Below, one piece after another: positions 1 to 64,000 of a stretch of DNA of 64,000 nucleotides. The notes beneath the pieces were generated by a model. The model searched no databases and was not told the origin of the DNA. It saw only the letters and a program-made list of their open reading frames with translations. Source of the DNA: Octopus vulgaris (taxonomy: Eukaryota); contig OX597822.1 in NCBI GenBank assembly GCA_951406725.2, positions 100,688,001 through 100,752,000 on the forward strand, in the 5' to 3' direction. Both the position numbers and the translations under genes were made by a program. Positions within the stretch are counted from its first letter, which is position 1, and every line of letters begins with the position of its first letter.

Positions 1-459
1 GCGGTGGGGAGACACATTCGATGGGCACCTTTTCAACTTTATTCTATTATTCTTGTTATTCTATACAACGGCTCTATTTCCAATTATATATATATATATA
101 TATATATATAATCCGGTGGCACGTAAAAAGCACCATCCGATCGTGGCCGTTGCCAGCCTCGCCTGGCCCCTGTGCCGGTGGCACATAAAAAGCACCATCC
201 ATCCGTGGCCGCTTGCCAGCTCCGTCTGGCACCTGTGCAGGTGGCACGTAAAAAGCACCCACTACACTCACGGAGTGGTTGGCATTAGGAAGGGCATCCA
301 GCTGTAGAAACACTGCCAGATCAGACTGGGCCTGATACAGCCTTCTGGCTTCACAGACCTCAGTTGAACCGTCCAACCCATGCTAGCATGGAAAGCGGAC
401 GCTAAATGATGAATTTACTAAAGCCAGAAAAAAAAATCTGTTACTCAGTTTCATGTGAC

Positions 460-497
460 CTGTCCGATGAATGGCCATGTGAAACTCTGAGTAACAG
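460..497 (+). ncRNA. Minimal hammerhead-like motif (CCGAUGA core)
   Basis: CTGT-CCGATGA-ATG gcca TGT-GAAA-CTCTGAG-TA-ACAG; preceded by an inverted copy of its 3' half at 438-456. Confidence 0.6.
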
Positions 498-2994
498 TTT
501 ATGGAGATTTTTTTCCTTTTTTGGCTTTAATAAGTAGTACATTACACTACCTTTGGTATTCGAGTACTATTTTTTCCACCTTGTTTTGCATTTATGTACT
601 TGCTTTCTTATGAATGTGGTCAGCGTCAAATCATGAGGTAGCAAGTTTGATTCCTGGACTGGGTTGTGTCCTTGAGCAAGACACTTTATTTAACATCTCT
701 CCAGTTCACTCAGCTATAGAAATGAGTTGCAATGCAACTGGTGCCAAGCTGTATTGATCAGTTTTTGCTTTTCCCTTGGATAACATCAGTAGCATCAAGA
801 GGAGAGGCTGGTATGCATGGGCAACAGTTGGCCTTCCACAAACAACCATGCCTGGACTTATGCCTGAGAGGGGAACTTTGTAGGTGCAACCCCATGGTCA
901 TTCATGACTGAAGGGGGTCCTATATATATAGGGAGAATTCACACACAAAAAAAACAAAAGATGAAGACAGGTGGTGTAGACAACAAACAGATGTATTAGT
1001 TTAATGCCCAGGAAGTGAAAAAGTCTTTAACGTTCCAAGCCTACACTCCTTTATATATATATGTTTGTGTGTGTGTGTGTGTGTGTGCAATCCCACTGGC
1101 AGCTTTGAACTTTCTTCCATCCAAAAGTTCTTTTTAACCCAGTATTCTTCATGCTGCTACTTAAAGCTTTATCTACTTTGAGTTCCAACATTAAACTAAT
1201 TTACTTCAATTCTTGAAGTTCCTAAATTTTTATAACGTAAACAACAAACAATTCTCACTGGTAAAAACTCAGCTTCTAAATGAATGGAGACAATTCGAAG
1301 TGTTTGCTTTGCTATAATGATTAGAATCTCTGTCAAGTTTACAGAAGATTTGAGTTTACATACCATGGGCAGTTATTGACTTTTATCCCCCATCCAAGGA
1401 TTTTTTAAAAACTCAGTATTCTATACGCCATTATATATAAGACCCCACCACTGAAGAATCACTGTGTTTTCTTCAAAGTTATAACTTATAACCGGCAGGT
1501 ATTCGAAACAAACCGTTCTTCAAACTTTTCTCGTAGTATGGATGAGGTATATAAGGGGAATAACTCATGCAAATTATTTTAAAGTCACCATTGCAATAGT
1601 ATACTTAAGATCGTCAGTACTCTAATCAACGGTATTCCACCTGTAACTAAGTTTTTTTCTCCTCCTCCCCAGATTAAGTGTATCTAAAGCATTATTTAAC
1701 CAGGTCCTTCCTTTCTTTTAAGATGGTGGGGTATGGTCAAGAAGTTTGCTTCCCATTCATGTAGTCTAGGTTTAGACCCAGTCTGGCACTTTTGTCAAGT
1801 GCCTTCTACCATAACATTCATCATCATCATCATCGTTTAACGTCTGCTTTCCATGCTAGCATGGGTTGGACGATTTTGACTGAGGGCTGGCGAACCTGAT
1901 GGCTGCACCAGGCTCCAATCTTGATTTGGCAGAGTTTCTACAGCTGGATGCCCTCCCTTACACCAACCACTCCAGGAGTGTAGTGGGTGCTTTTTATGTG
2001 CCACCGGCACTGGGGCCAGTCAGGCAGTACTGGCAACGACCTCGCTCGAATCTTTTTACATGTGCCACCGGCACAGGTGCCAGTAAGGCGACGTTGGTAA
2101 CGATCACACTCGAATGGTGCCCTTTTATGTGCCACCGGCACGGAAGCTAGTTGGCTGCTCTGGCAACGATCATGCTCGGATGGTGCTCTTGGCACCCTAC
2201 TAGCACGGGCACAAGTGCCAGTAAGGCAATGCTAAACTGAAAAGGTGCCTATTGAATGTGTCTCCCCACCGCCTCTCTCCTTGGTTTGACATCACTTGAT
2301 GGATGTAGATGAATCTGTCATACAGGTTGTGTACTTCATTTCCAGCCTTTCACAAAGTCATGTCTGGTCATAGGAAAATATGACCTTGCTGGAAAACAGG
2401 TAAGGGTTGGCAACAGGAAGGGCATCCGGTTGCAGAAAATTTTGTCCAATTCAAGAAAGTAAGGAAGAGTGAATGTTGAAATGATTATGAGATGTTAGTT
2501 AGTTAGTTAGTTAGTTAATTTGGCTCAAAAGCAAATAGCAAGGCCATGTAGGGGGACATGGAGATGTTCCTGAAATATATTTCTTTACTACCCACAAGGG
2601 GCTAAACACAGAGGGGACAAACAAGGACTGACAAACGGATTAAGTCGATTACATCGACCCCAGTACGTAACTGGTACTTAATTTATCGACCCCGAAAGGA
2701 TGAAAGGCAAAGTCGACCTCGGCGGAATTTGAACCCAGAACGTAACGGCAGACGAAATAAGGCTACGCATTTCGCCCGGCGTGCTAACGTTTCTGCCAGC
2801 TCGCCGCCAATGTTCTTGAAATAGTTTGTTGTTTTTCATTCATGCAAGTCAATTTTGCCAAGAACTTGTTACTCTATACAACAGTTTGGTTTCCAATTAT
2901 TTCACACTGTGTGCAAGATTTGTGTAATATGTAAATAGAAAGGCATGCATTTGTTTGTGTCTGTATTAAAAAAAAAAAAAAAAAAAAAACTTAC

Positions 2995-3135
2995 CAAAGG
3001 CAAATCATTCATATTGTATACGATAACACCTTGGTACTGCTCAGTATTTTCTGTGATTCTGCCAAGACCAGCTTTCATTATGTGGTTTCCATATAAGAAC
3101 TGTTGTTCTGCATTTGGCTTCAACCATATTTTGTA
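2995..3135 (-). CDS. NIP7: NIP7 coding exon 4 (PUA domain part); final exon not found in window
   Basis: TAG acceptor, GTAAG donor, 141 nt; [47 protein letters not shown]. Confidence 0.96.
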
Positions 3136-3424
3136 CTAGAGAGAGAAATTACATTTAAATGGTCAATTATAACACAATATATATATATTTACACACACAT
3201 TTATTTATATACATATATATAATAATAATAATAATAATTATTTGAGGGAATATAACACGTGTTGTTATTCTACCAATTATATACGTTTTTATTATTTTTT
3301 TTTGCAATTTACTTAATCATCGGTATTTTATTATTTTAATTTTAATATTTCTATTATATGTAATTTTCTAGATGGTGTAATTTAATTGTTCATTTTGAAT
3401 TGATAAAAGGTGCTTTTTTTCTAA

Positions 3425-3812
3425 TAGGGGTAGCCATATTGAAATGGCAAATATACGTCACGATGTGTTATCGCTACTGTATATAACTCACTTTGATATT
3501 TATAATTGTTTGATTTCACTTTTTCAATATCAGCGACAGTGGACGCTGGAAAAAGTATAAGTATTTGTGAAGGAAATCTAATTCTCGGCGACAACTATGA
3601 TTGTCACACGCTGACGAGAGGTCAATACCTCAAAACTCGAGTCCGTGTGTATCATAAGTTGAAGACGGGAAGGATGACTTCCCTTTGCAAATACTGACAG
3701 GACACAGAAAGTGTGTCTATGGCCAGCTGGAGGAGTGTGTCCTCCTGGGGCTAAAAACTACAGTAGCATCCACCCTTAGGGGTAGCCATATTGAAATGGC
3801 AAATATACGTCA

Positions 3813-3816
<4 letters not shown>
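3425..3816 (+). mobile_element. Retrozyme-like / Penelope pLTR-like unit: 352-bp monomer with 40-bp terminal direct repeat
   Basis: TAGGGGTAGCCATATTGAAATGGCAAATATACGTCACGAT is identical at 3425-3464 and 3777-3816; central hammerhead motif; followed by (TA)n. Confidence 0.7.
3596..3656 (+). ncRNA. Type-I hammerhead motif with G12A substitution
   Basis: CACACG-CTGACGA-GAGGT caat ACCTC-AAAA-CTCGAG-TC-CGTGTG with outer TATGAT/ATCATA pairing; GAAA replaced by AAAA. Confidence 0.8.
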
Positions 3817-3881
<65 letters not shown>

Positions 3882-3882
3882 A

Positions 3883-4050
3883 CAGTAATCCCTTGACTAT
3901 TGTGGGTGTTACATTCCAAAACTTCCCTCAGAAATAAAATCTAAAAAGATATAAATGCTAACCAGCTGCAGAAACCAGTGATTATAAAATTACACGTATT
4001 AGCCAGAAAAGTCTGCGATAGGTGAACTGCGATATGGCGAGGGATTACTG
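3883..4050. mobile_element. Tigger/pogo-like MITE
   Basis: TIRs CAGTAATCCCT...AGGGATTACTG followed by TA. Confidence 0.65.
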
Positions 4051-4237
4051 TATTCTTTTGTTCTTTTTCTTTTACTTGTTTCAGTCATTTGACTGCAGCC
4101 ATGCTGGAGCACCACCTTTAGTCGAGCAAATTGACCCTAGGACTTTATCAGTCTCTTTTGCCGAACCGCTGAGTTACAGGGACGTAATCACACCAGCATC
4201 AGCTGTCAAGCAATGTTGGGGGGACAAACACAGACAC

Positions 4238-4288
<51 letters not shown>

Positions 4289-4307
4289 TATGTATGTATA
4301 TATATAT

Positions 4308-4860
4308 ACCTAGGTGACTAAGTCAGTAGTGGGGGAAGGTGCGCTGAAAGTGTAGCTGCTAGAATAAGAATAGCCTGGGCAAAGTTCAGTGAGCTCTTAC
4401 CTCTGCTGGTGACAAAGTGCCTCTCGCTCAGAGTAAAAGGTAGACTGTATGACGCACGTATACAAACAACCATGCTACATGACAGTGAAACATGAGCTGT
4501 GACTGCTGGAGACATGCGTAAGCTCACAAGGAATGAAGCCGGTATGCTCCGATGGATGTGTAATGTCAGTGTGCATACTTGACAGGAAAGTTTGACCTAA
4601 GAAGCATGAGATGTGGTGTGCAAGAGAAACGACTGCACTGGTATGGCCATGTGGTAAGAATGGATGAAGATAGCTGTGTGGAAAAGTGCCACACCTTAGC
4701 AGTTGAGGGAACCTGTATAAGAGGTAGAGCCAGGAAGACCTGGGATGAGGTGGTGAAGCATGACCTTCGAACATTAGGCCTCATGGAGGCAATGACTAGT
4801 AACTGGGACCTTTGGAAATATGCTGTGCTTGAGAAAACCTGGCAAGCCAAGTGAGACCAT
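4308..4860 (+). mobile_element. RTE-clade LINE 3' fragment
   Basis: YLGD...ARIRIAWAKFSELLPLL...KGRLY...RNEAGMLRWMC and RLHWYGHVVRM...RGRARKTW, the C-terminal part of an RTE ORF; stops present. Confidence 0.85.
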
Positions 4861-5081
4861 AACCTCGTGGCCTATGCCAGGGGTGTAACCAGCCCACTTA
4901 TGCGTACATATAACTTATTTTTATTGATCCCTGGATTGCTGAATACAAAAGACTTCCAGGAAATTTTAAATTCAGAATGTAAAAATAGAATGCAATACAT
5001 AGTACAAGTGCTCTGTCAATCTGGACATCTACCTTCTATATTTTTTTTATTTTAAAGATAATAAGGGAACAATGTACAAAC

Positions 5082-5220
5082 CTTAGCGTAAGGAGCAAGA
5101 AAATCCAATGCAGTGACATGAAGCCGAAATTTGCGAGTTTTGGTGAACTTGCCAAAACAGGTGCCAAAACTTCTTAAGTTCTCTCTGGAAACATGACAAG
5201 CCTTTTTCATTAAACTTTCT
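5082..5220 (-). CDS. NIP7: NIP7 coding exon 3
   Basis: TTTTTCAG acceptor, GT donor, 139 nt; [46 protein letters not shown] contains the [10 protein letters not shown] motif of NIP7. Confidence 0.96.
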
Positions 5221-7575
5221 CTGAAAAACCACAAAAAAAAAAAAACATTCAAGTTTGAAAATAAAATGGCACAGATGCACTGAGCAGAAACTGACATAGA
5301 ATCCCTTAACTGTTAACAGTTCTTAAAGGGGTACATGCACTGTAAGAATTGATATACTCCACTTAAGTAATTCAATATCACCATAGTTATTTTACTCAAT
5401 AGGAATGTCTCTACATACAAGTTTGATTCCCTGCTCCTGGGTATTACCGGGTACCTCAGCTAGTTTTATATAAAATTATTCAATCATATTGGGCATCAAC
5501 ACTCAGCAGTGAGTGACTATATTTCATCAAGAAATAGTTCTCTGAGCAGCAAAGAGACATTTACCTTGTCTCATCTGTAAGACCAAATTACTAACAGCTA
5601 AAATTTACTGATCAGTTTAGCAATGAGTTTTCTTCATAAGATCTGAATACACACTCAATCTGTGTGTATATTTTTTTCACAGCTTAACCCATGTTATCAA
5701 TATTTTCTTTGTGTACACTAACTTCCTCAGTCTCCATCAAATTTATTAAACTTTTAAATGATTACCATGCACATGACAATTTATTATTAGTTGGCAGACA
5801 TCACACATCAGTAAATAATTTGCATGCTGAATCCTATAAACAAGAACCAAAACTCTGGTTAGATTTATTGGTCTGGGGGTAGCTTTGGCTAAGAAGATAT
5901 GCAACAAGGTCAAAACACTGGAATCCCAAAGTCCCTTACCCACACTGAATTAAGTGTGTTATGAACAGTAAGTATATAGATATGGGTATAAAGAGATAGA
6001 TAGATGTGAATGTCTTCCTGAGGCTAAAAACAACAGTAACACCATCTTCTATAGGACTGCAACATTTAGTTGACAAATATATTTTATGAATAAACAGATA
6101 GGGATAAATAGATAAACAAATAAATGGATGAAAAAGTTCAAAATTTAAAATTGGGGGAGGGGTGAGATTTGGGTCCCTCATTAAACTTTATAATGTTAAT
6201 ACTTGTTTCTCAAAATGATGTACATTTAATTTACATTAAATTATTATTTACGATTATTTAAGGCAAACACAAGTAAAACGTAAATTCTTTTCATTTTAAT
6301 GCTTTTGTCTGTATTTAATTTTGATTTGCATATGTTCGTCAATAAGCTACAATTTCTTTAAAGTAAATAAAATTTTTAAAATGTTAACGGGGGAGAGGGG
6401 TGAATTAAACAAATTTTTTTTGCATATTTCTAATCTCTGACATCTAAAACGTAGGAATCCGAAAAAACTTTTTAAAAAAAAAATGCTTTTTTCAAGGAGA
6501 GGTGCGAAACTGCACTAGCCCCGTTTGTTCCATTGTTTGTCCTTACTTCCATTTTCCGAAGCAAGTATGGATCAAACAAATATACTACCAAGGTATTGTT
6601 TCACAACCAGATGCCCTTCCTGTCATTAACCCTTACCTATTTTTCAAGAAAGGGATCTTTTATTTCATTCACCTTCGAAGGCAATGAGCAAATGATTCCT
6701 TGACATAAGTGGCAACATTACTTTCAAACAGCATGAATGTAAATACACATGCACACATCAGCATTTAGATGTCCTTGTTCCATGCTGGCATTGTGCTCCA
6801 CTGTCTTCTTTGGGTCGGATGCCTTTTCTAACGCTAACCACTTTACAATATGTACTGGATGCTTTTTTTTTTTTTTTTTTTGCAAGCCACAAGCACTAGT
6901 GAGGATACTATGCACTTGCCAGATTATGACCCCTATGAGTAGAAGCTTTGTTAGGGGATGAGGAGTTTATATATCATCATCATCATCGTTTAACATCCAC
7001 TTTCCATGCTGGCATGGGTTGGACGATTTGACTGAGGACTAGTGAACCGGATGGCTGCACCAGGCCCCAATCTTGATCTGGCAGAGTTTCTACAGCTGGA
7101 TGCCCTTCCTAACGCTAACCACTCCGAGAGTGTAGTGGGTGCTACAGTTAGGCGGTACTGGCAACAGCCACGCTCAAATGGTGCTTTTTATGTGCCACCT
7201 GCACAGGAGCCAGTCCAGCGGCACTGGCAACGACCTCGCTCGAATGTTTTTTCACGTGCCACCAGCACAAGTGTTAGTAAGGTGACGCAGGTAACGATCA
7301 CACTCAAATGGTGTTTTTAACGTGCCATCAGCACAAAGGCCAGCTTGTTGCTCTGGCAACGATCTCACTCGTATGGTACTCTTAGCGCTCCACTAGCAAC
7401 AGATGCCAAAACAGACTTCTTTCATTTCCATCTTCCAAATTATTCTCAAAGCTTTAGTCAGCTGCCAAATGCAAGAACTATTTTCATCACTCTAATCCAA
7501 CCTACCCGTCACCCTTCAATTATTCTCAACTCATGCCAGCATAGAACAAGGACATTAATGATGATGATGATGGTG

Positions 7576-7627
<52 letters not shown>

Positions 7628-7713
7628 GAAATTTACAGGAAAACAAAAGATGAAGACAGGAATATGAACAACAAGCAGGTGTATTAGTTTGACACTCAGG
7701 AAAGTGAGAAAGT

Positions 7714-7749
7714 CTTTTACGTTTCGAGCCTATGCTCTTCAACAGAAAG
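7714..7749 (-). ncRNA. Minimal hammerhead-like motif (CUGUUGA core variant)
   Basis: CTTT-CTGTTGA-A-GAGC atag GCTC-GAAACGTA-AAAG; related copies at 51607-51644 and, degenerate, near 1023-1053. Confidence 0.55.
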
Positions 7750-7805
7750 GAAAGAGAAAAATAAACAGAAAGAGAATATATAGACAAATAACAAAACAGC
7801 CTTAC

Positions 7806-7892
7806 TTGCAGTAATAAATCCTTTCCTTATGTAAACGGAAACAATACTTTCCATCAGTTCTTTCCAACAGTTGTGAAATGTTATCTCCAATA
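7806..7892 (-). CDS. NIP7: NIP7 coding exon 2
   Basis: TTTTCAG acceptor, GTAAG donor, 87 nt; reads IGDNISQLLERTDGKYCFRLHKERIYYC(K); phase consistent with exons 1 and 3. Confidence 0.95.
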
Positions 7893-9301
7893 CTGAAAAT
7901 AGAAAATTTTGAAATAGATTTAATTATATGAAACTAATTAACATAGAAAGAAGAATGGGAACGAACCACTCGAACCATTCGTTGATATGTGGAACCACTC
8001 CGTCGGTTACGACGACGAGGGTTCCGGTTGATCACTCCACAGACACGTGTACCCTTAACGTAGTTCTCGGGGATATTCGGATATTCAGCATGACACAGAG
8101 AGTGACAAGGCCGGCCCTTTGAAGTACAGGTACAACAGAAACAGGAAGTAAGAGTGAGAGAAAGTTGTGGTGAAAGAGTACAGCAGGGATCACCACCATC
8201 CCCTGCTGGAGCCTCGTGGAGCTTTTAGGTGTTTTCGCTCAATAAACACTCACAACGCCCGGTCTGGGAATCGAAACCACGATCCCGCTGCCCTAACCAC
8301 TGGGCCATTGCGCCTCCACCATTCGTTGATATACGCAATGATTGAGTTCCTGTGTTCTGGAAGTTGACTAGAACATGCTGTTCCTATTCAAGGAAATGTT
8401 TGAGGTTCGTATTCTTGAAGACCACAAGGCAGAAGGAATCCCCATATGTAGAGACACAAATTCGCAAAACTTTTCGGAAAATAAGTTATGAGAAGTAATA
8501 TGGGGTGCTTAAACCAGAATTCCACCAGGAAGTCAAAACTCTGCAAAAAATTCTAAAGTATAGAGTTTTATTGTCAATAAAATATAGTATAAAACACTAA
8601 TTAAGTCAGTTTAATTAGTCTTAGTAATCAGACTCTTTTACTTGTTTCAGTTATTTGACTGTGGCCATGCTGGAGCACCGCCTTTAGTCGAGCAAATCGA
8701 CCCCAGGACCTATTCTTTGTAGGCCTAGTACTTATTCCATCGGTCTCTTTTGCCGAACCGCTAAGTTACGGGGACGTAAACACACCAGCATCGGTTGTCA
8801 AGCGATGTTGGGGGCACAAACACAGACACACATACATATATATATAAATATATACGACGGGCTTCATTCAGTTTCCGTCTACCAAATTCACTCACAGGGC
8901 TTTGGTCGGCCCGAGGCTATAGTAGAAAACACTTGCCCAAGGTGTCACGCAGTGGGACTGAACCCGGAACCATGTGGTTGGTAAGCAAGCTACTTACCAC
9001 ATAACCACTCCCACGCCTTCATTGACCCAAAACGTATTACTTACACTACCTTACATGAGTGGGATCGCCCAATATCTACAAAGTACTAAGGTGCGCTGTT
9101 TTATATCGATAAAATATGCCACAAAATAGTAATTAACTCACTTTAATTGAACTCTACATAATTTCCTATTTGATGTTCGTAAAATCGAATCTATTTTAGT
9201 TTCGATCTCAATTCAACTCGGTTAGCATGTCTCTTGGACACCTGGCTGCTCCTCGTTTTGTTGTGAATCCCACTTTCCCTCGAAAGAATGCCTCCCAAAG
9301 A

Positions 9302-9521
9302 AATAATAATAATAATAGTGAAATTATTGTATACAGTGCTCAGGTACACCACAACTTGTCAGAAAGTGCGTATAAATTATATGCAGTAATGTACAAATGT
9401 CTGGAAAGCGAACAATGTATGAATCAGATACATGCTTGTGTGTGTATGGAGGGGAGAAAATCAGGTGTAGTGTTGGCGAATCTCAGGAAGCATGGAAGTT
9501 TTGAAGGATGCAGTGCTCCGA
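9302..9521 (-). mobile_element. 3' tail of the same CR1-like family
   Basis: Reverse complement resembles 19560-19700 (ACTGCATCCTT...CTACACCTGAT...CCTGAGCACTGTA...ATT repeats). Confidence 0.7.
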
Positions 9522-10044
9522 CTTACAGATCAGCAGATAATTAATGAAAAGCATACAATTACGACACTGGCTCAGTGTTTGTCAGATTCAGCGATTTGTA
9601 TTGGTGCGCCAGCCGTGGATTGTTGAAGAATTCTCACATGTGACCCATAGCGACACTCTATTCAAAATAAGACTAACATCTGCCCTCACTTTTTACTCAC
9701 TATTCGTAGTGTGTACCACTTAAAATTATGAAACGTTTTATTGAAATAAAACTTTTTGGATCACTATGATTTTTACGAACGCCAAATAGGAAATTACCAA
9801 ACTTAATGATTACTTGGGTAAAATAATTATTTCTAAATTCAATGAAGGTAACATTTTATTGATTCCTTTGGTATTACACCGGGGGTCATAAGCACACTCT
9901 TCGTAGTTATATTTAGAATATAACCACACAAATATCTAATATACAAATGCCAGTTAATTTTATGATTTTCTTAAAAACTCAATGGACAAATATATATATA
10001 TACATGGCAATCTTTCGTTTTGACTCAAAGGCATATGCCATTTC

Positions 10045-10080
<36 letters not shown>

Positions 10081-10290
10081 CTTTATTTAAAAGCAGCAGA
10101 AATATGACAAAAGCTGTTACTCAGAGTTTCACGTTTCCGTTCGTCGGACAGTTTTGTTAACAAGGAACGTGAAACTCTGAGTAACAGCTTTTGTCATATT
10201 TCTACTGCTTTTAAATAAAGCATTTTACTCTACCCCTGGTATTTGAGTACTCTTTTTCCACCTTGTTTCACATTTATGTGCTTACTCCGG
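10081..10290. mobile_element. Penelope pLTR-like fold-back element: ~57-bp inverted repeat containing a hammerhead-like motif (10114-10151, minus strand)
   Basis: Arms 10081-10138 and 10164-10220 are near-perfect reverse complements; minus strand CTGT-CCGACGA-ACG gaaa CGT-GAAA-CTCTGAG-TA-ACAG; same family as 415-600; flanked by (TA)n. Confidence 0.7.
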
Positions 10291-10413
10291 TATATATATA
10301 TATAAATGTAGGTACTTGGTAAACAATATTCGATAAATACTTAGGAAACAAGATAAGGAGGCAAATATCTATGACTTGACAATAATGTGGTAACGTAGAA
10401 TATATTTACTTAC

Positions 10414-10469
10414 TATTTAGTTAATTTTTCAAAAAATAATTTACATTCATCGTCCGTGAGGGGCCTCAT
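10414..10469 (-). CDS. NIP7: NIP7 (60S ribosome biogenesis protein) coding exon 1
   Basis: ATG at 10469-10467 reads MRPLTDDECKLFFEKLTK(Y), matching the NIP7 N-terminus MRPLTEEE...FEK..KY; ends at a GTAAGT donor; 56 nt. Confidence 0.95.
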
Positions 10470-10530
10470 CTTTACGAAGGATTCTTGTGAGAGACGAAAA
10501 CACGTGGAGGAATTAGGACTCTCTCTCTCA

Positions 10531-10563
10531 CCAATGCGCCTGCGTGTTTCAATGACTTCCGGT
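10531..10563 (-). promoter_or_regulatory. Candidate NIP7 core promoter motifs: ETS/GABP-type CCGGAAGT and NRF1-like TGCGCCTGCG
   Basis: ACTTCCGG at 10555-10562 and TGCGCCTGCG at 10535-10544, 65-95 bp upstream of the ATG; typical of housekeeping promoters; function inferred. Confidence 0.5.
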
Positions 10564-11179
10564 TGTAAAACTAAATTCTCTCAGAATTGTTACATAAAAT
10601 GTTCTTAATTATTGGAGGACGACGGTTCTTAGATTAAAAAATAATAATAATAAAATAAAATAAAATAAAAACCTCTTCTTGAAAAACACAGCCCCCCTTC
10701 TCTTTATTATTGGTAAAACCAAATAGAGTTCGCATTCATTTAATTCTTCTATGGTATTGGACAAGTTATAAAAGCTGGAAGTACAACTATAAATTTTTTT
10801 CTCCATTCTTTCTGTCATCCTCTCTGCTATGAGAAATACAGGTGAAGCCAGCCCGAGCTGCTAGAAATGGCAACAAAATCTTCCTCAAACCACACCATAT
10901 CGTCGCCTTTGAAAAAAAGGCAGAACAATAATACAATGTTATAAGTAGGGGGAGAAAGGCGGGATGGTTATTGCTGGAACGCCTTTCATCATTGGTCTTG
11001 TAGATCTGGACTGACCTTGTGGGTTCTACAACAAAAAATCCTGCTTATTTTTAATAAGAGTATGAATGCTCCAACATCACACGGGGTTTTAGATAATGGA
11101 CACTACTTGGAATTTTGTTCTTATTCTCATTTATATATTAATGGAAATACTAGTTTGTAATAAAAAGTAATACATTTTT

Positions 11180-11443
11180 GGCGATCTTTCGTCTCTAGTA
11201 GACCTTTCCGTCGATTACACAACATACTGTCTGTCTCCCACACCCCATCAAACACACACACACACATGTACATCAATGCTTGCCATGCACGGTAACTTCA
11301 AAAGAACTTCCCTCGTCATACAATCGTTTTCTCTTAGTCTCTTTCGCTCTCATTACTTCAAAAGTTCCCGCAAGCCCATATGTAAAAAAAAAAAGTTTTT
11401 TACGGAAATCGACGGAAAGGTCTACTAGAAACGAAAGATTGCC
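11180..11443. mobile_element. MITE with ~37-bp TIRs and 8-bp TSD (Merlin-like)
   Basis: GGCGATCTTTCGTCTCTAGTAGACCTTTCCGTCGATT ... AATCGACGGAAAGGTCTACTAGAAACGAAAGATTGCC; flanks ACATTTTT / AAATTTTT. Confidence 0.75.
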
Positions 11444-12342
11444 AAATTTTTAAGTCGTTATTTGTGTTAATAATTCATGAAATTATGGGCAGTAGTTTCA
11501 TAGAAACGGTGTAATGTTGTACAGAATGCCTTGTGGTATTTAGTTCCGACTCTGCGTACTACATCGCATCATTCGGTCAGCTTTGCCTTTTATCCTTTTA
11601 GGGTCGATAAAATGAATAGACGATCTACTTTAGAAGTCATTATATCACTTCTATAATACATTATCGGTACCTGTTTGAAATAAACAAACGTTTTAAAATT
11701 CAGAGAATGCAAGGGAAATAACTCGATATTTTCTTTTGAAAGATCCACTATTCCGTAGTAATCATTTAAATTTTACTACTTCCGTGGCTGAATGGTAAGA
11801 AATCTGCTTCCCAATCACATGATTCCGGGTTCAGTCTCAATGCGTAGCACTTTGGGCAGGTGTCTTCTACTATAGCTTTGGGTTAACCAAATCCTTGTAA
11901 GTGGATTTGGTTGACGGAAACTAAAAAGAAGCCCGTCGTGTGTGTGTGTGTATATATATGTCCTTTAAGTTAGTTTACAGGAAACGTTTCTGGATATGCA
12001 TATAAACACTCCTATTTTATTATGTCGGCTACGGCCTAATGATACCAACTCGCAACACCAGTTTTATGGGGGTTGTCTATTATTAGATATCTTAATGCAT
12101 CGTTACGAGTGATTCCACAAATCACATGTTTCTTGCGATCATAGTCCGTAATCCTGGGATGATTATACCACAATCCATAATATCCATGGATACAGGGTGG
12201 ATCTTTTCTTGCGTTCTTTTCTTCAAGCGATATCACGTAGTATGTGGAAACGCGCGTTGCGATGCATTGAAACATTCTTAAATCCCATCCATGGATTATT
12301 ATTATTACTACTATTATTCTCCAGATTTGTTTTTCTAAAAAC

Positions 12343-12400
<58 letters not shown>

Positions 12401-12500
12401 AGACCAAAGTGTACGTACGCCGCTACATGTCCAATAATACTAGATTTGTTCCACGTACTCGCGTTGTTGTGTTTTTTTGTTCTTTCGTGTTTGGATTAAC

Positions 12501-12505
12501 TATAC

Positions 12506-12601
<96 letters not shown>

Positions 12602-12624
12602 ATATATATATATATATATATAAA

Positions 12625-12704
<80 letters not shown>

Positions 12705-12712
12705 TATATATA
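12501..12712. repeat. (TA)n-rich compound microsatellite; many other (TA)n tracts occur throughout the window
   Basis: Direct observation. Confidence 0.97.
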
Positions 12713-13199
12713 ATGTCCTTTTTCCTGGCCCCTCCTTAATTCTTCTGTCCCTCTGCTTCTACTTCTCTCTTCTCTTCCCACATGACCGCCAGTTAGCCAA
12801 GCCTGCTCTTTCTTTCTTGGTCTGACCCTTGTCCGTGCAACATCGATATTCTTCCCTGTGTTTGTGAAATTATTAAATCTCTGCCACAAGGCTTCATTTC
12901 CACACGCTCTCTCTCTTTCTATCGGCGATCTGGCAGAAACGTTAGCGCGCCGGGCGAAGTGCTTAGCGGTATTTCGTCTGTCGTTATGTTCTGAGTTCAA
13001 ATTCCGCCGAGGTCGACTTTGCCTTTCATCCTTTCGGAGTCGATAAATAAAGTACCACTTTCGCACTGGGGTCGATGTAATCGACTTACTCCCTTTGCCT
13101 GTCCTTGTTTGTCCCCTCTATGTTTAGCCCCTTGTGTGCAGTAAAGAAATATATATATATATAGAGAGAGAGAGATGAGAAAGTTGGTTTGTGAAAGCA

Positions 13200-15828
13200 C
13201 GTGGTTGAATATATAGAAAATAGTAAAAAGTGAAAAAACTACAGAAGGCTTGTTTTAAAAGGTTAAAAAATATATATTTGAGTCAATATGTCTGAAGAAT
13301 GTTATAAATTTTTTTCTTACAATGACATAATTTAGAAGAAATGACCGGTTTCGCGTTCAGCTTTTCAAATTTCTTACATCGTTATGTTTACGTTGAGAAG
13401 TGTTATCGTTATGTTTATGTTGAGGAGAGTTCCAGATAAGGGGAGGTAATAAGTGATTTCTTCCGGTGTAAGGGAGATAATCGCTTAAAATTTATTGCCT
13501 TTCTTTTGGAGTGAATTTCTCTGTAAAAGTATGTTGGAATAGTTAAGTTTGGGCTTGTATTTTTCAATGAAGAATGTTTCCTTGTTTAGTCTAATTTGTG
13601 TTGGTGTTCCGATAGCACATTGGTAAAATGGAAAGATTAAAAATTGTGGTAGTAGTTGCTTTCCGCATTTCTCAATGTGCTCACTAAAAGGTATCATTCT
13701 GTATTCTGGGAATGCAATCTGTTGTCGATGCAGTGTGCATCTACGTCTGAGTGATAGTCCCGTGGACCCCACGTAGTCTTGGTGGCAGCCCAAGCATTTT
13801 ATGACATAAATTATGTTTTCAGAGGCACAAGTAAAATTAGATTTGATCTTGAATTTCTGTCCCTCTTTGAAGAGGAATTCTGATTCTTCTAGCAGGTTTG
13901 GACATGTTGCACAGTTCGGTCCACCACATTTTTTTTACTTTTGCATCCGTAATTTCAGAAAACAATTTTGCCCTTGTGAGAATCTTTTTAAGTGATTTAG
14001 GTTGTTTGTAGCTTTTAATGATTTGGTGTATGTTTAGAATTTCCTTTAATTTGGGGTCCTTATGAAGTATTGGTAAATTCTGGGTGATGATGGTGAAGGC
14101 TTCTTTGTTTCTGGGGTTGTATGTGGATATGTAAGGTAGTATTTTCGGGGAAGGTGTGTTGTTGTGTTGAACTTTTCTTAAAGTTTCTATGTTGATTTCT
14201 GTTGCACGTCTGATCCCATCCTCTATGAGTTGAGCTGGGTAATGTCTGTCAATTAGGGTGTTTTTGAGTTCTTGCAGTCTAAAGTTCCTGGTATTTTGTT
14301 CTGACACTACTGTGCATATCCTTCTTGCAAGGTTGAAGGGGATGTTTGTTTTAGTGTGTCTTGGGTGGCATGAATTAAAAAGAAGGTATTGTTTGGCGTC
14401 TGTGGCTTTGTAAAAAATGTCTGTTTCTATTTTAAGGTTAATTTTTTAAATTAGTATATCCAAGAATGGGAGCTCCTTTTGGTTGTATTCCATTGTGAAC
14501 TGTATATTTGGGTTTATGCTGTTCAATAGGTTTTTAAATTTTAGGAGTTTATCTGTGTTTTCATTTCAGAGTATAAAACAATCGTCCAGGAATCGTTTCC
14601 AATTCTCTTTTATGTATTGAGAGAGGGGTTTCCAAAGATTGATAAAGATTCCTGGTAAATGATTATTTCCAGGTAGCCCATTGTTAGGTTCGCAATGACT
14701 GGTGCTGCCCTTGTACCCATAGCAATTCTGGATTTTTGACGGTAAAATGTATTGTCAAACATGAAGTGGTTATTATGTAGGATGAATTCAATTGATTTAG
14801 TAGTGAATTCTTTACTGATCCTTTTTGGTATTTCTTCTGGAAATTGGTCCAGCCAGAACTGTATTGCCTCTAGTCCATAATTATGAGGTATACTGGTATA
14901 TAAGTTAACTACATCAAATGAAACCATGATTGTTTCTTCCTTGGCTTTTTTTGGAAGGTGGTTTAACATATCTAAGTCATCTCTGATATGGCTATCAATA
15001 TGTTTAAGGAAGGGTTTCAGGAGAATGTCCATAAATAGACTTAGTCTGTGTGTTTCACAGGTTGGGCCAGCTACAATGGGTCGTAGTTTTAGGTCCCCCG
15101 GGTTAGGTGTGTGTATGTATGTCTTTGGTGATTTTTTAATGGTTTCATTTATAATTTGGCTTTTATGAATTTTTGGCAGACCATAGAAGAGGCTAGGTTT
15201 GCATTTAAAGTTTGTTAGAAAGTCAATCTCTTTGGTTGTTAGTTCCTTTTCATGGGTTTTAATTAGTGAAGATAGAGTTTTCATTATTTTTTGTGGGGTG
15301 TAGTTGGTGATTTTTTCATAATGTAGGTCGTCATCAAGCAAGGAAATTACAAGATTTCTATAGTATGATGTATCCATTATTACAACTGCATTTCCCTTGT
15401 CTGCTTCCTTAATGGTTATATCCTCATCATTTTGAAGTTCTATCAGTTCTTTCCATTGTGTAGTGTTAAAATTTGAGTTAACTTTCTGTTTATGTATAGT
15501 ATGGTAGGGAAAGTTCTCAATGTGGTTACAGAATTCGTCAAGATCTTTATTTCTTCCTCTGTGTGGGATGTGTTCACTTTTGTTCTTGACTAGTGATTCA
15601 TCTTCAGTATTGAAACTGGTTGATGCTTCTGCTAGTCTTAATTTTCTGCAAAATTCTGTTATATTATCCTTGATTTCATTTAGGTTGGCTCTGCATGGAG
15701 TTGGTGTAAATTTGAGCCCTTTTGAGAGGATGTCAATTTTATGTTAGAAAGAGGTTTGGTTGAAAGATTGATTATCTTCGGTTTTTCCTTATTACTAGGT
15801 TCCATCCTGTGTCCTGGTGTCTCTGGTA
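13200..15828 (-). mobile_element. Penelope-like retroelement (RT + GIY-YIG endonuclease), near full length, frameshifted
   Basis: Candidate ATG at 15805; KIINLS..LSKGLKFTPTP N-terminus, YGLPKIHK, LRPIV, SFDVVNLYTSIP, AMGT, WKRFLDD, FLDILI, and IYVIKC..C...YVGST (GIY-YIG); stops and frameshifts present; 3' boundary approximate. Confidence 0.93.
13336..13375 (-). ncRNA. Minimal type-I hammerhead ribozyme motif (U3:A8 variant) in the Penelope 3' region
   Basis: AAGAAAT-TTGAAAA-GC tgaac GC-GAAA-CCGG-TC-ATTTCTT: 7-bp helix I, palindromic helix III ACCGGT, GUC site. Confidence 0.75.
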
Positions 15829-15947
15829 TATATATATATAATTAATATCAAGGTAAAACATTAGAAACTTTTACTACCAGTGGCCTAGCGTGTAAAAAAA
15901 TTTGTCAATAGACTATATATTATTCATATATTTATATAAATGTACAC

Positions 15948-16006
<59 letters not shown>

Positions 16007-17180
16007 TATTAAAATATATTGCTTTTTCTAATAGATATTTTGGTCTTATATAAATACAAACGCCCGTGCGTGTGTAGCTTCCATTCTGAACTATATTGCT
16101 GTTACCCCAATATTTTAAGACAAAAGTCGACAGTAGTAAATTTTATGTGGATATTGGAGTCAAATGGAGGTAACAGACACATATCTTAAAATTGAGGTCT
16201 AACCAGTTTGACTATACCTCACCGGTGAGATTTAATAACATGAAGTATGCTGAGGTGTCACCAAACTGACAAAACATCACGTCCACTCGCCGCTGCATTC
16301 TATTTATAATTTCATTTAAATTTGATGGTTGTCTCCCCTGATTATTACATTCTATTATACATATACCATACAGTGGGATTTTGTTGCTATTTTTGGTATA
16401 TCGGAGAAAGGCTTCCTTTTTGGCTGGTATATGTGTAGTATAAATTAATGTTTCTGATAGAAGAGGTGGGAGACAGTGAAAACAGAAAAGAGGGAAGACA
16501 ACAATATATTGCACTTCCAACATTTTTTCAACTTGTCCAACACCATCATCATCATCGTTTAACGTCCGCTTTCCATGCCAGCATGGGTTGGATGAATGAC
16601 TGAGGGCTAGTGAACCAGATGGCTGTGCCAGGCTCCAATCTGATCTGGCAGAATTTCTACAGCTGGATGCCCTTCCTAACGCCAACCACTCCGAGAGTGT
16701 AGTGGGTGCTTTTACGTGCCACCGGCATGGGGGCCAGTCAGGCGGTACTGGCAACGACCTCACTCTAATCTTTTACACATGCCACCGGCACAGGTGCCAG
16801 TGAAGCGACGCTGGTAATGATCACACTCGAATGGTGCCCTTTTACGTGCCACCGGCAATGAAGCCGGTTAGCCACTCTGTCAACGATCACACTCATATGG
16901 TGCACTTTGCACCCCGCTAGCACGGATGCATATAAAATTATTTGTTTAGTTTGTCTCTGCAGATATTCTTTAGAAACTATAGCCAGCACTGATTTTTGTT
17001 ACTACGCTTCGTATACGAGACGTCAGATGTAAATAAACAATGAGACCGAAGATGAAAAATGGCAAATTGGTGTGTATGCCATATTTTAAGGGTTTTTGCC
17101 CCTTCATCAGCACCCATCCAACCTATTATCCATCCTCGAACACATTGCTGAAATAACCATTATATATATAGCGGTGTATA

Positions 17181-17583
17181 TCTTTATATATAAAAGAGAG
17201 GTTGTGTGCTGTCTGTCTCCTACGATTTAGATTCCTAACTACTCCCACATTTTGCGGTGCAGTTTAACCAAAACCGGGTATCTTATAGTCGCGATTCATA
17301 TCGAGCCCTTCTGGGTATTAGCGCGCATCTACGATGAGTCTACGATTTTAAAAATAATTCACCATCTTTTTTTTCCATTTTAATGCATTTTTTCGCTATT
17401 ATATAAGGGAAGTAACTCTCTAAAAATGTCTACGATGAGTCAACGATTTTTAAAAAAAAATTACCATAATTTTTTTCCATTTTTAATGCATTTTTTTTTG
17501 CTATTTTTTGGCTATAACTCTCTAAAAATGCTTATATAGTTATTTCCCTTACAAACCCGAGCAACGCCGGGCGATACTACTAG
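17181..17583 (+). mobile_element. Non-autonomous Helitron
   Basis: A|TC 5' end, 3' hairpin CCCGAGCAACGCCGGG then CTAG|T, no TSD. Confidence 0.85.
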
Positions 17584-17935
17584 TTTATTGAAAAAAAAAC
17601 CCAATTTACACATTAAACGCATTCCAGGAAGCTGGTACCAACAAGTCATTAGTATACAAGTAAATGAATTTAAAATTCATTTTATCTTCATAGTAAAGAG
17701 AGAGGATACAAAAACAGAATTTAAACATTGATCTAATGTATTTGTCACTTCTGTCAACGGGTGCAATTTGCATTAATTAGAATCCCTTGGTGTGCTACAT
17801 TGAGTATGTTGGTGTATACTTCAGTTTTTCCTACTGTATGTGTCCCTAGGTATTTCCCTATCACCTGCTCTACCTAGTCTTTTTATCCCCAAGCATTAGA
17901 TGTTTTCTTCCACACAACTATTATCATAAGCATGG

Positions 17936-18321
17936 TGGAGGTGCAATGGCCCAGTGGATAGGGCAGCGGACTCGCAGTCGTAGGATGGCGGTTTCGATTC
18001 CCAGACCGGGCGTTGTGAGTGTTTATTGAGCGAAAACACTTAAAGCTCCACGAGGCTCCGGCAGGGGATGGTGGTGATCCCTGCTGTACTCTTTCACCAC
18101 AACTTTCTCTCACTCTTACTTCCTGTTTCTGTTGTACCTGTATTTCAAAGGGTCGGCCTTGTCACTCTCTGTGTCACGCTGAATATCCCCGAGAACTACG
18201 TTAAGGGTACACGTGTCTGTGGAGTGCTCAGCCACTTACACGTTAATTTCACGAGCAGGCTGTTCCGTTGATTCGGATCAACCGGAACCCTCGTCGTCGT
18301 AACCGACGGAGTGCTTCCATA
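17936..18321 (+). mobile_element. SINE family C (tRNA-derived head); copies at 7988-8317(-) and 48878-49265(+), related heads at 23596 and 47855
   Basis: TGGCCCAGTGG A-box and GTTTCGATTCCC B-box; near-identical bodies; TSDs ACCATTCGTTGATAT (7988 copy) and TTCTACTGGGT (48878 copy). Confidence 0.88.
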
Positions 18322-19020
18322 TCCCATTTCCCTATCGCCTGCTCTACATAGTCTTTTTACCCCCAAGCATTAGATGTTTTCTTCCACACAGCTACTTTCA
18401 TAAGCATGGCATTCCAGGATTATTTTTCTAGATAATTTTCGGTGCTACTGTAAGAATTAGCACTTCCTTCTCTAAGCTTGGATTCGAAATCAGACCCAAG
18501 AATCATTGGTCGTAAAATACCAATGCACAAAAAGGCGCCAAATCAGAATCTCTTTGTTCTGACAAAAAATGATGGATCGTCTCCCTTCGACCTCTGACCT
18601 GAGCAGGTCAGACGAAGTTTAACAGGACGACCAGCGACCCACTTTAATGATAACTCTCTTGCGATATATCTATTTTTCTGGCTATTTGAGATTTTATAAA
18701 TAGAACGGAGAAATAGATATCTAGGGAGAACCAGAATCAACGCTTAAGAGAACGTCACGCATTTATGGAGACGACGAGAGAATATTCAGAAAGGTGACTC
18801 TGTCCTGCATGATTTACTCACACACACACACCATCAAACATATTCTCCTTTAATATGTACCATGTATTATGCATTCTTTAATATGTATTATTTGCAAGCA
18901 TTATTTAATATGCATTTTGTACAAGCGATGTGTAGCATTGCTTACAAATTGATGTAGTGAAAATAAATCTTTAATTTATTACAAAACGACTTATGTATTT
19001 ATAATACATCACGCAACCAC

Positions 19021-19665
19021 TACACTACTATAGTATGATATCTACCATTAATTTTCTACAATAGCACGATATCTACCAACTGTTGGTAGTATGAAATATG
19101 CTAAAAATCATAAAACATTTACTCTACAAAAGGAAACGAGCATAATAAACAGTTTGTAGTGTAAAACTTATTAAAAATCATTAATACCTTATCGCATCAT
19201 CAGTTTGGAACCCCTATCTTGCTCAGAACATTGACCTCCTGGAATCTGTCCAGAGACGTGCAACCAAACGCATACCCTCCATCAGACACCTACCATATTC
19301 TGAGCGCCTTGTTTCCCTGGGCATGGATTCACTGAAGCTCCAGCGTCTGGCGACGGACTTGGTAAACACCCACAAAGTTGTCAACCACCTCACCAACAAC
19401 AACACTGAACACCTTTTTGATCTCCATGTGTCCAACACACGTGGACATGCCTACAAAGTCAGAAAATAACACAGCTCCCATGACTTTCGGAAACATTTTT
19501 TCACGCTCAGAGTTGCTGAAGCAGGGAACAAACTGCCTGCGTCAGTTGTTGACTGCCATGACACTGCATCCTTTAAGGCCCTCATGCTTTCCGAAATCCG
19601 CCGAAACTACACCTGATTATATATACACTTTAGATGAGTTGTAGTGCACCTGAGCACTGTACACA

Positions 19666-19704
<39 letters not shown>

Positions 19705-20046
19705 ACAAAATGAAAAAAATAATCAAATACTGATCTTAATGTTTGTAAACTGATCTGATATAATTAAAAAAAAATGCAGTGAACAGGCCAATGTTTTCCC
19801 TGAGCCTTTTCCAACAATAATGATCCAAATGTGACTGAAAATGTTGAGTAGGTACGCCTCTGTTTTTTATCTTGAGTATTTCAGTCTTGGAATCAAGCCA
19901 TGATTGCTCACCAGTTTGTATATGAGCTCCTGATGTCGGGTCCACATAATTTGCTGAAGGCCGTAAAGTGGGTTGATCGGTAGAATGCATTGTCATTTAC
20001 AGTAGGTCGCAAATAACAAGGTAGATATTATACTATAAGTAGTAGC
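19021..20046 (-). mobile_element. Merlin (IS1595/ISXO2-like) transposon remnant interrupted by the CR1-like fragment
   Basis: ORF 19736-19996 has NYVDPTSGAHIQTGEQSW..K...RG...SHLDHYCWK, resembling the Merlin C-terminal FVDP.TGAHTQ.IE..W motif; imperfect inverted repeats at 19021-19046 and 20020-20046. Confidence 0.75.
19203..19701 (+). mobile_element. CR1-like LINE 3' fragment with (ATT)n tail
   Basis: VWNPYLAQNIDLLESVQRRATKRIP...YSERL..LGMDSL...TRGHAYK...FFTLRV...NKLP; ends in (ATT)n. Confidence 0.85.
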
Positions 20047-20457
20047 ACCTAATTTTCTTTCCTTGTCTTTTGTTTCAGTTACTGTACAGCGACGATACTA
20101 GGGCACCCCCACCCCTGAAAGGTCTAGTCTAACAAATTCACAACAACACTTTATTTATTCTTTAGTCTGGTGTTTATTCAATCGGTCTCTTTTACCAAAA
20201 TGCTTAGTTACGGGGACATAAACAAACCAGCAACGGTTGAAAGGCTTTGGAGTGACAGAATGAGAGCAACACGCATGTCAAAACAACTTTTCGACCGCTA
20301 ATATAACCAGGTGAATCGCGCACGAAATAAAAGCTAAAACTATTTTTGACATTAGATCAATCTATCGTTTCCTTATCGTCATCTTTGTCCCTAATATTCA
20401 CATAAAATTGTTAAACTTTGAAAGTACCGATCTTTTCCATTATTCTAGGACGGATTA

Positions 20458-20961
20458 TCTATATATATAAAACTGTAGTTGTGTGAGTGTCTGTCTCCTA
20501 CGATTTAGATTCCTAACTCCTCCCACATTTTGCGGTGCAGTTTAACCAAATTCGGGTATCTTATAGTCGTGATTCATATCGAGCCCGTCTGGCTATTAGC
20601 GCGCGTCTACGACGAGTCTACGATTTTAAAAATAATTTAACATTATTTTTTATTCCATTTTAATGCATAATTTTTCGTGTGTCGATGGCGGCGGAGTTGG
20701 CGTCCATGGTCACACCTGCACCTGTTTGCTTCTCCCCTCCCTCGTGAAGCTGTGGGGAAGGGAGTGTAAGGAAATCAACGTCGTAAAGCGTTGTCAAGGA
20801 GACCAGCGTTCTTTTAGAACAACGACTTCATGGCTTGAAGACACCAAAACAGAAATGGCTAAGAAAGCCCGAATTGGCATCTATAAAGGAAGTCACTCTC
20901 TAAAAATGCTTATATAGTTATTTCCCTTACAAATCCGAGCAACGTCGGGCGATACTGCTAA
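20458..20961 (+). mobile_element. Non-autonomous Helitron, same family, different internal segment
   Basis: Shares 5' ~190 bp and 3' end with 17181-17583; ends CCGAGCAACGTCGGGCGATACTGCTAA. Confidence 0.8.
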
Positions 20962-22814
20962 TATTCACATATAATTGTTAAACTTTGAAAGAACTGATCT
21001 ATCCCATTATTCTAGGACGGATTATATTTTCTAAAACTTTTCATAGGTTTATTGGAGTTAATTCCCTTGCGTTTTATTTTTTTCGAATTTTAACCCACTA
21101 GAGAGAGATTTGTCTATTAATTAAGTGGATAAACTCCAGCTAATCGAAGTTTTACGGCTTTCTACATTAGATACGAGACTCTATCGTATTTATAATTTTG
21201 CACAAAGACAGCATCCGAGATATTTTCCTTCGGCCAGCTTGGAGGCAATAAAAGGCATTACTATATTCTTTCGATATATTCGTGACGCTTGGTGTATTTG
21301 CCAACTGAATAGAATATAATTCATCGAGGAGATCGAAAAAGAGCAAAAGATGTCCGTTACTTTCACCCATTGGCTTGAAGATGAGATCCACTCAAAATTT
21401 CCCCCGTTTTTCTCCATCATATTTTCAAAGCATTGCAATAAATATCATCAGAGTTATCTCCCTTAACATAATATTTTGTATTTCTATCCTCCAGAGACGA
21501 CGACAATCTTGGTAAACCAAAAGTTTTTATTGTACGTCATTCGATACACCTGTATTTGTTAGTATAGTTCACATACATGCCACTAACCACTCTTGGTTTA
21601 TTTCTCTTAGCTATTTTTTTTTGTTTGATTTAGGTAAATCGCTTAGGCCATAAATGGCATATATATATATACATATAAATATATGGTCACTTGTACTACA
21701 TGACCACAGATTTTAGGGCCAATACTTTTTGTTAACATAAGAGTTAACAACATAACAATAATATAAATCTTTCTCATATTTATTTATGTCCTGTAGGCTC
21801 AAAGTGAGCAATAATAGCAAGTGGGCTTTGGTCAAATTAAATCTGTCTCAGTAGTTGACTGGTACTTTATTTCATTGACCCTTGGAAGGAGTTGATAATA
21901 TAAAGTTGACCATGGCAGGATTAACTGGAAAGAAGAATTGTTCACATTGAGGTCTGTAAGAATTTCAAGACTTGATTGTGGAAGCAAAAGAAAAGTAAGT
22001 TCCAAAACAGTTTTTCTTGTGTTTATATTAAGAACTATTTTGTTTTAGGAGTGATGACTGACTGATCATCATCACCGTCATGATTTATTGTCCATATTCC
22101 ATGCCAGCATGGGTTGGATGGTTTGATAGGATCTCAACAGCATCAAGATCCAACATCTGTTTCAGAATGGTTTTCATAGCCGAGTGGTTTTCCTAATGTC
22201 AAACACTTTACACAATGTACTGGGTACTTTTTCGTGGCATTGACACTACTGAGGTCACTAAGTAACTTGCAAGACAAGACTTCTTGATTGGGAGGAGGTG
22301 TAGTGTACTGAGGGGTAAGAGTACAATAGCTGGATAGGAACAAGTGTCGTGCTGTAGATGAGATACATGGCTATGCCAGTGGGAAAAGGAGATAAGATAG
22401 TGGTAGATGAGCAGGTATGTTTGCATTCAATCGACTGAGTGAATAAAATACTGCTTAAGTAATCTATGGTTTGAAACATTGCAGCAAGGGTTACGGTAAA
22501 TATATTGGATCAGTTTATAAACATGGAATTATAGGTACTTGGTTCATCATTATATGATTTAAGTTCCATGAGGTTATGAAAGGTATTTGACTGAACAAAC
22601 TAATTAAAATTCAACATTTAATGAACTAGTGTATGTCTTAAAGATATCAAACAATAACACAGTAATTAACGTCAACATGGATGGGCTATTGTGTCCACAG
22701 CGCTGTGGATTCAGTCCCACTGTGTGACACCTTGGCAAGTGTCTTCAACTAAAGCCCCAGGCTGACCAAAGCATTATGAAGGGCTTTGGTAAACAGAAAC
22801 TGAAAGAAGCTTTA

Positions 22815-23048
22815 AGGTGGCAAGCTGGCAGGAATGTTAGCACGCCGGGCGAAATGCTTAGCGGTATTTCGTCTGCCGTTACGTTCTGAGTTCAAATTCC
22901 GCCGAGGTTGACTTTGCCTTTCATCCTTTCAGGGCCGATAAATTAAGTACCAGTTATGCACTGGGGTCGATGTAATCAACTTAGTCCCTTTGACTGTCCT
23001 TGTTTGTCCCCTCTATGTTTAACCCCTTGTGGGCAATAAAGAAATAAG
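22815..23048 (+). mobile_element. SINE family B (Meta-domain-like); other copies ~2581-2808(-), 12924-13150(+), 28740-28955(-), 42021-42160(+), 45168-45398(-), 50827-51058(-), 51780-51948(-)
   Basis: GAGTTCAAATTCC B-box followed by GCCTTTCATCCTTTCGGGGTCGATAAATTAAGTACCAG core in many copies. Confidence 0.85.
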
Positions 23049-24685
23049 AAACTGAAAGAAGCTTGTCATTTATACGTGTGAGTATGTTTCCATCCATGTC
23101 CTATCATCACAGGATAGTAGTTAAACAAGTGTCACTGTTATACAAGCAGTGTTGTTTGTTTCCAGTTTCCTGTGAAAAAAAAAATTGGGGCCACAAAGAA
23201 ATATTTTGCTTGGAAATGTGAAGGTCGTTGATAGGAAGGACATTCAACTATAGAAACTTTACTTCACAGAAAAGAGGGTGTTAAATGCTGCTCGTGAGGG
23301 TGATGATAGTTGTGTGTGTCTGTATAGATAGAGAGAAAAGGAAAGTATGCATTTTATATGATTTCATAATTCATGAAACATAATTAATGTTTTTATACTA
23401 TTTATTATTATTTTAAATGTGTTGCTCTCAACTATCATTTTAGCCAATTCTGTACACACATGCTAGTTCATTGCATTGTAATAATGTTTTGGTGTTTAAT
23501 TATGCATCAACAATTAAGCTCTTAAATACCATGTCTATATTTTATGATGTTTATACATAAATGTATCCATCACACACACACATATTTATATATGTGGAGG
23601 TACATGGCTGGTGGTTAGAGCAGTAGACTCGTGGTCGAGGGATCGCGGGTTCGAATCTCAGACCGGGCGATGTGTGTTTATGAGTGAAACACCCAAGCTC
23701 CACTTGGCTCCAGCAGAAGGTACCGGCGAACTTCTGCTGACTCTTTCGCTACAAATTTCTCTCACTCTTTCCTCCTGCATCTTGTAGCTCACCTTCGACG
23801 GACCAGCATCTCATCCAGGTGGGGAACCTATACGCCAAGGAAACCGGCCCTTATGAGCCAGGCGAGACTCAAGAAGGAACATATGTAAGGCTTCGTAATA
23901 TGTACCATGCTTCCTCTAATTATTTTAGGTACCTATGTAATCATGAGTGGATGTAGACATCTTTTTGACTCTTCTGTCTCAACCTAACTGAAAATCCATG
24001 ATGTGATGACGAGAGAGAGAGAGAGAAGGCTGCAGCAGTTGGTATGCACTTTCAGCTGAACATAAAAGGAAGTGCCTTGGCTTAAGAATGCAACACATTG
24101 TTTGATCTGGGAATTGAATCGCAACCTTACAATTATAAACAACATTCTAAGCACCAGATCACTCCCTCCACAAATGCATTTCCTATTTATCTTGAACATA
24201 AGCAAACACATATACACAATTGTGCAAAACAAACCGAGATTACATCACAGATAACAGTTTCTTCAATTGACCACAGACATCGGGAATTTTCTTTGAAAAG
24301 AATTTAAGCACATGTTGGCATACTGAAATAGGTTCAGTCCTTTTATTTAAGATTATGACAAGTGGTGAATGATGAGGAATTTTTCTTATGTTTAGAGCTG
24401 TCTGACGGGTTGATTAAATGAAACTGTACCTCTGTGATTATATCACTGAGTACCTTATACTTAGCTAAACATATTTCAGTTGCTCTACACTTCTAACTCA
24501 AAATTGTATTGAGCATTTTTATGTTAGTGCCATAAATAAATAAATATATAATCAGAAAAGCATAAATTTCACATACATTTCATATTTTAATTGTATTCAA
24601 AGTGTTTCATTAAGATAAATGCCACCAAATATGAAATTTTATAACTATGATATATAATTTAATCTAAATTATGTATCAAAGCACA

Positions 24686-25060
24686 GGAGTGGCTGTATGG
24701 TAAGTAGCTTGTTTACCAACCACATGGTTCTGGGTTCAGTCCCACTGCGTGGCACCTTGGGCAAGTGTCTTCTACTATAGCCTCGGGCCGACCAAAGCCT
24801 TGTAAGTGGATTTGGTAGACGGAAACTGAAAGAAGCCCGTCGTATATATGTATATATATGTGTGTCTGTGTTTGTCCCCCTCGCATTGCTTGACAACTGA
24901 TGCTGGTGTGTTTATGTTCCCGTTACTTAGCGGTTCAGCAAAAGAGACCGATAGAATAAGTACTGGGCTTACAAAAGAATAAGTCCCGGGGTCGAGTTGC
25001 TCGATTAAAGGTGGTGCTCCAGCATGGCTGCAGTCAAATGACTGAAACAAGTAAAAGAGT
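24686..25060 (+). mobile_element. SINE family A (tRNA-like head, bipartite with internal TA/TG microsatellite); other copies ~8633-9017(-), 29473-29811(+), 33705-34021(-), 46985-47361(-), 48240-48632(-), 60201-60627(+)
   Basis: A-box TGGCTGTxTGG, B-box GGTTCAGTCCC, CTTGGGCAAGT core, tail ending GTAAAAGAG; many highly similar dispersed copies. Confidence 0.85.
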
Positions 25061-25658
25061 AAATTATGTCATTATACGTTTGAGGGTATTTACCTAAATG
25101 AAACAGCTATTGAATGCAAAGCAAGAACTATATGTAAAATTTATACTTTTCTTAATATGTCGCTCTTAGAGATCATTTTAGCTGATTAAGTACATACATG
25201 TAAGTTGATTCCACTTGCATTTACTGAAATGTAATAATGGGTTGGAGTTCAAAGACATGTTATTAATTGAACTTTTAATTACTGTGGATTTATTTTTTGA
25301 TGCTTATATATCAGTTTCTTATATATATCATCATCATTGTCTAATGTCCGTTTTCCATGCTAGCATGGGTTGAACAGGTTGAACTATGTAAGACATGTTA
25401 AGATTAACTTGGAAACATATGTAGTCTTGATTTACCTTTTCCATTCTTTACACTCTTTTATATTTGTATAGTTAGCAATTTCCATTGCATAGTGGCAGTC
25501 ATCTTATTGAAATTTCCATCTATTTCAATATAGGATGAAGTTTATAACACACACTGGTTAATAATGTTTGTTGATAGTGTTTCGGGCTTCCCAGACCCCA
25601 GTTGAACCGTCCAACTCATGCTAGCATGGAAAGTGGATGTTAAACGATGATGATGATG

Positions 25659-25693
<35 letters not shown>

Positions 25694-28600
25694 CATGCAT
25701 TTGTACATATATGCATGTCTGTTTACATATGGAATCACTTGTTCAAAAGTGTGGTGAGTGGTGCTGTTGGCAGTTTTTTTCTTCCAACAAATCACTCAGT
25801 CACTGTACCTCTGAAGCCATATGTGAAATAAGAAATTCCTTACTTGAAAAACAGAAATTCACCTCCCTTGTATCAACATGTAAATCTCTGCAAAATAAAA
25901 GACCCCAAAAAAAACAAGAAAAGAAAGATATTTAGGACTGAGAACTAAATGGTACAATCCCCAAACACTCACAATGAATTCCACAAAAACTCTGTACAAT
26001 GAGGGCGTGCTTCATGGTTACAAACAAAGAGGAGGATGGCATTCTGTTGTGCCAGTGTGAGACAGCAAGCCCTGTCATTGATTATGATAAATCATCACCA
26101 TCATTTTAACATCCATGTTCTCATGCCTTAGATGCCTTTCCTGTCATCAACCCTTACCTGTTTCTAAGCATGGTTGTAATTTCCTTGCCTGTTGAACAAT
26201 GAACAACCCGGACACAGTTACAAAGAGCATTTCTGTTTACAAAGATCATGCAAGGTGTCAAAAAATTCTATGTGTATTGCTAGCAAGGCTGTTGATTTAT
26301 TTAGTCAGTGAGCGTGCAATGACAAGGAGAAACTCCTCCACCAAACACACACATTTTGGCTCTGCCATTTCTACCAGTTGAATATCTTAACAATAATAAT
26401 AATAATAATAATAATAATATTCTGCTCTCTACCACAGATTTGCTTGTCAGTTGTTTGACTGTAACCAGTTGACCATGCCCCTTAGTGGCTGACGATATAT
26501 GCATCTCTGATCATGAGCAGAAGTAGTGGGGGAGCATCATAGCTGTGTGTTGAAAGGAATTCTTGGAGGTTTGGATAATTCCCCTTTGGAGGCATGGGTG
26601 GTTTGTTCAACATCCTTAAACAATCCTTATTCAAGGACCTTTTGAGTGGGATGGGCTACTTGACCAGAAGAAAATTCCAACTGGGCCCCACCTGCAAGGT
26701 CATGCGCTGTTTATCTTCAGTTTCTGTCCACCAATTTCTCTCACAAGTTATTACTTGACATGTGGCTTTGGAACATTAGCTAACAACATTCATGTAGTGA
26801 GATTGAACTCATAACCACAAGGTGCTGAAGTGAATTTCTTAACTTCATAGCCATGCCTGCACAGGCACATGTACACTATAGCTATGTCGGTCTTCTTATT
26901 TATGATATGATGACTATGATTCCCTTATTTAGAGCAACATGGTGAATGTTTTTTTTTGTCTTTTTGATGCTATCATCATCATCATCGTTTAATGTTCGCT
27001 TTCCATGCTAGCATGGGTTGGACGATTTTGACATAGGGCTGGCGAACCAGATGGCTGCACCAGGCCCCAATCTTGATCTGGCAGAGTTTCTACAGCTGGA
27101 TGCCCTTCCTAACGCCAACCACTCCGAGAGTGTAGTGGGTGCTTTTTACATGCCACCGGCACAGGGGCCAATCAGGCGGTACTGGCAATGACCTCACTCG
27201 AATCTTTTTACACGTGCCAGTGAAGTGACATTGGTAACGATCACGCTCGAATGGTGCCCTTTTACGTGCCACAGGTACGGATTATTATGAAAGGAATAGG
27301 ATAATTGATCAAATTAACCTCAGTATATTACAGGTATTTAACCTTTTGGTATTCTGGTTACTTTGTCAAATGTAATACTTATTTATTCACATTGTTTTAA
27401 ATTAATCATGAATTATCTCGAGGCTTCAAGATCCTGATGATGTGATTTTTTACTATTAGAATGGCATTGTAAGTTATGTGTGAAAGGCCAGATCTGTATG
27501 GTTTGAATGTACAATATGTAAGATGTCTGGGCTGGATGTGGTTGATTTGCAGGCTAAAGTGTTAAGTGAGAAAAGAAAAGATCAGCTCTGGTAGTATTCT
27601 GCTATAATATTTTCACCGTTTTGCTACAGTTTACACAATTTTGATGGTGATAATGATGAAAAGGACAGATGATAAAGATAATGAACCCACAATAATTTTA
27701 CTCCATTATCTTAATGTGGTTGCTTTATGGGAGTTGTCAAATTTACTCTCATTATCTTATTAATTGTAACAACAAGAAAGCATAAAAAAAAAAAAAACCG
27801 GAAACAAGCAACTGTTTAAAGAAGAAAACAAGATATTTAACATTATTTTACAAACATTTCCAATAAAAAAATTAATTAAATATATATATATATATATATA
27901 TATTACTGTACAAACATAGTGATCCTTTGTAGCCCCTTTTTTTAAAATCCTTTCATTACTGTATTTCCATTGAAATACAACAGCCTTCGTTTTGATTTAA
28001 TTTCATTATTTAAGCTGGTGTTTGGAACATGAATTAACATGAAATTTTGGTAGTAGGTTTCCTTTTAGATCACTTTAAAACAGCAAGTTTGTCTCCTAGA
28101 ACCAGGGGTGGTCTCAAACAGGTTGATATCAAAAGGGTAAAAAGTAACAAAGAAGGGAGACAGCAGAGTTGAAAGTGGAAGCTGTAGAGAAACAATGGTG
28201 CTCTTTGTAAACTTGGCAAAACATTCCAGTGGAAGATTCTAAACTGCAAGATTAATTCTTAAATATTATGATAAGGCACTTATCAGCAGTCATTCAACAA
28301 TTGTGTTCACTGATCAATCAATCATTCAAGTCAGTCATCAGTCGTTGTTAAACAGTTTCATTCATTTCTTTATTAATTTTATTTCTGATTTTTACTTTAA
28401 TTAAAATCTATTTTATTTTAAGATGTCTAAGGCATGAAGAAACCCTGCACAGCAGAGAGGCACATTTTGTGACTACCAACTGTCGTATAGCATAGTTGAT
28501 TAATCTCTGTTTGACAAGTTTTCATACCATCCTACTAACAAGCATAGAAATGGTAGTTTCTAACCATTGTATGAGGTTATAATCTGTGAGAGAAAGAAAG

Positions 28601-29810
28601 TGACTAATGTTTATAAAATGAAGGGTAAGATCAAACCACTCAAAGAATGTAAATGAATATAACTAAGTACCAGAAACCATTTTGGCTTTGTCATTTCTAC
28701 CAATACCTTAACAATGATAATAATAATAATAATAATAATTATCCTTTCTATTATAGGCATGATGCCTGAAATTTAGGAGGAGGGGGCTAGTTAATTACAT
28801 TGACCCCAGTGTTTCACTGGTACTTAATTTATCGACCCTGAGAGGATGAAAGGCAAAGTTGACCTCAGCAGAATTTGAACTCAAAACATAGTCTTGGGTG
28901 AAATATCGCTAAGCATTTCGTCCAGCGTGCTAACGATTCTGCCAGCTCGCCACCTTAATAATAATAATAATAATAATAAAAATAATAATAATAATGATGA
29001 TTTCATATTTTGGCACAAGGTCAGAAATTTTGGGGGGACAGGAGTAAGTCGATTACATTGATCTCAGTGCTCAACTGGTACTTATTTAATCAACCCCCAA
29101 AAGGATGAAAGGCAAAGTTGACCTCAGTGGAATTCGAACTCAGAATGTAGAGATGGACAAAATACCACAAAGCATTTTTCACAACACCTCCAGCTCTGTA
29201 CTTAACAGCATAAAAACTTACAATGCTTATACCATGTAGATCATAACATCTATAGGCCTTTATGAGATATATTGATACTACAACTCCAGACGTGTAGTCA
29301 ATGTGTAATTCAAATGATCAACAAAGCTGTTCCCGCAAGTGAGCTGTTGAAACCAGCACTCAGCCTGTAAAATATCACATTACTGACCTTAAGTATCCAG
29401 AATGATATATAATACATACACACACACATATATATATATGTATGTATATATATGTGTGTATATATAATTATAAGAGTGGCTGTGTGGTAAGTAGCTTGCT
29501 TACCAACTGCATGGGTCTGGGTTCAGTCCCACTGTGGGACACTTTGGGCAAGTGTCTTCTACTATAGCTTCGGGCCGACCAAAGCCTTGTGAGTGGATTT
29601 GGTAGACGGAAACTGAAAGAAGCCCGGTTGTATATATGTATATATATGTGTGTGTCTGTTTTTGTCCCTACAACATCGCTTGATAACCGATGCTGGTGTG
29701 TTTACGTCCCCGTAACTTAGCGATTCGGCAAAAGAGACCAATAGAATAAGTACTAAGCTTACAAAGAATAAGTCCTGGGATCGATTTGCTTAACTGAAAC
29801 AAGTAAAAGA

Positions 29811-29811
<1 letters not shown>

Positions 29812-29849
<38 letters not shown>

Positions 29850-29927
29850 TACATAGGTATATAAGTATACTTCCATACACATACATAAATATGTACATAA
29901 ATACATACATACATATACATACGTACG

Positions 29928-29983
<56 letters not shown>

Positions 29984-30080
29984 TTTACATATATACACAT
30001 ATGTACATATATATATATATATACACATACACACACATGCATACACACACACACACATATATATATATATACACACACAC
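29812..30080. repeat. Compound (TA)n/(TACA)n/(CA)n microsatellite
   Basis: Direct observation; source of the spurious YIYI ORFs. Confidence 0.95.
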
Positions 30081-30438
30081 GCTATAGGTATAAAGTTGCA
30101 GTCTTATATTGACCTGATTTAATATGATTAGATATGCAAAGACTATCTCAATATGCAACAGAAGCACAGGGCCACACAACCTCATGCCCGTCTCATTCCA
30201 CAGAGATCAAATTGCTATCACTGTGAGCTATAATTCCAGTTTTCCTCACAAACTCTCTATATTTTTGTTCATCTTTATTGATTTCACTATTTGACATTGG
30301 TACTATTTTTATATATAATAATTATTAGTATAGGGTTTTAACAAAAACAGAATTATATGAAAATATTTACAGCAGGTTCCGTTTTACTTATTATTATTAT
30401 TTTTTCTTTTTTTTTTTTTGCTTTTCCATCCCACCCTC

Positions 30439-31008
30439 CTATTGTAGCATCAGAGTCTTAAGATTGTCCTGTAAGATTTTAGACTTGACAGAATCGAATA
30501 CGAATCGAATATTTTCTGTATCAATTGCTGTCGTAAAATGGTGATAGAGTAGTCCAGACTTGTCGCGTCTTTTGTTATCAAACATGTCCAGTATAAAACT
30601 CTGGACGTCTGTAAGGGAATGTGGGTCCTTGTTGAAATTTGAAAAGTAGTCCTTAATGTTAATTTGTTTGACTTTCTCTTCCAGCAGATCAGTTTTATTC
30701 AAAAAGAGAATAAATGCCATCCCAGTAAACAATGGATAATTCACTAATGTTTCAAAAATATCACAGGACTCAACCAGCCTGTTGGTCATCCGGTCCTCTT
30801 GAAGAACTTGGTCAAATTCGCTGCTGGATACGAGGAACAGAATGGAGGTGACGTCGTCAAAACACTTGTACCATTTGGGCCGCTGTGACCTTTGACCACC
30901 AACATCAACAAATAAGAACGGAACACCACAAATCTTTATTGGATGCTCAACAATGCCTTTGGTAGCCTTTCTTGCTAACAGAATGTCAAGTTTAGATGGA
31001 ATGTAACT
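30439..31008 (-). CDS. G-protein alpha subunit, G12/13 class (GNA12/GNA13/concertina-like), terminal coding exon
   Basis: TTTCAG acceptor then [33 protein letters not shown] (G3), FLNKTDL (G4), [16 protein letters not shown] (G5), C-terminus NLKTLMLQ* typical of G12/13. Confidence 0.95.
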
Positions 31009-32515
31009 CTGAAATGAAATAAAAATAATAGTTACTATCATATTTCGTTTTTGGATTTGGTTTGCAAGATTCTTTAAGACTATTGAAAAGGTTGCAAGAC
31101 GCAATGAAAAAATTTTAGGAAAATAAAAATAAGAAATAAACGGAAATTTTACTGGTTAGTGTGTTACATTATAAGGCACAAAAAGAAAACGACTCTCCCC
31201 AGACACAACAGAGTTATTATCATAATACAGTAATAATAAGAAAAATCTATTTTAATAAAAGCGAAATTCTGTCTGTCTGAGACACCTATATCTCAGTCTA
31301 AATTTGCTCTACATAGACACATTATACCGTTTTGAAATCAGGATGATCCTAAGATTGAAAATCTGCCCTCCATTTGGTTCTTGACTATCCTGTATTGGGA
31401 TCTGATTTAAAAGCATTTAGGTTGCTATTTCTAGCAGGTACAGCTTGGCTGATTCATGCCATCTTGGTTGGTGTTTGTCAGATGATGTCAGAGATCAAGG
31501 GGGAAATAAATGACATTCACTTTGTTAATTTTACATTGAGATAAGAACTTTGGGACAAACTGGCCAACAGATGGAATTCAACTTGGGATTGGAACAATAG
31601 ATTGATTGCATTACAAGATTAAAACTAATTTGTCCTTATAGTTTTGGGCCCAATTAACCCTCCGCAGCTTTGTAATCTTTGGAAGACTGGAAACAAACAA
31701 CATTGCTTGTGAGCACTCAGTTTATACCTATCTTGTGATGTTACGATACATAGACACACATACATGCTCGCTCTCTCTCCCCCTTTTATGCAATCATACA
31801 CACACACACACACATCATCATCATCATCATCGTTTAACGTCTGCTTTCCATGCTAGCATGGGTTGGACGGTTCGACTGGGGTCTGGGAAACCAGGAGGCT
31901 GCACCAGGCCCAGTCTGATCTGGCAGTGTTTCTACAGCTGGATGCCCTACCTAATGCCAACCACTCCGTGAGTGTAGTAGGTGCTTTTTACGTGCCAGGC
32001 AAGGCTGGCAACGGCCATGATCGGTTGGTGCTTTTTACGTGCCACCGGCATGGAGGCCAGTCGAGGCGGTGCTGGCAACGGCCACGTTCGGATGGTTCTT
32101 TTACGTGCCACCGGCAATATTTAAAAATTTAACAAAAACACAACAAATGGAAAATTTTACAAAAACATAACAAAACAGAAAATTCGTAGCTAATAGATAG
32201 ATATTCTATGGGTTTACTTCAGTTTCTGAAGGATGGGACTATAGTAGAAGACATTTGTCTGAGTAACTGAGCAGTGGGACTGAACCTGAAACCATGTAGT
32301 TGGAAAGCAAACTTCTTAACTATAAAGCCATACATGTGCCTTCACAACAATGATAATTTTTTGAGGGCCTTGCGATGAGCGAGAGGGAGAGAATAAGTTA
32401 TTGTCAGACTGGAGATGAAGCCAGAATGTTTGCCCCAGAATGGACAATGCTAAAAGTACTCAAGGACTATTCAAAAAGTTGCAAGACGAAACGAAAATTT
32501 TAGGAAAATAAAAAT

Positions 32516-32860
32516 TCGTGGCCGATGCCAGCACCGTCTTGACTGGCTTCCGTGTCGGTGGCATGTAAAAAGCACCATCCGAATCGTGGCCGAAGCCAGT
32601 GCCGTCTCAACTGGCTTCGGTGCAGGTGGCACGTAAAATGCACCAATCTGACCGTGGCCGATGCCAGCCTCGCCTGGCACCAGTTCAGGTGGCACATAAA
32701 AAGCACCCACTACACTCACGGAGTGGTTGGCGTTAGGAAGGGCATCCAGCTGTGGAAACATTGCCAGATAAGACCGGAGCCTGGTGCAGCCTTCTGGCTT
32801 CCCAGACCCCGGTCACACTGTCCAACCCATGCTAGCATGGAGAACGGACGTTAAATGATG
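32516..32860 (+). mobile_element. Retroposon family D: variable number of ~60-bp tandem 5' units plus conserved 3' tail ending (GAT)n; copies ~112-412(+), 1817-2233(-), 6974-7407(-), 16543-16929(-), 26971-27273(-), 31813-32116(-), 37464-37672(-), 38140-38430(+), 45562-46060(-), 52160-52340(-), 56428-56763(+)
   Basis: Repeated GGTGGCACGTAAAAAGCACC units then GTTGGCGTTAGGAAGGGCATCCAGCTGTAGAAAC...CCAACCCATGCTAGCATGGAAAGCGGACGTTAAACGATGAT. Confidence 0.85.
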
Positions 32861-33029
32861 AAGTGGAAATTTTACCGGTGAGTGTTTAAATTATAAGGTA
32901 CAAAAAGAAAATGATTTTCCCCAGACACAACAGATTTTGCATTTGTTTCAATTAATTATATTATTATTAAACTGGTCCTTGAATCTTAAACTAGCTTGAA
33001 ACTAATGGAAGATTTTAATGCAAATTACT

Positions 33030-33258
33030 TTAACCCTTTAGTGTTCTGATTACTCTGTTAAATGTATAATTTTTTAAAATCAAATTGTTTTTAATTAATC
33101 ATACATTATCTTATAGCTTTGAGGTTTCAATGACGTGATTGTTTATTTTTAGAATGTCAATGTAGGTTAGGTGTGAGAGCCCTGATCTGGTCAGTTTGAA
33201 CATAAAATAGGTAGAAAACTTCGGCCGGATACGGCCAGTTTAAACACTAAAGGGTTAA
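33030..33258. mobile_element. piggyBac-type MITE (TTAA|CCCTTTAG...CTAAAGGG|TTAA); related copies near 27338, 33594, 36838, 39219, 41553
   Basis: TTAA duplication, CCC/GGG termini, recurring ~225-bp body. Confidence 0.75.
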
Positions 33259-34962
33259 AACAGGATGTTTGTGTTTGAGAACCAGAGGAGGTCTCAGGCA
33301 AGATGGTAACAAAGGACAAAAGTGATCTAAGTTAAAACCTTCCATTAAAATTTCCTATTAATTTATATTTCAAACACTAGTTTGATAAGGAATGAAGGTA
33401 TTTTACTAAATCTCTTGTTATTTACAAAATTAACTAAAATAAAGATATTGTATTTCAACAGAAATGTGGTTATTAAAAGGAAGCTTTCATGAACATTGAT
33501 CTACAGTAACAAAGAGAGGATTGTCTTTAGACTTAGACTTGTTATGAACTCCAGGACTCCTAAAGCCAGAGCTTAACCCAATTTCTATGGTATTTAACCG
33601 TTTAGCATTCAGATTACTCTTCCAAATGTAATGCACATTGTTTTGAATTAATCATGCATTAGCTTTAAGATTTCAATGATGCAATTCTCTCTCTCTCTCT
33701 TTTCTCTTTTACTCTTTTACTCGTTTCAGTCATTCGACTGCGGCCATGCTGGAGCACCGCCTTTAATCGAGCAACTCGACCCCGGGACTTATTCTTTTGT
33801 AAGCCCAGTACTTATTCTATCGGTCTCTTTTGCCGAACCGAAAGTGACGGGGACGTAAACACACCAGCATCGGTTGTCAAGCGATGTTGGTGCACAAACA
33901 CAGACACACAAACATATACACATATATACGATGGGCTTCTTTTCAGTTTCCGTCTACCAAATCCACTCACAAGGCTTTGGTCGGCCCGAGGCTATAGCAG
34001 AAGACACTTGCCCAAGATGCCATTGTTTATTTTTAGAATGATGTTGTAGGGTAGATGTAAGAGATCAAATTTGGCATTGTTTGAACATAAAACAAGGTAG
34101 AATATTTTGGCCAGACTTGGCCAGCTTAAATGCTAAAGGGTAAAGCAACTGAGATCACAACACTCTCTCTCCTGAATGGGATGCTAGGCCCTCACAGGGT
34201 TAGCTTACCAGCTGTTGTTGGAACCATGTTCACAGTAGAGTGAACTGGAGCAATGTGAAATGAAGTGTTTTGCTCAGAAATGTAATGCACTGCCCAGTTC
34301 AGGAATTGAAACGATGGCATTGTATTTTTTTTGCTTTTTAAAGTCAATTCCATTATTCCAACCAGTCAAACAGATGGAAAGTTAAAGGACTAACAAACAA
34401 TATTAGAACCAGTTTGATTTAGTCAAACAAAAAGGAACAAAGATGGAAGTTTAAAAGGCGGCCGGCTATGAGTATACAAAAAGACTGGCTATGAATATAC
34501 AAAAAAAACTATGTTGAGGGTTAAGGTAGCAGTAACATCAGGTATACAAAAGGGAGCAGTGTATACTGTACTGATAAATGAACGAGGCAGAATACAACAG
34601 GTGTGAAATTGACCCAGTTTTCTTCTCTTCATAATATGCAGTCTTTAAATACAATCATTAAGGCAACAACAAAAAGCATAGCCAACCCAAAGAGGCAGAG
34701 GATGAATTACAGTATTTCACTTTAAAACTTTTAACACCAATCCATCTAAGACCACCCAGGCTAAATTGTTTATATTTACATTAAAATCTCAATAAAAACT
34801 TTTCTTATAATATAACACAACATTGTAAATGCAAATATGAAGTTGCCAGTATTTTACTCAACTCCTCTACAAGTTTGATTAATTAATAGAAAGACAGGCA
34901 GTTTGGTGATTAGAAAGAGTTAAGTTTTAAAAAAATATGCTTAAAGTCACGGTTATTTGAAA

Positions 34963-35346
34963 CTAGCAGTATCGCCCGGCGTTGCTCAGGTTTGTAAGGG
35001 AAATAACTATAAAGCATTTTTAGAGAGTTATAGCCAAAAAATAGCCAAAAAATGGAAAAAAAATGATGGTAAATTTTTTTTGAAAGTTAAAAAAGGTGGA
35101 GTTGCGTCCCCTAGACGGTCTGTGGTTTGGGTTTCTAATTCTCGACCCCATGTCGAATTTATCGATTTTTTCAGAACTGGGGGAACTTTTCAAAATTTTC
35201 GCTGCGTTAGTTTTGAATTATGACATTGGGCTATGTGTGTGTCAAGTTTCATCAGAATCGGTTGAAAGCCGTGGTCAGAGTGAGGGTACGAGAAAACAGA
35301 CACACAGAAAACGCACAGACAAACTGCCGTTTATATAGAGAGAGAT
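34963..35346 (-). mobile_element. Non-autonomous Helitron, second subfamily
   Basis: Plus strand begins CTAGCAGTATCGCCCGGCGTTGCTC (reverse of the hairpin+CTAG end); other end reads TCTCTCTCTATATAAA on minus; near-identical to 42916-43295. Confidence 0.8.
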
Positions 35347-37227
35347 ATTAGAGGGTGGGTGAGCAGAGGGGGTGGTTTACTCCGGGTGGCACCACTTATG
35401 GGTCTACTGTAGGCAATATGTATTTTCCTGTGAGGGCCTGGGGGTGGAAAACTGAAGGGCTACCCTGGGTGGCACACACTCTAGCTACATTAGTAATTTG
35501 AATACTGAAGCCCAGTGGTATAGAACCAGCAACTTTCTTCTGAAGAGTGAAGTATGGTTTTCTGAAAGACGTTCAATATTTGAGGGGAAATCATGATGAT
35601 TGAATATATTTTTACATATCAAATTTTATTTAAAGCTTACATTTTCAACTGATTTTCAATTTTAGACATTTCATTACTTTTTATATTTTATTTGCATTTG
35701 TAATTCCTTGTTTCAGGTAATTATAATCGTGTTTAAAACAAAATTTCAAAAAATTTTTTTTTGAAAAAATGAAAATAAAATAGAATTTTATTATAAAATT
35801 CATGGTTGAAGTGCTTATTTAAAATTTTTTTTTTTTTTATAGTTTGGCAGAGTTTTTTTTCTTCATGAATACATGTTTTATAAAATTACAGGTTAAGTAG
35901 TAAAGTAGTATAAATAATTTTTCAATATAGCCTTTTTAGAAGGCATTTAATTTCAATGGTAACTTTCCAACACAGAAGCACCCCAACTACTGCTTTAGTC
36001 AGCTAAAATTTACCACTATATTTAACATTTATCATTCATATTTATTTGAATAAATATACACACTGATGTATAGTTATACACACTGATGTATAGTTATAAA
36101 GTAAGGAGACTTTGAAATGTAGAGGGTGGGGATTAGGGATATGAAATGTATAGTGAATTTAGCACATTAGGTCTGACATTGATTGTAACAGCTTTGGGAG
36201 TCTATTCCAGGTAGGTCAAGGTCATCATAACAGCCGTCCTATTATACTACAATCAGATTGTTGTACACACAATGTAGTGGTGATGAGTACCAGGTAAAGT
36301 AGGTAATATGTATATAAAAAAAAAATGCTCTTTATTCCAGATGGCTATACTCTTATTCACCTTTGATAAAAGGCTTCACTTGACAAAGCTTCAATTGTGA
36401 AGAGTGTGCTGTGTTATGGTATTAAAAGGAAGATTGGGATCTCAGTAAAACACAAAAACTCTATTCAAGTCAATAACGAAGGGACTTAGATTGAAAGTTA
36501 GTTTGTAAGAGAAAGAGTGTTGTTGATTTATTAGTAAGGTGGTGGTGGTGGTGGTGGGTTGATGTTGTTTGGTCAAAAGTCAGCCCCGATTAAGCAGACC
36601 TGTGACCAAAGACATTCCAGCCATGATCACCTCATCAATTTTTTCAGACATACTGTCTCTAGATCTACATTACTCAATGTACTATTGCAATTTTTTTTTC
36701 AAAGATGGTAGGAAGTGATATGTGGGAGATTTAGCAGCTGTGTTTAGCATGTCAAACAACTACATAGAGGTTCTTAAGTTGGCTTATTATCAAAAGCGTA
36801 TATACATTAAGTATGATACACACATGGCCATTTTAATTTAACCCTCTAACATTGAAATTTCTTTGTCAAATGTAATGCTTATTTATTCACTTTGATTTGA
36901 ATTAATCCTGCAATATCTTGTAGCTTCAAAATTTCAATGTTGTGATTATTTACTGTTTACAATGACATTATAGGGTAGGTGCAAGAGGCTGGATCCAGCT
37001 GGTTGAAATGCTAAAGAGTTATTACTGTTTCAATTACAAATGACAAGCCTGGTGGCTATTCACAATATTAGTAAACATAATTATGATTCCCCATTTCCTA
37101 TGTATCAGATGTAACAAATTTTGTTGAGGCGTGTGGCTGTGAGTATGTCATTGGCAAGACCAAAGAAGGCTGAGAGGCATCTGGTCTAAGGTTCCTCTGT
37201 TAGGTAAGTGGTAGCAATGGTTTAAAT

Positions 37228-37675
37228 CAGTGGTTCTCAACCATTTTTTTTACCTATGGTCCCCTTTGATTCCTATTTTATTCAGATAGACCTTCACATC
37301 CATTTGATGTTTAAAAAAATTCAATTATATTTTTTATAATTAAACATTATTAGGAATTGTATTAAAAAAAATTGTTAAAATATTGAGTGTATTGTAGGAG
37401 TATAACCTTAACAACAACATCTTATAGGGACCCACAAGGGTCATATGGACCTCAATTGAGAGTCATCATCATCATCGTTTAACGTCCGTTCTCCATGCTA
37501 GCATGGGTTGGACGGTTCGACCAGGGTCTGGGAAGCTAGAAGGCTGCACCAGGCTCCAATCTGATCTGGCAGTGTTTCTACAGCTGGATGCCCTTCCTAA
37601 TGCCAACCACTCCGTGAGTGTAATGGGTGCTTTTAACGTGCCACCGTTCAGATGGTGCATTTTACGTGCCACCTG
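37228..37675. mobile_element. hAT-type MITE with a SINE-like insertion in its right TIR
   Basis: CAGTGGTTCTCAACC left end; 8-bp TSD GTTTAAAT at 37220-37227 and 37676-37683; right end split as TTGAGAG [insertion] CCTG. Confidence 0.7.
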
Positions 37676-38573
37676 GTTTAAATATATGATTGACTAGTTT
37701 ATTACTGTTGAGTTCTTTCGAGTTATTTTGGTTTGTTTTTGATGTATCACAGTTTTTATATCACTTAGTTGAGGGGTGGACAGTCATATCCACACAACCA
37801 TTATGAGGGCCTCCAGGACTGGCAAAAAGATGAGAGAGGAACTTATGCTCAAACCAGAAACCTAACCTGAAAACTTGCAATAGAGTGGGCTCCAATAAAG
37901 GCAACTCAAAGACCAGGTGGTGGTGTTAAACTGGGTGATAGATTAAGTCTACCACCTAACTAGGCTGTAGCAGGATTTGAACTCAGAATGTAAAAACCCA
38001 GAACAAATACCACAACAGCACTAGTAAGTTTGCTAAGTAAACCATGAGTCAAAGAAAAAGTCCCTAACTAAGCGGGGTGTATCATTTTTTCACACATACA
38101 TACATAACACACACAATATATACGTACATACATAAAGCATTTGAGCGAGGTCGTTGCCAGTGCCGCTGGACTGGCTCCTGTGCAGGTGCCACATAAAAAG
38201 CACCATTTGAGCATGGCCGTTGCCACTACCGCCTGACTGGCCCTCATCCTAGTGGCACGTAAAAGCACCCACTACACTCTCGGAGTGGTTGGCGTTAGGA
38301 AGGGCATCCAGCTGTTGAAACTCTGCCAGATCAGATTGGAGTCTGGTGCAGCCATCTGGTTCGCCAGACCTCAGTCAAATTGTCCAAATTGCTAGCATGG
38401 AAAGCGGACATTAAATGATGATGATGATGATACATACATACATGTTACTTCTTTCTTACTTCATTGCCCACATCCTCGCCTCCTCAGCTCCTCATCCTAT
38501 ATATGTTAAACTAAAAGAACAGAGACTATTTGGTATTTGAGAAACACTTGAACTTATAAATAAAAACACTTAC

Positions 38574-38624
38574 CTTTTGTCCTATTCTGAGAATATTCTC
38601 CAAAAAATATTTGAGTGAATCACC
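38574..38624 (-). CDS. G12/13 alpha subunit, penultimate 51-nt coding exon
   Basis: Poly-T + CCAG acceptor, GTAAGT donor, phase 0/0; GDSLKYFLENILRIGQK resembles the GESVKYFLDNLDKLG segment of G12/13 and joins in frame to the exon at 31008. Confidence 0.9.
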
Positions 38625-39067
38625 CTGGAAAAAAAAAAAAAATTCATTTAAAAATCATTTGAAAAATCAGAAAAAGATAAAAATAATTGAAACAACAACA
38701 ACAATAATGCAATTATAATTTTTCAAACCATTAACCAAAATTTTAGTTTATTAATATTGATTCTTAGAATTCAGTTAGGTAGTGTATATATCCAGGTATA
38801 AGACACCTGATGACATTTCAAGATTGGTAAATGTGACATTAAAATGGGTTTCATCTCAGATATTTAGAAATAACTAAAAGCAAAAAAGGGGGAAAAAAAA
38901 GAACAATAGCATAATATTAACTTAAAAACCAAGAAAAAAATAACAGAGATTGGCCAAATGTAAAATGTACTGTACACAAGAATTACTATATAACATGGGG
39001 AGAGAATACTGTATAATGATGAACATGACAGACATGAAGACCATATAATGAAAGTGATACATATGAA

Positions 39068-39213
<146 letters not shown>

Positions 39214-40267
39214 CAGTTTTAACCTTTTAGCATTCAGATTACTCTGTCAATTTAAATGCTTATTAATTAACATTGTTTTAAATTAAACATGCATTATCTT
39301 GTTGCTTTGAGATTTAATGATGTGATTGGTTATTTCTAGAAAGATAGTGTAGGGTAGGCATGAGAATATTTGGGCAGGATATAGCCGGTTTAAATGCTAA
39401 AAGCTCAATGTATGTTATATCTAAGATGCAAAAATATTTATGCCAGTGTCTAGAATTCCACTTTCAGTTTCTGACTAGTTCTACCATGAAAATATGGTAC
39501 TAAATTCCATATACAAGTGTGAACTTTATCAAAATGAAAATGATATGATAAGACAATCCATACTATCACTTGATTTGTTAGAAATAGCAGCTAAAGTCCT
39601 AAAGTTTAAGTCCTGGATATACAAAAAAAAAACCCCAGGTTGGTCATGGTTGGAATGTCTTTGACCATAGGACCACTCTAGGCTGACTTAGAAGAACAAC
39701 AGCAACAGCAATCAAAATCAAAAGCTCAGAGTATAACTGGACTAGAAGCTGCAATGCAATATTAATTGGTTTGCCTGATTCTGTGCAGTGATAACCCAAA
39801 TGAGAGGAAGTTGGCATTTAAAAAGCTAAGATCATGAGAACAAAAGTTTTTTTTTCCCCTTTAACTAGTTCAGTAATCCTGTTCGCTTAGGCACATAAGA
39901 TGATGTAAGAGAATTAACCAACAGCAATGAGTGTCACACTATACTAACAACCAGGTCTCTTTAAAGAGGAAAATTTTTCATGTGGATAACCAAGTTTTAT
40001 GTCTGCAGCAAATTTTGAATTTTACTGATTTAATTTTAAAAAAAAAATTACATTTAGTAAATTCCCAGCTGACCAGACTATTAGGGCATTGACCTATGAA
40101 CTAAAGGGTGTGTGTATCTTGTTACCAGTTCCGTCTAGTGTCCTTGATGCTTAGCTTTCCAGTAGCTCATCCCTTCTAGCTGCATGTGCTTGAATATAAA
40201 ATTGACATTCGTAGAAAATTGTTTTTGAGGGGAATTTCCCTTGAGTGTAGGTGGGGAAAGGGAATCA

Positions 40268-40858
40268 TTAACCCCTTACCCGGCAGAAACGAATATATGC
40301 GTTTTGACCGAAATCGTTTTTTTCTATCTCTGGCGAGTTAACTCATCAAAAGATAGACTTGCCAAAATCGACAGCAAACTAGTTCCTTTGTCTATTATAA
40401 ACTCTTTTTTGACATATACGAGTATATTCGCTCACTTTATACGTCTGGCAGTGACGATTTCAGCCACCTTTCGCTTGAGTAAGGCATTGAAGACCGAGTA
40501 TGATTTAGTCACCTGGAGACAGTCGAAGGGTTGGAAGGCACATTTTATGAATAGAAGTATTCACTTTGTTTTTACGTTGTTTTTTTTTATACCTTTATAT
40601 TATAACCCCACCATGTCGATAACCAAATAAAATAACATGATTTTTGTAAAAGTAATATGATTTATGAAAAAAACAGGTTAACTCGTTTCTGCCCAAAGCG
40701 GTAATTTAAAATCAATATTATTGAATTAAAATTCATAATAAATAAGGTTTGAAATATACCTCGAAATCACCATTCAAAACATAGTAAAATAAAACAATTA
40801 AAAAATATGTCTGAAAAAATACATTTATTTTCAAAATAATTGTTGGGTAAGGGGTTAA
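40268..40858. mobile_element. piggyBac-type non-autonomous element
   Basis: TTAA|CCCCTTACCC ... GGGTAAGGGG|TTAA. Confidence 0.75.
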
Positions 40859-42836
40859 TATTTCTGTTGAAATATATAGTTTCAATTAATTTTGAAAATA
40901 ATGAAAGAATTAGTAAAATAACTTTGTCATTACCAAGCTGGTGTTTGAAACATAATTTAGCGCAAAATATTGAAAGGAAGGTTTTAATTCAGATCTCTTT
41001 AAAACAGGAAGTTTGTGTCATAGAACCAGGAGGAGAAGTCTTGGGTACATTGGTCTCAAAAGCATTAATTAACTTAATTGATGACAATCTATGACTGTTG
41101 TTAATTATACTGATTTTAGAAGAATGCAAGGCAAAAGTGACCCTCATGAAACTTGAAATTGAGAGCTGTAGAGGAATGAACCAAAATACTGAAAAACACA
41201 GTTTGGCATTCTACCATTTGTGCCACATCACTGCATAATTCATCCACAGTGTAAGGGATGGGAAGAGGAATGTACGGTGGTGGTGGGGGGGATTAAGTGT
41301 GGGTGGAATGGAAATGAAATTCTAGGTGCATAGAGGTTAGTGGAATATATGTATTTAAAAGCGACCACAATTTACAATTGCTACTATTTAGTTAATGGTC
41401 AGCTTTGGTCAAGCAGAGCTGTGGCATGTAATTAACCAAACTAACAGGTGCAACACAAATTTATTGCTGACTATTTCTTGGACCTCAACTCATTACCATT
41501 CCATCTTTCCTTCTGACATATATTCAGGACAACGTTATTTAATTCTTAATAATTAACTCTTTAGCATTCAGATTACTCTGTCAAATGAAATGCTTGTTTA
41601 TTCACATTGTTCTCAATTCCTCATGCTAAATTTTGTAGCTTCAAAATTTTGATGATGTGATTGCTTATTTTTAGAATCACACTGTAGGGTGGGTGTGAGA
41701 GGCCAGATCTGGCTAGTTTGAACATAAAACAGGATATTTTGATTGGATATGGCCAGTTTAAATGTGAAAGGGCAGGGGACTAGTTGATTACATCAACCCC
41801 AGTGCTCAATGAGTACTTGTTTTATTGACCCTGAAAAGATGAAAGACAAAGTTGATGTTGGCGGAATTTGAACTCAGAACATAAAGACAAACAAAATGCT
41901 GTCAAGCATTCCACTTAGCATGCTAATGTTTCTGCCAGCTTGCTGCCTAAATAATAATATCTAAATCTACATAATAGCAAACATTTTTTACTGTCATCTT
42001 AAGATCACACTATTATCTTATCAAATTCCGCCGAGGTCGACTTTGCCTTTCATCCTTTCGGGGTCGATAAATTAAGTACCAGTTACGCACTGGGGTCGAT
42101 GTAATCGACTTCATCGCTTTGTCTGTCCTTGTTTGTCCCCTTGTGGGTAGTAAAGAAATATATTATCTTATAAAATTACTTTTAAAACAAACTTTTAATT
42201 TTCTTTTGTTTTGACAGACACTCTCTAGAACAATACTCTGTGCAAAACCCAAAATATAGTACTTCAGTCATAATACCAACTTGAACTACTGACTTGTTGT
42301 CTCTTGAGGTCTCTGAATGAGCAACAACAACAACAACAATAATAATATAATAATAATAATTAATTCGTTTATTGGCCACAAGGGCTAACAAAAATCAAAT
42401 AAAAAACATGTAAGGACAAAATACAAGATAACAACGAAAATATAACAAGTAAAAACTCCCAATAGGGGGAGACGCTTCGAAAGGTTACTCGTGGAAAAAC
42501 CCATAAAAGCCACGGAGGGGAGGGGAGGGGGGGCTGGTCAAAAAAAGAGGGGGGGGTAGAGAGCCCCTTTCATAATAATGATGATGATGATGATGATGAT
42601 GTCTGATTTGAACTTAGCTGAGAGAAATACTGCTATCATTAATGAAAATTTTTCTATATTTCATCTCCATTTTAAAACAAGTAGCAATTGTTATAAAATT
42701 GTTATAAAAAAAAAAAAAGAATCACAATTCTCTTTCTTAGCTTGACACTTGTCATCTATTTTCAACCTGCATAAAACACATTTAATACTGTGACGCTTGA
42801 TTTTAAAATGTAGGTCATCTACTTCACTACTGTCTG

Positions 42837-42915
<79 letters not shown>

Positions 42916-42916
<1 letters not shown>

Positions 42917-43295
42917 TAGCAGTATCACCCGGCGTTGCTCGGGTTTGTAAGGAAATAACTATAAAGTATTTTTAGAGAGTTATAGCCAAAAAATAGCAAA
43001 AAAACGGAAAAAAAACGATGGTAAATTTTTTTTAGAAAAAAAGGTCGAGTTGCGTCCCCTAGACAGTCTGTGGTTTGTGTTTCTGATTCTCGACCCCATG
43101 TCGAATTTATCGATGTTTTTCAGAACTGGGGGAACTTTTCAAAATTTTCGCTGCGTTAGTTTTGAATTATGACATTGGGCTATGTGTGTGTCAAGTTTCA
43201 TCAGAATCGGTTGAAAGCCGTGGTCAGGATGAGGGTACAACCTGACAGACACACAGACACACAGACAGACAAACTGCCGTTTATATAGAGAGAGA
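42916..43295 (-). mobile_element. Non-autonomous Helitron, second subfamily, inserted in (TA)n
   Basis: Same termini and body as 34963-35346. Confidence 0.8.
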
Positions 43296-46200
43296 TATAG
43301 GTATGTACAGATATACACCTTAAGTAAAGTTACATGTATTACTTTGAGTATTATTATATAGGAAGAGGATGGGTGCCCTAACTATTGTTACTGACATTCA
43401 CTCATAAAAATGGGACCCACTAGCAAGCATCTCTGATTCTTTCGTTTATTTATCAAATAAACAGAAGATAATTAATTATAAGGGCTTTTTCAAAGTCACA
43501 ATACAACAACAATAATAGCAGTTTCAAATTTTGGCACAAGGCCAGCAATTTTGGGGAAGGGAGGCAAGTTGATTGCATTGATTCCGGTGTTCAACTGGTA
43601 CTTATCTTATTGACCCCGCCGAATGGTTCAAAGGCAAAGTCAACCACTGCGGAATTTGAACTCAGAATGTGCAGATGGATGAAATATTGTTAAGAATTTT
43701 ACCCAGCATGCCAACAATTCTGCTAGCTGGCCACTTTGATATTAATAATTTCTACTATAGGCACACAGGCCTGAAATTTATGGAGAGGGCATAGACCCCA
43801 ATACTCAACTGGTACTTATTTTACTGACCTCCCCAAAAGGATGAAAGGCAACGTCAACTTCAGTAGAAAAATGATAATAATAATAATAATAATAATTGAG
43901 AAGTACAGTGTGTGTGTGAGTTCATGCATTTGCCAAGGACTGAAAATATAGCACAAAAGAACACAAGAAATTATTGTAAACGCTTTCAATAAACACCCAA
44001 AGAGGAGAAAAAACCCCAATCTGTTAATAGACTTCAAATATTATATTGTTTCCAGCTTTTCTGAATTATATCTGTTTATTTCTAACTGATTGTATTATTT
44101 ATATTAAATATAAATACAAAAATATATCAGGATTGGAGCACAGTAAGAGTTTTGTATAGTAACACTATTCGAGTTTTATTTCATAATGAACTGACTATTT
44201 TAAACAGACTAGAGTGTTATTTGACTTTTAAAGGGTAACTTTCGAAGCATTCATACAATAATTATTATTTAATTTTTATCAAATTTCTTGGTGCTTGTTA
44301 CAGAATGATGGAATGAATGCTAATTTTGAATAGAAAAAAAATATTTATGTTATTATAAAATTAAATAAAACAATATTTTATAAATCAGTAAAAAAAATTG
44401 TAATCAAAATTACTCTTAGTGTACCATGCAAGTTGACCCAGCCACCAACACACACACACACACAAAATCCACTTCTCTCCCTCCCTCTCTGTCTATATAT
44501 ATATATACACACTCTCCCTCCTCTTCCTCTATTTCTATGATTCTTTCTCACTGTGTGTGTGTGTCAGTCATTTATTCATTTGTACCTCTTGTGTTAACTC
44601 ACACTATCTCTCTCTCTCTCCTTCTGTGATACAAAGTATAACTAAAGAAACTAACCAACCAACCAACCAACCAGCCAGCATGTATTTCAGCTTTCACTAT
44701 AAATATATTATAGATGTAAAAAACAAAAAGAAAAATTATACATATCCTGCTTGAATAGAAATTTGTTTATTTTTTCCATTTTGCAGGTGTAGTGAATGAA
44801 TATGAATCAGGTTCAATTGCTTATTTCTAATGTATTCTACTCCAGTTGGCGTTAAACAATCCCTTCTTTGTATTTGTTACATGCAATGAAACAGTGGATT
44901 TTAAATATGGCTTGTTTCTCTATGAAATTTTTAAAGGATTCCATGTTTACTGGTTGTTAAACTAAAGGATCACTCAGAATATGCAGATAACAGCAACTAT
45001 TTTGATAACCTAATTATAAAATTAAATTTATTTATAAAATCAAATTTTATAGATTGATCCAACATGTAATGTATTCCAGGCCGCATGGTTAAGAAGTTTG
45101 TCTCCCAACCACATGGTTTCAGTTTTAGTTACACTGCATGGTAACTTGGAGGAAATGTCTTATATATATTTCTTTATTACCCACAAGGGGCTAAACATAG
45201 AGGGGACAAACAAGGACAGACAAACGGATTAAGTTGATTACATCGACCCCAGTGCGTAACTGGTACTTAATTTATCGACCTCGAAAGGATGAGAGGCAAA
45301 GTCGACCTCGGCGGAATTTGAACTCAGAACGTAACGGCAGACGAAATACCGCTAAACATTTTGCCTGGCGTGCTAACGTTTCTGCCAGCTCGCTGCCTTA
45401 AATGTCTTATATAATCCTGGGCTGACCAAAGCCGCATGGGTGGATTTGGTACATGGAAACTGAAAGAAGCTCATTGTGTGTATGTGTATGTATATGTGGG
45501 GGTTCCTTGCTGTGACATCATGTAATAGTTTTAAATGAGTGTCACAGTGAAAAGCAGTGCCTGCTAGCATGGGTTGGACGATTTTGACTGAGGGCTGGTT
45601 AACCAGATGGCTGCACCAGGCTCAAATCTTGATCTGGCAGAGTTTCTACAGCTGGATGCCCTTCCTAACGCCAATCACTCCGGGAGTGTAGTGGGTGCTT
45701 TTTACGTGCCACTGGCACGGGGGCCAGTCAGGCGGTACTGGCAACGACCTCGCTCGAATCTTTTTATACATGCCACCGGCACAGGTGCTAGTAAGGTGAC
45801 GCTAGTAATGATCATGCTCAAATGGTGCTTTTTACATGCCACCGGCATGGACGCCAGTTAGCCGCTCTGTCAATGATCATGCTTGGATGGTGCTCTTGGC
45901 ACCCTACTAGCACAGGCACAAGTGCCAGTAAGGTGACGCTGGTAACAATCACACTCGAATGGTGCTTTTTATGTGCCACTGGCATGGAAGCCGGTTAGCC
46001 GCTCTGTCAATGATCACACTCGTATGGTGCTCTTTGCCCCCCACCATGAATGCCAGTCATCGAATTATCTTACAGGAAATATTGCCTTGCATGGAAACAG
46101 GTAAAGGCTGCAACAGGAAGAGCCCCCACCTACAGAAAATATGCCTCAACAGGTTCCATCTGAATCATGGAAGCATAGAAAAGTGGATGTTAAAATGACG

Positions 46201-48442
46201 ATGATGACAATGATAGAATAAGTACTAGGATTAAGAAAAATAAATACAGGGGTTGATTCGTTTGACTAAAATTCTTCAAGGTGGTGCCCCAGCATGGCCA
46301 CAGTCTAATGTATAAAGCAATAAAAAAAATAAAAAATAAAGCTGAGCAAAAATAAAATGAAATAAAATCCAAGATTTTTAAATGGAATTTTTAGACAATA
46401 AAGAGAATTGAGTACACATTTGTCAGGTCTGATATTTAGTGTTTTAGGGGATGGTAAAAGAAGGGAACTAGTGAATGAATTCTTGACACAGCTCAAAATA
46501 AAATGGAGTTTGTTTGACAAAGGGTGGGGGTGGGGAGATTAAAAAAAATCTTACAAAAAAGAATTAAAATAAAAAAAAAAAGAACTTTGATCTTTTTTGT
46601 AAAGTAAAACAAAACATTTTGGATAATAAATTTGGCAGCAAAGCTTAATGTATTATACATAACCTGAAATTAAGTACAACATTAAAATGTAAACAGAAAT
46701 CTGGTGAGAAGGATTGGAAATAGGAATTTAATTAGGTAATGGTGACAGGAAAAAAAAAAAAACTAAGGTAATATAAAGTTTAGTTTTCTCACAGAAATGC
46801 AAAAAGTAGCATAAAACTGAACAAAAACATATTTTCTAAAAAAAATATTCCCATGATACTACAAGAGAGAAAACAAAAGCATAAAACAAGATATTCTATC
46901 AAATAAAACCTGCTTTGCTGACTTTAAAATTCAAAGATTTATTTACAGAAAAAACATTATTATAATTGACCATTTTATCTGTCTCTTTTACTCTTTTACT
47001 TGTTTGTCATTTGACTGCGGCCATGCTGGAGCAGCACATTTAGTCGAACAAATTGACCACCAGGACTTATTCTTTGTAAGCCTAGTACTTATTCTATTGG
47101 TCTCTTTTGCCGAACTGCTAAGTTACAGAGACATAAAATACACCAGCATTGGTTGTCGAGTGACGGCTGGGGGGAAATTCATACACGAACAAACACACAC
47201 ACACACACACACACACGTGCACACACATATGATGGGCTTCTTTCAGTTTCCGTCTACCAAATCCACTCACAAAGCTTTGGTCGTCCCAAGGCTATAGTAG
47301 AAGACACTTGCCCAGAACCATGTGGTTGGCAAGCAAACTACTTACCACACAGCCACTCCTGGCTATAGGGAAAAAAAAATATCTTTCCTAGAAATAGGAG
47401 ATTGTTGGTGACAGGAAGGGCAAAAGGGCAAGCAGCTGTAGACAAAATGCCTCCATAAATTCTGTCTGACTTGCAAACATGTAATAGTAAGCATTAAAAC
47501 AATGATTATATATATGTGTGTATATGTGTAAATCATTGCAATATATGTTGTGCATCAGCCATCCCTATCAGTCATCAGGACTATTCAGCAACTAAAATGT
47601 CATCTGTTCCATCATGAAAGAGACTATTTGAGAATGAAATTGCAAATGTTCTGTAGTAAGAATATGTAATTTTTGCAAGCATTCTATAGAATGTTTCCAC
47701 CACCATCTTCCTTCTAAGAGACAGCAGTAGTACTTAAAGCAATAGGTCAAAATACTCAAACGTTTTTTTTTTCTGCTTTTTTTTTCTTTTTTTTTCATAG
47801 CTTACTAGTTTAAACTCTGCTACTATGAATCAGTGAAGATTAAGGAAAACAGTGAGGGCGCGTGGCTTAGTGGTTAGGGCATTCGGCTCATGATCGTAAG
47901 GTTGTGAGTTCGATTCCCGGCGACGCATTGTGTCCTTGAGCAAGACACTTCATTTCACGTTGCTCCAGTCCACTCAGCTGGCAAAAATGAGTTGTACTTG
48001 TATTTCAAAGGGTCAGCCTTGTCACTCTCTGTGTCACGCTGATTATCCCCGAGAACTACGTTAAGGGTACACGTGTCTGTGGAATGCTCAGCCATTTGCA
48101 CGTTAATTTCACGAGCAAGCTGTTCCGTTGATCGTATCAGCTGGGACCCTCGTCGTCGTAACCGGCGGAGTCTTTTTAAAGGAAAACAAAAGTAGACGTT
48201 GACTCAAGTGGGATTACGTGATTATCTACTCTTTTTACTCTTTCTTTCTCTTTCGCTTGTTTCAGTCATGTGACTGTGGCCATGCTGGAGCACCGCCTTT
48301 AGTCGATCAAATCGACCCCAGGACTTATTCTTTGTAAGCCTAGTACTTATTTTATCGGTCTCTTCTTTGCCGAACCGCTAAGTTACGGGGACACAAACAC
48401 ACCAGCATCGGCTGTCAAGCAATGCCAGGGGTACAAACACAG

Positions 48443-48475
<33 letters not shown>

Positions 48476-50074
48476 CGACGGGCTTCTTTCAGTTTCCATC
48501 TACCAAATCCACTCACAAGGCTTTGGTCGGCCTGAGGCTATAGTAGAAGACACTTACCCAAGGTGCCACGCAGTGGGACTGAACCCGGAACCATGTGGTT
48601 TGTAAGCAAGCCACTCACCACACAGCCACTCCTAGCTAGAAGACAGGGTAAAATGTTAAATATGTAAAAATTTTCATCAATGTTTTAGCATAGTTTTTAA
48701 ACATCTATTTTATACTTAGCATTCATGATACCATGGGCATGGTATGACAGTTTTAAATGAGTGTCACCATCATACAAGCTGTATCATTCATTTATTTCCA
48801 ATGTTCTCCAAAACCAAGTGCAGGTGCAGCAGCCTTTACTTCCTCCAGCTGTCGTATCTTTCATTTTCTACTGGGTGTGGAGACGCAATGGCCAAGTGGT
48901 TAGGGCAGTGGACTCGCGGTCATAGGATCGCGGTTTCGATTCCCAGACCGGGCGTTGTGAGTGTTTATTGAGCGAAAACACCTAAAAGCTCCACGAGGCT
49001 CTGGCAGGGTATGGTGGTGATCCCTGCTGTACTCTTTCACCACAACTTTCTCTCACTCTTACTTCCAGTTTCTGTTGTACCTGTATTTCAAGGGGCCGGC
49101 CTTGTCACTCTCTGTGTCACGCTGAATATACCCGAGAACTACGTTAAGGGTGCACGTGTCTGTGGAGTGCTCAGCCACTTACACGTTAATTTCACGAGCA
49201 GGCTGTTCCGTTGATTCGGATCAACCGGAACCCTCATCGTGGTAACCGACGGAGTGCTTCCACCACATTCTACTGGGTCAAGAACAGGAGAGCCAAGATG
49301 GTGTCTATGTCTTCATGTCACTCCATTGGCACCTAAAATATCTAGCAACAACAAGGTACATGCTACCAAAGACACACTCGCTCGTGAGCAACAACTTTAC
49401 ACTTTTTACTATTATTTTGATCAAACACAATTTTCATTTTAAAACCAATTTAAACTGCAAGTTTCACACCACAATTCATCAGGCATTTTGGGTTTAATTG
49501 TGTTGCGCAGGCAATATTGCTGTTCCAATATATGCCACTGTTTAATGACTGTGAGAAAATATATTATTACTGTATAACCTGTTTCTCTGTGTGACTGAAA
49601 CACGAGCAATCTCCAGATCTCCAGTACCATTCATTTGCATTAGCCATTGTGATTAGAATAAAATATTCTTTTATTTCAGTCATGTCTATGGCCAAGCTGG
49701 GGCACTACTTTGAAAGACTTATTGTCAAACAAAATGGCTTCAGTGATTTACTTTTTTTTTTTAAAGTCTGGTACTTGCTCTGTCAGTAACTTTTGCCAAA
49801 CCACAAAGTAATGGAGATATAAACAAACCAACACCAGTTACCAAATGCTGGTGGGGGGAGGGTGGCACAAACACACGCACAGTGAGCTCCAGATTCACTC
49901 ACAAGGAATAGGTCAACTTGAGACTATAAAAGAAAACACTTGCCCAAGGTAATATGCAGTAGAATTGAACCCAAAACTATGTGGTTGGAAGCAAATTTCT
50001 TAACCACACAGCCATGCTTGAACTAGAAGTTTTTTTGAAATTCTTTGCATTATCTTTTCCCAGATGTGTTGTAT

Positions 50075-50302
50075 TTAACCCTTTCGTTACCAACCCAGCT
50101 GAAACCGGCTCTGGCTCTGAGTACAAATGTCTTGTTTTCAAAATTTTTGAACAAAAATCTTCCACCAAACCTTAGTCACAATTTATGTTCCTAACACTAG
50201 CTGAATGATAACTAAGTTATTTTACTAAATTCTTTGTTATATTTAAAGTAATTGAAAGAAGCACAGAATATCTGAAAATAAATACAGCAACAAAAGGGTT
50301 AA
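50075..50302. mobile_element. piggyBac-type MITE, another family
   Basis: TTAA|CCCTTTCGTTAC ... GCAACAAAAGGG|TTAA. Confidence 0.7.
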
Positions 50303-50644
50303 ATACAAACAAAATGATGCACACACAGACAACACTGAATTGCACACTAATTTATGCATGATTGCATTTGTATGGTGTCCTTATCAGAAATTTCAAGTAT
50401 ACAAACATGTTAATTATTTCGAGACAGTTGTTATGAAGAAATACGCAGGGTATGAGTAAAGCAGATTTAAATTCCTAGAGATAGCAGACTGGATTTTTAG
50501 AGAAGAAAATAAAGTTTGTTATAACATAGGCTACATATCTGGTTTTTCAGGGTGTATGTGAATATATGCACATAGGCGCAATTAATGGATGACTGGAAGG
50601 CTCTAGTCAAGAGAAAATTTTTTACCTACATTAAAATGTGTGTA

Positions 50645-50696
<52 letters not shown>

Positions 50697-51606
50697 TGTA
50701 TATATATATATATAAAAGTAATTGTATACACCTGATAATAGGCCAGTTAAATTGCTTTCACCTGTCATTCAAAACCATGAAACCTGTATGCAACCAGCTA
50801 CAGGCAAATATTGACATGTATTATATATTTCTTTATTGCCCACAAGGGGCTAAACATAGAGAGGACGAACAAGGACAGACAAAGGGATTAAGTCGATTAC
50901 ATTGACCCCAGTGCGAAACTGGTACTTTTATTTATCGACCGCGAAAGGATGAAAGGCAAAGTCAACCTCGGCGGAATTTGAACTCAGAACGTAACGACAG
51001 ACGAAATACCGCTAAGCATTCCGCCCGGTGCGCTAACGTGTCTGCCAGCTTGCCGCCTTTAATGACATGCATTATAATCAAACCAAGTGAAACTGAGTTT
51101 ATTGAGTGAGGTACCTTTTGAAAAGTCTCTTGTTTTGCTCAAGGACACAACATAGTCAAAGCTACAATCTCACGTTCATGTGCCTCCTCATGTGTATGCC
51201 AAAAGATGCACCACAACCAGTTGTACAGAATCTCACCTGTGAGGGACCAATGCAAGATGGGTTGAAATGGTCATTAAGGTTAATGAATCTCATGAATTTC
51301 ATTTTCTCTTTCTCTCATTTGTTTTATTTCTATATATATATATACACCACACGACTTTACACATCACATCATATATACATACACACGTCCAGACCTCTCA
51401 TACGCACTAATACTCTCTCATACACACACACACACACACCCTTATGTTGGAGTAGGTCATTCAACCCTATTATCTCCCCTAATTTCGCTCTCGCGTCTCA
51501 TGTTTGATCTTTGACTTCTGGCCGAAATCAGATCGCCATGTTGATTCGTTAGTTACTGCACGCATATTTTTTTCTCTCCTTCTTTCTGTGTTTTTTTCTC
51601 TGTGTA

Positions 51607-51644
51607 TCTTTCTGTTGAAGAGCGTAGGCTCGAAGCGTTAAAGA
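51607..51644 (+). ncRNA. Minimal hammerhead-like motif (CUGUUGA core, GAAG variant)
   Basis: TCTTT-CTGTTGA-A-GAGC gtag GCTC-GAAGCGTT-AAAGA, near the 3' end of a repeat (~51340-51742) that ends at (TA)n. Confidence 0.5.
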
Positions 51645-51739
51645 CTTGTTTTATTTATATTTCCTGAGCGCCATACTAATACAATTGTTCGCTTGTTTTC
51701 CACCTGCCTTCGTCTTTTGTCTATTTTCATAAAGCTTCC

Positions 51740-51776
<37 letters not shown>

Positions 51777-51985
51777 GATTATTTCGATTACATTGACCCC
51801 AGTACTTGACAGGTACTTATTTTACTGACTCCGAAAAAATGAAAGGCAAAGTCGATCTCAGCAGAATTTGAACTCAGAAAGTAAAGACAGACGAAATGCC
51901 ACTAAGCAATTAGCCCGGCATGCTAACAGTTCTGCCAGCTCACCACCTTAACCACTGATATCATATTGACACCATTTTACAACTG

Positions 51986-52046
<61 letters not shown>

Positions 52047-52605
52047 AATAAAAATTTATATATAAAGAACGTGAAATACACGAAGGGACTATATATATAT
52101 ATTTTGTTCGATTCGTTCCGTTTCTTATCCTCCCAGTATTGTTTTATTATATATATGTTATCATCATCATCATTTAACGTCCACTTTCCATGCTAGCATG
52201 GGTTGGACGATTTGATTGAGGTCTGGCGAACCAGGCTCTAATCTGATCTGGCAGAGTTTCTACTGTTGGATGCCCTTCCTAACGCCAACCACTCCGAGAG
52301 TGTAGTGGGTGCTTTAACGTGCCACTGGCACGAGGGCCAGTTTATATATATAAATAAAAAAGGGGTTTGTATGATTGTGTATAGAGGGATATATACTATT
52401 CAAAGGAATTCCAACTCTGTTTTTTATGTTTTATTTATATTCTTTATAATATTAATGTAGAATATAGAATATATAGTATAAATATTATATATAGTAAAAT
52501 GAAATGAAGTATTGATTGTCTTATTGAATAGATGAAATATTGAATATCAAATATTAAGGGACTAGTATACTTTCTTGCATTAAAGCAGACTTCAAGGTCC
52601 CAGGT

Positions 52606-52647
<42 letters not shown>

Positions 52648-52735
52648 ATCCAAAAGCACAAAAAAACACAACAATGCGAGGACGTGGAACAAATATAGTT
52701 TTATTGGACGCTCAGGAAAGAAGGAAAGAAGGAGG

Positions 52736-52770
52736 GTTTAACGTTTCGAGCGGAGCTCTTCGTCGGAAAC
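52736..52770 (-). ncRNA. Minimal hammerhead-like motif (CCGACGA core)
   Basis: GTTT-CCGACGA-A-GAGC tcc GCTC-GAAACGTT-AAAC inside a ~210-bp element (52641-52850) embedded in (TA)n; partial family copy at ~12430-12502. Confidence 0.6.
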
Positions 52771-53691
52771 ATAGGAGAAGGAAAGATCCAGAGAAGGGAA
52801 GACAGAGGAAAAAAAAAATCGCCAACGATACACACGAGGTCACATTTTGATATATATATATATATATATGATTTGTAGGTGGGTGGGAGGCTGGGGGGAG
52901 AGAGAGAACATTCTCAGTACTTCATATCAGCTAACATTTGAATGTAAAAGTCTAACTAAAACCACATATGAATACAACATCATACATGGTTAAGATTAAT
53001 CTCGAGGTTACTAGCACAACTTCAGTTCTAAGGGGGCTTTAACACTTGGTTTATCAAGTGCTATGTCAATGTTGATTACCCGAAATCAGTAAATAACCTC
53101 AATGCTTATCCACCCTTACCAACCAGATTCTTCACATCAGATGGAATGCAGCTGGATATTAAAAGATACATAATGGTAGGCAGGTAATTAGAAAAAGGAA
53201 AAAAAAAATAAATTCTGAAATGTCATATCAGTATTAAAAAAAAAAATAATCAAATTTTACTAATTTTTTTTAAGATATATTTTATTCAGATTATTTTTTT
53301 CTCCCTTATAAATAATTTTCTTTTCTGTTTCACTGTATTGGGAACTATTCTGATGGCTTGAAAATCTCATCTTATTTCTCCTCTACATTCTATTTACTTC
53401 TCCTGATGCACATATTATTTTGCTTGGTCTACTACTACTGCTGCTGCTACTACTACTACTACTACAATTCCAGCGAGTAGAGTTCTTTCCTTAACCCTTT
53501 TGTGGTCATATTTCTATTGAAATACAAGGAATTTTTACGATTAATTTTTGAAAATATTGAAGAACTTATTAAAATAACTTTATCATTATTAAGCAGGTAC
53601 TTAGAATGTAAATTAACATGAAACTTTGAAAGGTTTTCAATTTAAATTGCTTTAAAACAGGGAATTTGCATTATAAAAGCAAAGTGCTGTC

Positions 53692-54531
53692 TGGGACAGA
53701 ACCATCTTGCTGGAAAATGATGGTTGGTTGAAGGTCCTGGAGATGTGGTGCCACATATTCAGTCTAAAGGTCAAGGTAGACATTTGAAGTAATTGATCTC
53801 TCATTGAAGAAAAAATGGACCCATAATTTGATTGCACATAATCCCACATCAGACATTCACTTTGGAACTGGGACTATTTCACTGAACTTCTCTAGTCGCA
53901 TGGGTGTACTCCGATCCCCATATTCTCACATTGTATTTGTTCAGTTTCCTAGAAACATGAAAAGGTTGCCTCATCACTAAAACAAACTCACCTGACGAAT
54001 GTTTCATCTTCAGAAATGAGTTGCAGCATGTGAACTACAAATGCTTTTCATCTTGGTTCATCATTTGGCTCATAAGAGTTTCACTTTGTAAGCATACAAT
54101 TGCAGGTCCTCATGTAGGACCTTGTGTACTGTCTGGCAGCAGTACAGATGGATTTTGTGGGAGAACGAGAAAAAATTACTCAGATGTTTTTGGTCGCCCA
54201 TTCCTCTTTCTATCTAGCACTGTCCCTGTCCCCATAAATTTCTTGTGCCATGCATGAATTAACAGACATGATGGTGGATCTCTTCCATACTTTGTTCTGT
54301 AGTCTCAATAAATCATGATACACATTGTGCCTTCTCTTGAGGAGTAGCCATTTCTTAGGGGTTCATTCAAAAAAATTCCTCTTTAATCTGCAGGTTGCAT
54401 GAAACACAAAAATGCAATGTGATTAAAATCTTTGAAAACCACTGAGTACAATAGAACAAGTCTGATTAAGATATCTTATCAATTGCCTTTGTAATAAATT
54501 TTTTAAATTGTAAAAAGATTTTATGGACACC

Positions 54532-54536
<5 letters not shown>
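53692..54536 (-). mobile_element. Tc1/mariner-superfamily transposon fossil (5' half, rosa/DUF4817-like)
   Basis: TA+CAGGGTGTCCATAA end at ~54534; ATG 54351 MATPQEKAQCVS; FSDEATF, NVRIWGSE, KVNV*CGI, GPFFF, IIFQQDG; many stops and frameshifts. Confidence 0.85.
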
Positions 54537-54571
<35 letters not shown>

Positions 54572-57566
54572 CATACATACATACATACATAATAGTCAGT
54601 GCATGCAGAGAGCTGTTAAATCAAGAGAATTAGCTTTCAACTGCTTATCTCTGAAATATTTGATTCCGAATAAAAAAAAGGAAAAATATTTGACCCCCTG
54701 ATAACGACAGCTATGTGAGTGATGTGTTACAGCTGTGGGAGGCCGTAGGCTACATTCTGAAGTATGGAAAATAAGTTAGGGACTGAGAATGTAATTTACA
54801 GGAAAGGGGTTTTGGAACAGGAATAGAAGAAATGTGAAATGATAATCCTTTCTACTAAAGGAACAAACCTGAAATTTGTGGGGAGGAGACTGTTCAATTA
54901 AATCAACCCCAGTGTTTCATTAGTACTTAATTTATTGACCTTGAAAGGCAAAGTTGACCTCGGGGAATTTGAACTCAGAATGTAGCAACATATGAAATAT
55001 CGCTAAGTATTTAACTATATAATAAAAATCCTTCTACTTACAGAAGGAAAACACACAAGGCACATTAATAATTCTGCCATTATAATAATGATAATAAAAA
55101 TGGTTTCGAATTTTGGCACAAAGCCAGCAATTTCAGGGGGAGAGCGGGTGAGTCGATTACACTGACCCTCGTGCTCAACTAGTTTTTATTTCATTGAGTC
55201 TGAAATGAAGAAAAGCAAAGACGACCTCAGTGAATCTTGAATTCCGAAAGTAAAGATGGGCAAAATGCTGCTGAGTATTTTGTCTGGCAGGCAAGCAATT
55301 CTGTTTGTTGGCCACCTTAATAATAATAATAATAATAATAATAGTAAATAATAAATATGAAATATATTATGGATGATATAATAAAATCACCAAAGGGGAT
55401 ATAACCATGTTGGCCATAATACTGACTGCTCTCAACACAAAGGCAACTACCTTCACTTTCCTCTGAATTTACAAATTTTATTTGAGAATGGTGCCATCTG
55501 GCTGTATTAAACTTATCATTCTTATCTAGTTTTCCAAAAAGTTACAGGAGGTCACAACTTTTCTATCAACTTCCACATATTGCTTTGATAATGGCAGAAG
55601 ACAAAGAAGGCATTATACTAAAGGATGAGGTGGAAGGAACAACCCAAAAACTTTAAGCCCCTATCTATAGTAAATGTCTTACTACAGTCACCAGGCCGAA
55701 AACTTGTACCTGATAAGAAATAGCACTTAACACTCCCTGTAGTGATTGAGCCAACATGAAAACCTCAATAGCAGCCAAATCTCCCTCCAAAAATACTGTA
55801 CTAACTAAAAAAGTAAAATGGATATTAAAGAGATTGAGAATATTGAGAAATATTGACCTAACTAGAGGAATGTGACATAAGAATGGAAATTATTCATGTG
55901 GTAATTGGCTGCACCCAGCATAATACCCAAACTGCAGCAGTCCAAGAGGCTGATAGAGATTGGAATTGAGGCATTACCAACTTGCAGGAAAATGCCATTA
56001 CACATTCACAGTATGTGACTGATATTTTTATTCCACAAAATAACACATTTGTGGAGGGTGAATGATGTAATGCAGGCCTCAAAAGAGATCACAATTACTA
56101 TGGCAATGTTAGAAATAATTATAATAATGGAGAAAGCTGCTTGTTAATTAGGTATGTAACAATTACTAAAAGTAGTAAAAGAAAGCAATTATTAAAGGGT
56201 TGACTGTCTGGAAATATTTTTGTAAATTCATGTTCTATGAAATTTCCTATAATTTTGATTTCTCAAGTTTATTGAATCTTTTTAACTCCAATTTTTCACA
56301 AATTTAAATATTCACTGCATCCAATGCATCACAAATTTAAATATTCATTGCATTCACTGCGGAGTACTCCAGTTTCATTTGCAAAGTCTTTCACTTTCTG
56401 TTTCAAGTTTTATTTGCTATTAACCACCTAGACTGGCTTCCGTGCCGGTGACACGTAAAAAGCACCATCCGAACGTGGCCGATGCCAGCGCCACCTCAAC
56501 TGGCTTCCGTGCCGGTGGCATGTAAAAAGCACCAATCCGATCGTGGCCGTTGCCAGCCATGCCTGGCACCTGTGCCGGTGGCACGTAAAAAGCACACACT
56601 ACACTCACAGAGTGGTTGGTGTTAGGAAGGGCATCCAGCTGTAGAAACACTGCCAGATCAGACTGGAGCCTGGTGCAACCTTCTGGCTTCCCAGATCCCC
56701 GGTCAAACTGTCCAACCCATGCTAGCATGAAGAACGGACGTTAAACGATGATGATGATGATGAATGTATACGTACTGTAGTAACATTTACGGAATGAAAT
56801 TTTTTTTAAATACCCATATAATTTTTGAATGCGGGATAACTGTGAGAAGAGCCCAGAAAGTCGTGTAATTTCTATTAGAAAACGAGGAGAAGAAAAAACA
56901 AAAAGTTACAAACAAGTACTCAAAACTTGCTCCTTATTCACAGTTTCCAAACAACTTCAACAGTGACACACACAAACACACTAATACACACTCACGCACA
57001 CATATAAATACACATACAAATTAAAGGCAATGAATGTGTGTATGTGTGTGTGCATGTTTGTGAATTCCATGGCTATGATGCTCCCCCACTTCTGCTTGTG
57101 ATTAGAAATGCATATATCATCAGCCACTAAGGGACATGCTCAACTGGTTATGGTCAAGTAAATGACAAGCAAACCTGTGGTATTGAGCAGAATATTTGCT
57201 GCAGCCCATCTTTTAAACCAAGACAAAACAATGTACACAATAACACTTCCAATCAGTTAAGATCAGAAACCATGAGAGCCACTGCCTGGTACTGCATAAG
57301 GGCATTTACTATTATTATTATTATTATTAAGGAGACGAGCTGGCAGAATCGTTAGCATGCTGGGCGAAATGCTTAGCGGTATTTTGTCTGATGTTCTGGG
57401 TTCAAATTCTGCGGAATTTATCAACCCTGAAAGAGTGTTTCACTGGTACTTAATTTATCAACCTCTTTCAGGGTTGATTAATTAAGTACCAGTGAAACAC
57501 TGGGGTTGATGTGATCGACTAGCCCCCTCCCCACAGATTTCAGGCCTTGCGCCTTTAGTAGAAAGG

Positions 57567-57599
<33 letters not shown>

Positions 57600-58404
57600 G
57601 AAGCTGACAGAATAGTTGGCACTTGAGTGATACCATTTTTTTTTAAAGAAGGTATCACTCAAGTACTGACATAATCAACCAGCCCCTCTCAAGGCCAACT
57701 TTTCCTTTTGTTTCAAGAAGGTTGACAAAAAAAAAAAAAAATTAAGAGGGTATCAGACAAGTACTTGGAGTTGGTATAATCAAGTAGCTCCTTTTCAAGA
57801 TTGACTTTGCCTTTCATTTCAACAGGGTTGATAAAAAGAAAAAGGTACCAGTGAAATACTGGGAGTTGATATAATCAACTAACCCCTCCCCTCAAAACTG
57901 TTGACCTTGAGTCTAAATTGGAAGGAATCATTGCATAAAAAAATAGTCTTTGAACAACAGCGTAAAGTACTGAAGAAAAAAACAAAAAAAAAAAACAAGA
58001 CAGAATGAGGAATAATTGTGTCTGCGTCAATGGCACTGATTGGTTGTTTTCATGGAGAAAATGGTTGAAGGACAAGTGAGGAAGATTAATTAAGAGAATG
58101 TGAAAGTGGTTGAGGAAGTTATGTAATCGGATGTAAAAAAAGAAAAAAACTGTGTTGTGCGCAAAAAAAAAATGTCGAGGAATATTTTCGAACAGATGAA
58201 TTTCTAAAAAAGAAAGGAAAAAAACTGCCAACAATCGTGGTTGAAATACGGGTGAAATATTGTAGACTCCAGGGAGAGGAGTAACGGCCTCTGCATTGGC
58301 AAAGAGTAAAGAGTAAGTAGAAAAATCTTTGTGAAGTAGAATAATAAATTATTTATCATGAGGAAGATGGGTGGAGAGAAAGAATCTAACATTTTGGGTA
58401 GGAC

Positions 58405-58463
<59 letters not shown>

Positions 58464-58559
58464 GCACAAACACATATATAATCATCATCGTTTAATGTCT
58501 GTTTTCCATGTTAGCATGGGTTGGACGATGCTAGCATGGAAAGCGGACATTAAACGATG

Positions 58560-58610
<51 letters not shown>

Positions 58611-58643
58611 GAAAGAATGGAGTTGAACGACGAATTAACAAAA

Positions 58644-58742
58644 TTCCTTTATTTTCGACATATGTTTCGAAGGCTGCATATTCCTAATTTCGAAGGAATA
58701 AGGGGTGCATTATACCGCCTTCTCATCAGGAAAAACAAGGAA
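58644..58742 (-). ncRNA. Canonical type-I hammerhead ribozyme motif with extended helix II
   Basis: TTTTC-CTGATGA-GAAGGC...GCCTTC-GAAA-CATATG-TC-GAAAA; outer helix I TTCCTT/AAGGAA; helix II extension TGCA/TGCA and TATTCCT/AGGAATA. Confidence 0.88.
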
Positions 58743-58796
58743 CTTATGTCAGCATCAAGATGCACAAAAACTTTTAGATGACTGCCCACACGGAGC

Positions 58797-58854
<58 letters not shown>

Positions 58855-60136
58855 GCGCGTGTGTGTGTATATATGTGAATGAGAGAGAGAATGGGGAGTT
58901 AGAGAGTGAAGGAAAGTGAGAGAGTGGGCAAGAAAGAGTGAATAAAAAGTGTGTGAGAGATGAAGTGTTTATTTGGAAGTTAGCTCGGTCTAATTGTCTA
59001 AATTAATGGTTTGAGTTATTAATATGATTATTGCTTTTAATGTACAGATCTACACAACCTCCTACGCAAATGTAAATAATAAAAACAAAGAAAAACAATT
59101 TTCATCTGTAAAAGGTGAAATTAACAAATTCCCTGAAAAATTACCTCACATCCTATAACTAACTTGATTGGGTTTTGATAAACAGGACTGGCAGAAACAA
59201 TGAAACAGAGAATCTAATAAATGTTACTATAATATTTTGGCTTTGTTCCTCTATATTCAGCCTGCCAGGGGTTAATATATTTCATTTTTTCAAATACAGA
59301 GTGTAGCAAAAAATCTCACACATTTTACATGGCAACAGCAAATGCATGTTGTGTACTGGTGAAAAGCATGATGGTAATTCAAAGACAAAAGACAGAAAAG
59401 GGTAAAATATTTGTTTCAAATTTTGACACAAGGCCAGTAATTTTGGGGAGGGGACATTATGATTACTTCAACCCCAGTGCTCAATTGGTACTTAATTTAT
59501 CGACCCAAAAAGGATGAAAGGAAAAAAGGTACATGAAGACAACATTATTACCTGCCTAACTTCAACAATGCCACACCAATATCCATGTAAAATAGGGATA
59601 GAGGAGGGTTTCTGCTACACCCTCTAGATATATCACCATACTTTATTTAATGTCCACTTTTCCATGTTTGCATGGGTCAGATGAAATTTGTTGAGGTAGA
59701 TTTTTTTTTATGGATATGCCATTCTAGTCACCAACTCCCACCAGTTTCCAACCAAGATAATATTCACTATGGTCAGTTGTGTTTTTTTCTCAAAACACTG
59801 GGAATAAAAAATCCCCGCTTGTATGACAGTGATGCTTGTTTACAACCACCACATGATGTCGAGACGAGAGTAGACAGACACACACACACACACACACTTT
59901 TTATTTTTTTAACTCGTTTAGACTGTGGCCATGCTGTGGCACTGTCTCAAAATTTTTTTAGTCAAATGAATCAACTCCAGCACATCTTTTTCAAGCCTGG
60001 TTCTTATTCTATCAGTCTCTTTTGCCAAACCACTAAGTTACAGGATGCAAATATACCAATGCCAGTTGACAAGTGGTGGTAGGGGGCAAACAGACATACA
60101 CACACATATAAATGCACACATGTATATATAAATATA

Positions 60137-60196
<60 letters not shown>

Positions 60197-60359
60197 TGAA
60201 GGAGTGGCTGTGTGGTAAGTAGCTTGCTAACCAACCACATGGTTCCGGGTTCAGTCCCACTGCGTGGCATCTTGGGCTAGTGTCTTCTGCTATAGCCCCA
60301 GGCCGACCAATGCCTTGTGAGTGGATTTGGTAGACGGAAACTGAAAGAAGCCTGTCGTA

Positions 60360-60413
<54 letters not shown>

Positions 60414-60627
60414 TGTGTGTGTGTGTTTGTGTGTCTGTGTTTGTCCCCCTAGCATTGCTTGACAACCGATGCTTGTGTGTTTACGTCCCCGTCACTTAGC
60501 GGTTTGGCAAAAGAGACCGATAGAATAAGTACTGGGCTTACAAAGAATAAGTCCCGGGGTCGATTTGCTCGACTAAAGGTGGTGCTTCAGCATGGCCACA
60601 GTCAAATGACTGAAAAGAGTAAAAGAG

Positions 60628-60658
<31 letters not shown>

Positions 60659-61184
60659 TATATATGTAACAACAATTGCAGCCTTATTTCAGTTTCCGTC
60701 TACCAAATCTCCTCACAAGGCCTTGGTTGGCCTGAGGCTATAGTAGAAGACACTTGACCAAAGTGCCATGCAGTGGGACTCAGTGGAATCCAGAACCATG
60801 TGGTTGTGATTCAGGAGGTATGTTGGCCTGCCTACTTAAGCAGCAGCTGGCATCATTTGAAAGTCAAAACAAAGGAAGGAAATGCATTGTGATCAGCTGT
60901 GTATAACATCCAACAGTCTAGTTGATACAGTGATACATAAAAGCTTCTTTCAACATACTTCTTTCAATTTCTGACTACCGAATCCACCCACAAGGCTTTA
61001 GTTGGTCTAGGGCTATAGTAAAAGCGTTTGTCCAAGGTACCATGCAGTGGTACTTATTCTATCGGTCTCTTTTGCCAAACCGCTAAGTTACAAGGACATA
61101 AACATGCCAACATCGGTTGTCAAGTGATGGTGGGGGGGACAAACACAGGCACACAAATACATACATACATATATGACGGGCTTC

Positions 61185-61730
61185 ACACATAATAATCAAG
61201 GGGGTTAGGTTGCCAGATGTTAGAGGTGATGTGGTTGCAGAAATTGTCTGATATCCATGACCATGTTCTCCTGCTCGTGTGCATGGTTCAGAGTCCTGTT
61301 GCCAGACAGATGGTCTTCCAGTAGCTACACTCTTGAACCAGGGCAGCACTACCTCCTTCAGGCACTTGATGTAGGTCTTCATGTTGAGTCTGAGGCCATG
61401 TGGGAAGATGAATGGAGGAATAACATTGCCATCACTAGTGATCATTCCAAACACTATGATGTTGACCAGATGTTTGATTTTTATCACACTCAATATATGT
61501 CCTTAGACTGACACCCAAACACTCTGAAATGTTTGTATCAGAGTTTCTGGCATGAACGCAAAGCAGTACAGCATGTCGTTTCCAAATTTCTGCAGAGTGA
61601 ATTGCATCATGGTGCTGTTTTTCTCACAGATGGTGCCCAACTGACCCTACTATGCTGTGTAGTCAAGAAAATCAAAAACAAATAATGCACAAAATTGAAA
61701 ATATAAAATGGCAAATTTACCCTTCACACC

Positions 61731-61735
<5 letters not shown>
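61185..61735 (-). mobile_element. Tc1/mariner (maT/DD37D-like) internally deleted fossil
   Basis: TA+CAGGGTGTGAAGGG end at 61733; VFGMITSDGNVIPPFIFPHGLRLN..TYIKCLKEVVLPW...VWQQDS. Confidence 0.8.
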
Positions 61736-61769
<34 letters not shown>

Positions 61770-64000
61770 CTTTGAGTTCTATGAAATCAATACTGATTTC
61801 TTAGGGGGAAAAAAGAGTACCCAAATCTATACAGTTTATGGGAGGTGTTAACTGATTGACACAACATCAATAGCACCAACATATTTTTAGCTTATATCCT
61901 GTATTGATCTCCATACTTTTGTTGTTGGGAACAACAGCCACTGTATTAAAGAAAATCAATGTCAAAAGAAAGATTGATTGGTTAAGGTGTTAGTCAACTG
62001 ACACAAATATTCACAGTTTCAAACTTCAACTGCTTCAGGTGATGCAGTTGATCTTTAACTCCAGATTTACCCCTGATCTAACAGGCAACTGATCAAAACT
62101 ACTTTAGCCTTAATCACTGTTTTTTTTTTAATCCTCAGGACCATGTTATGCAATGTGTCTGTCTTTTCTAAAATGGTAAGAGATGATCTGTGTGAGCTTT
62201 ACTGACTCAATAACTGTGTAGAGAAATCCCTATTCAATCAAGAAGCAAACCCAATGAATCACGAGGCTCCCTTCTCAAGTTGTTACCACTTTCCAGCTGA
62301 TTGTATGGGGCAATCATGTCTAGACAGGACACACACACACACACACACACACACATGCATACACAAATGATATCTTTCTTTTCAGTTCTTGTCTGCTAAA
62401 TTCACTCACAAGGCTGTGGTCAGCCCTGTGATTATAGCAGATGGCACTTACCTAAGGTACCATGCATTGAAACTGAACACCAAACATCATGGCTGCAAAG
62501 CAAAATTCTTGACCACACACCCATACCTGCACCTATAATCACGTGCAACTGTGCACACGTGATTTTATGGATGTGTTGAAGCAACCCTTTATATCATAAA
62601 TAGCAATTTAGCCTTTTTGATAAATAGAAATTGATAAAATTAAGTATCAGGCTAAATTGAATATTGGAGATTGATAAAGGATCAAGGGGGTAAAGACTCC
62701 CTTTGGTCATGAATGACCATAGGACTGCACCTAGAAAGTTTCCCTCTGAGACACAAGTCCGGGTAAGGTTTTTTTATGTAAGACCAGAAGTCACCCATGC
62801 ATATCAGCCTCTTCTCTCCACATCACCGATGTTATCCAAGGCAAAAGCAAAGGTAGATATAGCTTGGCACCAGTGATGTTGCAACCCATTTTTACAGCTG
62901 AGTGATCGAGGGTAATATGAAATAAAGGGTCTTGCTCAAGAAGACAATATACAGCCAGGTCCTCATGATTGCGAGTCTGACGCTCTAACCACTGAGTCAT
63001 GCGCCTTCACATAAAAAGTTGCCAGAAGGTGGCTACAAGACTCAAATCCATACTCTTTAGATACTGGCTGAGTGCTCTAACCATTAAGCTACAACAGCTC
63101 CCGACAAGATTGATATGATCAACAAAAGCATTGAAGGTGGTGCACCAGCATAGCTGTCTAATGACTGAAACCAGTAAAAGAATAAAAAGAAACCACCTTT
63201 AAATATTAGTTTCTTGCGTGTTTCACATATAAAGAAAAAAAGTTGGATTTCACTGATCTGTTTGACTGACTGTCTGCCTCTCTCTCTCTCTCTCTCTCCC
63301 ACCTTCTCAAACATATTTTCATTTTCTGAGATACACTTTATACTGTTTAAAAATAATATTAATACAGCAGATAAAACCTGCCATTTACAATGCTTATATA
63401 AATCATTTACAGAGATATTTCCTCAAAATTATATGTTAGGGTGTTGGCACACAATTGCATACAGAGCTTTTTAAACAAACATATTTTTAAAAAAATAGTA
63501 GAAAAGGAAGCTAATTGCAAAGCAAATACCATTTCGGTCAATAGACAGATAAGCCTTGGGAATATTTTTATGTACGTATTCTTTGTTTAACAACATGTGC
63601 CTTACTATTCCAAACATCTTGGAGAGATGGAAATTACGGTGAATGCATTGTAATCTTAAGAACTGAAACAGATTTTTATGAATTGCATTTAAATTACCAC
63701 AACACTTAGATTTTGGCAGAACATATCTTTGGAATTCATAGGATTACACTATATTTAGTCCAACAAAAGATTCCAAGATTATAAAGCAACAAAGTGACTC
63801 ATCTTGATTTCACACATTATCTATAATATAAATTGGACATGGGCTATTTTTGTATTCTTTCTTGTCTTGAGGTTCACAGCCAAGTGGCTGGGGGGATTTG
63901 TGTGAAATTTGTGGAGACAGGTGCATAGATTGGAATGCGGCTTGTAGTTTTTCCCTAACCCCCATACTTAGCGAGAAAATCAATTAAAACTTTTTCTAAT

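Follow-up and report, generated by a model that had tools for sequence, protein, structure and literature searches.

A dispersed 1.1-unit copy of an octopus hammerhead repeat, likely a non-autonomous retrozyme, in an intron of NIP7

Intron 3 of NIP7, a ribosome-assembly gene of Octopus vulgaris, contains a 392-base insert that carries a hammerhead motif, begins and ends with the same 40 bases and abuts a (TA)n microsatellite. What kind of element left this insert behind, and from what template? A sequence-only reading of the locus had proposed an integrated copy of a ribozyme circRNA of ~352 nt, with a remnant of a tandem Penelope pLTR as the alternative. The window analysed here is a 64,000-nucleotide stretch of contig OX597822.1 (positions 100,688,001 to 100,752,000), and all coordinates refer to it. 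The coding exons of NIP7, assigned from translations and junctions, lie on the minus strand at 10414-10469, 7806-7892, 5082-5220 and 2995-3135; exon 3 (5082-5220) corresponds to PF17833 and exon 4 (2995-3135) to PF03657, both above the Pfam cut-off. The insert, at 3425..3816 on the plus strand, is antisense to the gene and ends in (TA)n (3816-3877), as had been stated.

The insert consists of one 352-bp unit and a 40-bp terminal redundancy (1.1 units). Its two 40-mers (3425..3464 and 3777..3816, plus strand) are 100% identical at a spacing of 352, which bears out the exact redundancy and the unit length described before; low-complexity sequence aside, the 64-kb window has no other exact direct repeat of 40 bases at a distance of up to 1 kb. 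Because T3425 and the AT at 3815-3816 can equally well be assigned to the flanks, the strict redundancy is 37-40 bp. The first 40-mer holds a 5-bp hairpin (3433-3448), the stem of which is kept in diverged family variants, and the second forms the 3' end of the insert, a putative start of reverse transcription 173 bases downstream of the cut site. The microsatellite abutting this end (3816..3877) is the presumed insertion target, and comparison of the flanks at the locus revealed no target-site duplication. The GC content of the unit is 41.8%, and among the open reading frames over the insert none reached 100 codons. A scan with bacterial promoter and terminator models, which are not apt for an animal, gave nothing above chance. 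The unit RNA is predicted to fold stably both as a linear molecule (z = -5.98) and as a circle (z = -5.39), none of 100 shuffled sequences doing as well in either case.

The motif at 3596..3656 (plus strand) is a canonical type I hammerhead. Helix I has 6+6 bp (distal part 3596-3601/3651-3656, proximal part 3605-3610/3644-3649), helix II has 5 bp and a 4-nt loop (3618-3622/3627-3631), and helix III has 2 bp with a palindromic tetraloop, contained in a perfect 8-nt palindrome (3635-3642). The core CUGACGA occupies 3611-3617, the GUC is at 3641-3643 with the cut site after 3643, and the GAAA of the core is replaced by AAAA (3632-3635). Every element claimed for this hammerhead was found, including the change of GAAA to AAAA at a CpG. 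A strict pattern scan gave two matches in the window (3611, plus strand, and 58729, minus strand) and none in 30 dinucleotide-shuffled windows. Rfam did not call the hammerhead even at relaxed E values up to 1 and 10, returning low-complexity matches only, and exact-pattern scans for the hammerhead or the 40-mer motif found no match in metagenome contigs, viral contigs or prokaryote genomes. Two strands of the palindrome (3635-3642) are predicted to pair at -12.1 kcal/mol, and such pairing through helix III would suit cleavage as a dimer. The altered position, 3632, is G12, the general base of the hammerhead as described in PMC6155905. It is A in the insert copy and G in the family, and lies within a CpG. 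Since the catalytic G12 is replaced, the hammerhead of the insert copy is predicted to be inactive.

More than half of the sampled words of the unit were present in 20 of the 24 listed public runs (13 studies, 9 organism labels). None of the listed runs with the unit is on record as RNA; for 8 of those 20 runs RNA is no more than a guessed label, which was counted neither for nor against expression. Contigs of four of the 24 runs (X2, X5, X11 and X17) were aligned to 3245-3816. On this 572-base stretch, left-flank repeat included, one DNA-type run yielded 6132 contigs, with 1227 at 99+% identity, 1944 at 95-99%, 2291 at 90-95% and 670 below 90%. As these contigs span a wide range of identity in a single run, the stretch of the unit must be multi-copy and comprise several subfamilies. 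The unit belongs to a many-copy family; a single-copy sequence, the finding that the sequence-only reading had named as counting against it, was not what the run contigs held. Nor do other copies lack the 40-mer, as would a target-site duplication: loose-end variants of the 40-mer in the family keep the small hairpin stem with an altered loop, so the 40-mer is part of the unit, and its interpretation as a target-site duplication was rejected.

The family consensus restores the GAAA core in all four runs compared. G at 3632 accounted for 346592.5 of 346973.7 in X2, 30.3 of 30.3 in X11, 23.6 of 23.6 in X17 and 219.8 of 256.9 in X5, where the remaining 37.1 aligned as an inserted G. Among the differences listed, only those at 3471, 3504 and 3632 are near-fixed between the insert and the family, and about 3 of the 352 bases separate the insert from its closest family variant. 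So few near-fixed differences suggest a young insertion, with assembly error at those sites also possible. In X5, one diverged contig (record 27, depth 23.5) seems to have a compensatory change from G-C to A-U at the base of helix II, changes in loop 2 and the core CUGAUGA; these changes were assigned to it by matching the depth of the listed differences. Related subfamilies are represented by 351-base contigs in X5 and X17 whose similarity to the unit is limited to its 3' part; in one of them the 3' half of the hammerhead differs. An X2 contig that jumps from 3807 to 3635 suggests a shortened unit.

Several features of the coverage were set aside. In X17 the left-flank repeat is uncovered and the unit fully covered, a gap that proves nothing and was not used. 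Beyond the cut site, the summed depth in X2 and X5 increases by a factor of about four or more, which could be read as short copies from cut RNA; this rise was not used either, because the depth is flat per contig and the region is common to other subfamilies. The fall in depth after 3783, a candidate second start of reverse transcription, is explained by the two places that the 40-mer fits and by an indel variant.

Does the unit close on itself? Record 9 of X17 has 383 bases, i.e. 353 + 30, as a cyclic contig at k=31 would, and covers 3431-3783 with five other letters. Among the joints listed, contigs of X2 and X17 contain go-back joints of 350-353 bases. The closed 353-base loop of X17, one run's contig, has no open reading frame and no branch to an arm carrying one, an observation that speaks against a parent with an ORF being the predominant form there. 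Since its redundancy exceeds 31 bases, the single copy of the insert already contains 352 of 352 circular 31-mers; therefore, a closed loop cannot separate circular RNA, tandem DNA and dispersed 1.1-unit copies. A large set of dispersed copies, each between flanks of its own, would be merged into this 353-base loop as well, at least 1.09 units per copy being sufficient, and as k=31 contigs cannot be phased across a 40-base repeat, the go-back joints also fit dispersed 1.1-unit copies. The contigs gave no direct view of a tandem array.

Two further sequences bear on how the insert arrived. By contig comparison, the left flank (3245..3425, plus strand) belongs to a second repeat family, of which it forms the 3' end and which has no relation to the unit. 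This repeat is covered by many contigs, has no listed majority difference from the runs at 3345-3424, is possibly also young, and in one DNA run continues into T/(TA)n without the unit. The simplest reading is that the unit was inserted at the junction of the left-flank repeat and the microsatellite with the loss of a few bases; alternatively, template jumping co-inserted the two, and the left-flank repeat may itself be the 3' end of a Penelope-like element (PLE). In the next NIP7 intron lies an older, 5'-truncated relic of the unit family (5998..6081, plus strand; unit positions ~301-383, 71% identical; blastn E 4.8e-7, nhmmer E 3.4e-4), with an alignment score of 49 that was reached by none of 200 shuffles. 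Its match is confined to the final ~85 bases of the unit, and its 3' end is near that of the insert, so that these two copies hint at a fixed 3' end with variable 5' truncation. The absence of a target-site duplication, the (TA)n target and the 3' end common to the truncated relic point to an insertion of Penelope type, as far as sequence can tell. In the supplement of PMC8557442 a (TA)n target is listed for all four octopus PLE families, a 30-40-bp 'tail' is given as a PLE hallmark in bioRxiv 10.1101/2021.04.23.441226, and in vitro the tail of a Penelope-like element matched two internal starts of reverse transcription (PMC11167929). The insert agrees with PLEs in its (TA)n site and in having no short target-site duplication; its redundancy of 37-40 bp compares with the 30-40-bp PLE tail between two starts, with one 3' end seen here.

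The closest known counterparts of the unit are the metazoan non-LTR retrozymes described by Cervera and de la Pena (2020, PMC7229834), with units of ~350-390 bp in mussel, 330/350 bp in axolotl and 220-240 bp in coral. We took as their diagnostic features a unit of 150-450 bp with GC below 45-50% and no protein ORF, a 6-bp helix I and a 4-5-bp helix II. Like those described in that paper, the octopus unit has a canonical type I hammerhead with a short palindromic helix III, a length of 352-353 bases, GC under 45%, no ORF, a strongly self-paired (predicted) RNA fold, many copies, and PLEs in the same genome. It differs in its cephalopod host and in that the copy studied is a dispersed 1.1-unit one with a mutated core and no target-site duplication; moreover, it is known from sequence alone. 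Li, Clavereau and Pollet (bioRxiv 10.64898/2026.07.22.740005) interpret non-LTR retrozymes as non-autonomous Penelope-like derivatives. In their mostly vertebrate material dispersed monomers are common, many of them intronic (~43% in Xenopus), and PLEs co-occur, as with the octopus unit; there, however, 24 of 57 Xenopus families match a catalogued element, nearly always PLE ends, whereas for the octopus unit no parent PLE was found. A PLE pLTR with its tail (PMC8557442, Craig et al. 2021; PMC4209133, Cervera and de la Pena 2014; PMC11167929, Frangieh et al. 2024) is similar to the insert in the terminal extension of 30-40 bases, the AT-rich or (TA)n target, 5' truncation and a hammerhead that precedes the 3' end. 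The insert, in contrast, has no RT-EN ORF, has a canonical rather than a minimal hammerhead, and belongs to a unit that closes at 352 bases. According to PMC4209133, animal PLE hammerheads are usually minimal (long helix II, short helix I), some variants having a small palindromic helix III. In cephalopods, the giant squid genome paper (PMC6962438) lists 235 hammerhead-1 matches, given without description where we consulted it. We found no report of a cephalopod retrozyme in the literature, where the supplements of PMC7229834 and bioRxiv 10.64898/2026.07.22.740005 may list octopus.

Taken together, we regard it as likely that the insert is a dispersed 1.1-unit copy of an octopus repeat, itself likely a non-autonomous retrozyme, that was probably pasted recently into (TA)n by a Penelope-like reverse transcriptase and endonuclease. 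By analogy with known retrozymes, tandem source copies would be transcribed, and the hammerheads, probably as dimers via helix III, would cut after GUC to give a unit-length RNA that a host ligase could close. A Penelope-type protein would then nick AT-rich DNA and reverse transcription would start internally, ~170 bases downstream of the cut site, thereby fixing the 3' end. If the insert arose by reverse transcription, a cut linear monomer did not serve as the template: the 392 bases of the insert cross an intact GUC and run 40 bases past one unit, whereas such a monomer could give at most 173 bases, so that the template would have been either a circle or an uncut tandem transcript. Under this explanation an uncut tandem transcript is a template that we lean towards with little confidence, and a ligated circle is a serious candidate that falls just short of probable; in vitro, unprocessed RNA was the main template of a Penelope-like protein (PMC11167929). 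The A at G12 would have arisen by CpG decay, and the insert copy would be unable to cut; being antisense, it would not cut NIP7 pre-mRNA in any case.

The rival that fares best is a special case of this explanation, in which the insert is the direct product of reverse transcription once round a covalently closed 352-nt circular RNA plus 40 bases. We hold this only tentatively. The insert does cross the intact cut site and exceed one unit, the predicted circular fold is stable (see above), one run with a guessed RNA label yields a cyclic contig of 353 bases, and retrozymes of mussel, coral and axolotl accumulate as circles according to PMC7229834. An uncut tandem transcript primed internally would, however, yield the same product, judging from PMC11167929; the cyclic contig follows from any copies of at least 1.09 units, and identical 40-mers are expected at ~1% divergence under either model. 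Of the circRNA proposal, the retrozyme-type unit therefore stands, being multi-copy, with the 40-mer inside it and closure at 352-353 bases without an ORF, while its 1.1 units do not single out a circular template.

A second rival, in which 5' truncation of a partial tandem left a pLTR-plus-tail remnant of an autonomous, ORF-bearing Penelope-like element, appears unlikely. The 30-40-bp tail, the (TA)n target, the lack of a target-site duplication and the hammerhead are all PLE features, and the window contains a PLE and two more hammerhead-like relics. Against this, the family runs from the 40-mer into 3465 onward and back to its own start at 352-353 bases, the X17 contig is unbranched and lacks an ORF arm, the hammerhead is canonical where pLTRs usually have the minimal type, neither end of the PLE in the window resembles the unit, and at the locus no RT-GIY-YIG ORF flanks the insert. 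In addition, none of seven short motifs from the unit and the left flank occurs in the supplement of PMC8557442, a text in which line breaks could hide a match. A plain ORF-bearing pLTR is thus disfavoured, yet it is not a clean rival: as non-LTR retrozymes are read as non-autonomous Penelope derivatives (bioRxiv 10.64898/2026.07.22.740005), the two alternatives proposed before largely merge.

The Penelope-like element of the window (13170-15800, minus strand) is broken, with a reverse transcriptase followed by GIY-YIG in three frames. The corresponding frames at 13485-15743 (minus strand) score below the curated Pfam cut-off for both domains, and a CX4CxxC motif preceding the endonuclease suggests the Neptune/Nematis type. 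A partial hammerhead-like core is found downstream of the element, near 13340-13360, and a degraded hammerhead-like motif with a fold not above shuffles upstream of the PLE region (17055-17125, minus strand). The second hammerhead (58640-58745, minus strand) has its core at 58729, an intact GAAA and a long extended helix II (z -3.98); the ~190-base insert around it is flanked by (TA)n at either end and is likely a pLTR relic from a PLE of another family. Compared with the ends of the PLE in the window and with the two further hammerhead relics, the unit gave no forward or reverse score exceeding shuffles; a link to them was rejected, and these comparisons yielded no partner element. By eye only, and possibly by chance, 3427-3450 (the start of the 40-mer with the 5-bp hairpin) resembles part of the Octopus minor Naiad consensus in the PMC8557442 supplement, close to the 5' end of that consensus, which would be a lead to the mobilising partner. 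Elsewhere in the window, a G-protein alpha 12/13 exon (30442-31152, minus strand) is 95% identical to a cluster named for Argonauta hians, the next named matches being at 73% or less, which places the window among the octopods.

A satellite DNA with a hammerhead, one orphan unit of which was moved as DNA by an extrachromosomal circle or recombination with no RNA step, is a very improbable source of the insert. Integration of a small DNA circle or array fragment can also leave 1.1 units, and go-back joints are present in a DNA-type run; but the orientation-specific abutment to (TA)n and the truncated relic with a similar 3' end better fit target-primed reverse transcription, and the variants preserve the structure of the hammerhead and the hairpins.

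The retrozyme reading is right at the level of the family: the octopus unit adds a cephalopod member, new and apparently unreported, to the known non-LTR retrozymes. Within its NIP7 intron, the single insert is most likely no more than a dead passenger. The finding extends a known class of elements to octopods and provides a clean example of a dispersed copy that is young and bears the marks of Penelope-type insertion. We think it rather doubtful, if worth stating, that this is an active cephalopod family making 352-353-nt circular RNAs, with a Penelope-type reverse transcriptase that primes internally and runs round the circles; if true, the 1.x-unit insertions, with their fixed 3' end, would document across the whole genome that circular templates were reverse-transcribed, and the circle model of retrozymes would be joined to the internal-priming and tail model of PLEs. 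How animal retrozymes return to the genome, from a circle or a tandem transcript and by which enzyme, has so far been only proposed, and a young many-copy family with an apparently fixed 3' end would make the route testable from end maps of an existing assembly.
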